From the NCBI GenBank assembly GCA_044356215.1, contig JBIKWQ010000007.1, positions 77 through 64,076 on the forward strand: a stretch of 64,000 bases of DNA. The letters are read 5' to 3'. The notes under the pieces were generated by a model, which saw only the letters and a program-made list of their open reading frames with translations, did not search any database and had not been told where the DNA came from. Made by a program: the position numbers and the translations under genes. The stretch is from Bdellovibrionota bacterium. Its GTDB lineage: Bacteria > Bdellovibrionota_C > UBA2361 > OMII01. Below, piece after piece: positions 1 to 64,000 of the stretch. How positions within the stretch are numbered: the first letter of the stretch is position 1; every line of letters begins with the position of its first letter.

Positions 1-45
1 AGGTTTTGCGCAGTAAGAAAAATGTAAACTATCCCACGTTACCTA

Positions 46-633
46 CTATATCTTGTGATGCTTTATGAAATCCTTCTCTCCGGGATCTAGATCTCTACAT
101 CCGATATAGGCCACGTTTTCCGGTCTAATCTTAGCCCCCGCTCCACCAATACCTGTGAGTCTTGAGTCTCCGTATCCAAGAAGAGCGGCGAGCGACATGC
201 CGTGAATATTTCCACTCGGTGTGGTCTCAGGAGTGTTAACATCACCGTGAGCATCTACCCACAATACACCCAACTCAGCGCTGGAGCCGTATTTGGCCTT
301 TACCGCACGCGTAGCGTATGAGATTGAACTAATCGAGATCGAGTGATCTCCTCCCAACACCAGAACTAAATCATCTGTCATCCAAGCAGACTCGACTCGC
401 GGTCCAAAACGAGCGCTAAATTCAAGAACCTGCTGGACATATCTCAAACGTGGATCGTCTCCAGGCGAAGAAGCCGGGGGCTCGCGCTCATCGCCCGCAT
501 CTTTAACAGAGACACCCATTGCGCGGAGCCTCTGTATTAAACCGGAATCTCGCAATGCTTTAGGCCCACCGGCTGGCTCGCGAATACCTGCCCCAAGCCC
601 ATATGAGCCACTTATCACTGTGCAACTCTTCAT
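46..633 (-). CDS. arginase/agmatinase-family protein, apparently C-terminally truncated (195 aa)
   Basis: The ORF has an N-terminal arginase-fold sequence with GGDHS and DAHGDxNTPxTTxSGNxHGM motifs and an RDLDPGE region. It stops (double TAG) before the C-terminal SxDxDxxDP Mn-binding motif. Arginases run about 300 aa. Confidence 0.6.
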   Translation of the reverse strand: MKSCTVISGSYGLGAGIREPAGGPKALRDSGLIQRLRAMGVSVKDAGDEREPPASSPGDDPRLRYVQQVLEFSARFGPRVESAWMTDDLVLVLGGDHSISISSISYATRAVKAKYGSSAELGVLWVDAHGDVNTPETTPSGNIHGMSLAALLGYGDSRLTGIGGAGAKIRPENVAYIGCRDLDPGEKDFIKHHKI

Positions 634-678
634 GCCGATATTCTATCGCTTTTTGAGCTACCTTGGGCAGAGGTTTTT

Positions 679-1983
679 CTAAGCACCGATCCGCTCAAGC
701 CCTTGGCGCGCTATCGCCATGGTTTGAACGCTCTCTATCGGCCGCGAACCGGTCGCTAAACCAGTCGGCCCCTCTACCGTCGCGCCGTTATCATCAACAC
801 AAGCTGGCACACTCGGGAATGCCTCCCTTGCACATGCAACTATTGAGAAGAGCACCGGATCTGTGTTTCGTATCTGCTCAGCCGTCTCAAGCGATACCTT
901 CCGCGCCTGAGCCCTCAACGAGAGTATATCTGTTAGCCCAAGACGATAAAGCTTCTCTAGGCCCAACACCTGGTAGACATCCAGCACAGTGCGATCACTG
1001 TCCTTCACTAATTTCTCTAACGCTAAATTAATCGCCCCCTTAATCTTCTCGCACAACTCAAGAACCTGCTCCTGATCGGCAAAATCAATTCCGAAGCGGA
1101 CGACAGCGGCGTTTAATAGATACGTGAATTCCATCTCGATCGTCTCATGATCACTAATCCTGCGCAGCAGCTCGGCGAAGAGCCGCGAGGAACGAGCCTC
1201 ATAAAGAAGCGGCTCTACTGGCCTAACATCCTCTATTACTCCGCGCTGACCGCGCTCATGAAGATCTTTTAAAGCATCGGCGAACGCGTATGGCGCGTGC
1301 AAAGACGCCGCAATCTCAGGCTCAGGCACACCCTCAGCTGCCAGCCTCTTAACACGCTCCTGGTACGACTCCTCCTCAAGCATGGAGGTCGTCGCTACTG
1401 AAGGAGATGCGAGGAGCTGATAAAAGAGCTCGGTATTAGTCTCGAAGATCATCGCAAGTAGCCGCGCTAATAAGAAATGGTGATCGCTGTTCTCTGTTTT
1501 TATACCGATCCAGGTGTAGCCTTTATCAGGGGTATGAAAACCTGGGCCTGGCGACTGCTCTGTAGGATCCTCAAAAACCTTATGCTCAACGTACTTTGCG
1601 ATTAACAGCGCGACCAATTTAAGATCGATAAACTTTAAGATCTTCTGCAGCACCTCGAGGGTGTCTCCCTCATCAGTTAAGGCGAGCCACTCCCACAACG
1701 CGTCCTCATTTAGGGTATCGCCATGCCAGAGATCTAGATCGGTTAACAAACGGCACTGCTCAAGTGACGCCATCGATATCAGATCGACACACGATGGTAG
1801 TCCCATTTGCTTCATCACCATAAACAGGCTCTGCACCGGCAGCTGGCGAACCATCTGCTCTGGGGCATGAGCCTCGAATATCGCTTTATACAGCTCCCGG
1901 CAGGTGTGCCCACGAAAAGGCGCCACTACCGGAGTGTTCTCGGACTTTGTCATCGTTCTTTCCAAAAAACCGCCAATGCACAA
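679..1983 (-). CDS. hypothetical protein (434 aa, alpha-helical, no recognisable motifs)
   Basis: A long ORF lying between infC (40 bp upstream) and the arginase-like gene (45 bp downstream) on the same strand. Function unknown. Confidence 0.5.
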   Translation of the reverse strand: MCIGGFLERTMTKSENTPVVAPFRGHTCRELYKAIFEAHAPEQMVRQLPVQSLFMVMKQMGLPSCVDLISMASLEQCRLLTDLDLWHGDTLNEDALWEWLALTDEGDTLEVLQKILKFIDLKLVALLIAKYVEHKVFEDPTEQSPGPGFHTPDKGYTWIGIKTENSDHHFLLARLLAMIFETNTELFYQLLASPSVATTSMLEEESYQERVKRLAAEGVPEPEIAASLHAPYAFADALKDLHERGQRGVIEDVRPVEPLLYEARSSRLFAELLRRISDHETIEMEFTYLLNAAVVRFGIDFADQEQVLELCEKIKGAINLALEKLVKDSDRTVLDVYQVLGLEKLYRLGLTDILSLRAQARKVSLETAEQIRNTDPVLFSIVACAREAFPSVPACVDDNGATVEGPTGLATGSRPIESVQTMAIARQGLERIGA

Positions 1984-2023
1984 GGTGGCTCGACGATCAT
2001 AAACAGCTCAGTTTCTTACACGA

Positions 2024-2632
2024 CTAAGCGCTCTTTGCCGTAGCAGCGGCCGCGGCAGCACCGCCCTTAGCCGGAGCGAGAGTCATGTGGATCTGCCGCC
2101 CCCCCATACTCGATTCCTCGTCGACTATGGCCACATCTTCCAGTGCCTGCTTGATCTGAGCTAGCTTCTCCTTACCGAGATCGATGTACATCGCCTCACG
2201 GCCCTTAAAGCGCATAACGAACTTGACCTTATCTCCCTCTCCAAGAAACTCACGCGCTTGCCTGAGTTTTATGTCGAGATCACCTGTATCTGTACGGTAG
2301 CGGAGTCGCAACTCCTTAATACTCGTCTCTGAGCGATTCTTTTTCGCCTCAGCTTCTTTCTTCTGTTCTTTATACTTGAACTTGCCGTAATCAAGGATCT
2401 TACAAACTGGTGGCTTCGCTTGGCCAGCGACTTCAACTAGGTCTAGCTCAAACTCCTGAGCCTTAGCGAGGGCAACACCGATCGGCAGCACTCCTAGCTG
2501 CTCTCCAGTTGGAGATATAACTCTTACCTCCTTAGCCTGTATGAATTCATTGATGCGATGCGCGTCTGGTTGGACTAGCGGGCGCTTTCCGCGCATTCCG
2601 CCGCGGGGTGGGGGCTTACCAAAGGGTTTCAA
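2024..2632 (-). CDS. infC: translation initiation factor IF-3
   Basis: Conserved IF-3 core (INEFIQAKEVRVISPTGEQLGV...KPPVCKILDYGKFKYKEQKK). The true start is probably an internal or non-ATG codon, as is usual for infC. There is an Ala/Lys-rich C-terminal tail. Confidence 0.85.
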   Translation of the reverse strand: MKPFGKPPPRGGMRGKRPLVQPDAHRINEFIQAKEVRVISPTGEQLGVLPIGVALAKAQEFELDLVEVAGQAKPPVCKILDYGKFKYKEQKKEAEAKKNRSETSIKELRLRYRTDTGDLDIKLRQAREFLGEGDKVKFVMRFKGREAMYIDLGKEKLAQIKQALEDVAIVDEESSMGGRQIHMTLAPAKGGAAAAAATAKSA

Positions 2633-2774
2633 AAAAAAGATCCTCCTACTGAAGTTTTTAATCTACTACGACTTATCTTACGTTTTGCCCCTTCTTTTAG
2701 AACGGGGCCTTCAAACATCAGACTTAACACAAATAGGTTAACCATTTAAGCTCTTTAAATCAAGGTAAACGAGC

Positions 2775-3461
2775 TTAAGGCTTCTTCTTAGCCGCCTTAC
2801 CCTTATCACCGGCGGCTTCAGCTGGTTTCTTATCACCCCCCGCCTTATCACCAGCCGGCTCCCCCTTAGCGCCCGCCACTGGCTTGGCATCCCCACCGCC
2901 GTCCGGCGCGGCTGCCGCCTGAGCAGCCGACAGGTCACGGCACACAGGCTCTCCAGACTCGATAGCCGCACACCGCCCCTGCTGCACCCGGCACTCGTCA
3001 ATCAGGGCCTCCTCTACCTTGCCCCGGGCGGAAAAACTCAATGAATTTAGGGTTGAGGCCTTAATCGACATCTTGGTAGACACACAGTCCCCAAAGCTCT
3101 CGTGGTCATGCTTACAGCGCTCATGCGCGCGCGCCTTTTGGCGGTTGACCTCGATCAGAAGACCCGCCCGCGCTAACTGCTCATCACTGCCACGCCTCTC
3201 TATTGAGGCGAACCGCACCAAGCTCTCGGTCGGTGGCGATCTCTTGGCGTCTACCTTTTCAGTGTCTTTAACCTCTCCCTGACTGCCCCCTCCAGAGCTC
3301 TCCTTAGCTGAAGAACTATCAGATGGCGAAGCTCCCCCTTCCTTAATCCACCGATACGACACGTCCGCGGAACAAACAACCTCAGCGTGAACCGGAGCGC
3401 TCTGAGCATATCCAACAAATGCCGCAAAAAAAGTTATAAGTGAGGGAATTTTTCGATTCAT
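2775..3461 (-). CDS. secreted hypothetical protein with Cys residues and a Lys/Ala/Gly-rich polycationic C-terminal tail
   Basis: N-terminal signal peptide (MNRKIPSLITFFAAFVGYAQSA), several Cys, and a tail of the form GDKGKAAKKKP. Confidence 0.5.
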   Translation of the reverse strand: MNRKIPSLITFFAAFVGYAQSAPVHAEVVCSADVSYRWIKEGGASPSDSSSAKESSGGGSQGEVKDTEKVDAKRSPPTESLVRFASIERRGSDEQLARAGLLIEVNRQKARAHERCKHDHESFGDCVSTKMSIKASTLNSLSFSARGKVEEALIDECRVQQGRCAAIESGEPVCRDLSAAQAAAAPDGGGDAKPVAGAKGEPAGDKAGGDKKPAEAAGDKGKAAKKKP

Positions 3462-3607
3462 GATCTGAATTATATAGGCGCTTGTTTCGTCTTACTGTAA
3501 CGACCCAATCACCACGTTGCAAGGTTAATCGTTGACTCAAAGATAACGAGGTCAGGGGGTTAGTAAAGGGTTCTTGGGAGACACTTAGTTTTTGAGAGGG
3601 GTGCGAA

Positions 3608-3958
3608 ATGGACGAGGTTAGCTGTGGTTTTTTGGGTGAGTTAGATCAGGATTTTTCGCAGATATTTGGGGCGCCAAATATGACCGGCACTCCGGAGCGG
3701 CGTCTCCTTCTGGCGATTCTAGAGCGCGCGATCCTGGACTATGTTGGCAATAATCCGCGCGAGGTGCAGGAAGCGGAGGAATGGCTGTTCGAGCCACACT
3801 CCAACGGCTCCCGCTCACAGTTTTCTTTTGGCTGGTTGTGTGAACAGCTAGATCTCGACCCCACAAAGGTTTCTAAACGCGTTAAATCGATGCCTAGGCG
3901 TGGAAATCGCAAGATAGCTCCGTGGTACTTCGCCAAGGAGGAGCTGGCAGTAGCGTAA
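3608..3958 (+). CDS. hypothetical protein (116 aa)
   Basis: ORF only, with no recognisable domain. Confidence 0.35.
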   Translation: MDEVSCGFLGELDQDFSQIFGAPNMTGTPERRLLLAILERAILDYVGNNPREVQEAEEWLFEPHSNGSRSQFSFGWLCEQLDLDPTKVSKRVKSMPRRGNRKIAPWYFAKEELAVA

Positions 3959-3988
3959 GGGAAGTTTGGCCGCTTTTCGCTCGAGTTC

Positions 3989-4630
3989 CTAATGAAAGTA
4001 ACGGGCGCCGATTCTAGGTGAGTAGGCGCCAATTGAGCGAGAGGCGGTGTAGTCGTTAAGCTTCCACATCTCACCCATCAGGAGCCTGGACGCGAAATTG
4101 CCAACCTCACCTTTGTCTTGGCCTCGCCGCTGTCCGATCTCACGTGAGACAAAAGTAGCGAAGCTAAAGCGGCGGATCGCTTTTGTACGTGGTAAGAAAT
4201 AAAGCGTGCTCGCTATTCCCGCTAAAAAAGTGATCGCCAGCAACGCCGGCATAAAAGCCGTTGTTAAATCCCCGAGCCAAACGGCGATAGCTCCGCAAAG
4301 AGCTAAAGCTAGCACCGCGAGGATGGCCCTGCCACCCCAACAGGTTTTGGGCTTCTTTATAAATAGGCTCTCATCACTCACTCCTAGATCAAGGAGGTCA
4401 TCGAGATAAGTCTCAAGCACCTCTACCGGAACGAAAGCGACGGCGGCAGCGAAATTGCGTAGACTACGTTGGCTTGGTATTAGAGGGGCGCACGCGCCGG
4501 CCTCGTAGGAAAGAAGGCCTCGACCAATCATGCGATATTGTTCGAGCAAACGGTTGCAACCACCAAAAGGATGGTCGTGCGAAGAGCTTTTAACGGACTT
4601 AGCGAGCTTCATGAGACGATCAGACCACAT
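3989..4630 (-). CDS. hypothetical membrane protein (two predicted TM helices)
   Basis: Hydrophobic stretches ILAVLALALCGAIAVWL and LLAITFLAGIASTLYFL. Confidence 0.4.
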   Translation of the reverse strand: MWSDRLMKLAKSVKSSSHDHPFGGCNRLLEQYRMIGRGLLSYEAGACAPLIPSQRSLRNFAAAVAFVPVEVLETYLDDLLDLGVSDESLFIKKPKTCWGGRAILAVLALALCGAIAVWLGDLTTAFMPALLAITFLAGIASTLYFLPRTKAIRRFSFATFVSREIGQRRGQDKGEVGNFASRLLMGEMWKLNDYTASRSIGAYSPRIGARYFH

Positions 4631-4865
4631 AGCTCGTCCCCAGACAACTGGCCGCGTCAGCTAGCCTACCGTCTTCCACCGTTTTTCACTGGCACTGGCA
4701 CCGGCTTAAGACCTAAAAGTGCCGCTATTAAGGCTTCAAATATATTAAAGATATTCGTCATGCGCGGACGGCTCCTTAAAACCCTCTTACGATCATTATA
4801 CTAATATAGATGATCGGCGCGCCGTAAAAATTCCTTAAATCTCTGTAAAAAATCAGCCCTGTCAG

Positions 4866-4891
4866 ATAACCACCTGAAAATAGGTGGTTAT
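4866..4891 (-). terminator. stem-loop immediately after the fumC stop (8-bp stem AACCACCT/AGGTGGTT), with a T-run about 17 nt downstream on the minus strand
   Basis: Inverted repeat read directly from the sequence. The U-tract is not adjacent to the stem, so terminator function is uncertain. Confidence 0.3.
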
Positions 4892-4892
4892 A

Positions 4893-6284
4893 CTATAAGC
4901 CTGGGCGAGTCATCGACATAAGATCTAGCAATCTCTCTAGCTCAGCCTCCGGAAGGAGCTTCATCTCGCGGGCCACCTGCCGAACGGTCTTATCCTCCTT
5001 CATGGCGCGTTTGGCTAACTCCGCGGCCTTGTCGTAACCGATCTTTGGAGCTAACGATGTAACTGTCGCCAGACTCTTCTCCGCTAGGTCTAGACAACGC
5101 TCCTCATTTGCTGTGATTCCAGATACGCATTTACGGTTAAAGTTTCTCCCCGTATTAGCCAACAGCTCGATCGCTTCCAGTAAGTTGTACGCTAATGCCG
5201 GCATCATGACGTTAAGCTCAAAGTTTCCGTGCTGTCCACATACGGCGATGGTTGTATCGTTCCCCATCACATGAGCGCACGCCATCATCACTGATTCACA
5301 TATCACCGGATTAACCTTTGCTGGCATGATACTTGAGCCAGGTTGAATCTCTGGAAGATAGATCTCTCCCACTGCACAGCGCGGTCCCGAAGAGAGCCAA
5401 CGCACATCATTAGCGATCTTCATCAAAGAAACAGCGACCGTCCGTAATTGGCCACTAACTTCAACCGCGACATCCTGCGTGGCTTGCGCCTCAAAGTGAT
5501 TCTCCGCCTCGTAGAAATTATGCCCAGTAGCGGAGGAGATGTGCTTAATCGCAGTAGCGGCGAACTCAGGATGAGTGTTAAGACCCGTACCTACAGCTGT
5601 GCCACCCAAGGCCAATCCAAGCAATCCCTTGGCCGCGCCACGAATACGCTCTATTCCATGCTTAATCTGTGATGCGTAACCACCGAACTCTTGTCCTAAC
5701 GTGATCGGCGTCGCATCTTGCAAGTGCGTACGTCCAGTCTTAAGGACATTAGCGAACTCCTTGCTCTTGGCCGCCAAGGTATCGTGCAACTCTTGTAGCG
5801 CGGGTATGAGAGCTTCGGCGATTCCTTGATATGCTGAGATGTGAATCGCTGTTGGAATCACATCATTTGATGATTGGCAGTTATTTACGTGGTCGTTTGG
5901 ATGAATAAATCCGCGCTCCCCTTTCCCCTTCCCTAAAATCTCGAGTGCTCGATTAGCTATCACCTCGTTAGCATTCATATTTGTCGATGTGCCAGATCCT
6001 GTCTGAAACACATCCACGACGAAATGCTTAAAGAGCGCGCCATCAACAACCTCTTGCGCGGCCTTAACGATCGCCTCACCACGCTCAGCGTCTAAGAGAC
6101 CGATCGCCATATTAGCTTTAGCCGCCGACTGTTTGATCGTACCTACCGCGCTGATGAAACTTTGTGGCAGACGGAGTGGCGACACCTCAAAATTTAGCAC
6201 TGCTCGCTGCGTTGACGCGCCCCAAAGAGCGTCCGCTGGAACCTCCATCTCTCCCATTGAGTCACGTTCAATTCTAGTTGCCAT
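4893..6284 (-). CDS. fumC: class II fumarate hydratase
   Basis: Full-length FumC/aspartase-family similarity, including the GSSxMPxKxN signature (GSSIMPAKVNP). Start trimmed to MATRIERDSMGEM, which has a GAGGG Shine-Dalgarno upstream. Confidence 0.9.
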   Translation of the reverse strand: MATRIERDSMGEMEVPADALWGASTQRAVLNFEVSPLRLPQSFISAVGTIKQSAAKANMAIGLLDAERGEAIVKAAQEVVDGALFKHFVVDVFQTGSGTSTNMNANEVIANRALEILGKGKGERGFIHPNDHVNNCQSSNDVIPTAIHISAYQGIAEALIPALQELHDTLAAKSKEFANVLKTGRTHLQDATPITLGQEFGGYASQIKHGIERIRGAAKGLLGLALGGTAVGTGLNTHPEFAATAIKHISSATGHNFYEAENHFEAQATQDVAVEVSGQLRTVAVSLMKIANDVRWLSSGPRCAVGEIYLPEIQPGSSIMPAKVNPVICESVMMACAHVMGNDTTIAVCGQHGNFELNVMMPALAYNLLEAIELLANTGRNFNRKCVSGITANEERCLDLAEKSLATVTSLAPKIGYDKAAELAKRAMKEDKTVRQVAREMKLLPEAELERLLDLMSMTRPGL

Positions 6285-6418
6285 AACTAAGTCCCTCTTT
6301 AAATTCCTTGTATGGCGAGGAGGATACCCCACCTCGTGAAGCGAAGAAAGTAGCGCCATTGCCCTCTGTTTTAAAGGCTACTATACTCTCGCTCGGCTCT
6401 TAAATTTAAGGATAAAAA

Positions 6419-6925
6419 ATGATTACAGCTCGCGTCTCCACTTTAGCGATTATTGCCACCTCCATCCTCGCTCTTGGCAGCCCTGCCCAAGCCGAAGTCA
6501 GGATCGCTACTGTCGACGTGGCGAGAATCATCAATGAAGCTCCGGACGCTAAGGCTAAAAAGAAAGAACTAGACGCCGCGTCAGAGGCCGCTAAGGGTAA
6601 GCTTGAATCACGGGGCAAAGAGCTACAGGCGCTAAAGACCAAGCTTGAAGAGCAGAAAGTGTCAGCGGAGTCCAAGGAGGCTGAAAGTTTCCGTGAGAAG
6701 GCACGCGATTTTGAGCGTATGCGCGCGGACCTAAAGGCTGACCTCGACAAGAAATACATGAAGGTTAATAAGGAGCTCTCTGAAAAAGTAATGGGCAAGA
6801 TAGAGGCCTATGCCAAGTCGAACAACTACGACCTAGTAATCGATAAAAGTGAGAAGTATCGCGGTCCAGTTTTATTCGGCAAATCATCTGCTGATATTAC
6901 AGACGAGATCCTAGGGACTCTGTAA
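6419..6925 (+). CDS. skp: periplasmic chaperone Skp/OmpH family
   Basis: Signal peptide followed by a long coiled-coil, Lys/Glu-rich sequence typical of OmpH. Confidence 0.65.
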   Translation: MITARVSTLAIIATSILALGSPAQAEVRIATVDVARIINEAPDAKAKKKELDAASEAAKGKLESRGKELQALKTKLEEQKVSAESKEAESFREKARDFERMRADLKADLDKKYMKVNKELSEKVMGKIEAYAKSNNYDLVIDKSEKYRGPVLFGKSSADITDEILGTL

Positions 6926-7071
6926 TCACTAGTTCGCTAGTAAAAACTCGTACGGTAAATACTCACCGGATTTTTTGAATCGTGGTACCTACTCAGCAAA
7001 GTTAGGCAACCTCTTCTTTAGATAGCTCCCTTTTCTGAAGCAAATTAGCGCCAGGTCCGACTTGTCTTATC

Positions 7072-7437
7072 ATGGGACAGGTAAGGTTGCCGCTGTTGAA
7101 CATCGCCGCGATTTTTACAGGGATAATCTGCTTTGTGGCACCCGCCATCTCAGCCGCGCAGAATTCAGATCCCTCCGCTGGCTACAAGGTTTATCTTATG
7201 AGTGGCGCCAGAATGTCGCGGGCGACCAGCATTGGAAACGATCTCCAGGAATTTAAGCAGCGCCCACGCCAAGATTACAAACTGGCTAAGAAGCCCATAG
7301 CGCCAAATCTGGAAGATATCGGCCTGGACTTAAAAGGCTCGAACTTCTCAAAACGCAACGAACTGGACTCTTTCAATATCCAACCTTGGGCGCCAGGCCG
7401 CGGGGCTGTAGGGGTTAAGGTTGAGGTGACTTGGTAG
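7072..7437 (+). CDS. small secreted hypothetical protein
   Basis: ORF with an N-terminal signal-like hydrophobic segment. Confidence 0.3.
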   Translation: MGQVRLPLLNIAAIFTGIICFVAPAISAAQNSDPSAGYKVYLMSGARMSRATSIGNDLQEFKQRPRQDYKLAKKPIAPNLEDIGLDLKGSNFSKRNELDSFNIQPWAPGRGAVGVKVEVTW

Positions 7438-7439
7438 GA

Positions 7440-7599
7440 TAGGGCGTCGCAGTGTTTTTGGTAAGTTGCTGAGACAATGAGTAAAATATTTTTACCACAG
7501 AGGACGCAGAGGACACACAGAAAACCCCATAATTGCCCATAAAATCGCCGTTCTCTGTGTCCTCTGCGCTCTGTGGTGATAAAGAACTGAAACGCCCTA
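7440..7599. repeat. MITE-like palindromic repeat, family A, copy A1 (160 bp)
   Basis: Terminal inverted repeats tAGGGCGTCGCAGTG...ACTGaaACGCCCTa. Internal long hairpin ACCACAGAGGACGCAGAGGACACAGAGAA / TTCTCTGTGTCCTCTGCGTCCTCTGTGGT. Flanked by direct repeats TTGGTAGGA / TTGGTAAGA, which look like a 9-bp target-site duplication. The element ends 50 bp upstream of recQ. Confidence 0.8.
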
Positions 7600-7649
7600 T
7601 TGGTAAGATTCCCTAGACTTCCCCCCTGTTTTTAGCGAGTATACCTGGC

Positions 7650-9503
7650 GTGAGTCACGCCTATAATCTCCAAAAACCAGACCTCGAAGCGGCGCTTAAA
7701 CAACACTTTGGATTTTCCGCTTTTCGCCCCCTGCAAAAGGAGATCATCAGTGAAACTCTCAGCGGCGGTGATGTTTTGGCCATACTGCCGACCGGTGGCG
7801 GCAAATCGATCTGTTACCAGCTTCCCGCTCTGATAAGAGAGGGACTGACACTTGTTATCTCCCCGTTAATCGCCTTAATGAAGGACCAAGTTGATGGACT
7901 AGTTGAGAACGGAATCGGAGCGGCTTATCTCAACTCTAGCCTCGATGAGGAATCAGCGCGTGAAACTTGGCGCAGGATCTATCGCGGCGATATCAAGATC
8001 CTCTACCTATCACCCGAGCGACTCTTACTCGACGGCATGATAGAGAAGCTGGTGAGTTTAAACCTCTCATTCGTCGCCGTGGATGAGGCTCATTGCATAT
8101 CGTCTTGGGGGCACGATTTTAGGCCGGAATACCGGGCACTCAGAAAAATTCGCGCTAGTTATCCAACGATACCGATCCTAGCTCTCACCGCTTCCGCGAC
8201 TGAAAGAGTCCGCTACGACATCGTCGAGATGTTAGGAATATCTGAGGCTAAATCATTCATCGCCAGCTTTAATCGACCTAATTTATCATATCGAGTCATA
8301 CCGAGGATTAATCCCCTCAAACAGATCCGCGAGATACTAGACGATCACGGGGATGAGACGGGGATCATCTACTGCCTAAGTCGTGACCGCACAGAGAGCG
8401 TAGCCAAGGAGCTAAAGGAACACGGCATCAAGGCCGCCGCTTATCACGCTGGCTTAACCGCAAAAGAACGAGAGAAGAGACAGGACCAATTCGCGCGCGA
8501 TCAGGTGCGTGTTATGGTGGCAACCGTAGCGTTCGGCATGGGCGTTGATAAGCCTGATGTTAGGTTTGTCATTCATCACGATCTACCGAAAAATATCGAG
8601 AGCTACTATCAAGAGACTGGCAGAGCTGGAAGAGATGGACTGCCAAGCGAATGCATCCTTCTATACAGTTCGGCTGATTCAGCGAAGCTATGGAACTTTA
8701 TCGACCAAACCTCTGATCCGATCGAACGCGAGGTAGCCGGGCAGCAGCTCTCTCAGCTCCTGCGGCTCGCTGAAAGCTCCGAGTGCAGGCGCGTATCCTT
8801 GCTACGCTATTTTGGTGAGATATATTCGGATTCTGACGGGGTAGCGACTAGTTACTGCGGCTCTTGTGACAACTGCCTAACCCCGCGCGCCGAAGTTGAC
8901 GCCACAGAGATAGCTCAGAAACTTCTCTCATGCATCGCTAGGATCAATAAGCACAGCGGATTCTCGGTTGGTTTGGCTCATTTGGTTGACGTGATAACAG
9001 GAGCTAACAACGACAAGGTTCGCAAATGGGGCCACGACAAGCTATCAACTTACGGCATTGGCAAGGGTCGGCCTAAACCCGAATGGATCTACTACGGCCG
9101 CGAATTAATCTCCGCTGGACTGCTGAGAATTAACACTGAGCGCTTTAATGTTGTTGAGATAACACAGGAAGGTGCACTCACGTTAAAAGAGAAGCGCCCA
9201 GTGAAACTGAAAGCTCCGCTGGTGACCTCTAAGCTAAGTAGCGAGAAGAAGGAGCAGCAGCGCAAACAACTAGGTGCTATCGACTATGATCTAGGCGTAT
9301 TTGAGAAGCTAAGAGCGTGGCGCATGGGTGTAGCAAGAGAGAAGGGTCTACCGGCGTACATGATTTTTAGCGACGCGACGTTACAAAACATCGCCGCGCG
9401 CAAGCCACATACACTCTCCGGGCTACGGAATATCAGCGGAGTTGGCGAAAAGAAGCTCTCGCTATACGGAGAGGAGCTTCTTGAGGTCTTGGTTGAGAGT
9501 TAG
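7650..9503 (+). CDS. recQ: ATP-dependent DNA helicase RecQ
   Basis: DEAH helicase motifs, the RecQ zinc-binding CxxC...CDNC region, and RQC and HRDC domains. 617 aa. Confidence 0.9.
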   Translation: MSHAYNLQKPDLEAALKQHFGFSAFRPLQKEIISETLSGGDVLAILPTGGGKSICYQLPALIREGLTLVISPLIALMKDQVDGLVENGIGAAYLNSSLDEESARETWRRIYRGDIKILYLSPERLLLDGMIEKLVSLNLSFVAVDEAHCISSWGHDFRPEYRALRKIRASYPTIPILALTASATERVRYDIVEMLGISEAKSFIASFNRPNLSYRVIPRINPLKQIREILDDHGDETGIIYCLSRDRTESVAKELKEHGIKAAAYHAGLTAKEREKRQDQFARDQVRVMVATVAFGMGVDKPDVRFVIHHDLPKNIESYYQETGRAGRDGLPSECILLYSSADSAKLWNFIDQTSDPIEREVAGQQLSQLLRLAESSECRRVSLLRYFGEIYSDSDGVATSYCGSCDNCLTPRAEVDATEIAQKLLSCIARINKHSGFSVGLAHLVDVITGANNDKVRKWGHDKLSTYGIGKGRPKPEWIYYGRELISAGLLRINTERFNVVEITQEGALTLKEKRPVKLKAPLVTSKLSSEKKEQQRKQLGAIDYDLGVFEKLRAWRMGVAREKGLPAYMIFSDATLQNIAARKPHTLSGLRNISGVGEKKLSLYGEELLEVLVES

Positions 9504-9521
9504 AGGTTTTTCCTCTTCTGC

Positions 9522-9914
9522 TTAACTAATCAAAACAGTCTTTAGCATCTCAGCCGTAGCGGCATCCCTTAGTTGCGCTTTTCCGAAACCAGGAGCCGCA
9601 CCCTGTTGAACCGCCTGTTCCTGGTATTCGGGATAATTAGAAACTAACATCACCACCATCTTTGGATTTAAAAATCCAGGCGCCTTGGTCATCTCAACTA
9701 ACTCTTTGATGCAATCGATTCCATTTCCACCATCAGCGTCGAAGATCCGATTAACTAATACAAGAGCAACCTGCCTCTCTCTAACAAGGCGCTTCACCTC
9801 TACCGCCGTATGCGCCCTAATAACGGAGAAGCCCAACGACTCTACTAAACGTTTAATCGACCCGTGATCAGGGTCACACTGTCCTAAATCAACTACTAAT
9901 TTTTCAGCATTCAT
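9522..9914 (-). CDS. CheY-like receiver-domain protein with Asn at the predicted phospho-acceptor position (atypical or pseudo-receiver)
   Basis: Receiver-like layout with a conserved Ser and Lys, but the segment LVLVNRIFDADGG places N where the phospho-accepting Asp is expected. Confidence 0.4.
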   Translation of the reverse strand: MNAEKLVVDLGQCDPDHGSIKRLVESLGFSVIRAHTAVEVKRLVRERQVALVLVNRIFDADGGNGIDCIKELVEMTKAPGFLNPKMVVMLVSNYPEYQEQAVQQGAAPGFGKAQLRDAATAEMLKTVLIS

Positions 9915-9924
9915 CGCTTATATC

Positions 9925-10590
9925 CTAAAAAGATTTAACACCATTAGCGTCGGCGATTAACACCTCAGAGATGTACCCGACAAAGAGTCCGCTCTCGACT
10001 ACTCCAGTTATCGATTTGATCTTATCCTCTAAATTAAGGTCTATATCGTTAAAACTCGCGTCTAATATGATATTTCCGCCCTCTGTTATGACGGGTCCGT
10101 GCTTCCCTGAGCCGCTGCGTATCGCAATCTCCTTCGCTCCCAGCTCCCTTAAGCCCTGCTGCGCTATCACCAACGCCTCGGGTATAACTTCTATAGGCAC
10201 CGGACAAGCAACCCCTAGTTTATCAACGAACTTACTCTGATCCGCTATCACGACAAACTTCTCGCAGCGCTTTGCCAAGATCTTCTCCTGCAACATCGCG
10301 GCGCCCTTCCCCTTTATCGCCCAGCGATCTTTGGTCACCTCATCGGCGCCATCAAAACCCCACGAAAGATACCCATTATAAGCAGTATAAAGAACAGTCA
10401 GACCAAGCTCCTGACACCGCCATGCACTCTGGAGCGATGTCGGCACAACCGAGACAGATAACCCCTCAAGCTTAACCCTCTTCCCGATCGCCTCAAGCGC
10501 CGCGTCTACAGTAGTCCCCGTACCTACACCGATGACATCACCAGACTTCACTCTCTTAGCGATTTCCTGCGCCAGCAACTCTTTCATCAT
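9925..10590 (-). CDS. rpiA: ribose-5-phosphate isomerase A
   Basis: RpiA family similarity, GVGTGTTV motif, 221 aa. Confidence 0.85.
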   Translation of the reverse strand: MMKELLAQEIAKRVKSGDVIGVGTGTTVDAALEAIGKRVKLEGLSVSVVPTSLQSAWRCQELGLTVLYTAYNGYLSWGFDGADEVTKDRWAIKGKGAAMLQEKILAKRCEKFVVIADQSKFVDKLGVACPVPIEVIPEALVIAQQGLRELGAKEIAIRSGSGKHGPVITEGGNIILDASFNDIDLNLEDKIKSITGVVESGLFVGYISEVLIADANGVKSF

Positions 10591-10650
10591 CTTTGGTTAA
10601 CTCCGATATCCAGGATTAATCTAACTTGTGTGGGTGATGGGGTAAATCTC

Positions 10651-11691
10651 TCACCTAGAAAAATATCCCCGAATCCTCCAAGCCCTTTTTCTTAATTTAT
10701 AAGCCTCCGCGAGAGCACCTAAAGATCCGTGCTCACTAATCACCACTCCGGCAATTACTATCATATTGCGGACAATGAGTCCCCAGAGAAACATTAACAA
10801 ACCGTCTCTCAATCTCCAGTTATTGATCTGCAGCAGAAAGCGATTACGCACACTGTAGTGATTCAAAGCCGCTGGCAAGCTCTTACGTCGCTCCGGAGTC
10901 ACAACGCGCACATGGTTCCCACGCGCTGAAGACTCATACCAACAGCTCCAACCGCGATGCTTAGCGCGCCACGAAAGATCGGCGTCCTCCCTATAAGCGA
11001 AAAAACCCTCATCAAAAAGCTGCGCGCGTTCATTCCACCCAGCACGGAGCTGCGGATACATCTCGTGAACGTCGTCATCGGAGATATCTTTAGGGATAGA
11101 TAGATCGAGCACACACTCACGCGATATCAATAAACACGCCCCTGTGCCACCAAACATTGGGCCACTAACCTCAAATTGACCACGATCCCAGTCACCAGCA
11201 CCACGATCAAAGTGCCGACACGCTCGCGTTAAAATCATCCCGGCGGCGTCGATTACATGCGGGTAAATCGGCTCTAACGAAGGCAGAGCGCGCAGCAGCT
11301 TAGGAGTTACAAGACCGACTTTTGAATGTCGACTAAAAGCATCAAACATCTTAATTAGACAGTTGGGCTCCAAACCAACGTCAGGATTAAGAATTAAGAT
11401 CGCCTGGCAATCACCACTTAAGAACCCACTTACCCCTTGGTTCTGCCCACCGCTAAATCCAAGATTCTCCCTGTTTTGAACTAGCGTAATGCCGGGCCTT
11501 AGAGCGGCAGTCACTCGCGATACCGTCTCATCCTTTGAAGCGTTATCTGTAACACGAATAAAGAGGCTCTCCCCGAGAACGAAACCCTCCTGAGCGGCAG
11601 CTTTTTCGATACAGGCTGAGATCGAATCTTCACTATTCCATGTAACTATATGAATAAACGCTTTGGCTCTCTTTTCCATGCGTCGTATCAC
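10651..11691 (-). CDS. glycosyltransferase family 2 protein
   Basis: GT2 motifs: IVTWNSED, DNASKDET, NLGFSGGQN, ILNPDV. Confidence 0.75.
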   Translation of the reverse strand: MIRRMEKRAKAFIHIVTWNSEDSISACIEKAAAQEGFVLGESLFIRVTDNASKDETVSRVTAALRPGITLVQNRENLGFSGGQNQGVSGFLSGDCQAILILNPDVGLEPNCLIKMFDAFSRHSKVGLVTPKLLRALPSLEPIYPHVIDAAGMILTRACRHFDRGAGDWDRGQFEVSGPMFGGTGACLLISRECVLDLSIPKDISDDDVHEMYPQLRAGWNERAQLFDEGFFAYREDADLSWRAKHRGWSCWYESSARGNHVRVVTPERRKSLPAALNHYSVRNRFLLQINNWRLRDGLLMFLWGLIVRNMIVIAGVVISEHGSLGALAEAYKLRKRAWRIRGYFSR

Positions 11692-12999
11692 TTAATCCCT
11701 CTCAGGAATAGCTACCCCGCTCTCTCGTAAGATCTCCTCAAAGATCTTCTCGATAGCATCAGGTGTGGGTCTCTCAACTCGTCTGCCGTTGATCCAGATA
11801 GACGGTGTTGATCTTAAACCAAGAGCATCGGCCTCTTTAATCTCACCTTTTATTTTATCTAGGTGGCGGTGTGAGCTGACACACTCTCTCAATCCCTCAA
11901 GATCCAATCCGATCGCGCTAGAGGCCCCCGATAAAAGCTGATCTCTACCGTCATTTACTACTGGCTTTATCTCTTCCCGTTTTGGATCCAACTCCAAGAC
12001 CGGATCTGTGAATGCGTAATCGACCGCCTCCCAAAATTTCCCCTGCTCCCCTGCGCACCGGATGAAATTAGCCGCGAAACAGGAGTTCTCGTGAAATTTC
12101 GATGTAATGCCGGCATTACACTCCGCGTCGAGAGGATAGTTTTTAAATACAAAACCGTACTGACCTTTAAACCGCTCTAAGATCGGAGTGAGCGCTGAAT
12201 AGAACATGCGGCACCCAGGGCACTCAAAATCCGCGAACTCCACAACCTGAACTGGGGCGGACGCGTCTCCCTTTAAATAATCACCAAATACCCCTTGATT
12301 CGCCGCTATTGGAATCTGAACAACATCCTGTTCAATCCACGCTTTCACCGGATCTGTCACAGCCAGAGGCACATTCTCACCGTCACCTCGATTAATCAAC
12401 GCGATCTCTCGGGCTATAATCGGCGATAACACGGAGAGCACGCCCCAAATCACTAAACTGATCGCTCCTGCTATAGCCTCTTTACGACCTTTAAATAAAC
12501 TAGTCACAAAAGAAGAGAGTTCATGGATTCCGCGTGCCAGATTATCAAAAAAACTCGTCCCCGATCCCGACCAACTAACCGCCAGCAGCGCGAAGGTAAC
12601 CAGGTAAAGCGCCATGCACATCAGACAGAGCGCCCCTATAATGAACTCCGAGATCGCAAACAACGCTATCGAAGCCAGCGAGCCAAGCGCTGCGCCTAGG
12701 AATACAACTCGATTAGCGCGTTCATCGGATAATCCACGATTTGGACCCGCGACAGCCAGAAGTCCAAGTATCGCGATGTAAAAGAATAATCCGTAGGAAG
12801 CGATCGGAAGGCCGAAGATTAACGACCAATCGCTGGCGTTCACGGCCTCGCAGTTTATGTGTTGTGAGAGATTGCAGAAGCTGGGCCCAGTAGCCAGACC
12901 CGCTCTGAAAATGACATGCTCATAAAGCGCCAAAGCTGATACCAGCGATCCTACAATCGCCAGTACAACTGTTAACAACTTTCTCTTGTCCTGCGACAT
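11692..12999 (-). CDS. vitamin K epoxide reductase (VKOR) domain fused to a DsbA-like thioredoxin domain
   Basis: Multi-TM N-terminal domain with a CxxC (CNLSQHINC). C-terminal thioredoxin-fold domain with CPGC. Confidence 0.75.
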   Translation of the reverse strand: MSQDKRKLLTVVLAIVGSLVSALALYEHVIFRAGLATGPSFCNLSQHINCEAVNASDWSLIFGLPIASYGLFFYIAILGLLAVAGPNRGLSDERANRVVFLGAALGSLASIALFAISEFIIGALCLMCMALYLVTFALLAVSWSGSGTSFFDNLARGIHELSSFVTSLFKGRKEAIAGAISLVIWGVLSVLSPIIAREIALINRGDGENVPLAVTDPVKAWIEQDVVQIPIAANQGVFGDYLKGDASAPVQVVEFADFECPGCRMFYSALTPILERFKGQYGFVFKNYPLDAECNAGITSKFHENSCFAANFIRCAGEQGKFWEAVDYAFTDPVLELDPKREEIKPVVNDGRDQLLSGASSAIGLDLEGLRECVSSHRHLDKIKGEIKEADALGLRSTPSIWINGRRVERPTPDAIEKIFEEILRESGVAIPERD

Positions 13000-13088
13000 A
13001 CTGATAAGACTAACGCCCTCACTCCTAGCGACCGGTAGTATGCGTCAGCGCAAGTCGAAAGAGACTCAAACGATTTAGGCTACGCTTC

Positions 13089-13415
13089 TTAAGCCCCTAC
13101 CGCCTCCCCATCACCGAACAACAACGGTGGCTTCCTCAAATGGAATCCAGATTGCGATAGCTTTACCCAGATCTCCTGAAGCATCTCTTTAATCTCTTTA
13201 TCTAGCAACTCATAGATCGAATCTAAGCTCATCACCTGCTGCATGGCAGACATGGCGAATATCGGAGCGGCCTCCTCTTTCAAAAGCCTATCACGCACAT
13301 CCGTCACGAAGCTTCGAAGCTCCTCCTTTGTGGATATCTGGTGAGCGGCTGCGGTCCCGATAGCACCAACGCCAGCACCCTCTTCTCCCTTTGCGTCTCT
13401 CTTCTTTTTAGTCAT
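13089..13415 (-). CDS. hypothetical protein (108 aa)
   Basis: ORF only. Confidence 0.35.
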   Translation of the reverse strand: MTKKKRDAKGEEGAGVGAIGTAAAHQISTKEELRSFVTDVRDRLLKEEAAPIFAMSAMQQVMSLDSIYELLDKEIKEMLQEIWVKLSQSGFHLRKPPLLFGDGEAVGA

Positions 13416-13456
13416 AATTTTAATCCTGTATCTTCTATTTAAATTCTTACGATCTC

Positions 13457-14206
13457 TTACCTATCAATAGGAATAATCTCAATAGCCTGATTGTACCTGA
13501 TTGGATCGTCTTTCGGATCGATTACCAAAGGAGCATCCATAATAACAGACCTAGTCTCTAGTCGTCGAGGCTCAACTCCTGCCCGGATCAGCTGATTAAC
13601 AAACTCCCTTGAGCGCCGATCTGTTAGATGTTGGACATAGCTTGTATCAGCGTTGCCGGTGCTCTTCGCATAGGCGGCTATAACCAAACGGGAGTATGGT
13701 AACCGGTATTCGTTTAATCGCGCGATCTCCTGGATCATACCAACACCCTGCGGGCACATCCTAGCGGAGTCTCCACTAAAAAACATGTCGGCGGGATAAA
13801 TATCCCTCGATGGATGTAGCTCCATCCGTCGCTGATAATTAGCCGACAGGACCGATTGAGCCTGCGCTCGTCTCTTAGCCTGACGTATTTCGGCCTCTGT
13901 TTTAAGCTCAGTTTCCTCAAATTGGTCCTTCACAACGCCGTGAATCATACCTGCGGCGGCTCCGAAACCAGCTCCAATTGCGGCCCCTGGGCCAGTTGCG
14001 ACTCCCATCTGAAAGCCCATTACAGCTCCTGCTCCGGCACCTTCCAGCGCCCCAAATGACGCTCCGCTGAAGGCTTTATCTGGCCCCGGAACGGGCTGCT
14101 TTGAGCACCCGGAGAGATTGCATACTAGTGCGACTCCGAGGAACATTAACCCAAAGATTCTGCCTGTCTGATGCGATGCTGCCGAAGATCGTAATTGCAT
14201 ACTCAT
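13457..14206 (-). CDS. lipoprotein with a glycine-zipper region and a C-terminal OmpA-like domain
   Basis: Lipobox-like LSGCS, a Gly/Ala zipper (GAGAGAVMGFQMGVATGPGAAIGAGFGAAAGM), and a C-terminal OmpA_C-like segment. Confidence 0.5.
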   Translation of the reverse strand: MSMQLRSSAASHQTGRIFGLMFLGVALVCNLSGCSKQPVPGPDKAFSGASFGALEGAGAGAVMGFQMGVATGPGAAIGAGFGAAAGMIHGVVKDQFEETELKTEAEIRQAKRRAQAQSVLSANYQRRMELHPSRDIYPADMFFSGDSARMCPQGVGMIQEIARLNEYRLPYSRLVIAAYAKSTGNADTSYVQHLTDRRSREFVNQLIRAGVEPRRLETRSVIMDAPLVIDPKDDPIRYNQAIEIIPIDR

Positions 14207-14372
14207 TTTTCTGGCCCCCTTACTTAGAGCTCTAGTTCTTCAGATGAGATGAAGCAAAGGGGGCAATTGGAGCGGTTATTTAAAAAGATGGGCAAAACGG
14301 CGGTTTGGGGGATCAAACGCATGGAGAGACAGAGAGAAAAAGAGAAGTGAGTATCGCTTCCCTTGGGCGGCC

Positions 14373-15836
14373 CTACTTCACCACCACCTCATCAAACCCA
14401 AGCCTCCTAAGCTCAAAAGCCCCCAGCCTGCTGCCCGGGTCTTTCATGGCTCGCTCAATCGATGAATAGGCCTGATCGTTGCCAACTACTACCGTTACTA
14501 ATTTACTCGGGTCCCAACGCTCAGAAGCGACCTTTGTTACATCCGCCGGTGTAACAGCCGCTATCTTAGAGAGATAGCTAGAGTCGTAATCAGCCGGGTA
14601 TCCAAGTAGCTCATGCTTTGCCAATCGCCCTGCTATCTCACCTTTAGATGAGAAATTAAACACAAATGAATTAGCGATCGCGTCCCGCTTCTCATTTAAC
14701 TCCGACGCTCCCGGAGCCTCAGTACGCAAACGATCCAAGACACCAATAGACTCGTTGATCGCCGAGCCCGCCGATTCGGCTTTAGTCTGAAGAAATATAA
14801 AATTAGGTCCCTTAACAACCCCTGGCGAGATCCCACCATAGACTCCATAAGAGAGACCCAACTCAGTTCGCACCTTCTGCATCAAACGCGAACCGAAACC
14901 TCCCGAGCCAAACACCTCGTTAAAGAGATCAATCGCTGGAGAATCAGGAGTCAATCGAGGAACTCCCAAGTGTCCGCTCTTTACAGAGGCCTGCGCGAAA
15001 GGAAGAGTTATAAAATAAATCCCCGGCTTTGGCTCATAATTAACTGGTGGCGGCGGTGGCAACCTCTTTCCACGAGGCTTCCAATTTAAGAAGTAGCGCT
15101 TTGCCAATTCCTCTACTTGAACTCGCTCTACACTACCCGTTACAACCAATATAGCTCCGTCTGGACGAACTAGCTCAGTATGCAAACTCTCTAAATCTCC
15201 TCGCGATAGCCTTGAGATATCACGTGAGCGAGATACTTTACCGTATGCCGAATCTCCATATAAAAGCTGCGTGAACGCGAGCGAAGCCACTGTCATCGGA
15301 TCTTCAACTCTACGGCGAATACCCTCTAGGGTCTGCCCCTTCCAAAGATTCAATTTATCCTGTTCAAATCGTGGGTGTAGCGCCACATCCGCGAATAACT
15401 TAAAGACTCGCTCCAGATCAGCGGTCAAACACGAGAAGGAAACAGAGCCAAACTCAGTCGAGAAAGAGCTAGATACACCGGCCGCTAATTTCTCCAATTC
15501 ACGATCAAGGGCGTCCGCAGAGAGATCGCCAGCTCCTCCTGTGCGCATTACATCACCCATCGCGGAGGTAGTCCCGATCGGATATTGATCAGCCCACAGG
15601 GAACCTCCACGAATTATAAGTTGTCCGTGAGTTACCGGAAGCTCGCTATCTTTTAAATAGATGACACTGAGGCCATTAGGCAACTCCCACCTGATGGGCT
15701 CCACCGGTTTAAAGTGGGCGATCTGGGCTGACGCGGCCGCGCTATCCGGTGAGAGCTTTGACTCTACAGGGGCGCAACCGACCACGACTCCCGATAACAA
15801 AAAGAGAGAGGCTAAAAGAATCGATCTAATCATCAT
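14373..15836 (-). CDS. M16-family zinc peptidase, probably the non-catalytic subunit (pitrilysin-like)
   Basis: M16 fold similarity, signal peptide, no HxxEH motif. Lies adjacent to its catalytic partner. Confidence 0.8.
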   Translation of the reverse strand: MMIRSILLASLFLLSGVVVGCAPVESKLSPDSAAASAQIAHFKPVEPIRWELPNGLSVIYLKDSELPVTHGQLIIRGGSLWADQYPIGTTSAMGDVMRTGGAGDLSADALDRELEKLAAGVSSSFSTEFGSVSFSCLTADLERVFKLFADVALHPRFEQDKLNLWKGQTLEGIRRRVEDPMTVASLAFTQLLYGDSAYGKVSRSRDISRLSRGDLESLHTELVRPDGAILVVTGSVERVQVEELAKRYFLNWKPRGKRLPPPPPVNYEPKPGIYFITLPFAQASVKSGHLGVPRLTPDSPAIDLFNEVFGSGGFGSRLMQKVRTELGLSYGVYGGISPGVVKGPNFIFLQTKAESAGSAINESIGVLDRLRTEAPGASELNEKRDAIANSFVFNFSSKGEIAGRLAKHELLGYPADYDSSYLSKIAAVTPADVTKVASERWDPSKLVTVVVGNDQAYSSIERAMKDPGSRLGAFELRRLGFDEVVVK

Positions 15837-15839
15837 GCC

Positions 15840-17402
15840 TTATTTACTCCGCTCTATCACACCGATCGTCCGCTGATTTGAAACCAAATACTGCTGCGCT
15901 ACTCGCTTGATGTCTTCTGTTGTGACCTTCAGCACCTGGTCGTACCAATCAACACCCGCCTTCCAGCTCCCGTAAGCTAACTCCGCTGTGGCGAAATCAA
16001 GCGCTAGAGATTGATTGGATTTAAGATGGCTCAAGTACTCCATCCCGATTGAGCGCTTAGCGATCTCCAACTGCTCCTCTGTAGCGCCAGAGCGTCTAAA
16101 GCGCTTAATCACACCATCAAAGGCATTTATAAATGTATCAGGGCTATGCGGAGCCTTTACAGATCCAGCGAACATTAAGAGATTCGGATAAAGAACTCCT
16201 GGGCCCTCCTCGTGCGCCACACTAGCGGCGATCTGTTTTCGCTTAACTAGCTCTGAATAAAGCGGGGATGTGCGGCCGCCCGCCAAGATCTCAGCCATGA
16301 CCGAGATCGGCGCGTCGTCTGGATCGGGATAAACGGGCTTACGATAGGCGACTAAGACCTCCGGTGACGCCGCCATCGCGATATCGCTCCTGCGTTGTCC
16401 CTCCTGTTTTCCTTCATCTAATATCTCACGCTTCACCGGCTTTGATTCCGGAATACTCCCGAAATACCGCTCAACTATCTTTATATCAACTTCTGGATCC
16501 ACTTGGCCTACAATCGCCAACACCATATTACTCGGCACATAGAAACGCTTTCTAAAAGCCTCTAGTTGGCTCGCTGTGATCGACCTTAAATCTCTCTCGT
16601 AACCGATAACTGGAGCGCGGTAAGGATGTCGTTGATACGCTGTGCCCAAAAGGAGTTCATAGATCTTTCCACCTGGATCGTCCTCATAACGCATCCTACG
16701 CTCCTCAAGAACGACATCGCGCTCCTGATAGAACTGGCGCATGATCGGCTCCACTAAACGATCCGATTCCATCTGGCACCAGAACTCAAAGGCGGTCCGC
16801 GGGAGGCTTACGTAATATTTGGTGAATTCTTTATCCGTCGTCGCGTTCTGTCCTACAGCTCCGTGCTTTTCATAGCGCGCTGTAAAATCATCTGAGATCC
16901 AGAGATCTCTAAGCCGCTTATGGATATCATCCCACTCCTTCTTCTGATCAGCCGATAGATCTTGCGCTGACTTTGACTCCGCGGCGATCTCCTCTAAACG
17001 ATCAAGCAATCGCTTCTCCGCGGCGTAATCCTTAGTGCCGATAGTTCGCGAGCCTTTAAAAGCCATGTGCTCAAAGAGATGCGAGATTCCGGTTTGACCG
17101 ATACTCTCATCACTGCCACCAACCTTAACGACTAAGGCACCTGAGAAAATAGGGGCGTCACCACGTTTATAAAATATAACCTTTAGCCCATTAGACAGCG
17201 TGTACGTTCGGACCTTTGACGCCATCTCTTGGAGCGCGCTACTTGAGCTGTCAGCTTTAGCTAAACCGCAGAGGCCACACTGAGCAATCAAGAAAGTAGC
17301 GATCGCGAAGATTACGATCCGTTTCGAATAGCGAGAAAACCGCTGCCGCATGCTTAAATCCCATTTGATAAAAAAGTAACTAATCAGCAAACCCTCATAC
17401 AC
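15840..17402 (-). CDS. M16-family zinc peptidase, catalytic subunit
   Basis: Inverted zincin motif HLFEHMAFKGS and a signal peptide. Confidence 0.85.
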   Translation of the reverse strand: MYEGLLISYFFIKWDLSMRQRFSRYSKRIVIFAIATFLIAQCGLCGLAKADSSSSALQEMASKVRTYTLSNGLKVIFYKRGDAPIFSGALVVKVGGSDESIGQTGISHLFEHMAFKGSRTIGTKDYAAEKRLLDRLEEIAAESKSAQDLSADQKKEWDDIHKRLRDLWISDDFTARYEKHGAVGQNATTDKEFTKYYVSLPRTAFEFWCQMESDRLVEPIMRQFYQERDVVLEERRMRYEDDPGGKIYELLLGTAYQRHPYRAPVIGYERDLRSITASQLEAFRKRFYVPSNMVLAIVGQVDPEVDIKIVERYFGSIPESKPVKREILDEGKQEGQRRSDIAMAASPEVLVAYRKPVYPDPDDAPISVMAEILAGGRTSPLYSELVKRKQIAASVAHEEGPGVLYPNLLMFAGSVKAPHSPDTFINAFDGVIKRFRRSGATEEQLEIAKRSIGMEYLSHLKSNQSLALDFATAELAYGSWKAGVDWYDQVLKVTTEDIKRVAQQYLVSNQRTIGVIERSK

Positions 17403-17433
17403 TACGTTACACCCAAATATGTGACAAGAGTTG

Positions 17434-17595
17434 CATGGTGTCGCAATGTTTTTGGTAAGCCAATGGGATAATTGGCAAAATATTTTTTACCACAGAGTAC
17501 GCAGAGGACACAGAGAAAGCTTCATAATTGTCAATAAAATGACTTATTCTCTGCGCTGCCTGCGTCCTCTGTGGTGAAAAGAACTGCGCCGCCCC
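17434..17595. repeat. MITE-like repeat, family A, copy A2 (162 bp)
   Basis: Same internal hairpin and TTTTGGTAAG...GAACTG architecture as A1. Flanked by a perfect 10-bp direct repeat ACAAGAGTTG at 17424-17433 and 17596-17605. Sits about 80 bp upstream of fabD. Confidence 0.8.
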
Positions 17596-17676
17596 ACAAG
17601 AGTTGAGGGTGGCTTGACATCTTATCGCTCAAAACAGATGATCCGTGGTGTTCAGAACTTAAGGAATAAATTTGCT

Positions 17677-18594
17677 ATGGCAACCATCTTCGCTCTCTTC
17701 CCTGGACAGGGTTCACAAAAGGTCGGCATGGGCAAGGATCTCTACGAGTCCTTTCCGCTTGCTAAGGAGTTATTTGAACGAGCTGATCAGGCTCTGGGTT
17801 TCTCACTCTCGCAGATCTGCTTCGATGGCCCGATCGACAAACTAACCCTCACTGAGATCGCCCAACCAGCGATCCTGACCGTCAGTACGATCTGTTATAG
17901 GCTATTCCAACAGACACCAGGATACGCTAACCACAGATTAGTCGCTGCCGCTGGGCACTCACTCGGTGAATACTCAGCTCTAGTAGCCGCTGAGGCGATC
18001 TCGTTTGAGGACGCAGTAAGGCTTGTAAATAAACGCGGCAAATACATGCAGGAAGCAGTTCCCGTTGGAACCGGAAGAATGGTGGCTGTTTTAGGAAAAG
18101 AGGTAGCTGAGATTGAGGCGGCTCTTCCAACAAGTGGCGCCGAGGTAGCTCAGATCGCTAACATCAACGCCCCGGGCCAGATCGTTGTAGCCGGGTCAGC
18201 CACAGGAATTCAGGAATTCGTTACTAAGCTCGGAGCGGCTAAAGTAATTGAACTTACAGTAAGCGCCCCGTTCCATTGCGACCTGATGAAGCCTGCCGAA
18301 GAGAAGCTTCGTGTTGATCTCGCCGCGACAGAAGTTAAGCAGCCTAAATTCCCGATCTTTCAGAACTTCACAGCGGAAGCGACAAACGATGCGGAGCAGA
18401 TCCGCGAGAACTTAGCGCTTCAAGTTTGTGGACGAGTTCGCTGGGTTGAGTGTGTGCAAAACGCGTTAGCAGCTCACCAACCTGAAGCGGTTTGGGAGTT
18501 TGGCGCGGGGAACGTTTTAACTGGATTAGTTAAGCGTATTAACCCAGCGGTAACTCGAGTTAACGTTGATTCGCCTCAGGCGTTGGTTGCTTAA
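17677..18594 (+). CDS. fabD: malonyl CoA-ACP transacylase
   Basis: FabD motifs FPGQGSQ and GHSLGEYSAL. Start trimmed to MATIFALFPGQG. Confidence 0.9.
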   Translation: MATIFALFPGQGSQKVGMGKDLYESFPLAKELFERADQALGFSLSQICFDGPIDKLTLTEIAQPAILTVSTICYRLFQQTPGYANHRLVAAAGHSLGEYSALVAAEAISFEDAVRLVNKRGKYMQEAVPVGTGRMVAVLGKEVAEIEAALPTSGAEVAQIANINAPGQIVVAGSATGIQEFVTKLGAAKVIELTVSAPFHCDLMKPAEEKLRVDLAATEVKQPKFPIFQNFTAEATNDAEQIRENLALQVCGRVRWVECVQNALAAHQPEAVWEFGAGNVLTGLVKRINPAVTRVNVDSPQALVA

Positions 18595-19519
18595 GCGTCT
18601 TACGTCGCACGTGGTAAGCGCAGTTCTTTGAGCATGTTCGCCTGTCCTCCTGCTCCGCGCAGCGGTGGCATACGGGGGCCTCCTTACCACACAGCGAACA
18701 AGAGAGATGATCCTTTGATGGATTACCGCAGTGTGGGCAGAGTTTATAGGTCGTAGTTGGCTTTAACTCCTGGTCAACAGCAACACGGTGATCGAATACA
18801 AAGCACTCACCCTTAAAGTATCCGTTTGGAAACTCCTCGATATATTTTAGTATTCCGCCCTGTAGCTGGTATACGTTGTCGTATCCCAACCTCTTTACCT
18901 CTGGCACAGCTTTCTCACACCGAATCCCGCCGGTGCAGTAAAGAAAGAGCTTCTTGTCTTTTGGAAGCCCTTTCTTCTCAACATAATCACCGAAATCACT
19001 AAACTTGCGGATGCGCGGATCAATAGCGCCTTCAAACACGCCGATATCTGTCTCGTAATCATTACGGGTATCGACTAAAACCACATCTGGATCGTTTGAC
19101 AGCGCCTCGTGCCACTCCTTGGGCGTTAGATAAGTTCCCATAGACTCAGTAGATGATATCGATTGGTCACCTATCGTGACGATCTCAGGTCGCAAGTCGA
19201 CCTTAAGCCTGGCAAACGGCGCCCTCTCGGCGATTGAGTGTTTAAAAGTAAAAGCGCCTCCTGGGAAGATCTCTGGCAGCAGCGCCTCAAAACTCTCTAT
19301 CGTCTCGGCGCTCCCAGCTACTGTTGCGTTAATCCCCTCGCTCCCTAAAACGATAAGCCCTTTAAGCCCACTTGAATCAGCGAAACTAATCAGCCTCTCA
19401 CGTATCGCCGACAAACTATCGGGCTTTACCTTTATAAAATGATAGAACGCTGAAACAACTACATCACTACTCGCGCTCATAACACTCACCTTGCACCGCG
19501 GATTAATAAGCCTTAGCAA
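18560..19519 (-). CDS. trhO: rhodanese-domain tRNA U34 hydroxylase TrhO/YceA family, with a C-terminal Cys-rich extension
   Basis: UPF0176 N-terminal domain, rhodanese active-site CTGGIRCEKA, and a C-terminal CxxC...CxxC segment. Confidence 0.75.
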   Translation of the reverse strand: MLRLINPRCKVSVMSASSDVVVSAFYHFIKVKPDSLSAIRERLISFADSSGLKGLIVLGSEGINATVAGSAETIESFEALLPEIFPGGAFTFKHSIAERAPFARLKVDLRPEIVTIGDQSISSTESMGTYLTPKEWHEALSNDPDVVLVDTRNDYETDIGVFEGAIDPRIRKFSDFGDYVEKKGLPKDKKLFLYCTGGIRCEKAVPEVKRLGYDNVYQLQGGILKYIEEFPNGYFKGECFVFDHRVAVDQELKPTTTYKLCPHCGNPSKDHLSCSLCGKEAPVCHRCAEQEDRRTCSKNCAYHVRRKTLKQPTPEANQR

Positions 19520-21038
19520 AGATCGCGTCGCGTGTCGCCCGACGACCGGTTACTACACAACGCCCCTCAGTTCCACTTTGCTCAAGCGGTAAACACCTCA
19601 CCGTAACTTTTAATTCAGAGAGCTTATCGAGAGCGTCAGCTCCCCCAGCCCATTTAGCTAACACAAATCCTCCATGGATCTCAGGCTTCGATTCGCTCTT
19701 AGGGGTAAAGAACGCTTTAAACTGCTCAAAATCAACGATATCCCGTCTGATATTACGATTAAGAAAGCTCTTGGCCTGCTCAAAGTAGTTACGTTGAATA
19801 TCCGCTAATGTCGAATCAATCTCATTTATAAGCTGATCTACAGGTAAAAACGCTTTATCGCGTGGTCCCTGGTCTCTTCGATAGAGCACCGCTTGCCGTG
19901 ATTCGATATCCCGCGGACCAACCTCTATCCGAACTGGGATACCCTTCTTAATCCACTCCCAACTCTTATCACCACCACGGATATCACGCTTATCTACTAC
20001 TACCTCGATTGGCACACCCTCATAAGATCTCTCACGCAACGCAGACGCTATCTCTTGAGCGTACGCTAGCACCGCGGCTTCGGTCTCTGGCTTAGGTATA
20101 ACAGGGATAATTACAATGTGCTTTGGGGCGACCTTTGGAGGCAAACGCAGTCCATCATCGTCGCTATGAGTCATGATCATTCCACCGATTAAGCGAGTGG
20201 ATACTCCCCACGATGTTGTGTAAGCAAACTCAGTTGCACCCTGTTGATTTAAGAAAGATATATTTGAGGCCTTAGCGAAGTTCTGCCCCAAATAGTGTGA
20301 TGTTCCAGCCTGCAGAGCCTTCATATCCTGCATCATCGCCTCGATACAGTAAGTATCAACAGCTCCTGGGAAACGCTCCTCTGGGATCTTCTCTCCCTTG
20401 ATAACCGGAATCGCCAGATAGTTCTCAACTAGATCGGCGTACACATTAAGCATAGTAAAGGTCTCTTCGATCGCCTCCTTCTCTGTAGCGTGCGCTGTGT
20501 GACCCTCTTGCCAGAGAAACTCTGTGGTTCTTAAAAATATTCTAGTGCGCATCTCCCAGCGCACAACGTTGGCCCACTGATTAATCAGAAGCGGAAGGTC
20601 ACGATAAGACTGCACCCAGCGCGCGAACGACTCTCCGATAATCGTCTCTGATGTTGGACGTACAACTACGGGCTCCTCAAGTTCACCTGATGGAACAAGC
20701 TTGCCATCACGAGCCTCAAGGCGGTGATGAGTTACCACCGCGCACTCCTTAGCGAACCCCTCAACGTGCGCCGCCTCCTTCTCAAGAAAACTTAGCGGAA
20801 TAAAGAGCGGAAAGTAGGCGTTACTGTGGCCGGTAGCTTTAATCATCCGATCGAGGTGGCGTTGAATATTCTCCCAGATCCCATAACCCCAAGGCTTAAT
20901 AACCATACAGCCGCGCACCACGGACATCTCGGCGATATCTGAAGCCTTGATTACCTGCTGATACCATTCAGGATAATCCTCAGCCCGGCGAGGCGATATA
21001 GCGGCTGTTTCCTTCTTGTTAGCGGCGTTTGTGCTCAT
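19503..21038 (-). CDS. proS: prolyl-tRNA synthetase, archaeal/eukaryotic type
   Basis: Class II aaRS motifs with an archaeal-type ProRS N-terminus (SVVRGCMVIKPWGYGIWE) and C-terminal Zn-binding domain. Start trimmed to MSTNAANKK, confirmed by CAT at 21036-21038. Confidence 0.9.
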   Translation of the reverse strand: MSTNAANKKETAAISPRRAEDYPEWYQQVIKASDIAEMSVVRGCMVIKPWGYGIWENIQRHLDRMIKATGHSNAYFPLFIPLSFLEKEAAHVEGFAKECAVVTHHRLEARDGKLVPSGELEEPVVVRPTSETIIGESFARWVQSYRDLPLLINQWANVVRWEMRTRIFLRTTEFLWQEGHTAHATEKEAIEETFTMLNVYADLVENYLAIPVIKGEKIPEERFPGAVDTYCIEAMMQDMKALQAGTSHYLGQNFAKASNISFLNQQGATEFAYTTSWGVSTRLIGGMIMTHSDDDGLRLPPKVAPKHIVIIPVIPKPETEAAVLAYAQEIASALRERSYEGVPIEVVVDKRDIRGGDKSWEWIKKGIPVRIEVGPRDIESRQAVLYRRDQGPRDKAFLPVDQLINEIDSTLADIQRNYFEQAKSFLNRNIRRDIVDFEQFKAFFTPKSESKPEIHGGFVLAKWAGGADALDKLSELKVTVRCLPLEQSGTEGRCVVTGRRATRDAIFAKAY

Positions 21039-21138
21039 AGCGAGGTCCTTGTTGTGGGGGCTGGATGTAGCCCATATACGGAATGTATCACCTTGGCGGG
21101 GGGGGAGTAAACTTGGGGCTGCAGGATGCGGGTAATAC

Positions 21139-22128
21139 TCAGGCCAACGCCCCCCGCGGGTACCCACGCACCAGCAAATACCTCAGTATCGGTATCGGCT
21201 GCACTGACAAGATCTCCTCTCGAAACTTCTGATACAATCGATTAGCGAGCTCCGATACGTCCTGCGCGCTCTCCAACTCTACCCCAATTTCGTAATCCCA
21301 GGGACCGACACACCTTAAACCAAAAAGCACATCGCGCTCGCTCTCGAGATAACTGAAGAGACGTTGCGAGAATTTACTCGGTACACCACGGACGTTTACG
21401 CGGAAGATATAACAAGTCCGACCCAACTTAGTCGGATCGATCCAGTGAATGTATGCCTTTATTATCTCGTTTTCCTTTAGCTCGCGGCGACGACGGTCGG
21501 CGGTCGCTGGTGGGATACCCAAAGCTTTTGATAGCTGCACCGCGGTTTGAGCCTCTCCCGTGGCTAAAAGAGATAACACCCTCTCCGAAGCTTTATCGAG
21601 GGTTGATACCTCTTCTTGAACATTAAACTCTAGGATCGGTGTCTTAAAACGTTTAGGTAAAAGGTATCGTCTTCCGAAGTATCGGAATTCAAACTGACTG
21701 CACGCCGCTATCTCCACTAGAGAGCCACCCAGGGTACGCCCAAGAAGATCGATAAACTGGGGGAGATGCGCCGCGCAACGAATCGAGATCGAGACCGCGA
21801 ATTGATACCTTCCCGCCATCTCAAAGAGCCAAAAGACGTGAGGAAGCGCAGCCACCTTTTGCACCAGACTTACTGTATCCGCGTCCTGTTTCGCCGCGAC
21901 TGAGAAGAAAACAGTGTGATGCGAATATCCAAGACGATGCAGGTCAATCATCGCTTGACGCTGGTACATGACCTTACGCTCTTTTAAAGACGAGAGCGCG
22001 TATTGGATCGTAGTTTGTTTAAACCCAGAGAGTCGCGCGATCTCTTGAATAGTTAAGTCGCCCTGCAGCTCTACTAAGCCCAAAATTATCTTCTGCTTCT
22101 CACTCAGTCGTACGCGCACGGATGACAA
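21139..22128 (-). CDS. tandem-duplicated AsnC/Lrp-family transcriptional regulator (two HTH + RAM modules in one 329-aa polypeptide)
   Basis: Two successive AsnC-type HTH segments (LSEKQKIILGLVELQGDLTIQEIARLSG... and LDKASERVLSLLATGEAQTAVQLSKALG...), each followed by a RAM-like domain. Divergently transcribed from the aromatic-catabolism cluster. Confidence 0.65.
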   Translation of the reverse strand: MSSVRVRLSEKQKIILGLVELQGDLTIQEIARLSGFKQTTIQYALSSLKERKVMYQRQAMIDLHRLGYSHHTVFFSVAAKQDADTVSLVQKVAALPHVFWLFEMAGRYQFAVSISIRCAAHLPQFIDLLGRTLGGSLVEIAACSQFEFRYFGRRYLLPKRFKTPILEFNVQEEVSTLDKASERVLSLLATGEAQTAVQLSKALGIPPATADRRRRELKENEIIKAYIHWIDPTKLGRTCYIFRVNVRGVPSKFSQRLFSYLESERDVLFGLRCVGPWDYEIGVELESAQDVSELANRLYQKFREEILSVQPIPILRYLLVRGYPRGALA

Positions 22129-22183
22129 CCTAAAATAGCTATTTGTTATTCCACATACATATCATATTAAACCTTGTTTTGAT

Positions 22184-23164
22184 ATGAAAACTGGTGAATT
22201 TCTTTTTTTATTGTTTTTTACTCACTCTGGCAATCATGGCAATAGGGCCAGACACACAATGATGGAGTCAAAAATGGGAAACACAACAATGGATGGAAAC
22301 GAACCTAACAAGGGAAACCACAACAACCGTTTTCCTCGGAATACGCGCGGCAATGACGCCGGCATCGGAAATGACGATACCGGGGTGCCGCCGCTTGACG
22401 GACAGTCTATGTCTCTAGCGCCTCGGCGCGGACCAATCGAGACGGTGGTCTTCACCTTCGCGATGCCTCAGGAGGCTCAAAGGTGGGTACAGGCGCTAAA
22501 CCTAACGCCTTACGAATCGCCACGTAACCCTGGCATGAACGAGCAGTATAAAAGTAAGATCGGCGCTGTTAACGTAGTTGTCAGTATAAACCAATTCAAT
22601 TTGAAACATGGCGTAGCTGGCGTTGGGACTAGCAACTCAGTTCTTAATGCGTTTTGCGCGATTAATGAGTTCAAGCCTAGCCTTCTAGTTAACGCTGGAA
22701 CTGCTGGCGGATTCGGCGACTCCGGCGGTGTCATTGGAGATATCTATCTTACCAAAGGAACTGTTATGTACCACGATCGGCACATCAAATTGGGAAACTA
22801 TGAGGAGTACGGTAATGGCGGATACTCGTGCCTCTCGTTACGCCGCCTACCTAAGATCCTTTCAGCCAAGACCGGAGTATTCTCAACGGGCAACTCACTT
22901 GATTATACGCACGCCGACATGAGTCGCATAATCGATTCAGATGCTCTAGTGAAGGACATGGAAGCGGCTGCTTTCGCGGAGATCGCCGAGCAGTTCAATG
23001 TCCCCTTCATCGGAATAAAATCGATCTCGGATCTAGTTGATGGAAATAAACCAACACCCGATCAGTTCCAAGATAATTTCGGCTTAGCGACACGCAACCT
23101 GCATGGTGCCCTGACGAAGTTTGTAAGGTTCCTGGCTAATGGGAGGCGTTTGGAGGATCTTTAA
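22184..23164 (+). CDS. MTA/SAH nucleosidase-like protein (PNP_UDP_1 fold). The longest ORF has an Asn/Gly-rich N-terminal extension of about 75 aa; the real start may be at 22409.
   Basis: MtnN-like motifs: LVNAGTAGGF, and DMEAAAFAEIAEQFNVPFIGIKSISDLVDG. The upstream 225 nt is A-rich and low-complexity. An in-frame ATG at 22409 would give a 251-aa MTAN-sized product. Confidence 0.7.
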   Translation: MKTGEFLFLLFFTHSGNHGNRARHTMMESKMGNTTMDGNEPNKGNHNNRFPRNTRGNDAGIGNDDTGVPPLDGQSMSLAPRRGPIETVVFTFAMPQEAQRWVQALNLTPYESPRNPGMNEQYKSKIGAVNVVVSINQFNLKHGVAGVGTSNSVLNAFCAINEFKPSLLVNAGTAGGFGDSGGVIGDIYLTKGTVMYHDRHIKLGNYEEYGNGGYSCLSLRRLPKILSAKTGVFSTGNSLDYTHADMSRIIDSDALVKDMEAAAFAEIAEQFNVPFIGIKSISDLVDGNKPTPDQFQDNFGLATRNLHGALTKFVRFLANGRRLEDL

Positions 23165-23169
23165 GAACT

Positions 23170-23204
23170 CGAGGCAAACTCCGCCTCGCGTGGGGTTTGC
23201 CTCG
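23170..23204 (+). terminator. perfect 10-bp stem-loop (CGAGGCAAAC...GTTTGCCTCG, 15-nt loop) 6 nt after the MTAN-like stop. No U-tract follows.
   Basis: Inverted repeat read directly. May separate the MTAN-like gene from the downstream fahA operon, or be regulatory. Confidence 0.35.
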
Positions 23205-23288
23205 TTCCTGAATAGAATTGCCGCCTGGAGAAGATTGGAGTACCTTGTTAGTCTAGCGATCAAAGAGCTCAGTTTATAGGTTTGTCGT

Positions 23289-24236
23289 ATGACTGGATCG
23301 GTTAAGTCACCAACATTGTCTTTAGCTGTTAAGGCACTCTTTGAAAGCCTGATCGACTACGCGGGGGTCTTCCCTCCGGCCTCCTTGGAACTTAAAGTCG
23401 CTGTTGATAATTATTTAGCCTATCGGGATCGCGAGTATTCATGGGTGCTCTCAAGATTACTCGCCACAGCGCCGCAGATTTGCGAGTTACCATCTTTAAT
23501 TCCGGACAATCTTGGGAATCCGATCCCTCTATCTCTTATCACCAAAACACCCGCTGAGGATCTCCACAAAATAGAGAAAGCTTTATTAGCTCTTAGACAC
23601 AGAGTTACTCTAGCTAGTATCGAAGTCACTCTTAATTGCAATGAAGACTTGTCAGAACAAATCAACCAAGTAACTCATTCAGTAGCATCGTTAGCGACCG
23701 AGAATACCAGGCCCTTCATTTATTTTGAGGTCATTTACGGAGACGAGTGGAAAAACCGTGTAAGGCGCCTTTTGGCGGAGTTGCGGCTGGCCTCTACCAC
23801 CAGCCTTAACAGCACCGGCTTCAAGCTGCGATGCGGTGGACTTCCCCAATCTTTTCCTACTCCGAGTGACATAGCCTTCGCGCTACACGAAACAGCGTCT
23901 AGCCAAATGCCAATTAAATTTACAGCTGGGCTCCATCATCCCTTCTATCGGCGAGCCCTTAATGGCGTAGTAGAGGAGACCTCCCACGGCTATTTCAATG
24001 TATTTTTCGCGGCGCTTATGGCTCACACAAGAGGGTGCTCATTATCTTATCTAGAGCGAGTCATCACCGAGTCCACCTCGACTCCGGCGGTTTCTAACGA
24101 TCGTATTATGTGGCTTGATTCCTCTATATCAGCTGAAGAGATTAGAAATACAAGGGCTACGCGAGTGATCTCATTTGGAAGCTGTAGCTTCGATGAGCCG
24201 ATTCTCGACGCAGTTCAAAATGGATGGTTAAGATAG
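23289..24236 (+). CDS. conserved hypothetical protein (315 aa) co-oriented with and 10 bp upstream of fahA
   Basis: ORF with no recognisable motifs. Tightly linked to the fahA-hppD operon. Confidence 0.5.
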   Translation: MTGSVKSPTLSLAVKALFESLIDYAGVFPPASLELKVAVDNYLAYRDREYSWVLSRLLATAPQICELPSLIPDNLGNPIPLSLITKTPAEDLHKIEKALLALRHRVTLASIEVTLNCNEDLSEQINQVTHSVASLATENTRPFIYFEVIYGDEWKNRVRRLLAELRLASTTSLNSTGFKLRCGGLPQSFPTPSDIAFALHETASSQMPIKFTAGLHHPFYRRALNGVVEETSHGYFNVFFAALMAHTRGCSLSYLERVITESTSTPAVSNDRIMWLDSSISAEEIRNTRATRVISFGSCSFDEPILDAVQNGWLR

Positions 24237-24246
24237 GATTACTACC

Positions 24247-25512
24247 ATGAGAAAGTCATTTATAGACGTTAGCTCCAACTGTCACTTCCCGATTCAGAAC
24301 CTTCCATACGGGTCTTTCTCACGCCAAGGAGAACCGCGCCGGATTGGAGTGGCCATCGGTGATTACGTCCTAGACTTAGCGTTCCTCCAAAGAGAGGGCT
24401 TGATCGAAGGTGGCTATTTTCAGAGCGCGGTTCTTAACCCTTTTTTAAGAATGGGGAAAAATGTGTGGTCTAAAAGTCGCCTCGCGATCCAAGAACTTCT
24501 CGACGCTGGCAACCCTACCATTAGAGATAACCCCAGGCTGCGAGAAAAGGCACTTATCTCTAGAGACTCAATCACTACGCATCTCCCGGTGGAAATCGGT
24601 GACTACACCGACTTTTATTCTTCTAAAGAACACGCGAGTAATGTTGGAGCGATGTTTCGAGATCCACTGAATCCCCTTTTGCCGAACTGGACGCATCTTC
24701 CAGTTGCCTATCACGGCCGCTCCAGCTCCATAGTTATCACAGGGACTCCGATTCGCCGCCCCTGCGGCCAAACCAAGCCTGAAACTCAATCACTACCCAA
24801 CTTTGGACCGTCCCGTTTTATGGATTTTGAGTTAGAAGTCGGCTGTATTGTTGGAGCCGGCAACGAATTGGGAGAGCCAATCCCGATCTCGCAAGCCTCT
24901 GAGCATATCTTCGGGATGGTACTCGTGAATGACTGGAGCGCTCGAGATATTCAGAGCTGGGAGTACGTGCCTTTAGGCCCATTTCTTGGCAAAAATCTGG
25001 GGACGTCGATATCTCCTTGGGTTGTTCCACTGGAGGCTCTAAACTCTTTCAGAGTTGATGGCCCTACTCAAGATCCCCCCCCCCTTCCCTATCTCCGTTC
25101 AAATGGTCCCTGGGCATTCGACATAGCGCTTGAGGTTCAACTAAGGACACCCAAAATGGATCATGCCGCGACCATATCATCGGTCAACTTTAGTACACTT
25201 TACTGGAACATCTGTCAGCAGATATCTCATCACACCTCAAATGGATGCAACCTAAGACCCGGAGATCTTCTGGCATCAGGGACAGTTAGCGGAAAAACAC
25301 CCACATCATACGGATCTATGTTAGAATTAACCTGGCGGGGAGCCAATCCAATTACGCTCCCATCAGGAGAGCAGCGTTCGTCTCTCCAAGACGGGGATAA
25401 AGTGATAATGACAGGTGCCGCGCGGGGAGACGGGTACACAGTTGGATTTGGAGAGGTGGAAGGAACGATATTGCCAGCGCTAGTAGATCCAGCGCTGGTG
25501 GTGAGTCGATAG
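24247..25512 (+). CDS. fahA: fumarylacetoacetase
   Basis: Full-length FAH similarity across N- and C-terminal domains. 421 aa. Confidence 0.85.
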   Translation: MRKSFIDVSSNCHFPIQNLPYGSFSRQGEPRRIGVAIGDYVLDLAFLQREGLIEGGYFQSAVLNPFLRMGKNVWSKSRLAIQELLDAGNPTIRDNPRLREKALISRDSITTHLPVEIGDYTDFYSSKEHASNVGAMFRDPLNPLLPNWTHLPVAYHGRSSSIVITGTPIRRPCGQTKPETQSLPNFGPSRFMDFELEVGCIVGAGNELGEPIPISQASEHIFGMVLVNDWSARDIQSWEYVPLGPFLGKNLGTSISPWVVPLEALNSFRVDGPTQDPPPLPYLRSNGPWAFDIALEVQLRTPKMDHAATISSVNFSTLYWNICQQISHHTSNGCNLRPGDLLASGTVSGKTPTSYGSMLELTWRGANPITLPSGEQRSSLQDGDKVIMTGAARGDGYTVGFGEVEGTILPALVDPALVVSR

Positions 25513-25525
25513 ATCGGGGGTATGT

Positions 25526-26596
25526 ATGGATAATCCTCTAGGCATAAAAAGATTTGGCCCAATCACGATGTATGTTCAGGATGCTCAAGCCGAAGCCGAG
25601 CGTCTTTCCAAGATTCTCGGCATGTCGATCTCATACATTCCATCTGGAAATGATAAAGTATTCGGAATTCAATCCAAAGATGTGCTCTTCATTATTGATA
25701 GCTCGCCACGTTGCGCAGCTCTGGCGGCGCGATATGGAAATCACGTCGCCGAGATCGGAATCCGGGTGCGCGACAGTAAAGAGGCCTTAAACATCGCTTC
25801 AAAGAGGACCGCGCAGCCGTGTCGACTCTGTCATGAAACTGGAGTTGGATATCTTCGTTCTCCGCACGATGGCGAGATATATTTCCGATTTATCGAGGAT
25901 GACCAAAAACCCTACTTAGGACTGGCCCCTAATCCATCAGCATCCGCAGTTATCAGGAGCTCGTTTTCCCGAATTGATCACATCGTTGTAAACACTCAAA
26001 AAATCCTCCCAGTTGTGGAATTCATGCGGGATGTATTCGGCATGCGAAAAGTAAATGAATTTACGATCAAGGTCGAAAACGAGGATTTCATGGCATCTCT
26101 TTACAGCGAAGTAATGGGACTTTACGGCACTGAGCACCCTGTGCTCTTTCCGATTAATGAGCCTCTGGCGGGAGATAACGTATCACAGATCCCAGCCCAA
26201 CTGCGCGAGGTAGGGAGAAGCCACGCTCAGCATATCGCTCTTCTCACTGAATCCATCATCGAGTCTATCGCGTCTTTGAGACAACATGGCATGGGGTTCC
26301 TCGAGTTTAGGAACGCTGAGCATGCGGCGTCTTACTATCGAAGTGTTCCAGGTCGATTGGGTAATATCGAAGTTCATGAAGCTATCGAGAAATTGAGGGA
26401 TTTGGGGATACTTGTCGATAAATGCGGTCAGGGTTACCTTTTACAGCTTTTCTCAAAAAGAATTTTTCCTGATAGGAGCGTTCCATTTATTGAGATAATA
26501 CAGAGAGCCAGCGATGTTCTTGGCTGTTTTGGAGACGGCAATTTCGCCGCCTTGGCCGAAGCGCTCGAGCACTCCATGCGTTCTGAAGACCATTAG
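25526..26596 (+). CDS. hppD: 4-hydroxyphenylpyruvate dioxygenase
   Basis: HPPD C-terminal signature QLFSKRIFPDRSVPFIEIIQR...GCFGDGNFAALAEALE. 356 aa. Confidence 0.85.
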   Translation: MDNPLGIKRFGPITMYVQDAQAEAERLSKILGMSISYIPSGNDKVFGIQSKDVLFIIDSSPRCAALAARYGNHVAEIGIRVRDSKEALNIASKRTAQPCRLCHETGVGYLRSPHDGEIYFRFIEDDQKPYLGLAPNPSASAVIRSSFSRIDHIVVNTQKILPVVEFMRDVFGMRKVNEFTIKVENEDFMASLYSEVMGLYGTEHPVLFPINEPLAGDNVSQIPAQLREVGRSHAQHIALLTESIIESIASLRQHGMGFLEFRNAEHAASYYRSVPGRLGNIEVHEAIEKLRDLGILVDKCGQGYLLQLFSKRIFPDRSVPFIEIIQRASDVLGCFGDGNFAALAEALEHSMRSEDH

Positions 26597-26880
26597 GGAT
26601 GCGTCTAAAACTGCGATGTTTAGCACGCCTCCGCTTGGTGATTGACGGGGAAATGGCCGCTTTAGACACACTGCTCCTATGAAGCGAGCAGAACCCGCCT
26701 CTTCAAGTAAAGACTGGATAGCATGCAGAGGATGTTCAGGTGCAGAGAGTTCTTTTTAATTCCCCTAGAAACCGCTCTCTGCGTGTAATCTTACTCTTCG
26801 ATGCTCAGTTAAGTTTAAGCGAATGTTCTCTGCGTCATGCCACAGATAGTATCAGCTTCCGGCAACAGCACCATCTACCT

Positions 26881-26902
26881 AAACGGCGCGAACGCGCCGT
26901 TT
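26881..26902. promoter_or_regulatory. perfect GC-rich palindrome AAACGGCGCG-AA-CGCGCCGTTT in the convergent hppD/hmgA intergenic region
   Basis: 10-bp perfect arms with a 2-nt spacer. No adjacent U-tract on either strand. Could be an operator or a Rho-independent-like hairpin. Confidence 0.3.
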
Positions 26903-26942
26903 CTAACAAAACATCGCGTAAGCGAGGTTTTGCCGGCCTTCC

Positions 26943-28268
26943 TTAGGGATTTAGGTTGAACATCCTTGGTAATCCCGCCCAGCAGTTTCGATAGTCACTT
27001 TGTAGCGCCACGCTCTGGGCCGCGTACTTTGTTAGCCGCTGTGGGAACCTGCTCTCAAACATAAAAGCTAAGGAGTTAGCTAGCTTCTTTGGCATGAGTT
27101 CCTCTGATGTCGCTTTTAAAAACGCGCTCGCGTCAGGTCCATGAGGAAGCATGCAATTATGAAGGCTTACCCCTCCGGGGACAAATCCATCCGGTTTGGC
27201 GTCGTACTGGCCGTAGATCAGCCCCATGAACTCGGACATGATATTCATATGAAACCAAGGAGGCCTGAACGTGCGCTCCGCGACCTGCCAACGATCAGAG
27301 AATATAACAAAATCGATATTCGCTGTTCCCTCTTCTCCCGAGGGCGCGGTAAGAACCGTGAAGATCGATGGATCAGGATGATCAAACAGGAGGGCGCCGA
27401 CCGGTGAAAAAGTACGAAGGTCGTATTTGTAGGGCGCGTAATTACCATGCCAAGCCACAACATCGAGGGGTGAGTGCGAGATCTCTGCGCGATAAAACCT
27501 CCCACACCATTTTACGGTAAGGCCACAGCTACCCGCTCTATCCTCAAAAGCCGCTACTGGTGTCTTAAAATCTCGGGCATTAGCCAAACAATTCGCCCCT
27601 ATCGGCCCTCTATTTGGCAGTGTGAACTTGCCTCCATAATTCTCACACAGATACCCGCGAGACCGCTCGCTATTTAACTCAACAGCGAATTTAACCCCTC
27701 TCGGGATGACGGCGATCTCGGCCGGTGTTAAATCAATAATTCCAAATTCGGTGCGGAAACGGAGATTCCCCTCTTGAGGAACTATCAGCATCTCGGCGTC
27801 AGCGTTGTAAAAATAATCGTCAACCATCGAAGAGTTTACGAAGTAGAGGCTCGCTGCCATTCCGGTTTGCGTGTTGACATCACCGGCGATGGTCATCGTG
27901 CGGATACCGGTTATAAAGTTAGTCGATTCCGAAGGCGGCGCGGGCGGATTCCAACGATACTGCGCTATAGAAACATCAGCGTCCTCGAATTCCGGCGCTG
28001 TTTTCCAGAATGGCATCGAGCACGAAACGAAATTACCAGAATGACAAACAGATGGAGAGATCCGATATAGCCAGGACCTTTCATTTAATCCCCGTGGCGC
28101 GGTGAATGGCGATCCAGACAGTTGCTCAGCGTAAAGACCATAGGCGCACCTCTGAGGTGAATTCTGTCCTTGGGGAAGGGCCCCAGGTAAGGCTTCCGTC
28201 TCAAAATCATTACCGAAACCTGTCATGTAAGATGGAGGCTCTAGCTTGGTCATACAGCTCCTATTCAT
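26943..28268 (-). CDS. hmgA: homogentisate 1,2-dioxygenase
   Basis: Full-length HGO similarity. 441 aa. Confidence 0.9.
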
Positions 28269-28399
28269 GAATCTTTAGCTACGTGTAGTATACCAAAACA
28301 ACTGCACCCCCGACTAGGGGGTGACAATAAAGAACAGGGTCTGAAATAGCATACTCAGCGATATTATGACTGTAACGATCCAAAAAATCTTGGGAGTAC

Positions 28400-30394
28400 T
28401 TATCCCAACTTCATGACAATAACGGCTCGCGCCTGATTCTCAAAAAAATCCAAACTCGCCGGGTTACTCAGGGCGGCTCGATTACCAGGCTCTTTACCGG
28501 CAAGTATACGTTTAACTGGTATCTCAGCAAGCTTATTGTTGGCTGTTCTAGGAAGCTCGGGGGCCTGCAGCACTAAAGCAGGCACGTAGAATCGATTCGC
28601 GCGCCCTAATCGGTCGACTATAGTTGATTCAATTACACTGTTGAGCTGGCACCCCCCGCGCAGAACAACAAAGAGAATTAGTAGTTCGATTGCTTCGTTC
28701 GGTGGCGTGTAACCTACAACCATGGACTCTTCTAAGGCGGGGATCGCCGACAGTGCGCTGTATATGTCAGATGTCGCGATTCGAACGCCACCCGGCTTTA
28801 ACGTCGCGTCAGATCTCCCCCGAAAGAAAAGGGCGCCATCGCCACGCTCCTCGACGACATCACCATGTCTCCAGACGGACGGGTACTGATCATAATAAGC
28901 GGATCTGTAAAGAGTACCATTATCGTCGTCTAGAAATTTTATTGGCATCGAAGGGGCTGGTGCCACGCACACTAATTCGCCCTCTTGATCGATGACAGAT
29001 TTTCCACCGGAGTCGTACACCCGCACATCGTATCCAAGGCTCTTGCACTGAATTGCTCCACGAATTACGGGTTTAAGTGGACAACCTAACGCGAAGCATC
29101 CGAGTATATCAGTCCCCCCGGAGATGCTCTGAATCCACAGTCTTTTTATATTCATGAGCACGTAATCAAATTGCCTTGGAAAAAGCGTTGAGCCGGTGGA
29201 GAGAACGGCTCGCAATGAATTCAAGTTAAAGCGCGAGTTGGGCTTCACGCCCCTTTTCTCAACTGCGTTCAAGTAGGCGGCGCTTGTTCCAAAATGAGTA
29301 ACCCGCTCCTCGTCCGCCATGCGCCACATAATATTTCCATCCTCTCGCATCGGATCGCCATCATACAGAGCTAGGGTCGCCTGACATCCGAGCCCACTCG
29401 CGAGCCAATTCCACATCATCCAGCTCGTCGATGTTTGATACTGCACGACATCACCGGCTCGTACATCGCTATGTAACGTCATCTCCTTCATATGTTCGAG
29501 CAATGTCCCTCCGGCGGAATGAATTATTGCCTTCGGCTCTCCGGTAGTTCCCGATGAAAACATGATGTAAAGCGGGTGTGAGAAGGGGAAACGCTTAAAC
29601 GAGATTGGTAGCGTCGGCGGAGAAGAAACTATTTGCCGGTAATCAAACACAAAATCACGCGACTCGGCTATTGCGCCGGCACGGGCCCCTCCTCCGAGAT
29701 AATCGACCAAAATCACATACTCGATACTTGGCGCTGCTCGAATTAATTCCTCGATTAAGGAATCCACGCGGATCTCCTCGCCTCGCCACAAGTATGACGC
29801 GCAAGCAATCAGGACTTTGGGACGAACTCTCTTTATCCTTGAGATAAGCCCATCAAACTGAAACTCGGTTCCACAGCTAGACCAAGTGGCTCCTAAAGAC
29901 GAGGCCGCCAGCATAGCTGCGATCGCCTCTGGGATATTGGGTAAATACCCAAAAAGTTTATCGCCAGGCTCGATCCCAAAGCTAATCAGCGCTTTCCTCA
30001 ATCCAGCGACGTGTTGGTGTAGGTCATCCCATGAAAATACTCTTCTAATTTGGCTCTCGCTCCATGAAACGATAGCCGGTTCGGGGCCCATTTTGCGCAA
30101 AAGATTCTCGCAGAAATTGAGCCTCAAATTGGGGAACCAAGCGCGGGCCAGCGGGACATCGATCTCAGAGGCTTGAAAGATGGGAGATAAGCTGCCATCC
30201 GAAATTACTCCGAGAAATTCAACTAAATCACCCCAAAACCTATCCGGCTCTCGCACCGACCAATCATAAAGCGCTTCATAATCCGGGAATTTGCCGTGCC
30301 CCCGCTCCTCCATAGCTCGCATGAACTTATAAAGCTCGCATCGCGAAATTGATTCAGCCGAGGGGGTCCAAACAATCTCGTCCGCTGTCGTCAT
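28400..30394 (-). CDS. acetoacetyl-CoA synthetase (acetoacetate-CoA ligase)
   Basis: Adenylate-forming enzyme family with the acetoacetyl-CoA synthetase N-terminal region. 664 aa. Lies upstream of hmgA on the same strand. Confidence 0.8.
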   Translation of the reverse strand: MTTADEIVWTPSAESISRCELYKFMRAMEERGHGKFPDYEALYDWSVREPDRFWGDLVEFLGVISDGSLSPIFQASEIDVPLARAWFPNLRLNFCENLLRKMGPEPAIVSWSESQIRRVFSWDDLHQHVAGLRKALISFGIEPGDKLFGYLPNIPEAIAAMLAASSLGATWSSCGTEFQFDGLISRIKRVRPKVLIACASYLWRGEEIRVDSLIEELIRAAPSIEYVILVDYLGGGARAGAIAESRDFVFDYRQIVSSPPTLPISFKRFPFSHPLYIMFSSGTTGEPKAIIHSAGGTLLEHMKEMTLHSDVRAGDVVQYQTSTSWMMWNWLASGLGCQATLALYDGDPMREDGNIMWRMADEERVTHFGTSAAYLNAVEKRGVKPNSRFNLNSLRAVLSTGSTLFPRQFDYVLMNIKRLWIQSISGGTDILGCFALGCPLKPVIRGAIQCKSLGYDVRVYDSGGKSVIDQEGELVCVAPAPSMPIKFLDDDNGTLYRSAYYDQYPSVWRHGDVVEERGDGALFFRGRSDATLKPGGVRIATSDIYSALSAIPALEESMVVGYTPPNEAIELLILFVVLRGGCQLNSVIESTIVDRLGRANRFYVPALVLQAPELPRTANNKLAEIPVKRILAGKEPGNRAALSNPASLDFFENQARAVIVMKLG

Positions 30395-30571
30395 TTATCC
30401 CTCTTACTATATCCAACTAGTTGCAACCGCATGCCATCAATGGATGAGCTATGAGGTCCCCAATAATCCTAGTGACACGTAGCGTTCAGTGATACAATTT
30501 ATTGTACTAGCTAATGACTTACGGCGGCTAGGTAGTACTTTGAACCTTAGACTGAACTATGGAGCGACCCT

Positions 30572-31456
30572 ATGGAGGAATCTATGGGCCATGCGGTCCT
30601 CGAGGCGCGGACCGTTGAAGAGTGCGTGATTGAACAGAAATGGGAGGAGTATACCTCTGAGGACCATAACACTTGGAGGACCCTTTATTCGCGGCAGATA
30701 AACCTCCTGAAAGATAAAGTATGCGAGGAATACTTAGAGGGTTTGAGAGTGCTACAGCTCGGAGCGGAGGAAGTTCCGGATTATCATCGGATGAACAAAC
30801 ACCTGCGAGCCGCGACTGGCTGGGAGGTGCTAGCGGTACCGGGACTTATCGCTTCAAAACCGTTCTTTACCATGCTCGCTAACAGGCAGTTCCCAGCGGG
30901 AACTTTCATTCGCGCACCCGCGCAGCTCGACTATCTCGAAGAACCAGATATCTTTCACGATGTCTTCGGCCATGTTCCCCTTCTGACTAATCCCGCTTAC
31001 GCTTCATACATGCAGGAGTATGGGAAAGCCGGATTAGATGCTCTCAATCATAAAGGGATTAAGTTTTTAGCTCGCCTTAACTGGTACACGATAGAATTTG
31101 GTCTAATCCGCCGAAACGGGGAGTTTAAGATATACGGCGCTGGAATTATTAGCTCCTTCGGTGAGACAAAATATGTAATCAATGATCCATCCCCAAATTT
31201 CGCTCTATTTGATTTTGAGCGGGTTCTTCGCACTGGCTATTATATCGATGACTTTCAGTCTACATACTTTGTAATTGACGATTTCAACACGCTCTTTGAA
31301 GAGATCGCTAAACAGCCCCTTATTCCACTATTTCAGGAATGCCGAGATAAACCGCCCCTTTCTCCCTTTCGCTTTAGTGACACCGACTGCGTGCTTCGCC
31401 GCGGCACCGAGGAATATACAAGGGATTTTCCAAGGATAAAAACCAAGCTTAAATAA
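30572..31456 (+). CDS. phhA: phenylalanine 4-hydroxylase
   Basis: Aromatic amino-acid hydroxylase catalytic-domain similarity (HDVFGHVPLL, iron ligands). 294 aa. Confidence 0.85.
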   Translation: MEESMGHAVLEARTVEECVIEQKWEEYTSEDHNTWRTLYSRQINLLKDKVCEEYLEGLRVLQLGAEEVPDYHRMNKHLRAATGWEVLAVPGLIASKPFFTMLANRQFPAGTFIRAPAQLDYLEEPDIFHDVFGHVPLLTNPAYASYMQEYGKAGLDALNHKGIKFLARLNWYTIEFGLIRRNGEFKIYGAGIISSFGETKYVINDPSPNFALFDFERVLRTGYYIDDFQSTYFVIDDFNTLFEEIAKQPLIPLFQECRDKPPLSPFRFSDTDCVLRRGTEEYTRDFPRIKTKLK

Positions 31457-31462
31457 TTTGCT

Positions 31463-31807
31463 ATGACTCAACTATTTGACAGGACCTGTATCGATCTTCC
31501 ATCCGGAACTCCACCCCTTGCCGCCAAGGAGATCGAATTGCTCAGAATCGAGATCCCAGATTGGGAGAACCTCGGCGACCAACGAATACGCAGAGTGTTC
31601 GCTTTTAAATCTTATATAGCGGGAGCGGACTGGGCGCGAAATATCGCTGTGATCGCTGAGAATGAGAACCACCATCCCGAGATTCGAATTTTATGGCGTA
31701 AAGTCGTAGTGGAGCTGTGGACGCACACAGTAAAAGGATTAAGTGAAAACGACTTTATCCTCGCAGCTAAATTTGATCGCAATTACTTATATTTTACAAA
31801 ACCCTAG
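31463..31807 (+). CDS. phhB: pterin-4-alpha-carbinolamine dehydratase
   Basis: PCD signature E-x3-HHP (ENENHHPEI). 114 aa. Immediately downstream of phhA. Confidence 0.85.
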   Translation: MTQLFDRTCIDLPSGTPPLAAKEIELLRIEIPDWENLGDQRIRRVFAFKSYIAGADWARNIAVIAENENHHPEIRILWRKVVVELWTHTVKGLSENDFILAAKFDRNYLYFTKP

Positions 31808-31936
31808 CCCTCAAGCTCCGGTCCCTTTTAGCCGAATATATACTGAAGGCAGAGCTCTCCTGGAATTTATACTGTAGGTCTAGGAGATCCTCTTAAAGCG
31901 GTTTTACGCAAAACTACTACTACGAGAAGAACAGCT

Positions 31937-32131
31937 ATGAGCGAAACCAACGAACAGAAACCTCCGCGCCGAAAAGGGATTACCTCACTGACCCTTCAAT
32001 GGATCGCGGAGAAGCTGCGCCGAACGACCAAAATTAAAGAGGAGCTCTCAAACGGGACCTATCAGGTCGACTCCTCAAAGGTCGCCAAAGCGATCGTTAC
32101 TAACAATCACGGTGATTCGGCACGCGAGTAG
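31937..32131 (+). CDS. FlgM-like anti-sigma-28 factor (small, 64 aa)
   Basis: C-terminal FlgM-type motif LSNGTYQVDSSKVAKAIV. Confidence 0.4.
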   Translation: MSETNEQKPPRRKGITSLTLQWIAEKLRRTTKIKEELSNGTYQVDSSKVAKAIVTNNHGDSARE

Positions 32132-32258
32132 GGCTCGTTCAGCGGGGCACAATACGCAGTCACTTTTATAAAGGCGTTTGCAAAAAGCCCCCTTATCACG
32201 GCTAATTTGCTCATTAACCGCACTCCTAAAGTAAGACCAATCATCGTAGTATTACGTC

Positions 32259-34220
32259 ATGGCTTCACGCGCGCATTCACAGAACATCACCCCTGCCGGT
32301 CTACTTGTGGCCTTAGGTATCATCTACGGCGATATCGGCACATCGCCACTATACGTACTTAAAGCCGTCGCGGGTACCGAGGCTATCTCTGAGGAGCTCG
32401 TACTGGGAGCTCTCTCGTGTATCTTCTGGACCCTTACTCTCCTAACTACTTTTAAGTATGTGTTACTAACCTTACGGGCTGATAACCGTGGTGAGGGTGG
32501 TATCTTTGCTCTCTATGCCTTGGTGAGAAAAAATGCCCGCTGGCTTCTTATTCCCGGAATCATCGGTGGAAGCGCTTTGCTAGCCGATGGAATAATCACA
32601 CCACCTATCTCTGTGTCATCAGCGGTTGAGGGATTAAGGAAGATATATCCTGAGATCCCTACAGTTCCTATCGTTCTCTTTATCATCACCGCTCTTTTCT
32701 CAGTTCAACACTTTGGAACTAGAGCTGTCGGCCGCTCTTTTGGACCAATCATGCTCGGATGGTTCTCGATGCTATCTATTCTCGGCTTGTGGTGGATCTC
32801 GTCGAATCCTTCAATTATTAAAGCTCTAAATCCTGCTCACGCTCTGCAACTCCTATTTTTTCACGAGAACGGTTTCTGGGTATTAGGCGCCGTTTTCCTC
32901 TGTACCACTGGAGCGGAAGCTCTCTACTCAGATCTTGGGCACTGCGGTCGGGGAAACATCCAAGTCTCGTGGGGCTTTGTTAAAATAGCTCTGATACTAA
33001 ACTACCTGGGCCAAGGCGCTTGGATGCTTACCCATTCAGGAGAGCTACTCGGCGACCGGAACCCGTTCTTTGAGGTAATGCCCCCGTGGTTTCTCATTCC
33101 GGGGATTGTTATCGCCACTCTAGCGACGATTATCGCCAGCCAAGCGTTGATTAGCGGCTCATTTACGCTAGCCACGGAAGCCATGCGATTATCGGTCGTC
33201 CCAAAAGCAAAGGTTGTATATCCATCTGAGTTAAAGGGACAGATCTACGTTCCGGCGGTGAATCTCCTACTCTTCATCGGTTGCGTTTTAGTGGTGCTCT
33301 ACTTCAGAGAGTCCTCGAACATGGAGGCGGCTTATGGGCTGGCTATCACTTTAACGATGCTCATGACGACGATACTTTTCTCGAACTTTCTCAGCAGGAA
33401 GCGGGTTCACTGGTTCCTAATCGGCATATATCTAGTGCTTTACCTCTCGATCGAGGGAAGCTTCCTTTTCGCTAATCTTTTAAAGTTTAGCCACGGCGGG
33501 TGGTTCACTTTGCTAATCGGAAGCTTAGTAGCGGCGGTAATGTTTATCTGGAACTCAGGCTCACGCTTAAAGATGGCCTACACTGATTATGAGTCACTGC
33601 CGCAACATCTACCGGCTCTAGAGGCTCTTAGCGGTGACACCTCAGTTCCGAAGTACGCGACACACCTCGTGTACATGACCGGAGCGCCGTTTCCTAAATT
33701 GATTGAAAGTAAGATCGTCTATTCTCTATTTCACGTTCATCCCAAGCGCGCCGATGTCTACTGGTTCCTGCATGTGAACGTATTAGACGTTCCTTACACC
33801 ACAGAATATGAAGTAACGACTTTGATACCTAAAAAGGTTTTCAGAATAGATTTTAATTTAGGGTTCCGCGTCGAGCCGCGTGTGCACCTTTTCTTTAAAA
33901 AGGTGATCGAGGATCTCGCCAAGAATGGAGAAGTTGATCAGTTAAGTCGTTACGACTCTCTAAGGGCTAACAGCATAGCCGGTGATGTGCGCTTTGTGGT
34001 GCTCCACAAAGAGCTCTCGCACGAGAGCGACCTGCACTGGTCTGATCGCTTAACAATGGAAGGGTATTTCCTATTACGCAAAGTGAGTTTGTCCGAAGAG
34101 AGCAGCTTCGGGTTAGACACGAGCGCTGTAACAAAAGAGATAGTTCCGCTGGTTTTATCTCCCGCTAAAGATTTTCAACTAACTAGAGTGGATGACCAAC
34201 AGATTCATGTAAGGGTGTGA
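32259..34220 (+). CDS. kup: KUP/HAK/KT-family potassium uptake protein
   Basis: Full-length Kup similarity: N-terminal GDIGTSPLY, 12 TM segments and a C-terminal cytoplasmic domain. 653 aa. Confidence 0.9.
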   Translation: MASRAHSQNITPAGLLVALGIIYGDIGTSPLYVLKAVAGTEAISEELVLGALSCIFWTLTLLTTFKYVLLTLRADNRGEGGIFALYALVRKNARWLLIPGIIGGSALLADGIITPPISVSSAVEGLRKIYPEIPTVPIVLFIITALFSVQHFGTRAVGRSFGPIMLGWFSMLSILGLWWISSNPSIIKALNPAHALQLLFFHENGFWVLGAVFLCTTGAEALYSDLGHCGRGNIQVSWGFVKIALILNYLGQGAWMLTHSGELLGDRNPFFEVMPPWFLIPGIVIATLATIIASQALISGSFTLATEAMRLSVVPKAKVVYPSELKGQIYVPAVNLLLFIGCVLVVLYFRESSNMEAAYGLAITLTMLMTTILFSNFLSRKRVHWFLIGIYLVLYLSIEGSFLFANLLKFSHGGWFTLLIGSLVAAVMFIWNSGSRLKMAYTDYESLPQHLPALEALSGDTSVPKYATHLVYMTGAPFPKLIESKIVYSLFHVHPKRADVYWFLHVNVLDVPYTTEYEVTTLIPKKVFRIDFNLGFRVEPRVHLFFKKVIEDLAKNGEVDQLSRYDSLRANSIAGDVRFVVLHKELSHESDLHWSDRLTMEGYFLLRKVSLSEESSFGLDTSAVTKEIVPLVLSPAKDFQLTRVDDQQIHVRV

Positions 34221-34250
34221 GTTTTAAACAAAGAGGCCAGAGGAAACTAT

Positions 34251-34317
34251 CCTCGCCGCTCTCTTTGTACAAAAAAATCTGCCGCGGCTTTTTATTTAAA
34301 CAAAGAGAGCAGCGAGG
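34251..34317. terminator. nested palindrome between the convergent kup and the LolA-like gene. Outer 17-bp stem, with an inner GCCGCGGC flanked by an A-run and a T-run on both strands. Putative bidirectional terminator.
   Basis: CCTCGCCGCTCTCTTTG...CAAAGAGAGCAGCGAGG. Inner AAAAAAATCTGCCGCGGCTTTTTATTT. Confidence 0.4.
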
Positions 34318-34350
34318 CCGGACAAAGATATAGTCAGGCCCCTAATACCC

Positions 34351-35133
34351 CTAACACCCCTCACGCCCATACCCAGCCGGCACAGGAACATCAAATAGAT
34401 CATCAGCTATCTCGCGATTCTTAGTGAGCCTCACCACCTGTAGCTCCGCGCTGGCTCTCGCTGGTTTGTAGATCTGAAAAACAATCTCCGGCAGGTCGCC
34501 TACTATTCGGCGGTCGGCTGTAGCTACAACTTTCTCTCCGCTACTATCTAGCAGCCTCGCGGCTAACAACTCCCCGGTTCCCTCAGAAACCTCCCACGCG
34601 ACTCGAGCGGATTTATCAACAAAGAGCGCCCTACCCGAATCGATCTGGTGTGTTGTTACCCTCTCGCAGATAAGAGCTGGGATCTCTCCTACTACTAACG
34701 CTTTCACAACTTCTGGCGTAATCCCCTCTAAACCCAGAGTTCGTTCAAGAACCTGACTAGGCGAACACCCCTCAATCGCTTTTTTGCTCTGTGTATCGAT
34801 TACCAAGGCTCGCCCCTCGTTTACCGTAACAAGTGCCAAGGTAAAGGCTCCCTCATTCGGCAAAACATCCACTCGCAAACGATCATTCCCCTTGCCTATT
34901 ACGGCGTACCGAAACGAGATCTTCTCTTTATCCGGGCCGACAACTTCGGCGTTTATTAGAGATCTAAAAGATGCCACCGAACCGCGAGCCGCGCTTACAG
35001 ACCTACAGAGCTCGCCTTCTCTTATAGGATCAAGACGCGCTCCAGGATTAAATGGTGGCGCGCTGGCGCATCCGGCTAACAGTACAAGTAATGGAACAAC
35101 GAGCGAAAAAAAAACTGCTGGGTAGCGGCTCAT
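34351..35133 (-). CDS. lipoprotein, LolA/LolB-like (outer-membrane lipoprotein-sorting fold)
   Basis: Lipobox LLAGCAS. Size and predicted beta-rich character are consistent with LolA/LolB-like proteins. Overlaps the upstream TPR gene by 4 bp (ATGA). Confidence 0.45.
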   Translation of the reverse strand: MSRYPAVFFSLVVPLLVLLAGCASAPPFNPGARLDPIREGELCRSVSAARGSVASFRSLINAEVVGPDKEKISFRYAVIGKGNDRLRVDVLPNEGAFTLALVTVNEGRALVIDTQSKKAIEGCSPSQVLERTLGLEGITPEVVKALVVGEIPALICERVTTHQIDSGRALFVDKSARVAWEVSEGTGELLAARLLDSSGEKVVATADRRIVGDLPEIVFQIYKPARASAELQVVRLTKNREIADDLFDVPVPAGYGREGC

Positions 35134-37082
35134 CTTGTCACCTCAGAGATCTCTAATTTATCACCTGAATCATCGAGGAGATCTAATCCCGGCAGAGCTA
35201 AAGATACACTCTGCTGCGGCAATGGCTTCAAGAGGCGAGATTTATCAACTCCACTTAGCTCCGGATGATTCTTTAAAAGCAGCTGAAGCTTATCTTTTAA
35301 TCTCTTTAGCGCGCTTACCTTATCTTTATCGCGCAGATCCTCTCCAAGGAGCTCCAGATCAGCGATCGACTTTAGCAAACTGATCACCTCACGCTCTTTA
35401 CCCTGGGCGAGCAGAACCTCCACGTAGTGCTCAATAATGACCGGGTCTTGGCCGGTACTGGCCACGGCGCGAGAAAGAGTCTCTTCTGCCAATTTCAAAT
35501 CACCTCTCTTAAACTGAACAAAACCGAGCGTGTCGAGATAGTAACCATCACCTGACTTGATCTCGAGGGCTCGCCTCGCCAACTCCTCGGCGCGCTTTAG
35601 ATCTCCACCGCTCTCAGCGTGCGCGTAGGCTACAAAGTTTAGCGCGTCTGAGTTTTTTGGATTAACCTCAACGATTCTCTCCATTAACTTAAGAGCTTCA
35701 GCCTCGTTTCCACGCTCGTGCAGAACGACCGCCAGGTTAAATTGAACTCGCTCATCATTTGGATACACCTCCAGCGCCTGACGCAGTTTTTTTTCAGCCT
35801 GTTTATAGTTGCCCATATCTCGCGAGATCAGGACACTATAGAGGGTTAAATTTAAATTATCAGGCTCCGCCTCAAGAGCTTGATCAACCGACTCAAGGGC
35901 TCCGTCTAGATCATCTTGCTGACGGTATACATACGCCGCGAATGTGCGCGCCTTAACATACATCGGGCTATCACGTTCGATCGCCGCCAACTCCTCTATC
36001 GCCTCTTTCCTCTTTCCAGATCCAGCGTACAAAGAAGCCAAATAGTATCGCGCCTCTGCGTGTTTTGGATTTTTGGCTAGCACCAGAGAGAGCTCACGAA
36101 TCGCCTCACGGTAGTTCTGCTTCTCAATCTGAATCAACGCCACCTTGAAGCGGGTTTCAGATGGATCCTCCTCAATCGACTCAAGCGCGGTAAGGTGCGC
36201 CAACGCGTCATCGAATTTATTCTCTCCGATCATTATGTGACTTAGAACCTTACGAGCCAACTCGTTGTTGGGATCCTGACTTATTATCTTATCGCAGACC
36301 CTTTTAATCTTCGCTGTCTTCTCTTGCCTGACCAAAACTCTAAGCAACTCTGTAGCACCATTAGTTGCGTTGGGATCCCGATCAAATACCCAGCGATACT
36401 CAGTCTCCGCCTTATCCAGTTTGCCTCGCGCCTCGTAAACTTTACCGAGATAAAAGTGACCAGCGGGCTCATTCGGTTGATTCCTTGCCAGTGTTAAGAG
36501 AACTTCCGTAGCGCGATCAAAATTCTTCTCCTTCATGTAAAGATTAGAAAGTAACAGATATCCATCGATCTTCGCTGGATACTCGTTAACCAACGCTTTG
36601 TAGATCGGCTCAGCTTCTCTGTCTCTTCCCAACGCCTCAAGCACTCCAGCGTACAACATCCTCACATACGGCTCTGATGGACTTTGCTCTAGAGCCTGCT
36701 TCGCGGCCCGCTCGGCTTTATCAAGCTCTCCGAAGCGCAGGTAAAGATCCGCCATCTTTGAATAGACCAATGGGTCCGGCTCACCGGCTAATTTCGCTGC
36801 TCTCTCAAAGTGTTTTAGCGCCCCTTGATAATCCTCGGATCCAAGTGATAGCTGCCCAACTAAAAAATTGTGAATAGCTTCTGAGTCGCGCTCAGCGTTG
36901 ACCTCAAAGTTGCCCTTCCTCGCGTTGGCCACATCGGTAGCCACTGTATTTACCGAGATATCCTCCTGACCGCTAATGAGCGATCTGGAACTTAAACTCG
37001 AACAGCCAGAGAAGCTGACCGCGACTAAAACGCATCCACTGACAACTGAGCTTCGGAGACGAACTACATTACTTTCAGCCAT
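35130..37082 (-). CDS. tetratricopeptide-repeat (TPR) protein, periplasmic or lipoprotein
   Basis: Signal/lipobox followed by more than 10 TPR-like repeats. 650 aa. Confidence 0.75.
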   Translation of the reverse strand: MAESNVVRLRSSVVSGCVLVAVSFSGCSSLSSRSLISGQEDISVNTVATDVANARKGNFEVNAERDSEAIHNFLVGQLSLGSEDYQGALKHFERAAKLAGEPDPLVYSKMADLYLRFGELDKAERAAKQALEQSPSEPYVRMLYAGVLEALGRDREAEPIYKALVNEYPAKIDGYLLLSNLYMKEKNFDRATEVLLTLARNQPNEPAGHFYLGKVYEARGKLDKAETEYRWVFDRDPNATNGATELLRVLVRQEKTAKIKRVCDKIISQDPNNELARKVLSHIMIGENKFDDALAHLTALESIEEDPSETRFKVALIQIEKQNYREAIRELSLVLAKNPKHAEARYYLASLYAGSGKRKEAIEELAAIERDSPMYVKARTFAAYVYRQQDDLDGALESVDQALEAEPDNLNLTLYSVLISRDMGNYKQAEKKLRQALEVYPNDERVQFNLAVVLHERGNEAEALKLMERIVEVNPKNSDALNFVAYAHAESGGDLKRAEELARRALEIKSGDGYYLDTLGFVQFKRGDLKLAEETLSRAVASTGQDPVIIEHYVEVLLAQGKEREVISLLKSIADLELLGEDLRDKDKVSALKRLKDKLQLLLKNHPELSGVDKSRLLKPLPQQSVSLALPGLDLLDDSGDKLEISEVTR

Positions 37083-37261
37083 GAATAGTGGAGACCCCTA
37101 AAGAGAAATACGACCTCCGTCTAGGCTCCTCTAAAAGAGACTAGAGCGCTAACACAAAAAGTATCGGCATGAGTCTAATATGAGGGGAATAAAGTAAACC
37201 AGCTAAAGCATTTGTCTCACGGTCGGCTATAAGCGCCGCAAGATTTCCTAGCTATTTAGCA

Positions 37262-37335
37262 TGGTTCGCCCGCAAGGACTCGAACCTCGATTTTCAGGGT
37301 CAGAACCTGACGTGCTGCCATTGCACCACGGGCGA
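37262..37335 (-). tRNA. tRNA-Gln (anticodon CUG)
   Basis: Manual fold. Acceptor TCGCCCG/CGGGCGA, D-stem GTGC/GCAC, anticodon stem TCAGG/CCTGA with loop TTCTGAC, T-arm CGAGG-TTCGAGT-CCTTG, and an encoded CCA. Confidence 0.85.
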
Positions 37336-37398
37336 ATACATAAAGCCCCGTTACTGTAGCACGGCCAGCGCAGGGGTTCAAATCCCGGCGCTCTAGCC

Positions 37399-37561
37399 TA
37401 GAGCGTTGCAGTTCTTTATCACCACAGGGGACGCAGAGGACACAGAGAATAGGCCATTTTATTGGCAATTATGGAGTTTTCTCTGTGTCCTCTGCGTCCT
37501 CTGTGGTAAAAATACTTCATTAATTATCCCAGCAGCTTACCAAAAACACTGCAACGCCCTA
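37399..37561. repeat. MITE-like repeat, family A, copy A3 (163 bp, inverted orientation)
   Basis: TAGAGCGTTGCAG...CTGCAACGCCCTA termini. Flanked by a perfect 9-bp direct repeat GCTCTAGCC at 37390-37398 and 37562-37570. Lies about 63 bp upstream of the tRNA-Gln 5' end. Confidence 0.8.
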
Positions 37562-37659
37562 GCTCTAGCCTTGACCCTTATCTGATAACGGTAGCTTGCC
37601 GGAGGATAGGAGGCCATCCCTTAAAAAAACAAGCTTATCGCAAAATCGATTGGGCAAAA

Positions 37660-37975
37660 GGTCAATCCCTAAATAGGCTTTACACGTAAACGTGCTCGTG
37701 CTCGTGAACGGCACCCCGTATAACGTCGATGTGCACGTTTAACGTGTTTCGTGCACGAGCAGGAGCACGACAGTCGTTAGGGCGTGGCAGTTCTTTATCA
37801 CCACAGAGGACGCAGAGGACACAGAGAACGGCCATTTTTTGGGCAATTATGGGGTTCTCTCTGTGTCCTCTGCGTCCTCTGTGGTAAAAATATTTTACTA
37901 ATTATCACAACAGCTTACCAAAAACATCGCGACGCCCTGGACAGACGTTTACAGGCACGAGCATGCAAACGTGGA
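37660..37975. repeat. MITE-like repeat, family B, copy B1, interrupted by family-A copy A4
   Basis: Starts GGTCAATCCCTAAATAGGCTTTACA, as in B2. Internal inverted repeats CGTGCTCGTGCTCGTGAACG / CGTGCACGAGCAGGAGCACGA. The continuation after A4 (ACGTTTACAGGCACGAGCATGCAAACGTGG) matches the B2 right half. Confidence 0.6.
37779..37939. repeat. MITE-like repeat, family A, copy A4 (about 161 bp), inserted inside family-B copy B1
   Basis: AGGGCGTGGCAG...CGCGACGCCCT termini. Flanked by GACAGTCGTT / GACAGACGTT, a 10-bp direct repeat with one mismatch. Confidence 0.8.
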
Positions 37976-38194
37976 AATATTTGATTTATCAGCGAAAAAT
38001 CACGACTTATGACTATCAGCGCTGGTCGCTGTCAGTGATGAGCCTGAAAACAAATGGCACCCAATTGCCAGGGTTATCTTTCCCCCCTCTCTTCATTGCC
38101 CAACTAATACGACAAGTTACAAAATACCATATATTTTGCCCCAACGATTTGCACCAACCCCTAATAAATGATACCTTGCGGGTCTACATTACGT

Positions 38195-38270
38195 GGCCCC
38201 ATCGTCTAGTGGTCTAGGACGCTGGCCTCTCACGCCGGAAACATGGGTTCGAGTCCCATTGGGGTCACCA
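38195..38270 (+). tRNA. tRNA-Glu (anticodon CUC)
   Basis: Manual fold. Acceptor GGCCCCA/TGGGGTC, D-arm GTCTAGTGGTCTAGGAC typical of tRNA-Glu, anticodon stem CTGGC/GCCGG with loop CTCTCAC, T-arm with GGTTCGAGTCC, and an encoded CCA. Confidence 0.85.
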
Positions 38271-38378
38271 GTAGTAGCGCTAAAGCGGATCTCTTGGTTA
38301 ATTGGCGATTCGCCTCCCGCTAGTCTCGTCCCGTATCTCTTAATTTCTGTGCTCTCTTAATTTCTTGGGATTCAAACG

Positions 38379-39281
38379 ATGGCAAACTCTTCTTGCGCTA
38401 ACTCCAACAGCTCCTTCGATATAAAGGTCGGTTTAGCACGCATGCTTTGCAACGGCGTGATTATGGACGTGATCGACGTGGAACAGGCTCGCGTAGCTGA
38501 GGACGCCGGTGCAATAGCCGTTATGGCCTTGGAACGTGTCCCTTCGGATATCCGCCGTGATGGTGGCGTGGCTCGCATGAGCGACCCACGGATGATCGAG
38601 GAGATCAAAGCCGCAGTTAGCATCCCTGTAATGGCTAAGGTTCGTATCGGTCATATCGCAGAGGCGCAGATACTTGAGGCGATCGGGATCGATTTCATCG
38701 ATGAGTCAGAGGTGCTGACACCCGCCGACCCACATCTCCATATCGACAAGCATGAGTATAAAACCCCTTTCGTCTGCGGAGCTAAAGATATCGGCGAGGC
38801 TCTAAGACGTGTGAAAGAGGGCGCGGCGATGATGCGCACGAAGGGCGAGGCAGGAACAGGTAATATTATAGAGGCCGTCAGACACCTTCGCGAAATTAAT
38901 CGTGGTATTGCTGAGCTTGCTAATCTCTCAGATGACCTACTAGCTGAGAAAGCCGAGCAATATAGGGTGCCAGTAGCGCTGCTTAAAGAGGTCCGCCAAT
39001 CCGGGCGTCTCCCTGTGCCAAACTTCGCCGCCGGCGGAGTAGCGACCCCAGCAGACGCCGCGCTATGCAGGATGCTCGGCGCTGAATCTGTTTTTGTTGG
39101 CTCGGGTATATTCAAGTCAGAGAATCCCCTTCAGTTCGCTAAGGCAGTTGTGCAGGCGACATGCTTCTATAACGAGCCTAAGAAGCTCCTTGAGGTGTCA
39201 CGTGGGTTAGGACAGGCGATGCGTGGAATCGAGATCGGTACGATCCCAACTGAGTCAAAGCTAGCTAATAGAGGTTGGTAA
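38379..39281 (+). CDS. pdxS: pyridoxal 5'-phosphate synthase lyase subunit PdxS
   Basis: Highly conserved PdxS/SNZ sequence throughout ([21 protein letters not shown]..., GEAGTGNI). Confidence 0.95.
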
Positions 39282-39287
39282 CTCTCT

Positions 39288-39881
39288 TTGAAAGTGGGCG
39301 CTTCAACCGTAGGAATTCTTGGTTACCAGGGATGCATTGAGCCGCACGAGGCGATCTTTAAAGCGCTCCGTGTTAATTGCATGCGGGTCCGAACACCTGA
39401 GGATCTAGAAAAAGTAGATCGTATAATCCTTCCCGGTGGCGAGAGCACCACGATGCTTCGTTTTATGAAGCTTCACGGGATGTTTCCTGCTCTGCAAGAG
39501 TTCGCTAAATCGCACCCTGTATGGGGTATCTGCGCCGGCGCGATTCTGCTCGCTGCCGAAGTAACCAATCCATCGCAGGACTCCTTACAGCTAATAGATA
39601 TCGTCGCTCACCGCAACTTCTACGGCTCCCAACTAGATTCCTTTGATGCGCGGATTACGATCGATCTATGCGCCGAACCAATAACAGCTCAGTTCATTCG
39701 AGCCCCGTTATTAGCTCCACTTAAGAGCGCTAAATCAGGGTCGAGAGATGCTCTAAAGATCCACGCCTACTACAACGACCAGCCTGTATTCTTCTCCCAA
39801 GGAAATGTTTGGGCCTGCTCATTTCATGTCGAGTTAGGCAGTAATCTTGAGCTGCATCGGAGATTTGTGGATGGGGGATAA
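39288..39881 (+). CDS. pdxT: pyridoxal 5'-phosphate synthase glutaminase subunit PdxT
   Basis: Class I glutamine amidotransferase (GICAG nucleophile elbow) immediately downstream of pdxS. Confidence 0.9.
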   Translation: MKVGASTVGILGYQGCIEPHEAIFKALRVNCMRVRTPEDLEKVDRIILPGGESTTMLRFMKLHGMFPALQEFAKSHPVWGICAGAILLAAEVTNPSQDSLQLIDIVAHRNFYGSQLDSFDARITIDLCAEPITAQFIRAPLLAPLKSAKSGSRDALKIHAYYNDQPVFFSQGNVWACSFHVELGSNLELHRRFVDGG

Positions 39882-39889
39882 TCCTCCCC

Positions 39890-40432
39890 CTAATAAACCT
39901 CCGCCTCCCTAAGCAAAACAGCCTGCGCATCTTTCGCCGATAGGCTCGGCTGATAGTCAATGGGCCAGACGATATTAATCTCAGGATCGTTCCACTTGAT
40001 CGCTCTCTCATGCGCCGGAGCATAATAGTCGGATGCCTTATAAAGAACCTCCGCTGTATCGGATAACGTCACAAATCCGTGAGCAAACCCCGCCGGAACC
40101 CACATCTGACGCTTATTAGCCCCTGAAAGCACCTCTCCTACCCATTTACCAAAAGTCGGAGAGCCGCGGCGGATATCCACAGCCACATCGAAAATTTCAC
40201 CAGAGATCACACGCACAAGCTTAGACTGAGCATTCTGGATCTGATAATGCAGGCCGCGGAGAACTCCCTTTGAGGATAAGGAATGATTGTCCTGAACAAA
40301 CGTCACATCCTTATCAAGCGCCTCATTAAAGCGCTGCTTGTTATAGCTCTCTAAAAAGAACCCGCGCTCATCACCAAAAACTTTAGGCTCAATAAGCAAT
40401 ACATCTGGAATCTCTAAGGGGGTAACTTTCAT
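39890..40432 (-). CDS. rfbC: dTDP-4-dehydrorhamnose 3,5-epimerase
   Basis: RmlC cupin fold with RGLHYQ and related motifs. 180 aa. Confidence 0.85.
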   Translation of the reverse strand: MKVTPLEIPDVLLIEPKVFGDERGFFLESYNKQRFNEALDKDVTFVQDNHSLSSKGVLRGLHYQIQNAQSKLVRVISGEIFDVAVDIRRGSPTFGKWVGEVLSGANKRQMWVPAGFAHGFVTLSDTAEVLYKASDYYAPAHERAIKWNDPEINIVWPIDYQPSLSAKDAQAVLLREAEVY

Positions 40433-40793
40433 ACTTCGCGCTCCAACATAAGAACTTTGTCGTACTCTCTTATCACAAAGCCTTTATCTCGTATTTGACC
40501 GGATATTAGCCGTTTTATCGTTGAAACAGCAACTGTTCGCCATATTCTGCTACTCCGTAGAAGCAGTGGATCTAAAACAGCTATTTCCCCTTCAATTACC
40601 GAGTGTGAAAGAAGCACAGCGCAGTGACGGTCATATCAATTCAGGACCGCTTCGATGGAAGATTCCCGTCTACCGAGGCAAAGCCCGCGCAAATGGGTTT
40701 CACTAAGGCTGGCGGGGCGAAATATGGGTCACTGAGCCCGTATTTCCGGCACTCCGTTAGTGGACTATCTTTAACTCCGGTTAAAGAATCTCT

Positions 40794-40997
40794 ATGAAAA
40801 TATCGGAACGCTTAAAAAAAGCTATTGAAAGTTCAAAAAAGACCCGCTACGCCATAGCCGTTGGCTCGGGGGTAGACCACGCTGTCCTAAGACGCTTTAT
40901 GCGTGGCGAGCGGGATATCAAACTGACCACTGCCGAGAATCTGGCCGAGTTCCTAGAACTCGAGCTGACGCCAAAAAGGAAAAATGGGAAGAGCTAA
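40794..40997 (+). CDS. small XRE/Cro-like helix-turn-helix protein (67 aa)
   Basis: HTH-like segment YAIAVGSGVDHAVLRRFMRGERDIKLTTAENLAEFL. Confidence 0.4.
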   Translation: MKISERLKKAIESSKKTRYAIAVGSGVDHAVLRRFMRGERDIKLTTAENLAEFLELELTPKRKNGKS

Positions 40998-41902
40998 TAC
41001 ACCCTCTCCCCACTCCCTGGCTCCCTGGTCTTCCAGCGACGATGGATCCAGAACCACCCCTCGGGAAACGCGCGGATCATCTCGCAATAGTGACCCGATA
41101 TCGTCTTTGTAATCTCTAAAACCTTTTCATCATCACTTTTAGACTGGTCAGCGTACAAACCCGAGAAATCACACTCAACCGATTCAACTCTGTAGCGGTC
41201 ATTACCTAGATAAATCATCGCGGCGACGAACACAGGGGCATCTGTCTTTATGGCCGCCAGGGCGAAGGCGCGCGTAGTCGCCGCGGCCTTCCCAAACCAA
41301 TCAACAAACACCGCGTGATTAATCTTAACGTTCTGATCAAAGAGCACGGCAACAGAGGTTCCGGAGTTTATAGTTTTAACTATCTCCTTAAACGCGCCCG
41401 TACGGTCTATAATTCGATTGCCACGAGCTTCCCGTAGCTCACGCCACCAGTTATCGAGCCTCGGGGACTTAAATCTCCGGGCTACCGCAGCTAAAGGATG
41501 CCCCCGCAGACCCATGGCGTGACCAAGCAACTCAAAACTTCCAAGGTGCCCTGTAGCAATTAATACCCCTCTCTTTGAGGCAACCTCGCTATAGCGCTCA
41601 AGCCAAGGGATCTCTACGTGAGTCTTCGCCCAACTAGCATCTAGCCGCGAGAGCCTGAAGGTATCAGCCAATAGTCGCCCCATCTCTGTAGCGTTTCCTC
41701 TGATAAGCGCTCGCCTGGCTGATGAATCTTTATCTGGGTAGGCTATACTTAAATTTACCTCAGCCGTTTTTCTTAGTCTGGGAATGATTAAGATCGCGAT
41801 CCACCACAACCATCCAAATATCGCTACGCACAAGCGATGCGGCAACGCGCCAAACAGCGCGAAAAGCGTTTTAAAAGCGATGTACTTTATCCAATCGATC
41901 AA
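40994..41902 (-). CDS. lpxL: lipid A biosynthesis (Kdo)2-lipid IVA acyltransferase, LpxL/LpxM (HtrB) family
   Basis: N-terminal TM helix and the lysophospholipid-acyltransferase H-x4-E motif region (GHLGSFELLG). Confidence 0.7.
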   Translation of the reverse strand: MIDWIKYIAFKTLFALFGALPHRLCVAIFGWLWWIAILIIPRLRKTAEVNLSIAYPDKDSSARRALIRGNATEMGRLLADTFRLSRLDASWAKTHVEIPWLERYSEVASKRGVLIATGHLGSFELLGHAMGLRGHPLAAVARRFKSPRLDNWWRELREARGNRIIDRTGAFKEIVKTINSGTSVAVLFDQNVKINHAVFVDWFGKAAATTRAFALAAIKTDAPVFVAAMIYLGNDRYRVESVECDFSGLYADQSKSDDEKVLEITKTISGHYCEMIRAFPEGWFWIHRRWKTREPGSGERVY

Positions 41903-42405
41903 TTCGTTACCCCGACATTTTTTCGACGAGAGTTTTTACGACAGAACCGCTCAAGCGCCCTAAGGGTCTTATCGCTTACATGATGCTCTATACCCTCAGC
42001 GTCTATCCGCGCGGTCGCCTGATCGACCCCTATCCTCTCAAGAAATTCCAGAACGACTTCGTGCCGTCTGCGGACTTTTGAAGCCAGACGCTTCCCCTGG
42101 GATGTTAAAAAAATGGAGCGATACCGCTCAGCGGTCACCAGTCCCTGCCCGCCAAGCCGAGCTATCGTTCTGTTCACTGTTACGTGGGTAACTCCGAGCC
42201 TTTTAGCTATATCGACAACTCTGGCCTCTCCCATCTCGTCCAGTAGGTCATTAATCACTTCAACATAATCCTCCGCGAGCTCGCTAGCATGTGCTCTGCG
42301 GGTCATCCTGTGAGGCTCCGGGGAAGCGACCAACTTAGTCCTTGCAGAGCGTCTAGCGACCTTGTCTCTTTTGGCTCCTAAATCCTTAGCCGCTCTGGAT
42401 ACCAT
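41899..42405 (-). CDS. DtxR/MntR-family metal-dependent transcriptional repressor (TroR-like)
   Basis: DtxR-type winged HTH (VVDIAKRLGVTHVTVNRTIARLGGQGLV) and metal-binding domain. Divergent from the Tro-like ABC transporter. Confidence 0.8.
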   Translation of the reverse strand: MVSRAAKDLGAKRDKVARRSARTKLVASPEPHRMTRRAHASELAEDYVEVINDLLDEMGEARVVDIAKRLGVTHVTVNRTIARLGGQGLVTAERYRSIFLTSQGKRLASKVRRRHEVVLEFLERIGVDQATARIDAEGIEHHVSDKTLRALERFCRKNSRRKNVGVTN

Positions 42406-42472
42406 GCGTTTACCTCGATAAAAGTAGCCCCTGTCGACTACTAACTCTTGACCTTAATATTACGTCATCGCT

Positions 42473-42517
42473 AGAATTGTAGCATATGATACATTTTTTT
42501 GCAGCTGCTACAATTCT
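42473..42517 (+). promoter_or_regulatory. perfect 12-bp inverted repeat AGAATTGTAGCA / TGCTACAATTCT bracketing the start codon of the metal-ABC substrate-binding gene
   Basis: Arms at 42473-42484 and 42506-42517 with a 21-bp spacer centred on the ATG at 42486. Candidate operator or translation-occluding mRNA hairpin. Confidence 0.3.
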
Positions 42518-43406
42518 TCTGCTCGCCGCGTTTCCTACGAATATCTATAGCCAACAATCTTTAACTGTAGTCGCCACGACAAATATCATAGCTGACACCA
42601 CTAAAACCATCGCCGGGGATGACGCTCAAGTTATTTCCTTAATGGGGCCAGGAGTAGATCCTCACTTATACAAGGCATCTCCAGGGGACCTCCGCGCTTT
42701 ATCGAGCGCCTCTCTTATTCTTCACAACGGGCTAAACCTAGAGGGACGATTATCTGAGGCTATCAATAATTTAGCGAGCCGAAAGCCTGTGATCGCGATC
42801 TCTGACAGTATTCCCAGAGAGAAACTAAAACGATTGGCCGGATCGAGCGATCTTTACGATCCTCATATCTGGTTTGATCCCCAGCTCTGGATCATCTGCG
42901 CCGCGGAGATATCAAAGGCTCTCGTTAAATACGACCCTGCGAGGGCCGAACGCTACGAGAGACGATTTCAAGAGCTCCGTGATTCATTGATTAACCTAGA
43001 CACCTGGGCTCGCGATGAGCTCTCTAAAATTCCGTCAGAGCGAAGAGCTCTAGTTACCGCCCATGATGCTTTTGGATACTTTGGAAGGGCGTATAACCTA
43101 GAGCTGCTGGCGATCCAGGGGATCAGTACCGAGAGTGAGGCGAGTCTTAGAACGATTAATGAGCTGGTTGATGTCATCGCGCGACGCAAGATACCCGCGA
43201 TATTTATTGAGAACACGATCTCGCCTAAAACGGTCGAATCATTAGTTGAGGGAGTCAAGGCGAAGGGGCATGCGGTGAAGATAGGTGGTGAACTGTACGG
43301 GGACTCTCTCGGAGCTCCGGGAACCCCCGCTGAAAGCTACTCGGGAGCCTTAGGACACAACGTAACAACCATCGCGCAAGCTCTACTACAAGAAACCAAG
43401 GAGTAG
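42486..43406 (+). CDS. metal (Mn/Zn) ABC transporter substrate-binding protein, TroA/ZnuA cluster-9 family
   Basis: Signal peptide and TroA-like SBP similarity. First gene of a four-gene ABC operon. Confidence 0.85.
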   Translation: MIHFFAAATILLLAAFPTNIYSQQSLTVVATTNIIADTTKTIAGDDAQVISLMGPGVDPHLYKASPGDLRALSSASLILHNGLNLEGRLSEAINNLASRKPVIAISDSIPREKLKRLAGSSDLYDPHIWFDPQLWIICAAEISKALVKYDPARAERYERRFQELRDSLINLDTWARDELSKIPSERRALVTAHDAFGYFGRAYNLELLAIQGISTESEASLRTINELVDVIARRKIPAIFIENTISPKTVESLVEGVKAKGHAVKIGGELYGDSLGAPGTPAESYSGALGHNVTTIAQALLQETKE

Positions 43407-44173
43407 TGGCAAAGATGAACAATCCTAGCGCGCTTGAAGTGAGCAACCTCCGAGTAGCCTACGGGCAGAAACCGGCGCTGTGGGATATAAACTTAAACCT
43501 CCCGAGCGGAACATTAACAGCTATCATTGGGCCAAATGGGGCCGGAAAATCAACTCTGCTAAAATCTGTTTTAGGACTCCTCCCAGTTGATAGTGGTAGC
43601 ACCAGGATATTTGGCGATGACATCACCCGAGTCCGGAATCGAGTCGCGTATGTTCCACAAACTGAGAGTGTCGACTGGGACTTCCCGATATCAGTGCTTG
43701 ATGTAGTTCTTATGGGCCGCTATGGAAAGCTCGGATGGCTTAAAAGGGCGACACCTAAGGACACAGAGATCGCTCAAAGCTGCTTAGAGATGGTCGGAAT
43801 TTCCGATCTAGCGACCAGACAGATCGGCCAGCTCTCAGGAGGACAACAACAAAGGGTATTCTTAGCCCGCGCTCTTGCCTCAGAAGCCGACCTTTATTTA
43901 ATGGATGAGCCCTTCGCGGGGATCGACGCCGCTTCAGAAGCGACGGTTATCGAGATTATGAGAAAGCTTCGGAAAACGGGGAAAACGGTCATTACCGTTC
44001 ATCACGATCTTCAAACCGCGTCTGAGTACTTTGACTGGATAGTTTTACTAAATTGTCGCCTGATAGCTTCTGGACCAACTGCTCAGGTGTTAACCCCGGA
44101 AAATCTTCACAATACATACGGGGGAAGGCTGACAATACTAGAACGCGTCAGCGAGGCGACCGCGGAAAGATGA
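43406..44173 (+). CDS. metal ABC transporter ATP-binding protein
   Basis: Walker A GPNGAGKST, ABC signature LSGGQQQRV, Walker B LYLMDEP. Confidence 0.9.
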   Translation: MAKMNNPSALEVSNLRVAYGQKPALWDINLNLPSGTLTAIIGPNGAGKSTLLKSVLGLLPVDSGSTRIFGDDITRVRNRVAYVPQTESVDWDFPISVLDVVLMGRYGKLGWLKRATPKDTEIAQSCLEMVGISDLATRQIGQLSGGQQQRVFLARALASEADLYLMDEPFAGIDAASEATVIEIMRKLRKTGKTVITVHHDLQTASEYFDWIVLLNCRLIASGPTAQVLTPENLHNTYGGRLTILERVSEATAER

Positions 44174-45108
44174 ACTTAGCGATGAATATTAGCTTTGATA
44201 TCATCAGCCAGCTCACCAGCTTTAACACCATCACCGTTCTCGTTGGCACCGCATTGCTCGGGTTTGCTTGTGGAATCATCGGGGCCTTTAATACACTTCG
44301 AGATCGAGCTCTTGTCGGAGACTGCGTCGCGCACGCGTCGCTACCTGGAATTTGCCTAGCTTTTCTTCTACTCAGAGACAGGAGCTTTTTACCTCTATTT
44401 TGCGGCGCTATCTGCTCTGGACTGCTTAGCGTCTGGTGCATATCTCTTATTCGATCGAGGTCTAAGATAAAATCTGATTCGGCGATCGCCCTTACCCTTA
44501 GCTGCTTCTTTGGCGCTGGTATCGCCCTCTCACGCTTAATCCAAAATCTTCCAGGTGGTAGCGCCGCGGGATTAGACAGCTTCATCCTCGGTAAGGCCGC
44601 CAGTATCTCGTCCTCCGATCTGACGACCATATCCTGTGTGGCGCTTATGACTCTCGGCGCGACTTTACTCTTCTTTAAAGAGTTTGTGCTTATCTGCTTT
44701 GACCGTGATTTCGCGGCGGTCCAGGGTTACCCCGTAAACTTGTTGGATATACTTTTAATGATCCTAATGTGCCTGTGCGTAGCGGCGGGACTCCCCGCTG
44801 TGGGAGCGGTACTGGTTGTCGCTCTGCTAATCTTTCCCGTTGTCACCGCCAGGATCTGGAGCGAGCGGATAAAGACTGTGGTGATATTATCTGGGGTGTT
44901 CGGGTCGTTATGCTGCGGCTGTGGTGTTGTTCTAAGCGCCCTGATCCCAACAGAAGTAATCAGCGGCGGCCTCCCCACGGGGCCGATAATTGTTGTCTGC
45001 GCGTCGCTACTTTTAATAATATCTCTTGCTGGCAAGTCAGCTCTCAGTCGCGCGAGAGCGCTCTCATATAATCACGGAAAGACTTCACCGGGGGGTGATT
45101 TATGCTAG
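44170..45108 (+). CDS. metal ABC transporter permease (TroC/ZnuB-like)
   Basis: Multi-TM permease. Start ATG overlaps the ATPase stop (ATGA). The longer ORF-track start at 44053 overlaps the ATPase gene and is unlikely. Confidence 0.85.
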   Translation: MNLAMNISFDIISQLTSFNTITVLVGTALLGFACGIIGAFNTLRDRALVGDCVAHASLPGICLAFLLLRDRSFLPLFCGAICSGLLSVWCISLIRSRSKIKSDSAIALTLSCFFGAGIALSRLIQNLPGGSAAGLDSFILGKAASISSSDLTTISCVALMTLGATLLFFKEFVLICFDRDFAAVQGYPVNLLDILLMILMCLCVAAGLPAVGAVLVVALLIFPVVTARIWSERIKTVVILSGVFGSLCCGCGVVLSALIPTEVISGGLPTGPIIVVCASLLLIISLAGKSALSRARALSYNHGKTSPGGDLC

Positions 45109-45962
45109 TCAGTCTTTCCACTGAGGAAATGTGGATTCTAGCCACATGCTCAGTATGCGCTGTGGCGTGCGCCATTCCAGGGGTTTTCTTATTGCTGAGC
45201 CGCAAAAGCTTATTAGCGGATGGCATATCACATTCTGCCCTGGCTGGGATCAGTTTTGCTTTTCTATTAACTGGCTCGCGAAATCCTCTTTATATGTTAA
45301 TCGGCGCGATCATAGCGGGGCTCCTTACCGCTTGGGGAGCAACCGCGTTGTCGCGCGCCGCGCGAATAAAGCCTGATGCCGCTCTGGGGATCGTGTTCAC
45401 CACTCTGTTCTCTATCGGCGTGATTATTATCAGCGCCGTGGCTAAGCAGATCGACCTAGATCCAGGATGTGTATTGTACGGGCTCGCTGAGTTCATCCCT
45501 TTTAATACGGTAATGCTATATGGCTACACCATACCGAAGAGCTTTGTCTGGCTGACAGGAATCCTAATAATTAATCTGACTCTATCTCTATTATTTTGGA
45601 AGGAGTTAAAGCTAGCGATCTTCGATCCTCTCTTAGCGACGACTCTTGGATTCAACGTAAAAGCTATTAACTATGGGGTGATGTTAGTTAGCGCGGCGAC
45701 TATCGTTCTATCCTTTGAGGCGCTTGGGTCTATCTTAGTCGTCGCTTTGCTGGTCGCTCCCGCGGCGTGCGCATATCTGCTTAGTAACCGCCTGGCGACT
45801 GTTATGTTTGTGGCGCCCCTAGTTGGTATAGCGTCAACGGTAATAGGCTTCTACGGGGCGCTGGTGATGAATACTTCGGTAGCTGGCATGATTGCTGTGG
45901 GGGCGGGGGGGGTGTTTGTTATGGTTATGTCATGCGCTTCCCTGGGAAAAGCTAAGCTTTAG
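45102..45962 (+). CDS. metal ABC transporter permease (TroD-like, second permease)
   Basis: Paralogous multi-TM permease overlapping the preceding gene by 7 bp. Confidence 0.85.
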   Translation: MLVSLSTEEMWILATCSVCAVACAIPGVFLLLSRKSLLADGISHSALAGISFAFLLTGSRNPLYMLIGAIIAGLLTAWGATALSRAARIKPDAALGIVFTTLFSIGVIIISAVAKQIDLDPGCVLYGLAEFIPFNTVMLYGYTIPKSFVWLTGILIINLTLSLLFWKELKLAIFDPLLATTLGFNVKAINYGVMLVSAATIVLSFEALGSILVVALLVAPAACAYLLSNRLATVMFVAPLVGIASTVIGFYGALVMNTSVAGMIAVGAGGVFVMVMSCASLGKAKL

Positions 45963-46578
45963 TTGTTTGGGGAGGGGTTATCAGGTCGCCTTCTTTACTA
46001 TCATCACTCGAGGGCTCCGGTAAGATATCTCTGAAACGATCAGACTCTAAATTATGCGTCTCGGCCGACTCACAGTAACTTTTTACCAGTCGAGTGAATC
46101 TCTCAGGATCATTCAGAATTTCACCAAATCTAAGCAGCAAAGCCTTTGCCCTCTGAATCTCACTTTCTTCGCGCACAAAGAGGTATTCCCGCACCAAATT
46201 CCCAATCGTCTCCTCGAGGATGTCATGCAAATCTTTCCTGAGATGAGGGTTTCCGTTGCATGCCTCTTTAAGAAATCCCAGAGCTGGGCCTTTGAACGGC
46301 AGACCAGTTGGCCTCTCATGATCCGCAATATCGCCACCTTTAAGATATAAACCTAAATGTCTTAGATTGAGCTCACGTTTCAGCAGATGTGCGATTAATT
46401 CCGAGGTTTCTTTTCTCTCACTTAGCTGTTTACTCAGCTTTGCAACTTGGATTAGATCAGAGTGTCTAAGTTGATTTCTTTCACCTAATCGAAAGACCAG
46501 ATCGGCTATTGGGTCCTCCGTTGCTGTTGCATGCCCTAGCTCCGAATCTGTTTTTCTTATTTTTATCTCAGTACCCAT
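45952..46578 (-). CDS. hypothetical protein (208 aa)
   Basis: ORF only, with no confident domain. Confidence 0.4.
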   Translation of the reverse strand: MGTEIKIRKTDSELGHATATEDPIADLVFRLGERNQLRHSDLIQVAKLSKQLSERKETSELIAHLLKRELNLRHLGLYLKGGDIADHERPTGLPFKGPALGFLKEACNGNPHLRKDLHDILEETIGNLVREYLFVREESEIQRAKALLLRFGEILNDPERFTRLVKSYCESAETHNLESDRFRDILPEPSSDDSKEGDLITPPQTTKA

Positions 46579-46717
46579 CCCACTAAAATAACATCACCCA
46601 GAAATCTGAGTCTCGTTATCCTAGTTAGAATAGCGTTAAAACCTCCTAACAATCCCGCCTGAAGCCACAAACTCCTTATTTTGCTCAATAAAACAAATAA
46701 AACTCGCTTCAACAAGA

Positions 46718-46880
46718 CAGGGCGTCGCAGTGTTTTTGGTAAGCTGCTGGGATAATTGGTAAAATATTTTTTACCACAGAGGACGCAGAGGACACAGAGA
46801 AAACCCCATAATTTACCGTAAAATTGCCGTTCTCTGTTTACTCTGCGTCCTCTGTGGTGATAAAGAACTGCGACGCCCTA
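46718..46880. repeat. MITE-like repeat, family A, copy A5 (163 bp)
   Basis: cAGGGCGTCGCAGTG...ACTGCGACGCCCTa termini with perfect 13-bp inverted repeats. Flanked by TCAACAAGA / TCAACGAGA, a 9-bp direct repeat with one mismatch. Confidence 0.85.
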
Positions 46881-46915
46881 TCAACGAGAGCTTTGCTCGC
46901 CTCCGGTAAGGCAAA

Positions 46916-47431
46916 CTACGCCGCCTTAAGCCTAGCTATCGCCTGCTTCACAGCCTCAAATGCGTCATCCTCGCCTACCTCAACCGAGATAGTCGATACA
47001 GGCTCCCCGGCTGTTGGGCGCTCCAAAGTAGCGAACTGGCTATCGAGAAGCGATACCGGCATATACTCATGCTGTCTCTTCAACATCCGATCGCGGATTG
47101 TCTCCTTGCTGCCATCTAAAAACATGAAGTGAATGCCGTCATTGAGGTCTTTAGCCAGACGCTCTCTATATACTCGCTTGAGCCCTGAGCAGGTTACAAC
47201 GCTCCACTCGACATCGATCGATTTCATCGCGTTGTTGAGACGATCAAGCCACGGCCATCGATCATCATCATTGAGCGGAATCCCAGCGCGCATCTTCTCC
47301 TTCATCTCAGGAGTATGAAACTCATCGGCCTCGATCACTCTGCAGTTAAGATACTGAGCTGTTCTAGCGGCTAAAGTAGTTTTGCCGCACCCACAAACAC
47401 CCATAAAGACGAGTCTGATACTTGATTTCAT
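46916..47431 (-). CDS. gntK: gluconokinase (shikimate/gluconate kinase family)
   Basis: P-loop MGVCGCGKTT and GntK-like length of 171 aa. Confidence 0.7.
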   Translation of the reverse strand: MKSSIRLVFMGVCGCGKTTLAARTAQYLNCRVIEADEFHTPEMKEKMRAGIPLNDDDRWPWLDRLNNAMKSIDVEWSVVTCSGLKRVYRERLAKDLNDGIHFMFLDGSKETIRDRMLKRQHEYMPVSLLDSQFATLERPTAGEPVSTISVEVGEDDAFEAVKQAIARLKAA

Positions 47432-47502
47432 GTGTAACCCACTGAAAGCTTTTAAACCGCGATGCAGTTGCCAAACAGTATAAACAGGCCACTTCTTAGC
47501 CG

Positions 47503-48864
47503 CTACCCTAACCTCTTGACAGTACCCCGATCTACACCAAGCATCTGCGCCGCTCGTAGCTGATTACCCCCGCTCTTTTTTAGCGCCTCTTTAATCATCT
47601 CTCTTTTAAATGCCTCTACCCTCTCGTGGAACGAGGCTCCGCCACCGCCATCCAATGCGCCAGGAGCGCTAACTGCATGAAACGATAGATCATCCATCGC
47701 AATCACGGTTCGCCCTTTAAAGCGCGCTCGATGTGCCGCCGTGACTACAACCCCTATTAGCTCACGTATATTTCCGGGCCACTCCCTGTTACAAAGCGCC
47801 TCCATCAAGGATGACTCGACTCCGAATACATTAATCCCCTCTCGGTCCCTTAGGCTACTTAGAGCGTTCTCAATGATGGCCGGAATATCCTCACGTCGCT
47901 CTCTTAGCGGCGGCAAAGTGATCACGTTACTGGCTAATCGATGGTAAAGGTCCTGTCTGACCAAGCCTTCTTTGAGAGCTTCCCCGATCGGTCTATTGGT
48001 CGCGGCGATAATACGGCTATCGATCTTCTGATACACATCAGAACCAACCGGTCGAATCCGCTGCTCCTGAACGAGATCTAGGAGCAATACTTGAGTATCT
48101 AAAGGCACTGCGTCTAGTTCATCTATAAATAACGTGCCTCCGTTGCCGTCAAGCACAAGGCCCTTGCGGGAATCAACCGCGCCTGTGAATGCACCCTTTG
48201 TGTGACCGAACAGCTCACTCCTCACGATATCACCACCTGCATAATTAGGGTGATAATGAATAAAACGGCGCAGACCACGAGAACTAGCTTGATGTATTAA
48301 TTTCGCTACAAGGCTCTTGCCAGTGCCGGTCTCTCCTAGAAGCAGAACCGGTTGTGTTGTTGACGCGGCAAAGGCAACCTCATCGCGCAATTTAATTACT
48401 GCTGCGCTCACTCCAGAGAGATCGTTATTAACACCTGCCGTCCCCTCTCGCTTAAGCCTCTCGTACTCCCTTTTAAGCTCAGCCTGTATTGTCGCATCTT
48501 TAATTAATGCAGCTAAATGTTCCGGATTAGCGGGCTTCTCGATAAAACTAGCCGCTCCTAGACTCATCGCTTTAACACCATTACTTAACGCGCCGTGTCC
48601 TGTCAGAACCAATACTCGAGCATCAGGAAGGACGCTCTTTATCTGACTTAAGAGCTCAAAACCGCTCTCAACACCAACTCGCTCATCGACACAGAGATCA
48701 AGAACAATAGCCAGGGGTTTTTCGTTACTTATGATCTCGATAGCTTTAGCCGCGCTACTTGATGCTCTAATCTTATACGGCGCTAGCAATCGACCCAGCA
48801 CACGCGCTAAGCTCTCTACTAACTCGCTGTCATCATCTACTAATAAGATATCAGACATCGCCAC
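47503..48864 (-). CDS. sigma-54-dependent response regulator (NtrC/Fis family)
   Basis: Receiver domain, AAA+ sigma-54 activator domain (GETGTGKSLVA, GAFTGA, ESELFGH) and a C-terminal Fis-type HTH. Confidence 0.9.
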   Translation of the reverse strand: MAMSDILLVDDDSELVESLARVLGRLLAPYKIRASSSAAKAIEIISNEKPLAIVLDLCVDERVGVESGFELLSQIKSVLPDARVLVLTGHGALSNGVKAMSLGAASFIEKPANPEHLAALIKDATIQAELKREYERLKREGTAGVNNDLSGVSAAVIKLRDEVAFAASTTQPVLLLGETGTGKSLVAKLIHQASSRGLRRFIHYHPNYAGGDIVRSELFGHTKGAFTGAVDSRKGLVLDGNGGTLFIDELDAVPLDTQVLLLDLVQEQRIRPVGSDVYQKIDSRIIAATNRPIGEALKEGLVRQDLYHRLASNVITLPPLRERREDIPAIIENALSSLRDREGINVFGVESSLMEALCNREWPGNIRELIGVVVTAAHRARFKGRTVIAMDDLSFHAVSAPGALDGGGGASFHERVEAFKREMIKEALKKSGGNQLRAAQMLGVDRGTVKRLG

Positions 48865-49474
48865 TACCTCGGGAAACGCTAATCGTCAAAACCACACTTC
48901 GATCTTCTAGGTCAATTCTTGCAGGCCACTGATGGTCGCGCAAAATAAGATCCGCGACACCCGCATCGACTACAAAACGCTCTCCTAGGATATCGGCGGT
49001 AAAAGCGCTAATCGACGAATAGCTTTTTTTTAAGCCCACATGGTTAGTTACGCGAGCCTCTACTCGCAAGATCGCCAAAGAGTCACCACTATCTGTGACC
49101 TCCACTTGATATCCAGCACCCAAGATATCTCGAACTGCCTTGACTAGACGCTCTAGAAGCCTAGGTGACGCTGTGACAGAAAACGCGTCAAACTCTGGCA
49201 GGAACCTCTTCGCTTCAAAGATCCGCGCTACTTCTGCGAGATTAGTTCTGGCTTTTATTCCAGTATCAACCAACTCACTAACAGCGCTTAAGGTATCGGC
49301 TATCTTATCACAACGAGCCCGTGAAAATTTTATCTCTTCGGAATCAACTAGGGTCGCTACATACGCCAGTTCATTAGTTATCACCGAGAGGTCTCCGCGC
49401 ACCTTGTGAGCCAGTGATCGAAGAATTCTCGCGCAGAGTTCAAGCTCACTATCGTTCTCAGCGATACTACTCAT
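48851..49474 (-). CDS. small histidine-kinase-like protein (H-box phosphoacceptor region, degenerate ATPase region)
   Basis: HisKA-like H-box SLAHKVRGDLSVITNEL. Only about 207 aa, and the G-boxes are not clear. Overlaps the start of the sigma-54 regulator gene. Confidence 0.4.
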   Translation of the reverse strand: MSSIAENDSELELCARILRSLAHKVRGDLSVITNELAYVATLVDSEEIKFSRARCDKIADTLSAVSELVDTGIKARTNLAEVARIFEAKRFLPEFDAFSVTASPRLLERLVKAVRDILGAGYQVEVTDSGDSLAILRVEARVTNHVGLKKSYSSISAFTADILGERFVVDAGVADLILRDHQWPARIDLEDRSVVLTISVSRGSGDV

Positions 49475-49481
49475 GCGACAT

Positions 49482-50909
49482 TCAAGCCCTTATCTTATTA
49501 AAGCCATCTAATGCCGCCACCTTGTAGCACTCAGCTAGTGTCGGATAGTTAAACACAGCGTCCCGTAAATAAGTTAAGCCTCCTTTAAGCGCGATCACCG
49601 CCTGACCGATATGAATCAGCTCTGTGGCGTACTCGCCAATAATATGCACACCTAAGATCTCTAAAGTTTCGCGGTGAAAGAGCAGCTTTAACATTCCGTT
49701 CTCGTCACCTAGAAGCTTACCTCGAGCGATCTCTCTATAACGCGCTATGCCGGTTTCGTACGGAACCCCTTTCTCAGTTAACTCCTCTTCGTTAGCTCCG
49801 ACCAGAGAGATCTCTGGGATGGCGTAGATGCCGTATGGCAACGGCACATCCATTATCTCCTCAATGACTCCAAACGCATGGCACGCAGCTAGCCTTCCCT
49901 GACGCGCCGATGTCGAAGCCAAAGCCGGAAACCCTATAACGTCACCTGCCGCGTAGATGTGCGGCTGAGAAGTTTGAAAGTTATCATTTACGCTTAACTT
50001 GCCCCGTCCATCGATGGCTATTCCAACATTCTCTAACCCGAGCGTCGCTGTAGCGCTTACTCTACCCGCTGAATAAAGCACACAGTCACTAACGATTATC
50101 TTGCCACTCTTTAATGTCGTGACGACCTGATTATCCTGGCGAGTAGCGCAACTCGCCACCTCCTCACCTAATCTAAGGCGAACATCCATGTCACGCATCT
50201 GGAAGCTAAAGTTCTCGATAATCTCCTCATCAACAAAACCTAGGAGCCGTTTCCGTTGATCGACTATCGTCACATTCACCCCAAGGGCAGCGAACATAGA
50301 CCCGTACTCAGTGCCGATTACACCACCACCGACCACAACTATCTCTCGTGGCAATTTCTTTAGTCCAAGAACATCATCGCTATCAAAGATACTCTGTGAG
50401 TCGAACGCGATATTCGGTGGGCGATATGGCGATGCTCCTACCGCGATAACGAACTTCTCCGCCGTTTTTCTTAGGGCTCCCTTAGATGATGAGATCTCAA
50501 CTGTGTGGGGGTCGATAAAGCTCGCGTGGCCATAGATCGTATCTACCTTATTGCGATTTAGCTGGTTCTTTATAACTTCAACCTCTAGCTGCATAATCTT
50601 GTTACAGCGCAGGGTCAGATCGGCCATGCTTATATCAGCTTTAACTTGATAACCCGCTCCATAAATGTGTCGCTGTCTAAAGCCGGTGAGGTAAAGGACC
50701 GCCTCTTTAAATGATTTGCTCGGTATTGTTCCGGTGTTCACACAGACGCCGCCTACAACCTCGCGCTTGTCGATAATAGCCACTCGCTTTCGTAGCTTAG
50801 CCGCTTGCACTGCTGCCCGCTGCCCAGCCGGTCCACTGCCGATGACGATCATGTCATAATCATAGCCGTTAGAGGCGCCAAGTGATGGCTCAAAGTTGGG
50901 CCTATCCAT
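49482..50909 (-). CDS. sthA: soluble pyridine nucleotide transhydrogenase / FAD-dependent pyridine nucleotide-disulfide oxidoreductase (SthA-like)
   Basis: FAD-binding GSGPAG, a single-Cys GGVCVNTGTIPSK motif as in SthA rather than the lipoamide dehydrogenase CxxxxC, and a C-terminal dimerisation domain. Confidence 0.65.
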   Translation of the reverse strand: MDRPNFEPSLGASNGYDYDMIVIGSGPAGQRAAVQAAKLRKRVAIIDKREVVGGVCVNTGTIPSKSFKEAVLYLTGFRQRHIYGAGYQVKADISMADLTLRCNKIMQLEVEVIKNQLNRNKVDTIYGHASFIDPHTVEISSSKGALRKTAEKFVIAVGASPYRPPNIAFDSQSIFDSDDVLGLKKLPREIVVVGGGVIGTEYGSMFAALGVNVTIVDQRKRLLGFVDEEIIENFSFQMRDMDVRLRLGEEVASCATRQDNQVVTTLKSGKIIVSDCVLYSAGRVSATATLGLENVGIAIDGRGKLSVNDNFQTSQPHIYAAGDVIGFPALASTSARQGRLAACHAFGVIEEIMDVPLPYGIYAIPEISLVGANEEELTEKGVPYETGIARYREIARGKLLGDENGMLKLLFHRETLEILGVHIIGEYATELIHIGQAVIALKGGLTYLRDAVFNYPTLAECYKVAALDGFNKIRA

Positions 50910-51004
50910 GATTGATTCCTAGCTCGTTAGATGCTTTAGTGATGGAATATAGAGCGCAGCAATACGCTGCGCTAACTAATTGATTAGATTCCATATTTTT
51001 ACCT

Positions 51005-51346
51005 ATGATCTCAGAAGACGATGTTGAGAAGCTAGCCTCCCTGTCGCGTCTAGAGCTAGACCCTACCATGAAACGGGTCGTAACCGGACAATTAAATTCA
51101 ATCCTTGAATACGTTAAACAGCTAGATGGCGTTGATACATCAAATGTGGCTGCCATGAGCCACACCCACGAAGCAATAAACGTGCTGCGCGAGGATGAGG
51201 TCGTGGCGGTTGGAGCTCAACCAGATTCCACTCCTTTAGGAGATCCAGTCATTAAGAAGCAATCGATGCTTAGCGCGGCGGATATGCTTAGCAACGCGCC
51301 TGATCGCTCCGGAACGTTTATCCGCGTTCCTCTTATCGTTGAATAG
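51005..51346 (+). CDS. gatC: Asp/Glu-tRNA(Asn/Gln) amidotransferase subunit C
   Basis: GatC-like N-terminus (VEKLASLSRLELD...) directly upstream of gatA. Confidence 0.8.
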   Translation: MISEDDVEKLASLSRLELDPTMKRVVTGQLNSILEYVKQLDGVDTSNVAAMSHTHEAINVLREDEVVAVGAQPDSTPLGDPVIKKQSMLSAADMLSNAPDRSGTFIRVPLIVE

Positions 51347-51376
51347 TTGTCACCCGAAATTTAAAGAAGAGATTTT

Positions 51377-52840
51377 ATGAGCTCCCTAACATCACTCTCA
51401 GTTCACGAAATTCGTGAAGGGTTAAAGGCAAAGAAGTTCTCGTGCGTTGAGTTAACCCAAGCTTCTCTCAAGCTAGCTAAGGACCTAGCTAAACTTAACT
51501 GCTTTATTCAGCTATCCGAAGAGTCCGCGCTTAAAAACGCCGCGGCCGTTGACTCTTTAATCCAAGCCGGAAAAGACGCTCCCCTACTTGGAGTCCCAGT
51601 TGGCATCAAGGACGTGATCTGCACCAAGGGGGTGAGAACAACGGCGGGGAGTAAGATCCTTGAGAACTTCATCCCTCCATACGATGCGACTGTTACACGA
51701 AAGATGATCACTGCCGGAACCGTTTCAATCGGAAAATTGAACATGGATGAATTCGCAATGGGTTCCTCTAACGAGAACTCAGCGTACGGACCTGTAGGAA
51801 ACCCGTGGAACCCTGATTATGTACCGGGAGGGTCCAGCGGTGGGTCCGCCGCGGCAGTTGCCGCTGGGATCTGCCCGATTACTTTAGGCACCGATACTGG
51901 TGGATCGATCCGTCAACCCGCGGCTTTCTGCGGAATCGTCGGTCTTAAACCAACTTACGGACGTGTCAGTCGATATGGAGTGATCGCTTACGCGTCATCA
52001 CTCGATCAAGTCGGCGCATTCGCCCGAAACGTGCGCGATTGCGCTCTCGCGACTCAAGCGATCTGCGGAATAGATCCAAACGATGCCACCTCAGTTGATA
52101 AAGAGGTACCAAATTTTGAGGCGTCTCTTGGCCGTTCGATCAAAGGGCTACGTGTAGGCATCCCGAAAGAGTACTTTATCGATGGGCTATCACCTGATGT
52201 TAAGAGAGCTACATCAGAGGCGCTTAAAACTCTTGAGGGCCTGGGAGCTATACCCGTTGAGATCTCACTTCCTCACACAGAGCTCGCTGTATCGGTGTAT
52301 TACATCCTCGCCCCCGCGGAGGCATCATCAAACCTCGCTCGGTTTGATGGCATTCGCTACGGGCACCGCGCCAAGGGAGATCTGGACCTCAAAGAGTTGT
52401 ATTGCAAATCGCGAAGTGAGGGATTCGGCCGTGAAGTTCAGCGCCGTATCTTGATAGGCGCTTACGTTCTCTCCTCAGGATTTTACGACGCCTTCTACGT
52501 TAAAGCTCAAAAGGTGCGTTCTTTGATCGTTAAGGATTTCAGTGACGCGTTTAAGGATCATTGCGACGTGATAGTTTCGCCAACTACCCCCACTCCTCCT
52601 TTTAAGATAGGAGAAAAAGTAAGCGATCCTCTAACTATGTACCTCAACGATCTCTTCACGATTCCGGTTAACTTAGCTGGGCTACCAGGAATTAGCCTAC
52701 CGTGTGGATTCTCTGACAATGGATTACCTATCGGCTTACAGCTTATCGGAAAGCCGTGGGATGAGGCGACTCTCTTTCAGGTGGCATCCGCATTTGAAGG
52801 GGCGACTACATGGCACACACGCTCTCCGGAGATAAATTAA
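51377..52840 (+). CDS. gatA: Asp/Glu-tRNA(Asn/Gln) amidotransferase subunit A
   Basis: Amidase signature ([12 protein letters not shown]) and GatA similarity. 487 aa. Confidence 0.95.
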
Positions 52841-52876
52841 AGCTCAAGAAACTTTTGCTTAGGAGCATCAAAGATC

Positions 52877-54316
52877 ATGGATTACGAAACCGTCATCGGA
52901 CTTGAAGTTCACGTTCAGCTATCAACACACTCAAAGATCTTCTCAAACGCATCCGCTGCTTACGGCGGTGAGCCAAATGAGTTTATCGACCCTGTTACCC
53001 TTGGATTGCCAGGGGCGTTGCCAGTAACGAACAAGCGAGCTGTTGAGTTCGCGATTATGTTAGGACTCGCCACCAATTGCGAGATCCGCCGCTTTAATCG
53101 CTTTGCGCGCAAGCACTACTTCTACCCAGATCTACCTAAAGGTTACCAGATCTCTCAATTTGATGAGCCGATCTGCGAGCGTGGCAGCGTTGAGTTCATG
53201 ATTAATGACGTTAAGCGGGTTGTTGGGTTAAAGCGTATCCACATGGAGGAGGACGCCGGCAAAAATATTCACGATAGCCGAACGAACTCATCTTTAGTTG
53301 ATCTTAACCGCGCCGGTGTGCCACTTCTTGAGGTTGTTTCTGAGCCTGAGATCCGCTCTCCGGCTGAGGCAGCCGCGTATCTGCGCGCGATTAGGCAGCT
53401 CGTTAGATACCTAAACATCAGCGACGGAAACATGGAGGAAGGTAGCCTTCGGTGCGACGCTAATATCTCACTACGCCCAGTTGGAGAGATGAAATTTGGA
53501 ACCCGCACAGAGATAAAGAACCTAAACTCATTTAAGTTTGTTGAGCGCGCTCTGGAGTATGAGATCGCCAGACAAACGGGTGTCCTCCGCTCTGGTCAGG
53601 AGGTTCAGCAGCAAACTCTACTTTTTGACAGCGTCACAGGCACGACTCGTCCAATGCGTTCGAAGGAAGAGAGCGCTGACTACAGATACTTCCCAGATCC
53701 AGACCTTCCACCGGTTGTGGTTGAGGAGAGTTGGATCCGTGAAGTTCAGCGCACATTGCCTAAGCTACCATCTCAATGGGCTAACGAGCTGGTCTCTGAG
53801 TTCGGGCTATCGATGTACGACGCGACAGTGCTGACTACAGAGCGCGCGTCGGTTGAGTACTTTCATCAGGTAGTTTCCGCTGTTGGCAACGCCAAGGCAG
53901 CTTGTAACTGGGTAACATCTGAGCTCTTCGGAATGCTAAATAAGGTCGGGCTCTCGATTGAGCAGTCCCCTGTCTCAGCTAAGGACCTAGGAGAGCTGAT
54001 TAGACTTGTAGAGACCGATGTAATCTCCGGCAAGATCGCCAAGGGTGTCTTCGAGGAGATGTTTAGCACTTCAAAAGATCCTAACGCGATCATACAAGAG
54101 AAGGGCTTAAAGCAGCTAAGTAACGATGACGACATCATCAAGGTTATTAAGGCTGAATTCGACGCCAATCCCGAACAGCTAGCGGGCTATTTAGGGGGCA
54201 ATGAGAGGCTTCACGGATTCTTCGTCGGTCAGGTCATGAAGGCCACCGGCGGACAAGCGAATCCGAAGAAGGTAAATGAGCTAATCCGCAAAGAAGCTGC
54301 CGCGAGGAAGAGCTAA
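52877..54316 (+). CDS. gatB: Asp/Glu-tRNA(Asn/Gln) amidotransferase subunit B
   Basis: GatB similarity throughout, with a C-terminal YqeY/GatB domain. 479 aa. Confidence 0.95.
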   Translation: MDYETVIGLEVHVQLSTHSKIFSNASAAYGGEPNEFIDPVTLGLPGALPVTNKRAVEFAIMLGLATNCEIRRFNRFARKHYFYPDLPKGYQISQFDEPICERGSVEFMINDVKRVVGLKRIHMEEDAGKNIHDSRTNSSLVDLNRAGVPLLEVVSEPEIRSPAEAAAYLRAIRQLVRYLNISDGNMEEGSLRCDANISLRPVGEMKFGTRTEIKNLNSFKFVERALEYEIARQTGVLRSGQEVQQQTLLFDSVTGTTRPMRSKEESADYRYFPDPDLPPVVVEESWIREVQRTLPKLPSQWANELVSEFGLSMYDATVLTTERASVEYFHQVVSAVGNAKAACNWVTSELFGMLNKVGLSIEQSPVSAKDLGELIRLVETDVISGKIAKGVFEEMFSTSKDPNAIIQEKGLKQLSNDDDIIKVIKAEFDANPEQLAGYLGGNERLHGFFVGQVMKATGGQANPKKVNELIRKEAAARKS

Positions 54317-54331
54317 TCCGTAGGCCAGTCG

Positions 54332-54625
54332 GTGAAAGACTATCTAAACATAGATCAGGTGACACTAGATCATATGAGGAGCTTAGCCGTTAGGCTGGAT
54401 CCGGGTACGCTAGCTTTTTATCTGCGAGTTCCGCGCAACCAGGTCGTGTTAATTCAGGCTTATTTTGAGCTGTATGATGGAGTAGGCACCGTTCGCACCT
54501 TCGCGGGAAATGAGCCGGTGCTTTGCGTTATGACGACTGACGGAATGCTAGACGATTGCATCGGGACATTAATGGCGCTTCGGGAGGAGGTTAGTTGGGA
54601 GATTACGGGGTCAATCCCTAAATAA
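54332..54625 (+). CDS. hypothetical small protein (97 aa) whose last codons and stop lie inside repeat B2
   Basis: ORF 16 bp after gatB. Its C-terminal GSIPK and TAA stop are encoded by the left inverted repeat of family-B element B2. Confidence 0.4.
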   Translation: MKDYLNIDQVTLDHMRSLAVRLDPGTLAFYLRVPRNQVVLIQAYFELYDGVGTVRTFAGNEPVLCVMTTDGMLDDCIGTLMALREEVSWEITGSIPK

Positions 54626-54799
54626 GCTTTACAGTATTTCCCGCGTGCTCGTGCTCGTAAACGAGAAACGTACCCGAATTAAGGGTCCTGCAGAAGCCGA
54701 GCTAAGATGTCAGAAGTGGCAAATCGGGTACGTTTACGAGCAAGTGCACGAGCACGTTCACGTGGGATTGACCATGTAAAGTTTATTTAGGGACTGACC
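54609..54799. repeat. MITE-like palindromic repeat, family B, copy B2 (191 bp)
   Basis: 25-bp terminal inverted repeats GGTCAATCCCTAAATAAGCTTTACA / TGTAAAGTTTATTTAGGGACTGACC. Internal inverted repeats CGTGCTCGTGCTCGTAAACG / CGTTTACGAGCAAGTGCACGAGCACG. Confidence 0.75.
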
Positions 54800-54903
54800 A
54801 TCTCAGCTCGGCTACTGCGTGACCCGTTCACGTGCTCCCCCCAAATAAAAATCCTCCCTTCCCCCCTGTCCCAACCCTTAAAAACTAGGTAAAACTACCC
54901 GTT

Positions 54904-56832
54904 ATGATAAAACTAATTCATCGCTACAATAAGGTCATCACTTACGTTTTTCTCTTCATCGCTGTCTGCTTTATGTTCAGCGGCGTTGGGCTCGATATCC
55001 TTCACAACGGCGGAAGCTCAGAGCGTTATGCTATCAAGGTCAACGACAAAGAGGTCTCACCTCTCGAGTTTGAGCGAGCTAAAGAGAATCTCACTGAGCG
55101 TTACCGCAGGATGTTTGGCGACAAGTTCGACTCAATCAGCAAAACTTTAAATTTAAATATCTCTGAGCAAACGATCGACTCAATCGTTGACTCAAACCTC
55201 CTGTCACAAGAAGCCGACAAATGGGGTATGGCGGGTAGCGATGACGCCGTCAACAAGTACCTCGTTACAAAGATATTCGCCGGCCAGGAGATCTCCAAGG
55301 ATTCTATCCGCATGATGCTGCAGAATCTAGGAATGAACTACAAGCAGTTCAGCGCGGAAGTAAAGAACGAGATTAGTCGCGGAACCTTTAGCGATCTCTT
55401 AAGGGACGTTTACTTTGTAAGTGATCGCGATGTATCAGCCAAGTACATCAGACAAGAGACCGCCTTCTCATTGCAGGCAGCGACGGTACCTCTTAATAAG
55501 TTCGATTCACAGATAGCTAATCCATCAGACCAAGCACTTCAAGCGATTTACAATGAGACAGCGACAAATTACGAACTACCAGCTCGTGTTTCTTACGAGT
55601 ATCTAGCCTTTTCAGCGAAAGATTTCGCGAAAGATGTGCCGGTAACAACACAGGATGTCGAGCTCTACTACACAGAGAATCCATCAAAGTTTAAAACTCC
55701 TGACCAGGCTAAGATTAAGTCGATCACCCTCCTATATCCAAAAGAGAGCGACCCAAAAGCTATGGCTGATGTAAAAGCCAAGGCCAAGACCGCACACGAA
55801 GAGGCATTAAGTGGTAAGCCCTTTCCCGATTTAGTGCAGAAGTATTCAGATGACATACCAACCAAGCTAGCTGGCGGCAGCAAGGGTTGGGTAGAGCGCG
55901 GCAAAGGCTCGAAGGCTTTTGATAAGGCTGTATTTTCCACCCAAGCGGGACAGGTGGCCGAGCTTATCGAGTCCAACACCGGCTACGAGATAGTTCTTGT
56001 CGAGGAGAAGAAGGAGGCTGGTCAGAAGCCGTTCGCTGAGGTCAAACAGGAGATTGAGAATCTGATTCGGAACCGTGAGGCCCCAGCATTCGCCGCGGCC
56101 AAAGCTCAGGAAGTTGTTACTGAGGTCCGCAAAGGCTCTGGCACCCTCGCAGCGATAGCTTCATCAAAGGGACTGCCAGCTCCTAAGGTTGTAAACTTGG
56201 GCTCACGAGATCAAGATCCGGATCCGCTCTTAACTGGCTTAACTCAGAAAGCCCTTCAATTACCCGCCGGAGATCGTTTAATAGCCACAACGGTAGATAT
56301 TGGCGACGCGACAGTAGCCATGCATGTTAAGGAGTTTAAGGAACCAACTATTCAACCTCTAAGTGAGGTTAAGGGTGCGGTAATCGCAGCTTACCGGGCG
56401 CGCGAGGCTCTTAAGCTAGCCGAGAAGCAGGCAAATGATCTACTTGAGATCGTAAAGAAGGAACCAAATACCTTTGAGTCAGCCGCCAAGGAGCGTGGAT
56501 TAACCGTTTCAGCACCGTTTGATATTACACGCGCTAAGCCAACAAATGATAAATTCGCGGACCTTTCAACTGAGATATCTAATGACGCTTTCAATTCAAG
56601 TGTTACCCCACGCGCGCTAGGTCGCGCTTTCAAGGGAACTAATGGATACACAGTGGCAGTGGTTACTAAGGTAACCAAGCCCGATCCAAAGTCGCCAAGC
56701 GCTGTTGAGGCCCTTAAAAAGTACCGCGATGAATCGACACAGAAACAGGAGCAGGAAGCTCTGGTAGCGACGATAGCATTACTTAAGTCGCGCTCTGATA
56801 TCGATATTGATAAGGGGCTGATGGCGAGGTAG
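54904..56832 (+). CDS. ppiD: periplasmic chaperone / peptidyl-prolyl cis-trans isomerase, PpiD/SurA family
   Basis: N-terminal membrane anchor, SurA_N-like domain and a parvulin-type PPIase region. 642 aa. Confidence 0.75.
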   Translation: MIKLIHRYNKVITYVFLFIAVCFMFSGVGLDILHNGGSSERYAIKVNDKEVSPLEFERAKENLTERYRRMFGDKFDSISKTLNLNISEQTIDSIVDSNLLSQEADKWGMAGSDDAVNKYLVTKIFAGQEISKDSIRMMLQNLGMNYKQFSAEVKNEISRGTFSDLLRDVYFVSDRDVSAKYIRQETAFSLQAATVPLNKFDSQIANPSDQALQAIYNETATNYELPARVSYEYLAFSAKDFAKDVPVTTQDVELYYTENPSKFKTPDQAKIKSITLLYPKESDPKAMADVKAKAKTAHEEALSGKPFPDLVQKYSDDIPTKLAGGSKGWVERGKGSKAFDKAVFSTQAGQVAELIESNTGYEIVLVEEKKEAGQKPFAEVKQEIENLIRNREAPAFAAAKAQEVVTEVRKGSGTLAAIASSKGLPAPKVVNLGSRDQDPDPLLTGLTQKALQLPAGDRLIATTVDIGDATVAMHVKEFKEPTIQPLSEVKGAVIAAYRAREALKLAEKQANDLLEIVKKEPNTFESAAKERGLTVSAPFDITRAKPTNDKFADLSTEISNDAFNSSVTPRALGRAFKGTNGYTVAVVTKVTKPDPKSPSAVEALKKYRDESTQKQEQEALVATIALLKSRSDIDIDKGLMAR

Positions 56833-56980
56833 GGAAACCCAACTCGGGGGTAAGATGCTGGGTAGGGTTGTGGTAGAGATAGAGTTTGCATATAGCAGCC
56901 GTAAACGCAAACGTCCGTCGTGCACCTGCTCGCGCACGAAAACCTGAAACGCTTATATCGACTACGCACTTAGTTTTATT

Positions 56981-57412
56981 TCCACCGCAGGGGACGCGGG
57001 ATCGGATATCGAGAATGTGACCCTTTGCTAGTAATCCAGACACCCCCTCCTCGTCCTCCGCGTCCTCTGTGTTAAAAAAATATCCGCTACATCACTGAAG
57101 TACTCCTCAGCGAATCACGATCGCAGCTCGCAATTACCAAACTTAGCTTTCTCAAGAGCCTGAACTTTTTATTTTACCGCAAAGGACGCAAAGGACACAA
57201 AGTTCGCTTTATGTAGCGGCGAAGATTCCGCTCTCAGTATTTTTATTCTCAACGCTGAGTACGCAGAGGACGCGAAGCCGGATATCGGCCATTCGACCCG
57301 TCACTAAAGATCCAGACACCTCCTCCTTTGTGTCCTTTGGGTCCTCTGTGTTAAAAAAATACCTGCTGCAGTACTCAAGTACCCCCCAGCGAATCACGAT
57401 CTCCGATCGGAA
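56981..57412. repeat. block of two degenerate tandem units (period about 275-280 bp) related to family A
   Basis: Repeated segments GACGCGGGATCGGATATCG / GACGCGAAGCCGGATATCGG, ATCCAGACACC(C)CTCCTC, GTCCTCTGTGTTAAAAAAATA and GCGAATCACGATC. Inverted arms ACCGCAAAGGACGCAAAGGACACAAAG / CTTTGTGTCCTTTGGGTCCTCTGTG resemble the family-A hairpin. Confidence 0.6.
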
Positions 57413-57783
57413 TCACAATCCTCGTAGTTCTCCCCTTTCCTTAAGCCTGTACGACTATCCCAGAATAAATTCTACATCGAGGTAGCGGAGGGCCACGGCG
57501 AGATGGATCCCGATGACATAAGCGAAGGAAGCCCCACCACGGCCCTCCTCTACCTATCTAAGAACACATTTACACAGCCTGTGTGACTGTGTATAATCCT
57601 CAAAATGGCAGTTGCGGGTCCCAAAGCGGCGCATCTGGCTAAAATCACTGCGGCTTTTGAATTTTCGGTGCTCACCCTGACGGTGCCAGGGTTGCGCGCC
57701 GAGAATTTCAAAATCTCTTGTGCTTTTAACCAGCTGCACCATTTTGGTCCGCCTTAACTGCCGTTTTTAGGATACTATGCCTT

Positions 57784-58017
57784 ATGAAAACCAAAAACGT
57801 CACTATCTCCCTAGATGAGGACCTGCTCAATGCCGGACGGCGCTATGCCAAACTTAAGGGCACATCAATCAACGAAATGTTTAGGGAGTTCCTCCGCGGT
57901 AAAGTTGTCGCTGATACGGGCAGCGATATAGCGGAAGAGATGATGGACGCGCTCGATGCCGCGCAGGGTGACAGCAAGGAAAGATCGTGGAAGAGAGAAG
58001 ATGCTTACCGACGTTAG
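57784..58017 (+). CDS. vapB: ribbon-helix-helix (CopG/VapB-like) antitoxin
   Basis: RHH-like N-terminus TISLDEDLLNAGRRYAKLKGTSINEMFREFL. Overlaps the downstream PIN gene. Confidence 0.6.
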   Translation: MKTKNVTISLDEDLLNAGRRYAKLKGTSINEMFREFLRGKVVADTGSDIAEEMMDALDAAQGDSKERSWKREDAYRR

Positions 58018-58420
58018 GACTTTCATCGACTCTAACATTCTGCTCTACGCCATCGATCGTCACGATCGGGTTAGGCGGCAGAAGGCCCGCTCGATCCTGA
58101 AAGAATTGATAAAATCAGGGCTCGGGGTCGTATCTACCCAAGTCGCCCAGGAATTCTACGTCATCGCGACAAAGAAGCTTGGCGTGGATCCGCTCGCCGC
58201 TAAGCGGGTAGTTGAGATGCTTTATCAGCTCGATTTCGTATCGGTTAACATTGAACTTATCTTGGCCGCGATAGATTGTAGTATTTTATCTAAGATCTCG
58301 TTCTGGGACGCCCTTATAGTTGTCTCGGCGCGCTCAAGTGGTTGCAAAATTCTTCTCAGCGAAGACCTCGCGGACTCTCGGATCATTAACGGAGTCCGAG
58401 TGCGAAATCCGTTTATTTAA
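58001..58420 (+). CDS. vapC: PIN-domain toxin VapC
   Basis: PIN motif FIDSNILLYA with conserved acidic residues. Start trimmed to MLTDVRTFIDSN, overlapping the vapB stop. Confidence 0.75.
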   Translation: MLTDVRTFIDSNILLYAIDRHDRVRRQKARSILKELIKSGLGVVSTQVAQEFYVIATKKLGVDPLAAKRVVEMLYQLDFVSVNIELILAAIDCSILSKISFWDALIVVSARSSGCKILLSEDLADSRIINGVRVRNPFI

Positions 58421-58467
58421 GTAGACGAAGCGTAAGCGGTCTCTTCAAACCACAGCGCCTCTCTCAC

Positions 58468-59787
58468 CTAATTCTCCGCCGAGTACAACCCCAGAAACTC
58501 CGCTAACGGCTGCACGATGATATTCTCAGGAATGATGCCACGAACACTCGGACTCACCTCGTCGCGGGTAACAATAACAAGCCGTTCAACCTTCTCCTCA
58601 CGTCGCGCCGCGAGGAGAGCGCGAACTTCACGGGATATAGTCTCTGAGCTGTTAAGATCAAAACACACCTGAATTCCAGTCAACCCACCTTGCCCATTCT
58701 CAACGAGAAAATCTACCTCATAACCATTCGACGACAACCAAAAGCCAAAGTGCTCTTTCCGCCGCTGAAGCTCAATATGAACCATGCTCTCAAGCGCGTT
58801 TGTCCACCTCTGCCGCTGAGCGCTCACCTCGTCCGCTAAAACCGAGTCGATACAGTAAAACTTCGATAGGCCTCGTAACTGCTTGCGACGCGAGCGAGAG
58901 TATCTGCGCACTCGAAAAAACAGGTACGCATCCTGGAAGTAGCTAAGGTACTTGGCCAAAGTACGGGGATCATCGAGATTAATCAGCGCTGTTGTCGTTG
59001 TGGCGTTAAACAGCCGCGTATTATCACGGGCTAAAAGTGAGCCTAGCTCGATAAGAGGTATAGGCCGCCTTATCTTTCTCCGCTTGACGATGTCACGAGC
59101 GACGATATCCTGGAAGAGATGTGGATAGATAATCCTCGAGCCCTCAAGGAACGGTTTCGGAAATAGTCCGTACTCCAAGCCCTGATTGATTATTGAGTTA
59201 ACTTCTCCGCGGACCTCAGCCGTCGGAGGCGAATTCGTCGTGTGATAAAAACTCCGCGAACCAAGACGATGCCTCACGATTTCCTTAAACGAGAACGGAA
59301 AGAGCTCTAAGGTAACATAGCGCCCTCCAAGAGCTGTTCCCAACTCCGAGCTTAACATCTCTGAATTTGACCCCGTGACAAACACCTTATAGCGTCGCTT
59401 CTCCGCGAAATATCTAACCCAGCGTTCCCAACCCTCAACATTCTGGACCTCGTCGATAGCGAGTGCTACCGGGCGGGCTTCGTTTGCGTCACTCTGCTCA
59501 CACCAGATCTGGTCACAAAGCTCAAAGTCATCTGGAGTAAAGGCCGTAAGACGTGGCGACTCGAGATCAAGATAAAGCCAGCGGTACTCAGGAGCGCTCT
59601 CGACAATCTGTCTGAGTAGGGTCGACTTGCCACAGCGGCGAACTCCAGTAACCACGGTGACATCTGACGACCTAAGGTGGGGTGCGATCTCTACATCCCG
59701 CTGGATCACCGCCTTATGAGAAAGAAAGAGCTCCTGGTCGTCTGCCAGAATGCGACGAAGGCTAGATTTATCCATAAGTTGCACCAA
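58468..59787 (-). CDS. AAA-family ATPase (AAA_14 + DUF4143 architecture)
   Basis: P-loop GVRRCGKSTLLRQI, Walker B LALDEVQ, and a C-terminal DUF4143-like region. Confidence 0.75.
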   Translation of the reverse strand: MVQLMDKSSLRRILADDQELFLSHKAVIQRDVEIAPHLRSSDVTVVTGVRRCGKSTLLRQIVESAPEYRWLYLDLESPRLTAFTPDDFELCDQIWCEQSDANEARPVALAIDEVQNVEGWERWVRYFAEKRRYKVFVTGSNSEMLSSELGTALGGRYVTLELFPFSFKEIVRHRLGSRSFYHTTNSPPTAEVRGEVNSIINQGLEYGLFPKPFLEGSRIIYPHLFQDIVARDIVKRRKIRRPIPLIELGSLLARDNTRLFNATTTTALINLDDPRTLAKYLSYFQDAYLFFRVRRYSRSRRKQLRGLSKFYCIDSVLADEVSAQRQRWTNALESMVHIELQRRKEHFGFWLSSNGYEVDFLVENGQGGLTGIQVCFDLNSSETISREVRALLAARREEKVERLVIVTRDEVSPSVRGIIPENIIVQPLAEFLGLYSAEN

Positions 59788-59883
59788 ATCGACACATTAA
59801 TTCATGTCTAATGCACTTATTTTACGTTTTTATAGCATTAGAGGCAAGAATAATGTCGATTCCCGCCGCCTTGGCTCCTCCCC

Positions 59884-60606
59884 CTACCCCACAAGATCAG
59901 TAACCACTAAGCACCTCCCAGCCTCCCTCGCTAGCTTTGCTGGACAATCCGCTACTGATACTTCGCTTGACTGAAATCTATTCCAGGCCTCTCTCTTCGC
60001 TTCGCCCAGTGCTAACAAGATACTTAACTTGGCACCTCTAATCAGAGGGACACTCGCTGTAACTCTGGCTGGCGGGAGTTTAGGCGAATCGTAAAAATCT
60101 ATAAAAGCTTTCTTGTTGATACTCAATGCTGGGTGGCGCGAAAACAATCCAGCTATGTGACCATCCTCTCCCATGCCTAAAACAACTACAGAGAAAATCC
60201 CACCAAGCTTCTCAAGCTCAGATAAATACTTCTCGCAATCATTTGCGGCGCTCTCTCTTGAGATCTTTAAGGGATGAAGCTGCTCCTCTGAAACAAACCC
60301 TTCAGCGATTAATTGGTCAAAGAGCTGTTTCTTCAAACCACCAAAATTACTATCCGGATCGCTGAGCGGTACGATTCTCTCGTCTACCATAAAAAAATGC
60401 AGTCGCTTCAGGAGATCTTTAGGTTGGCTTGCAGATTCGGATCGCATGGCTGTTAACAAACCAACTACGCTCCTGCCCCCACATAGAGCCAAAACTAACG
60501 GGGTATCACTCGGGGCATCAGCGAGCGTCTGAAATATCGCCTGCGCAGCGCGCTGCAACTTAATCTCTAATGTACCCTCTGGCGCTAGAATCTCTGTATT
60601 AATCAC
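59884..60606 (-). CDS. pgl: 6-phosphogluconolactonase
   Basis: NagB/Pgl fold motifs LALCGGRSV and FFMVDERIVPLSDPDSNFG. 240 aa. Confidence 0.7.
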   Translation of the reverse strand: MINTEILAPEGTLEIKLQRAAQAIFQTLADAPSDTPLVLALCGGRSVVGLLTAMRSESASQPKDLLKRLHFFMVDERIVPLSDPDSNFGGLKKQLFDQLIAEGFVSEEQLHPLKISRESAANDCEKYLSELEKLGGIFSVVVLGMGEDGHIAGLFSRHPALSINKKAFIDFYDSPKLPPARVTASVPLIRGAKLSILLALGEAKREAWNRFQSSEVSVADCPAKLAREAGRCLVVTDLVG

Positions 60607-63600
60607 GTTCTTTACCTCTTTTAATTAGTGACATTAAAACCGGCAACACCAAGAGCGTTAGCGCGGTTGATGAGAGGATACCACCGATGACTACTGTCGC
60701 CAGCGGCCTCTGAACCTCTGAGCCTGTTCCCTGTGAGATCGCCATCGGCACAAAACCTAATGAAGCGACGAGGGCCGTCATTAAAACCGGTCTTAATCTA
60801 CTAACCGCTCCATGTATTACCGCTGAGATCTGATCCTCTCCTCGATCGATAAGCTTCCTAATAAAAGAAACTAAAACGAGCCCATTTAATACAGAGACAC
60901 CTGATAGCGCTATAAACCCTACGGCGGCTGAGATTGAGAAAGGGATACCGCGCAACCACAAGGCACAGATACCTCCGCACAACGCAAACGGTATGCCTGA
61001 ATAAACCAGCAAGGAATAAATAATCGATCTAAAGGTTACATATATTAGGGCAAATACCGAGATTAGCACGAGCGGAACCACAATCATCAAACGCTTCTCT
61101 GCAGCTATGAGGTGCTCATACTGCCCACCCCATCCAAGCCAGTATCCTGGAGGAGTTTTGACTTCTTGCAATACTCTCTGCTCCGCCTCGGCCACAAACG
61201 AGCCCAAATCTCTGCCTCTCACATTAGCTGTCACAACCACACGTCTCTTGCCATTCTCGCGGCTAATCTGATTTGGCCCCTCACCCACACTTACTTCCGC
61301 AACTTCGTTAAGTGTCACATAAGGCTTGTCCGGGGTTTCTAGCTTAATGGTAGAGCGTTCAGCCGCGACTCCTGGTTTGTGGTTCATCAGGTCTTCCGGC
61401 AAAGAGATCGGAAGCTGCCTAATCGCTTCAATGCTGTGCCTGTCGGTATCTCTGAGCCTTACCACTATTGGGAAGTTTCTGTCCCCTTGATAAAACCTAC
61501 TTACCTCCTCACCAGCATAGGCAGTGCGAACTACCTGCTGAATATCTCCTGCGTTTAATCCCCACCTGGAGATCGTCGCGCGATCTGGCTTAACCGAGAT
61601 CATCGGCAATCCACTTACCTGCTCTACCTTTGCATCAGACGCTCCAGGAATTGAGTTAAGTACCTTCTCAATCTGCTCAGCCTGATCAAAGAGCACAGAT
61701 ATATCATCGCCAAAAACCTTAATCGCGAGATCGCTACGAACTCCCGCGATTAGCTCATTAAAACGCATCTGTATCGGCTGTGTGAATTCGTAATTACTCC
61801 CTGGCACGGCGCGGGCTAATCTCTCGATCTCAGATACTACATCGGCTTTTGGCTTACTCGGATTTGGCCAGAGGGACCTTGGCTTAAGGATTACATAACC
61901 ATCAGCAACACTTGGAGGCATTGGGTCGGTCGCGATCTCTGCGGTACCGATCTTGGCGAAGACCTCACTAACCTCTGGCACCTCTTCTATGGCACGCTCT
62001 AAATGATGCTGCATGTCGATCGACTGAGATAGTGAAGTGCCCGGGATCCTAAGAGCGTGCATAGCGATATCACCCTCATCAAGTGAAGGTACGAACTCTG
62101 AGCCAAGCCGCGAAAATATCGCGATTGAACCTACCAGTAAGCACGCCGCCACAAGGATAACCCGCTTTGGATACCTCACTAGAGATCTCAGCGTCCCTTC
62201 ATAAAGCTCCGAAAACTTACCAAACCATGAGGAGTGTTCCTTGCCCTCGCCCCGCAAGAAGATAGCAACTGCTGCTGGAACAAATGTTAAAGAGAATACA
62301 AAAGCCGCTCCGAGCGCTAGTAACACCGTGATCGCCATTGGGTGGAACATCTTACCTTCGATCCCTGATAGAGCTAGGATCGGTATGTAGACCACCATAA
62401 TTATCAGCTCACCAAACATAGTGGCCTGCCGCACCTCACTAGAGGCGTTGTAGACCAGGTCGAGTCGCTCCGCGCTAGTTAAATTCCGTCCCAGTCGATG
62501 GCGCTCCTCGCGGAGCCGCTTTACACAGTTTTCCACAAGAATAACCGCACCATCTACGATAAGACCAAAATCAAGGGCCCCGAGGCTCATCAGATTAGCG
62601 CTTAACTTAGCTTGGGCCATGCCAAAGATAGTTACAGTCATAGAAAGCGGAATAACACACGCAGTAATTAATGCCGCTCTTAGATTTCCCAACGCGACAA
62701 AGAGAATTATGATCACGAGGACAGCACCCTCAAAGAGGTTTTTACGCACAGTCGCAATCGCATCATTAACTAATCGCGCTCGGTTATATACAGGTTTTAC
62801 TACTACCCCTTCAGGTACTGAACGCGAGATCTCCTCAAGTTTCGTGCTCACCCGCTCTGCGACAGCGCGGCCGTTCTCACCCATCAACATAAATACAGTT
62901 CCGAGAACCACCTCACGGCCGTTTTCTGTAGCGGCCCCTGCACGCAGCTCCGATCCTATATCTACTGAGCCTACATTCTTTATCTGCACCGGTGTTCCTT
63001 CATGAACACCGACAACGATCTCTCCGATCTGATCAGGAATCTCTACCTGAGCCGGAACACGGATAAGAAACTGCTCTCCATTCTGCTCTACAAATCCAGC
63101 TCCGACATTGGCGTTATTGTTCGCAATCGCTATGGAGACATCATTTAGTGTCAGTCCGTAGGCTCTTAGCTTCTCGATATCAGGGCTTACCACTATCTGC
63201 TTAGACGCGCCGCCGATGGAATTTATATCCACTACACCGGCAACAGTCTTCAGTTGTGGCTTTACTACCCAATCCTGAATCTCGCGGAGCTCCTGAAGTG
63301 AGCGAGGACTGGCCGAACCCTCCCTATTCTCGACTATAAACTGAAAGATCTCTCCTAGTCCGGTCGCGATAGGACCCATTAGCGGAGTAACTCCTGCTGG
63401 CAGCCGTCCCCTTGATTCCTGTAGCCTCTGCGCTATTAGCTGCCTGGCGAAATAGATATCAGTTCCATCCTTAAAAACCGCGGTTACCTGCGACAAACCG
63501 TACCGTGAAAGGGAGCGCGTGTATTCAAGAGCCGGCATTCCCGCCAAGATCTGCTCTATGGGGAGCGTGACCCTTTGCTCAACTTCAAAAGGCGAATAAC

Positions 63601-63763
63601 CTTGCGCCTCTGTATTTATCTGCGCCTGAATATTTGTAATATCCGGCACCGCGTCGATTATCAGCCGCTGATACGACACGACACCAACGATCGCCACAAG
63701 CAAAGTGGCGATCATGACACCGTAACGAAAATCTATCGAGAAACGCAGGATCCGATTAAACAT
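60599..63763 (-). CDS. heavy-metal efflux RND transporter, CusA/CzcA family
   Basis: 1054-aa RND permease with CusA/CzcA-like similarity throughout. Confidence 0.9.
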   Translation of the reverse strand: MFNRILRFSIDFRYGVMIATLLVAIVGVVSYQRLIIDAVPDITNIQAQINTEAQGYSPFEVEQRVTLPIEQILAGMPALEYTRSLSRYGLSQVTAVFKDGTDIYFARQLIAQRLQESRGRLPAGVTPLMGPIATGLGEIFQFIVENREGSASPRSLQELREIQDWVVKPQLKTVAGVVDINSIGGASKQIVVSPDIEKLRAYGLTLNDVSIAIANNNANVGAGFVEQNGEQFLIRVPAQVEIPDQIGEIVVGVHEGTPVQIKNVGSVDIGSELRAGAATENGREVVLGTVFMLMGENGRAVAERVSTKLEEISRSVPEGVVVKPVYNRARLVNDAIATVRKNLFEGAVLVIIILFVALGNLRAALITACVIPLSMTVTIFGMAQAKLSANLMSLGALDFGLIVDGAVILVENCVKRLREERHRLGRNLTSAERLDLVYNASSEVRQATMFGELIIMVVYIPILALSGIEGKMFHPMAITVLLALGAAFVFSLTFVPAAVAIFLRGEGKEHSSWFGKFSELYEGTLRSLVRYPKRVILVAACLLVGSIAIFSRLGSEFVPSLDEGDIAMHALRIPGTSLSQSIDMQHHLERAIEEVPEVSEVFAKIGTAEIATDPMPPSVADGYVILKPRSLWPNPSKPKADVVSEIERLARAVPGSNYEFTQPIQMRFNELIAGVRSDLAIKVFGDDISVLFDQAEQIEKVLNSIPGASDAKVEQVSGLPMISVKPDRATISRWGLNAGDIQQVVRTAYAGEEVSRFYQGDRNFPIVVRLRDTDRHSIEAIRQLPISLPEDLMNHKPGVAAERSTIKLETPDKPYVTLNEVAEVSVGEGPNQISRENGKRRVVVTANVRGRDLGSFVAEAEQRVLQEVKTPPGYWLGWGGQYEHLIAAEKRLMIVVPLVLISVFALIYVTFRSIIYSLLVYSGIPFALCGGICALWLRGIPFSISAAVGFIALSGVSVLNGLVLVSFIRKLIDRGEDQISAVIHGAVSRLRPVLMTALVASLGFVPMAISQGTGSEVQRPLATVVIGGILSSTALTLLVLPVLMSLIKRGKERD

Positions 63764-63771
63764 GCGATCTC

Positions 63772-64000
63772 CTAGTGGTCGTGGCTAGCGCCTGATTTAA
63801 GAATATCAGCTTTAATTAGGAATGAGTTCTCTGAAACATACTCTTCATTCGCCTTTAGGCCGCTCAAGATCTCAACGTATTGATCATCTCCGCGTCCCAA
63901 TACTACTGGCCTAGCCTCATAGGTATCTCCGAATCGAAGGAAGACCACATCCCACGAGCGAAACCTCTGCACAGCCGAACGTTTTACCGCGACTGGAGCT
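63772..64000 (-). CDS. RND efflux membrane-fusion protein (CusB/CzcB-like). C-terminal part only; the gene runs off the window.
   Basis: C-terminal beta-barrel/MP domain-like sequence ending in a His-rich tail (SGASHDH). Positioned immediately upstream of the RND pump. Confidence 0.55.
   Translation of the reverse strand, partial: APVAVKRSAVQRFRSWDVVFLRFGDTYEARPVVLGRGDDQYVEILSGLKANEEYVSENSFLIKADILKSGASHDH

What the first reader, a model, noticed from the sequence alone, without database searches (positions are those of the whole stretch)
37660..37975. Nested insertion: a family-A element landed inside a family-B element between tRNA-Gln and tRNA-Glu
The family-B copy B1 begins at 37660 with GGTCAATCCCTAAATAGGCTTTACA. 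It runs to 37778, where copy A4 (37779-37939) is inserted. A4 is flanked by GACAGTCGTT / GACAGACGTT.

B1 then resumes with ACGTTTACAGGCACGAGCATGCAAACGTGG. That sequence matches the right half of copy B2 at 54725-54765.

The 37.26-38.27 kb interval therefore holds tRNA-Gln, a family-A copy (A3), a family-B copy with a nested A copy, and tRNA-Glu. This is a local insertion hotspot. It gives a relative chronology: family B arrived before A4.
Basis: seen in the sequence. Interest (0 to 1): 0.6.

Follow-up and report, generated by a model that had tools for sequence, protein, structure and literature searches.

The report
Small transposon nested inside another repeat
A 162-base miniature transposon has landed inside an older small hairpin-type mobile repeat in the spacer between two tRNA genes of an uncultured freshwater Bdellovibrionota bacterium; this kind of event is ordinary, but the host repeat belongs to an undescribed family that inserts without duplicating its target.

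Summary
Family A is a real MITE. All six copies examined (five in the window, one in a related contig) are about 162 bp, have YAGGGCGTYGCAGT terminal inverted repeats and carry a 9-bp target duplication.

Copy A4 (37778-37939) is flanked by GACAGTCGT / GACAGACGT. With A4 and one duplicate removed, B1 aligns at 88% with uninterrupted family-B copies from related metagenomes, straight across the junction. Those copies carry the 9-mer only once. The nesting is therefore genuine, and copy B1 predates A4.

Relatives with the same gene order have a 221-237 bp tRNA-Gln/tRNA-Glu spacer without either element, against 859 bp here. The spacer has accumulated at least three insertions. Targeting of this site is not shown.

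Family B is the more interesting part. It has a near-invariant 25-nt 5' head (GGTCAATCCCTAAATAGGCTTTACA) fused to different long-hairpin bodies. It forms head-to-tail arrays. At the pdxT/rfbC junction there are exact filled and empty alleles with no target duplication. It behaves like a REPIN or BIME, but no transposase partner was found.

The window comes from an uncultured freshwater Bdellovibrionota bacterium. Nested small repeats are a known phenomenon, so interest is modest.

The parts
37262..37335 (-). tRNA-Gln (anticodon CTG), left boundary of the spacer
   Evidence: ARAGORN; Rfam tRNA 64.9 bits
37390..37398 (.). Left 9-bp target duplication of A3 (GCTCTAGCC)
   Evidence: Sequence; identical to 37562-37570
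37399..37561 (+). Family-A MITE copy A3 (163 bp)
   Evidence: Alignment of A copies; 92.6% identical to the family consensus
37562..37570 (.). Right 9-bp target duplication of A3 (GCTCTAGCC)
   Evidence: Sequence
37660..37684 (+). 25-nt 'head' of family-B copy B1 (GGTCAATCCCTAAATAGGCTTTACA)
   Evidence: 0 mismatches; 0 matches expected in shuffles. The same 25-mer heads 74 elements in related genomes and metagenomes
37660..37777 (+). B1, part to the left of the A4 insertion (head plus main hairpin 37691-37769)
   Evidence: Inverted repeat I6; alignment to uninterrupted copies; fold
37769..37777 (.). Left 9-bp target duplication of A4 (GACAGTCGT; one substitution). It is part of B1
   Evidence: Sequence. 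The B consensus reads CGACAGACGTTTAC once
37778..37939 (+). Family-A MITE copy A4 (162 bp), nested in B1
   Evidence: 95.7% to consensus; single-strand hairpin z = -10.2
37940..37948 (.). Right 9-bp target duplication of A4 (GACAGACGT; the ancestral form)
   Evidence: Sequence; matches the B consensus
37949..37986 (+). B1, part to the right of A4. It is a clear B sequence to about 37959, then a decayed inverted head, so the right boundary is uncertain (37975-37995)
   Evidence: Local alignment continues to about 37986 with two 3-nt gaps. BLAST homology to other copies stops about 11 nt past the junction
38195..38270 (+). tRNA-Glu (anticodon CTC), right boundary of the spacer
7440..7599 (-). 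Family-A copy A1 (comparator); TSD TCTTACCAA / TCCTACCAA
17434..17596 (-). Family-A copy A2 (comparator); perfect TSD CAACTCTTG
46718..46880 (-). Family-A copy A5 (comparator); TSD TCTCGTTGA / TCTTGTTGA
54609..54799 (.). Family-B copy B2, a two-headed form with inverted 25-mers at both ends. The body is of subfamily 1 read on the minus strand
54800..54837 (+). Partial B-like fragment abutting B2. It is complementary to B2's interior and ends at a C-run
   Evidence: Inverted repeats I2 and I7; sequence
56879..56962 (+). Truncated, degenerate family-B copy of subfamily 2 (part of the head plus the first ~70 nt of the body)
   Evidence: Local alignment
39881..39882 (.). Empty site, immediately after the pdxT stop codon. 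Other strains carry a 171-bp family-B insertion here with no target duplication
   Evidence: Filled alleles L002, L049, L053, L004. Empty allele L048 has identical flanks GGGATAA^CCCCCCCCC. The window, L001, L050 and L052 are also empty

Best explanation
The tRNA-Gln/tRNA-Glu spacer of an uncultured freshwater Bdellovibrionota genome took up three small non-coding mobile elements in sequence.

A family-B element (B1) was already in place when a family-A MITE (A4) inserted into its 3' part. The staggered cut of a DDE-type transposase acting in trans duplicated 9 bp of B1 (GACAGACGT). One duplicate later acquired a substitution. A second family-A copy (A3) inserted independently 217 bp to the left, just upstream of tRNA-Gln.

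What is shown:
- the element boundaries and the 9-bp duplication in 6 of 6 family-A copies;
- continuity of B1 across the junction;
- absence of both elements from the same spacer in relatives with the same gene order.

What is inferred:
- Family A is mobilised by an ISAs1-like IS. The evidence is its ends (C/TAGGGCG) and the 9-bp duplication.
- Family B is a different kind of element: a 25-nt conserved 5' head plus a long hairpin body. It inserts without target duplication, stacks head to tail, and therefore probably moves as a single-stranded hairpin intermediate in the manner of REPINs or IS200/IS605 relatives. Its partner enzyme is unknown.
For: Family A: five window copies and one in L038 all have 14-nt terminal inverted repeats and 9-bp flanking repeats with unrelated sequences.

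Nesting:
- With A4 removed, B1 aligns to 8 uninterrupted copies across the junction, at 88% over 126 columns.
- Seventeen BLAST hits span query positions 138/139, which is the junction.
- The 9-mer is single-copy in those copies.
- The other four window A copies and the L038 copy have unrelated flanks and are not flanked by B sequence.
- The GCACGAGCACG motif occurs in the window only in the B copies.

Not an assembly artefact: L002, from a different sample, has the identical arrangement. At least six other assemblies carry the A4/B1 right junction.

Ancestral state: L055, L056 and L057 (neighbouring TPR protein 62-69% identical, same pdxS-tRNA-tRNA-TPR order) have 221-237 bp spacers with no A or B.

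Family B mobility without TSD: there are exact filled and empty alleles with a 171-bp insert. B3 folds as a long hairpin with an unpaired 5' head, z = -5.9. Head-to-tail arrays were seen. The published REPIN intermediate is a hairpin with a 5' single-stranded tail, and REPINs insert into or next to other REPINs (PMC3116915).

ISAs1 lead: ISArsp11 of that family has IRs CAGGGCTGATGCAAAGTCG and a 10-bp DR (PMC6305408).
Against: - No allele of B1 lacking A4 was found in either public collection, so there is no direct before/after pair for this insertion.
- B1's right end is decayed. It matches the expected inverted head only weakly, so its exact boundary is uncertain.
- No IS with family-A ends and no transposase associated with family-B heads was found in any held locus. 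Both mobilisation mechanisms are therefore inference.
- The hairpin of family B shows almost no covariation, because the copies are too alike to test it.
Confidence: 0.9

Rival explanations
1. The B-like sequences on either side of A4 are two separate B fragments, or a recombination product, that happen to adjoin a family-A copy. On this reading nothing inserted into anything.
For: B1 is atypical. It lacks the 11-nt linker after the left head and has no clean right head. B elements do occur as fragments and chimeras elsewhere (54800-54837; 56879-56962).
Against: The two pieces abut in exact register with the B consensus once A4 and one 9-mer are removed. The duplicated 9-mer is the same length as in all other family-A insertions. 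Two independent fragments would not recreate a 9-bp direct repeat of consensus B sequence.
Confidence: 0.03
2. The arrangement is an assembly artefact, produced by mis-joining of repeat copies in a metagenome-assembled genome.
For: Contigs of this population commonly break inside or beside these repeats. L003 and L006 carry foreign sequence to the left of the A4 remnant.
Against: L002, assembled from another sample, reproduces the whole A3-end/B1/A4/B1 arrangement at 99.4% identity, including the TSD mismatch. The right junction recurs in at least six further assemblies.
Confidence: 0.02
3. The spacer is a true targeted hotspot. On this reading the elements are drawn to tRNA-flanking DNA or to each other's hairpins, and do not merely survive there.
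For: Three of the window's eight A or B copies lie in one spacer. Its ancestral length (about 220-370 bp) is roughly 4-6% of the ~6-8 kb of intergenic DNA. A second repeat cluster exists at 56.8-57.6 kb. B elements often sit directly against one another.
Against: The family-A target duplications share no motif. The other four A copies lie in ordinary short intergenic regions. Small numbers and purifying selection against genic insertions can explain the clustering. Relatives show no elements at this site.
Confidence: 0.25
4. Family B is not a transposon. It would be a host-maintained intergenic structural or regulatory motif, for example an mRNA-stabilising or protein-binding hairpin with a conserved 25-nt protein site, spread by recombination and duplication.
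For: The head is nearly invariant across different Bdellovibrionota species while the bodies differ. The elements lie between housekeeping genes, often at 3' ends of genes. No transposase was found.
Against: There is a precise 171-bp presence/absence polymorphism at a site that otherwise has no head. Multiple dispersed near-identical copies and tandem stacking were seen. There is no Rfam family match.
Confidence: 0.15

Closest known systems
Bacterial MITEs derived from DDE insertion sequences, here most like ISAs1-family ends (for family A)
   Same: Family A is about 162 bp with no ORF, has 14-nt terminal inverted repeats, a fixed 9-bp target duplication and multiple dispersed copies in both orientations. 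Its ends are C/TAGGGCG. ISAs1 members have CAGGG ends and 8-10 bp duplications (from my own knowledge of ISfinder family tables; example ISArsp11 in PMC6305408).
   Different: No autonomous IS with these ends was found. The interior is a 30-bp-arm hairpin built from a 9-mer repeat (CACAGAGGA) that is itself widespread in unrelated genomes.
REPINs (REP doublets forming hairpins) mobilised by RAYT transposases, and BIME-type mosaic arrays (for family B)
   Same: Family B is extragenic, 136-190 nt, forms a long imperfect hairpin with an unpaired 5' tail, shows no target duplication, and occurs in clusters and tandem arrays with insertion next to or into other copies. REPIN features are taken from PMC3116915.
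   Different: The most conserved part is an asymmetric, non-palindromic 25-nt head, not a REP palindrome. Several unrelated bodies share that head, and some bodies lack the hairpin arms altogether (L012/L017, 375 nt). No RAYT was seen in about 0.4 Mb of held loci.
IS200/IS605-derived palindrome-associated elements (PATEs)
   Same: Ends are asymmetric, there are no terminal inverted repeats in the one-headed forms, there is no target duplication, and there is a palindrome at the 3' end (CACGTGCA-GG-TGCACGTG in L002).
   Different: No conserved 4-5-nt target precedes the head in 74 copies. The head itself is not a hairpin. No TnpA or TnpB gene was found nearby.
Nested or adjacent insertion of small repeats
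   Same: One small non-autonomous element interrupts another, which gives a relative order of events.
   Different: Here the two elements are of mechanistically different kinds: one makes a TSD and the other does not. The host is an uncultured Bdellovibrionota lineage for which no such repeats are described; two literature searches found nothing relevant.

Membership tests
MITE (DDE-transposase-dependent), family A | Short (<~300 bp), non-coding, multicopy | tested here: met
   Five copies of 160-163 bp in 64 kb and one in L038. Only spurious ORFs overlap them.
MITE (DDE-transposase-dependent), family A | Terminal inverted repeats | tested here: met
   TAGGGCGTYGCAGT ... ACTGCGACGCCCTR, conserved in all copies ([I7, I9], 6, 73).
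MITE (DDE-transposase-dependent), family A | Target-site duplication of constant length with unrelated sequences | tested here: met
   9 bp in 6 of 6 copies: three perfect (A2, A3, L038) and three 8/9 (A1, A4, A5).
MITE (DDE-transposase-dependent), family A | A full-length IS with the same ends in the same or related genomes | not testable with these tools
No such IS is present in the window or in the held loci.
ISAs1-family derivative, family A | Ends beginning CAGGG and duplication of 8-10 bp | tested here: met
   The right end reads CAGGGCG in the A2, A4 and A5 copies and in the consensus, and TAGGGCG in A1 and A3; L038 reads CAGAGAG. The left end reads TAGGGCG or a close variant. The duplication is 9 bp. 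The family traits come from my own knowledge plus the ISArsp11 example.
ISAs1-family derivative, family A | Cognate ISAs1-type transposase | not tested
   No candidate protein was available.
REPIN/RAYT system, family B | Two inverted palindromic units that fold into one long hairpin; extragenic | tested here: met
   B3 folds at -36 kcal/mol, z = -5.9, and reconstructed B1 at z = -4.4. All neighbours examined are housekeeping genes.
REPIN/RAYT system, family B | Insertion without target duplication | tested here: met
   Filled alleles (L002, L049, L053) and the empty allele (L048) differ by exactly 171 bp, with no repeated flank.
REPIN/RAYT system, family B | A single-copy RAYT (Y1 HUH transposase) gene flanked by the repeats | tested here: inconclusive
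   tblastn with IS200 TnpA and RAYT probes written from memory found nothing below E = 0.1 in the window and the loci held at that point. No complete genome of the lineage was available.
REPIN/RAYT system, family B | Hairpin maintained by compensatory changes | tested here: inconclusive
   In 14 subfamily-1 copies, 1 of 27 predicted pairs shows a double change. The copies are 88% alike.
IS200/IS605-type PATE, family B | Specific short target sequence abutting the left end | tested here: not met
   The 5' flanks of 74 heads share no 4-5-nt motif.
Classical TIR MITE, family B | Two terminal inverted repeats and a target duplication | tested here: not met
   The polymorphic copy and many others have one head only. 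No duplication is present. Two-headed forms such as B2 exist but also lack flanking repeats.
Known structured RNA (Rfam), A or B | Score at or above a family's gathering threshold | tested here: not met
   Only the two tRNAs pass. At E <= 1 there are only generic miRNA-hairpin hits far below threshold on the A hairpins, and nothing on B2.

The most novel reading that the evidence does not exclude
Family B may be a previously undescribed class of small mobile DNA in Bdellovibrionota. It would be defined by a near-invariant, non-palindromic 25-nt 5' head that is recombined with several unrelated bodies. It would move without target duplication, perhaps by head-specific recombination of an excised hairpin or circle, which would explain the head-to-tail arrays. 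The enzyme would be none of the known RAYT, IS200 or DDE partners.
Probability: 0.2. Interest if true: 0.55.

Novelty: new member of a known kind. Interest (0 to 1): 0.3.

Why it matters
The nested insertion itself is a routine outcome of repeat proliferation. Its practical value is as a clean relative-age marker and as an explanation of why assemblies of this population break at this locus.

It also documents two repeat families in a phylum where none are described. One of them (B) has natural filled and empty alleles, which prove TSD-free mobility, and a 25-nt head conserved across species. That head is a ready handle for finding the responsible enzyme once a complete genome exists.

Tried and rejected
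1. I searched both large collections for the pre-insertion allele of B1 (AGCACGACAGWCGTTTACAGGCACG). There were no hits, so no direct empty site for A4 exists in the data.

2. Only the first ~51 nt and a gapped 3' stretch match, because B2 belongs to another subfamily. I replaced it with subfamily-2 copies from metagenomes.

3. I looked for a transposase beside family-B heads. Pfam on 20 neighbouring ORFs gave only housekeeping families. tblastn with Y1-transposase probes gave nothing.

4. I tried to reach the orthologous spacer in close relatives (95% and 88% identity). Every contig breaks at or near the repeats, and too few proteins are identical to walk along the 101-kb contig of L033. I used more distant relatives with the same gene order instead.

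5. I tested whether the 17-nt inverted pair 37643-37659 / 38134-38150 marks a third element enclosing B1. It has no other copies outside the orthologous locus.

6. Covariation analysis of the B hairpin was uninformative.

7. Rfam gave no match at either threshold.

8. The promoter/terminator scan of the spacer found nothing above shuffles.

9. PLSDB plasmids gave no match for B. Matches for A cover only the low-complexity hairpin core.

10. The viral-contig scan for the B head returned nothing.

11. I followed the cross-phylum matches of A's hairpin arm. The 9-mer repeat CACAGAGGA is widespread and is often an in-frame coding repeat, so it gives no evidence for homology of the elements.

12. 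Literature searches for Bdellovibrio MITEs or REPs, and for the motif strings, found nothing relevant.

Full report
WHAT IS THERE

The interval lies between divergently oriented tRNA-Gln(ctg) (37262-37335, minus strand) and tRNA-Glu(ctc) (38195-38270, plus strand). Upstream are a Kup transporter, a lipoprotein and a 650-aa TPR protein. Downstream are pdxS, pdxT and rfbC.

The window matches an NCBI metagenome-assembled contig of 64,395 bp (P0001). The organism is an uncultured Bdellovibrionota bacterium. Every genome record that carries the family-B 25-mer is a Bdellovibrionota or Bdellovibrionales MAG. From my own knowledge, the 'ME' sample names in those records denote Lake Mendota. Contigs 99-100% identical to the window come from several lake metagenomes.

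FAMILY A

Repeat finding and alignment give five copies in the window:
- 7440-7599 (-)
- 17434-17596 (-)
- 37399-37561 (+)
- 37778-37939 (+)
- 46718-46880 (-)

They are 160-163 bp long and 83.5-95.7% identical to their consensus. Each has terminal inverted repeats TAGGGCGTYGCAGT...ACTGCGACGCCCTR and an internal 30-bp-arm hairpin. As single-stranded DNA, A4 folds at -44 kcal/mol, z = -10.2.

Each copy is flanked by a 9-bp direct repeat of unrelated sequence:
- A3: GCTCTAGCC (perfect)
- A2: CAACTCTTG (perfect)
- A1: TCTTACCAA / TCCTACCAA
- A5: TCTCGTTGA / TCTTGTTGA
- A4: GACAGTCGT / GACAGACGT

A sixth copy, in metagenome locus L038, has the perfect repeat CCAATAGCC on the + strand (found as its reverse complement GGCTATTGG). 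This is the signature of a DDE-transposase MITE.

The ends (C/TAGGGCG) and the 9-bp duplication fit the ISAs1 family. That family has CAGGG ends and 8-10 bp duplications (my own knowledge); an example is ISArsp11, with IRs CAGGGCTGATGCAAAGTCG and a 10-bp DR (PMC6305408). No parent IS was found, so this attribution is inference.

THE NESTING TEST

A4 is 37778-37939 and the duplication is 9 bp: 37769-37777 and 37940-37948.

That gives only a partial match, because B2 belongs to a different subfamily.

A scan of public genomes and metagenomes for the 25-mer head returned 37 loci carrying 74 heads in total. Many heads are attached to a body that is the reverse complement of B1's body.

Reconstructed B1 aligns with eight such uninterrupted copies straight through the junction. 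It is 88% identical over 126 columns to a typical copy, and 17 BLAST hits span the junction. All of these copies read ...GCACGAGCAGGWGCACGASAGACGYTTAC... with the 9-mer present once. The right-hand copy in the window (GACAGACGT) is therefore the ancestral sequence, and the left-hand copy has mutated.

The rest of B1 to the right of A4 is a decayed inverted head. Its boundary lies somewhere in 37975-37995.

The arrangement is not an assembly artefact. L002, from another sample, reproduces it base for base, including the TSD mismatch. At least six other assemblies carry the right junction. No allele lacking A4 was found.

THE SPACER IN RELATIVES

Close relatives could not be used, because all their contigs end at these repeats.

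More distant relatives were usable. Their TPR proteins are 62-69% identical and they keep the order pdxS - tRNA-Glu - tRNA-Gln - TPR. Their spacers are 221, 221 and 237 bp and contain no A or B sequence.

The window's spacer is 859 bp. A3, A4 and their duplications, together with B1, account for about 490 bp of the excess. The remaining ~140 bp is not repeated anywhere in the held data.

Three of the window's eight A or B copies therefore lie in a spacer that originally made up a small percentage of the ~8 kb of intergenic DNA. That is accumulation. Targeting is not demonstrated, because the family-A duplications share no motif.

FAMILY B

This is the less ordinary component.

Modular structure. 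The head GGTCAATCCCTAAATAGGCTTTACA is nearly invariant in different Bdellovibrionota species, while what follows it falls into at least five body types. Two types are built from GCACGAGCACG-type arms that fold into a long hairpin and leave the head unpaired. A 375-nt form in another MAG shares only the head and the 3' tail.

Arrangement. Units are frequently stacked head to tail, for example at a 136-nt period in L037. Some have a second, inverted head, as in B2, L034 and L045.

Mobility. Immediately after the pdxT stop codon, strains L002, L049, L053 and L004 carry a B unit, which measures 171 bp in the three contigs that span it (L004 ends inside it). L048 has the identical flanks with nothing between them (GGGATAA^CCCCCCCCC). 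The window is also empty at this site. There is no target duplication.

Context. Neighbouring genes are housekeeping genes. No Y1 transposase was detected in the held loci. No Rfam family matches, and there is no plasmid or viral match.

Comparison with known systems. These traits parallel REPINs. REPINs form a hairpin with a 5' single-stranded tail in the putative intermediate, insert into or beside other REPINs, and form tandem arrays (PMC3116915). Membership is unproven. The defining RAYT association could not be tested, the conserved unit here is an asymmetric head and not a REP palindrome, and the IS200/IS605 requirement for a fixed target next to the left end is not met.

CHRONOLOGY

Copy B1 predates A4. 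At family level the order does not follow. A4 is present wherever its junction is covered and has a mutated duplication. A family-B copy, by contrast, is still polymorphic among strains that are 99% identical.

VERDICT

The observation and its interpretation are correct, and the phenomenon is ordinary. The families are new members of known kinds. Family B has some chance of being a distinct mechanism.

Noticed in passing
window 39881|39882; L002:2339-2509; L048: Natural filled and empty alleles of a 171-bp family-B insertion lie directly after the pdxT stop codon. The flanks are identical and there is no target duplication. The C-run next to the site also varies between strains (TCCTCCCCC versus CCCCCCCCC).
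   Followed up: yes
window 56833-57560: This is a second repeat-dense intergenic stretch. It holds a truncated B copy (56879-56962), two related A-like hairpin elements (about 56975-57140 and 57170-57420) and another hairpin (57470-57560) that resembles a body type seen behind B heads in L030 and L038.
   Followed up: partly
window 37800-37885 (A hairpin arms); L058, L059; L060-L117: The 9-mer repeat CACAGAGGA that forms family A's hairpin arms recurs in Gemmatirosa plasmids, in Bacteroides and in 58 viral contigs. Sometimes it appears as hairpins, and often as an in-frame N-terminal coding repeat (TEDTEDTE...), typically after ...TTAAC/TTGAC. Why this motif is so widespread is unexplained.
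   Followed up: partly
window 37643-37659 and 38134-38150: A 17-nt inverted pair (AAATCGATTGGGCAAAA / TTTTGCCCCAACGATTT) brackets B1, A4 and 160 nt of unique sequence. No other copies were found outside the orthologous locus, so it may be chance or the ends of an unrecognised element.
   Followed up: partly
window 37365-37385; L055-L057 spacers: The block GGTTCAAATCCC, upstream of tRNA-Gln, is conserved in distant relatives. On the minus strand it reads TTGAAC, followed 17 nt later by TACAGT. It may therefore be the tRNA-Gln promoter, with A3 inserted just beyond it. The consensus scan did not call it.
   Followed up: partly
L025 versus L026:10373-10535: Two metagenome contigs share the same left flank. 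One has an extra complete B unit in front of the unit they share. This could be either insertion exactly at a head boundary or loss of a unit by recombination between heads.
   Followed up: no
L012:4690-5063 and L017:7144-7520: A 375-nt element in another Bdellovibrionota MAG shares only the 25-nt head and the 3' tail (CGGGTACGTT...GTGCAGGTGCACGG) with the window's B copies. This suggests the two ends are the functional parts.
   Followed up: partly
L058:240-440 (Gemmatirosa plasmid 2): One hairpin built from CACAGAGGA-type repeats sits inside another hairpin built from CGCGGAG/CGCAGAG repeats. This is a nested-hairpin arrangement in an unrelated phylum.
   Followed up: no

Follow-up and report, generated by a model that had tools for sequence, protein, structure and literature searches.

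The sequence at 46718-46880 is one of several closely similar palindromic segments located between genes, and the question it raises is what kind of repeat this is and how its copies reached their present positions. The stretch of DNA analysed, referred to here as the window, comprises 64,000 nucleotides of a 64.4-kb metagenome-assembled contig, and its nearest named homologues are in MAGs labelled 'Pseudomonadota bacterium'. The evidence described below led us to conclude, with a probability of roughly 0.9, that the family is composed of non-autonomous DNA transposons (MITEs) of about 163 bp that are mobilised in trans by a transposase. Elements of this kind are well known in bacteria (PMC3184786, PMC10969869), and the family is a new one among them.

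The initial annotation described five full copies in 64 kb, and all of them were present at approximately the coordinates given at the time (Table 1). When the window was searched with nhmmer, using a profile from 22 copies, exactly five full copies were detected and there were no further fragments carrying terminal inverted repeats (TIRs). Beyond the five copies, the profile matched only hairpin-related sequences at 56975-57362. All five copies are 160-163 bp long and non-coding, and together with their flanks they could be aligned over the full length with a mean column identity of 83%; the value for the 22 copies was 89%. A3 had already been recognised as inverted, but A4, which is inverted as well, had been missed. 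The placement of the copies is strictly intergenic. A2 separates fabD from a divergent M16-like peptidase gene, and the right end of A3 is oriented towards tRNA-Gln, encoded on the minus strand. The distances first reported to recQ and tRNA-Gln were correct, while the one to fabD, about 80 bp, is dependent on the start codon. A single ORF of at least 100 aa overlaps a copy (46824-47132); its start is within A5, it extends beyond the element on the strand opposite to that of gluconokinase and, therefore, no ORF is contained in any copy. The insertion point of A1 coincides with the stop codon of a 121-aa ORF, whose current TAG stop comes from the left copy of the duplication; the right copy keeps the TAA that is also present at the empty site of a relative. 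A3 is located directly after a motif that resembles a tRNA T arm (GGGGTTCAAATCCC, 37372-37398), just upstream of tRNA-Gln and on the opposite strand. This motif is kept in relatives (L096, L099), and no tRNA was called at it by ARAGORN.

Table 1. Positions of the MITE copies and of the features associated with them. Coordinates are those of the window unless a locus is named; duplications are given as left / right copy, followed by the number of matching positions.
Feature	Position	Strand	Length	Duplication	Remarks
MITE copy A1	7440..7599	+	160 bp	TTGGTAGGA (7431-7439) / TTGGTAAGA (7600-7608); 8/9	50 bp before recQ
MITE copy A2	17434..17596	+	163 bp	CAAGAGTTG on both sides; 9/9	most diverged copy
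MITE copy A3	37399..37561	-	163 bp	GCTCTAGCC on both sides; 9/9	63 bp upstream of tRNA-Gln
MITE copy A4	37778..37939	-	162 bp	GACAGTCGT / GACAGACGT; 8/9	nested in a copy of repeat family B
MITE copy A5	46718..46880	+	163 bp	TCAACAAGA / TCAACGAGA; 8/9	between gluconokinase and a 208-aa ORF
Internal hairpin of A5	46773..46858				arms 46773-46801 and 46830-46858, loop 28 nt
Promoter-like site, left arm of A5	46736..46765	+			TTGGTA, 18 nt, TAAAAT; consensus match
Repeat family B, copy	54609-54799
Repeat family B, partial copy	37660-37778				resumes after A4 (37949 to ~38000)
Repeat family B, copy	L085 2339-2510
Bacteroides finegoldii hairpin	L001 1508-1688
Bacteroides finegoldii hairpin	L002 1515-1702
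Group II intron in a MITE copy	L058 451 to ~1115	-			left flank of this copy differs from that in L065
Group II intron in a MITE copy	L065 38-123				left flank of this copy differs from that in L058

The consensus of the 22 copies is 163 bp long and consists of a 55-nt left end, an 86-nt hairpin module and a 22-nt right end. The left end includes the terminal repeat YAGGGCGTCGCAGT (CAGGGCGTCGCAGT in the consensus), followed by GTTTTTGGTAAG and an A/T-rich stretch that takes up 29 nt of the consensus. The hairpin is formed by two 29-nt arms and a 28-nt loop, and the right end is essentially terminal repeat only (GATAAAGA and ACTGCGACGCCCTA). The consensus ends are CAGGGCG at the left and TAGGGCG at the right. 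TIRs of about 13 bp had been attributed to all copies. They are perfect in A5 (AGGGCGTCGCAGT), but the left end of A2 (ATGGTGTCGCAAT) has three mismatches. Allowing up to two mismatches, AGGGCGTCGCAGT occurs 11 times in the window, against a mean of 1.5 in shuffled sequences, and nine of the 11 occurrences are at element ends. Eight of them come from the two ends of four copies and the ninth from the right end of A2; the A2 left end is outside this count. The 29-nt hairpin arm was found eight times in the window with up to three mismatches, and not once in the shuffles. The loop had been estimated at 35-40 nt, a figure that must be corrected to 28-29 nt. The arms of A5 are organised in 9-nt tandem units (CAGAGGACG / CAGAGGACA / CAGAGAA), and the predicted folding energy of the whole element is -79.2 kcal/mol as RNA (z = -10.9) and -44.6 kcal/mol as DNA. 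No compensatory changes or covariation were observed in the hairpin among the 22 copies because the family is too young. Two copies (L066 1237-1390 and L070 13076-13229) each lack exactly one 9-nt unit (CAGAGGACG, in the 5' arm), as if slippage had occurred among the tandem 9-mers of the arm.

Direct repeats flank all five copies in the window, as had been proposed. Two of the pairs are perfect and the other three match at 8/9, and the chance of finding at least 8/9 at the same spacing in the window is 3.1e-4 per site. Their length, originally given as 9-10 bp, is 9 bp; the 10-mers described at A2 and A4 take in one terminal base of the element. When metagenomes were scanned with the left-end 20-mer, 43 loci were obtained; about 33 of them are copies of the element, and two correspond to A1 and A5 of the window itself. 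Lake metagenomes contributed 17 further insertion sites, and 23 distinct sites were available in total. When the copies were aligned in strict register, duplications of at least 8/9 were found at 12 of the 23 sites (seven perfect and five at 8/9; P ~1e-36), and a 1-base shift of the element end added three more, i.e., 15/23 (nine perfect, six at 8/9). No recognisable duplication was present at six of the 23 sites (L044, L054, L062, L068, L070 and L072), which could be explained by recombination between copies, deletion or assembly chimeras. In the case of L068, the left flank is common to L056 and the right flank is different, a pattern suggestive of an assembly chimera or of recombination between copies.

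A close relative permitted the comparison of filled and empty sites. The contig JGI Ga0214921_10000274, which was fetched via three proteins, has a DNA identity of 81-97% to the window. Its site corresponding to A1 is clean and unfilled, with the target TTGGTAAG present once (L185; ...GGTAAC TTGGTAAG TTCC..., also read ...GTTGAGGTAAC-TTGGTAAG-TTCC...). The spacer at this location is 53 bp in the relative and 212 bp in the window, where the element lies between two copies of the target. A3 and A4 are both missing between tRNA-Gln and tRNA-Glu of the relative (L096-L098), and the flanks around A3 can be aligned. At the A5 and A2 loci the relative has different genes, and the filled/empty comparison covers A1, A3 and A4. 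In the orthologous sequence of the relative, some 60 kb, a profile search detected not a single full copy, compared to five in the window. In strains that are 99.4% identical, A4 is present, and the A3 end is also found in the one contig of that identity that reaches far enough upstream. Since A4 interrupts a copy of repeat family B, it is a nested insertion. The low divergence among the copies indicates recent activity, and the observations fit a young family whose copies are related by descent. The duplications at the metagenome sites, the A1 empty site and the absence of A3 and A4 all bear out the transposase-mediated mobilisation with target duplication that the initial annotation put forward. 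Family B itself is a repeat of about 190 bp with 25-bp terminal inverted repeats (GGTCAATCCCTAAATARGCTTTACA) and inner inverted repeats of the CACGTG/GTGCACGAGC type, and no clear target duplication was seen for it. In one of the 99.4% identical strains (L085) family B has an additional copy, at window position 39882, and is therefore polymorphic too.

The mechanism that we propose requires a transposase encoded elsewhere in the genome. This enzyme would bind both terminal repeats, excise or copy the element, and join it to a target cut with a 9-bp stagger, the repair of which would generate the 9-bp direct repeats. We infer that it would be a DDE transposase, possibly of the ISAs1 family. The window was said to have no cognate transposase gene and, in agreement, no transposase family is among the Pfam/NCBIfam matches listed (in one scan, 25 of 122 families). 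No autonomous element with the same terminal repeats was found in the window or the fetched loci, and the plasmid collection contained no matches to the element ends. The exact terminal repeat was absent from 185,579 species-representative genomes, in which an 18-nt terminal pattern produced 38 single matches, scattered over unrelated phyla and in the estimated chance range. With the exact repeat in no species-representative genome or plasmid, to call the family unnamed was fair. The four terminal repeat matches in viral contigs were all at chance level, and the true left-end matches in metagenomes were all MITEs or MITE derivatives.

The families initially considered as sources of the transposase, IS4, IS256 and IS1, were not supported by any test, and the CAGGG termini fit ISAs1 better. 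The ISAs1 family generally has CAGGG termini and generates 8-10-bp duplications (ISfinder). The left end CAGGG and the 9-bp duplication of the MITE match these features and would point, weakly, to this family. One of its members, ISArsp11, has the IRL CAGGGCTGATGCAAAGTCG (CAGGGCTG...) and a 10-bp direct repeat (PMC6305408 Table 3). Its ends start with CAGGGC, as do those of the MITE, and the duplication range is 8-10 bp, but the terminal repeats of both elements diverge past the first six bases. The link to ISAs1 thus comprises 5-6 terminal bases and the size of the duplication, and an ISAs1 transposase gene flanked by the MITE's terminal repeats was not found in representative genomes, metagenome or viral contigs. 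Therefore, ISAs1 should be taken as a lead to the partner and not as a statement of membership.

Other explanations for the repeats must be weighed against transposition. Strongly palindromic sequences that are strictly intergenic and contain the CGTC tetranucleotide, in this case within the terminal repeat and the arms, are reminiscent of REP/BIME sequences, which would be structural or would have spread by a RAYT-type (Y1) mechanism, the flanking repeats being coincidental. However, tagged REPs are by definition palindromes of 20-40 bp in which one end carries an unpaired tag, GTAG or CGTC (PMC3733652), unlike an element of about 160 bp with terminal inverted repeats. The 9-bp duplications at 12-15 of the 23 sites and the A1 empty site with its target present once largely refute this explanation, to which we give almost no credence; the argument originally made against REP-like repeats held, with REP/BIME failing on size, terminal repeats and duplications. 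It is also very improbable that the copies are genes for small or regulatory RNAs, or terminators, under selection at gene boundaries. The very stable fold would agree with such a role, as would the promoter-like site in the left arm, which has a TG before the second hexamer and is directed through the hairpin to the right end. Furthermore, of 21 independent sites, 16 have the right end directed at a downstream gene in the same orientation (P = 0.027, with ORFs, not curated genes, as the reference). On the other hand, no U-tract follows the hairpin on either strand, the second promoter hexamer varies among the copies, and covariation is absent. In Rfam searches of the MITE no family reached the threshold, and the sub-threshold matches were generic long hairpins (microRNA precursor models). 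The copies are absent at the orthologous sites of the relative and, consequently, they are not conserved genes. For a transposon, the promoter-like site is a possible remnant of a transposase promoter, and it may read out into downstream genes. A promoter role of the copies is a weak hypothesis because the analysis of orientation is ORF-based and the second hexamer is not conserved.

An alternative of a different nature, compatible with the MITE reading, concerns the 86-nt hairpin. This could be an independent module, kept for a function (as a protein-binding, RNA-processing or structural site) or mobile itself, that the MITE merely spreads, a proposal that we find possible but doubtful. When the plasmid collection was searched with the whole element, the hairpin alone was matched, in other phyla. 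Intergenic hairpins of Bacteroides finegoldii have arms (CACCACAGAGGACGCAGAGGACACAGAG / CTCTGTGTCCTCTGCGTCCTCTGTGGTG) identical to the MITE arms over 27-28 nt, and loops of 100-130 nt that are unrelated to each other. Near-identical arms are nested in another hairpin in Gemmatirosa (Gemmatimonadota; L100 402-491), and the 22-mer CCACAGAGGACRCAGAGGACRC is present in 82 viral (phage-like) contigs with 43-71% G+C (IMG/VR, L103-L182), often as one isolated arm that has 2-5 9-mers in tandem. The arms follow a pattern of 9-nt tandem units, CCACAGAGGAC-R-CAGAGGAC-R-C..., and the loops or cargo found between arms across phyla are unrelated, with sizes from 25 nt to 2.8 kb. Also in favour of a module are three hairpin units at 56975-57362 of the window, with arms related to but different from those of the MITE hairpin (for example, CCGCAAAGGACGCAAAGGACACAAAG). 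They have no MITE terminal repeats, end in ...CTCTGTGTTAAAAAAATA, and are kept in the relative (L093 17519-18052). At L079 2158-2300, the MITE left arm, after ...TTTTTACCAC, is joined to a hairpin of this variant type and there is no right terminal repeat, which suggests exchange or recombination at hairpin modules.

The rate of change of the arms was also distinctive. Among the 22 copies, the differences from the consensus per site were 0.018-0.019 in the hairpin arms, 0.068 and 0.088 in the outer 14 nt of the left and right terminal repeats, 0.089 in the left spacer and 0.123 in the loop. Compared with the loop, the spacer and the terminal-repeat tips, then, the arms are 5-6 times slower to change, and P was 5e-14 when the 3' arm, which played no part in the selection of copies, was compared with the loop. 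The loop is more central than the arms and, therefore, assembly repeat collapse does not explain the slow arms. The recurrence of the arms and their slow change suggest a sequence-specific constraint that is unassigned to any described element. Nonetheless, slow arms could also reflect repair templated by the other arm of the palindrome, the lack of compensatory changes is unfavourable to a functional module, and many of the viral arms are single, meaning that pairing is not always kept. No target duplication surrounds the Bacteroides hairpins, and none of the 128 ORFs flanking the arms in viral contigs revealed a linked protein family. The idea that the arms flank four-helix-bundle or other small genes was rejected, as it found no support in these 128 ORFs or in the Bacteroides loci. 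A literature search by sequence string returned eukaryotic primer matches only and no paper on the arm sequence. That the MITE carries a foreign hairpin module, i.e., a separate undescribed functional or mobile unit, is accordingly offered as a tentative idea that we would rather doubt than accept. If it were true, the MITE would be one vehicle of the module, which might, for example, be bound by some factor of wide distribution, or might itself be a very small element that inserts into the loops of hairpins.

As a MITE, the element can be compared with others of its kind. Correia elements (NEMIS) of Neisseria are MITEs of about 100-160 bp that adjoin genes and whose ends can supply promoter elements. 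Their transcript is a long hairpin, and they have 26-bp terminal repeats and a TA duplication. The MITE described here is similar to these elements, which are in the list of PMC3184786, in its size of about 100-160 bp, its location next to genes and its long hairpin, but the sequences are unrelated, and promoter activity is documented for Correia elements and only guessed here. The nearest known system in size and features, as far as the available accounts describe it, is Nezha, a MITE of Anabaena variabilis and Nostoc sp. PCC 7120 that has been tied to ISNpu3 (Zhou, Tran and Xu 2008, via PMC3184786, PMC6042816). In these accounts, Nezha resembles the present family in its size class (about 130-170 bp), in having terminal inverted repeats and direct repeats at its flanks (one of 10 bp reads CATTATCTAC), in the high stability of its predicted fold, and in the occurrence of filled and empty sites between close relatives. 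They differ in the host, cyanobacterial for Nezha and an uncultured freshwater bacterium in this case, and the duplication here is 9 bp. The terminal repeat occurs in no representative genome, cyanobacterial ones included, and, by this indirect comparison, the family is therefore not Nezha by sequence. A cyanobacterial origin of the window was rejected as well, considering its G+C content of 49.7%, only 4 HIP1 sites, the names of its nearest homologues, and the presence of PpiD, a PrsT-like TPR protein and PdxS. Chunjie, from Geobacter uraniireducens Rf4 (Chen et al. 2008, via PMC3184786), compared by its description in that source, also has terminal repeats, 9-bp direct repeats and an intergenic location, but it is 178-235 bp long, with 21-bp terminal repeats and another host.

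The element is routine as a MITE, and its hairpin is the part of possibly wider importance, on account of the distant phyla, the phage-like contigs and the slow arms. Five insertions in 64 kb, none of them at the comparable orthologous sites of the relative, represent a recent burst in an uncultured lake bacterium. The MITE is useful as a strain marker, and it explains contig breaks in this lineage because many metagenome contigs end inside the element. It may also alter the expression of recQ, fabD and tRNA-Gln. Two further copies (L058 and L065) contain a group II intron without an ORF (Rfam RF00029, 46.8 bits) inside the 5' arm of the hairpin. An 813-bp 'long' element in L058, considered as a candidate insertion sequence, was rejected when it proved to be a MITE holding this intron. 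The MITE hairpin may be a target of group II introns.
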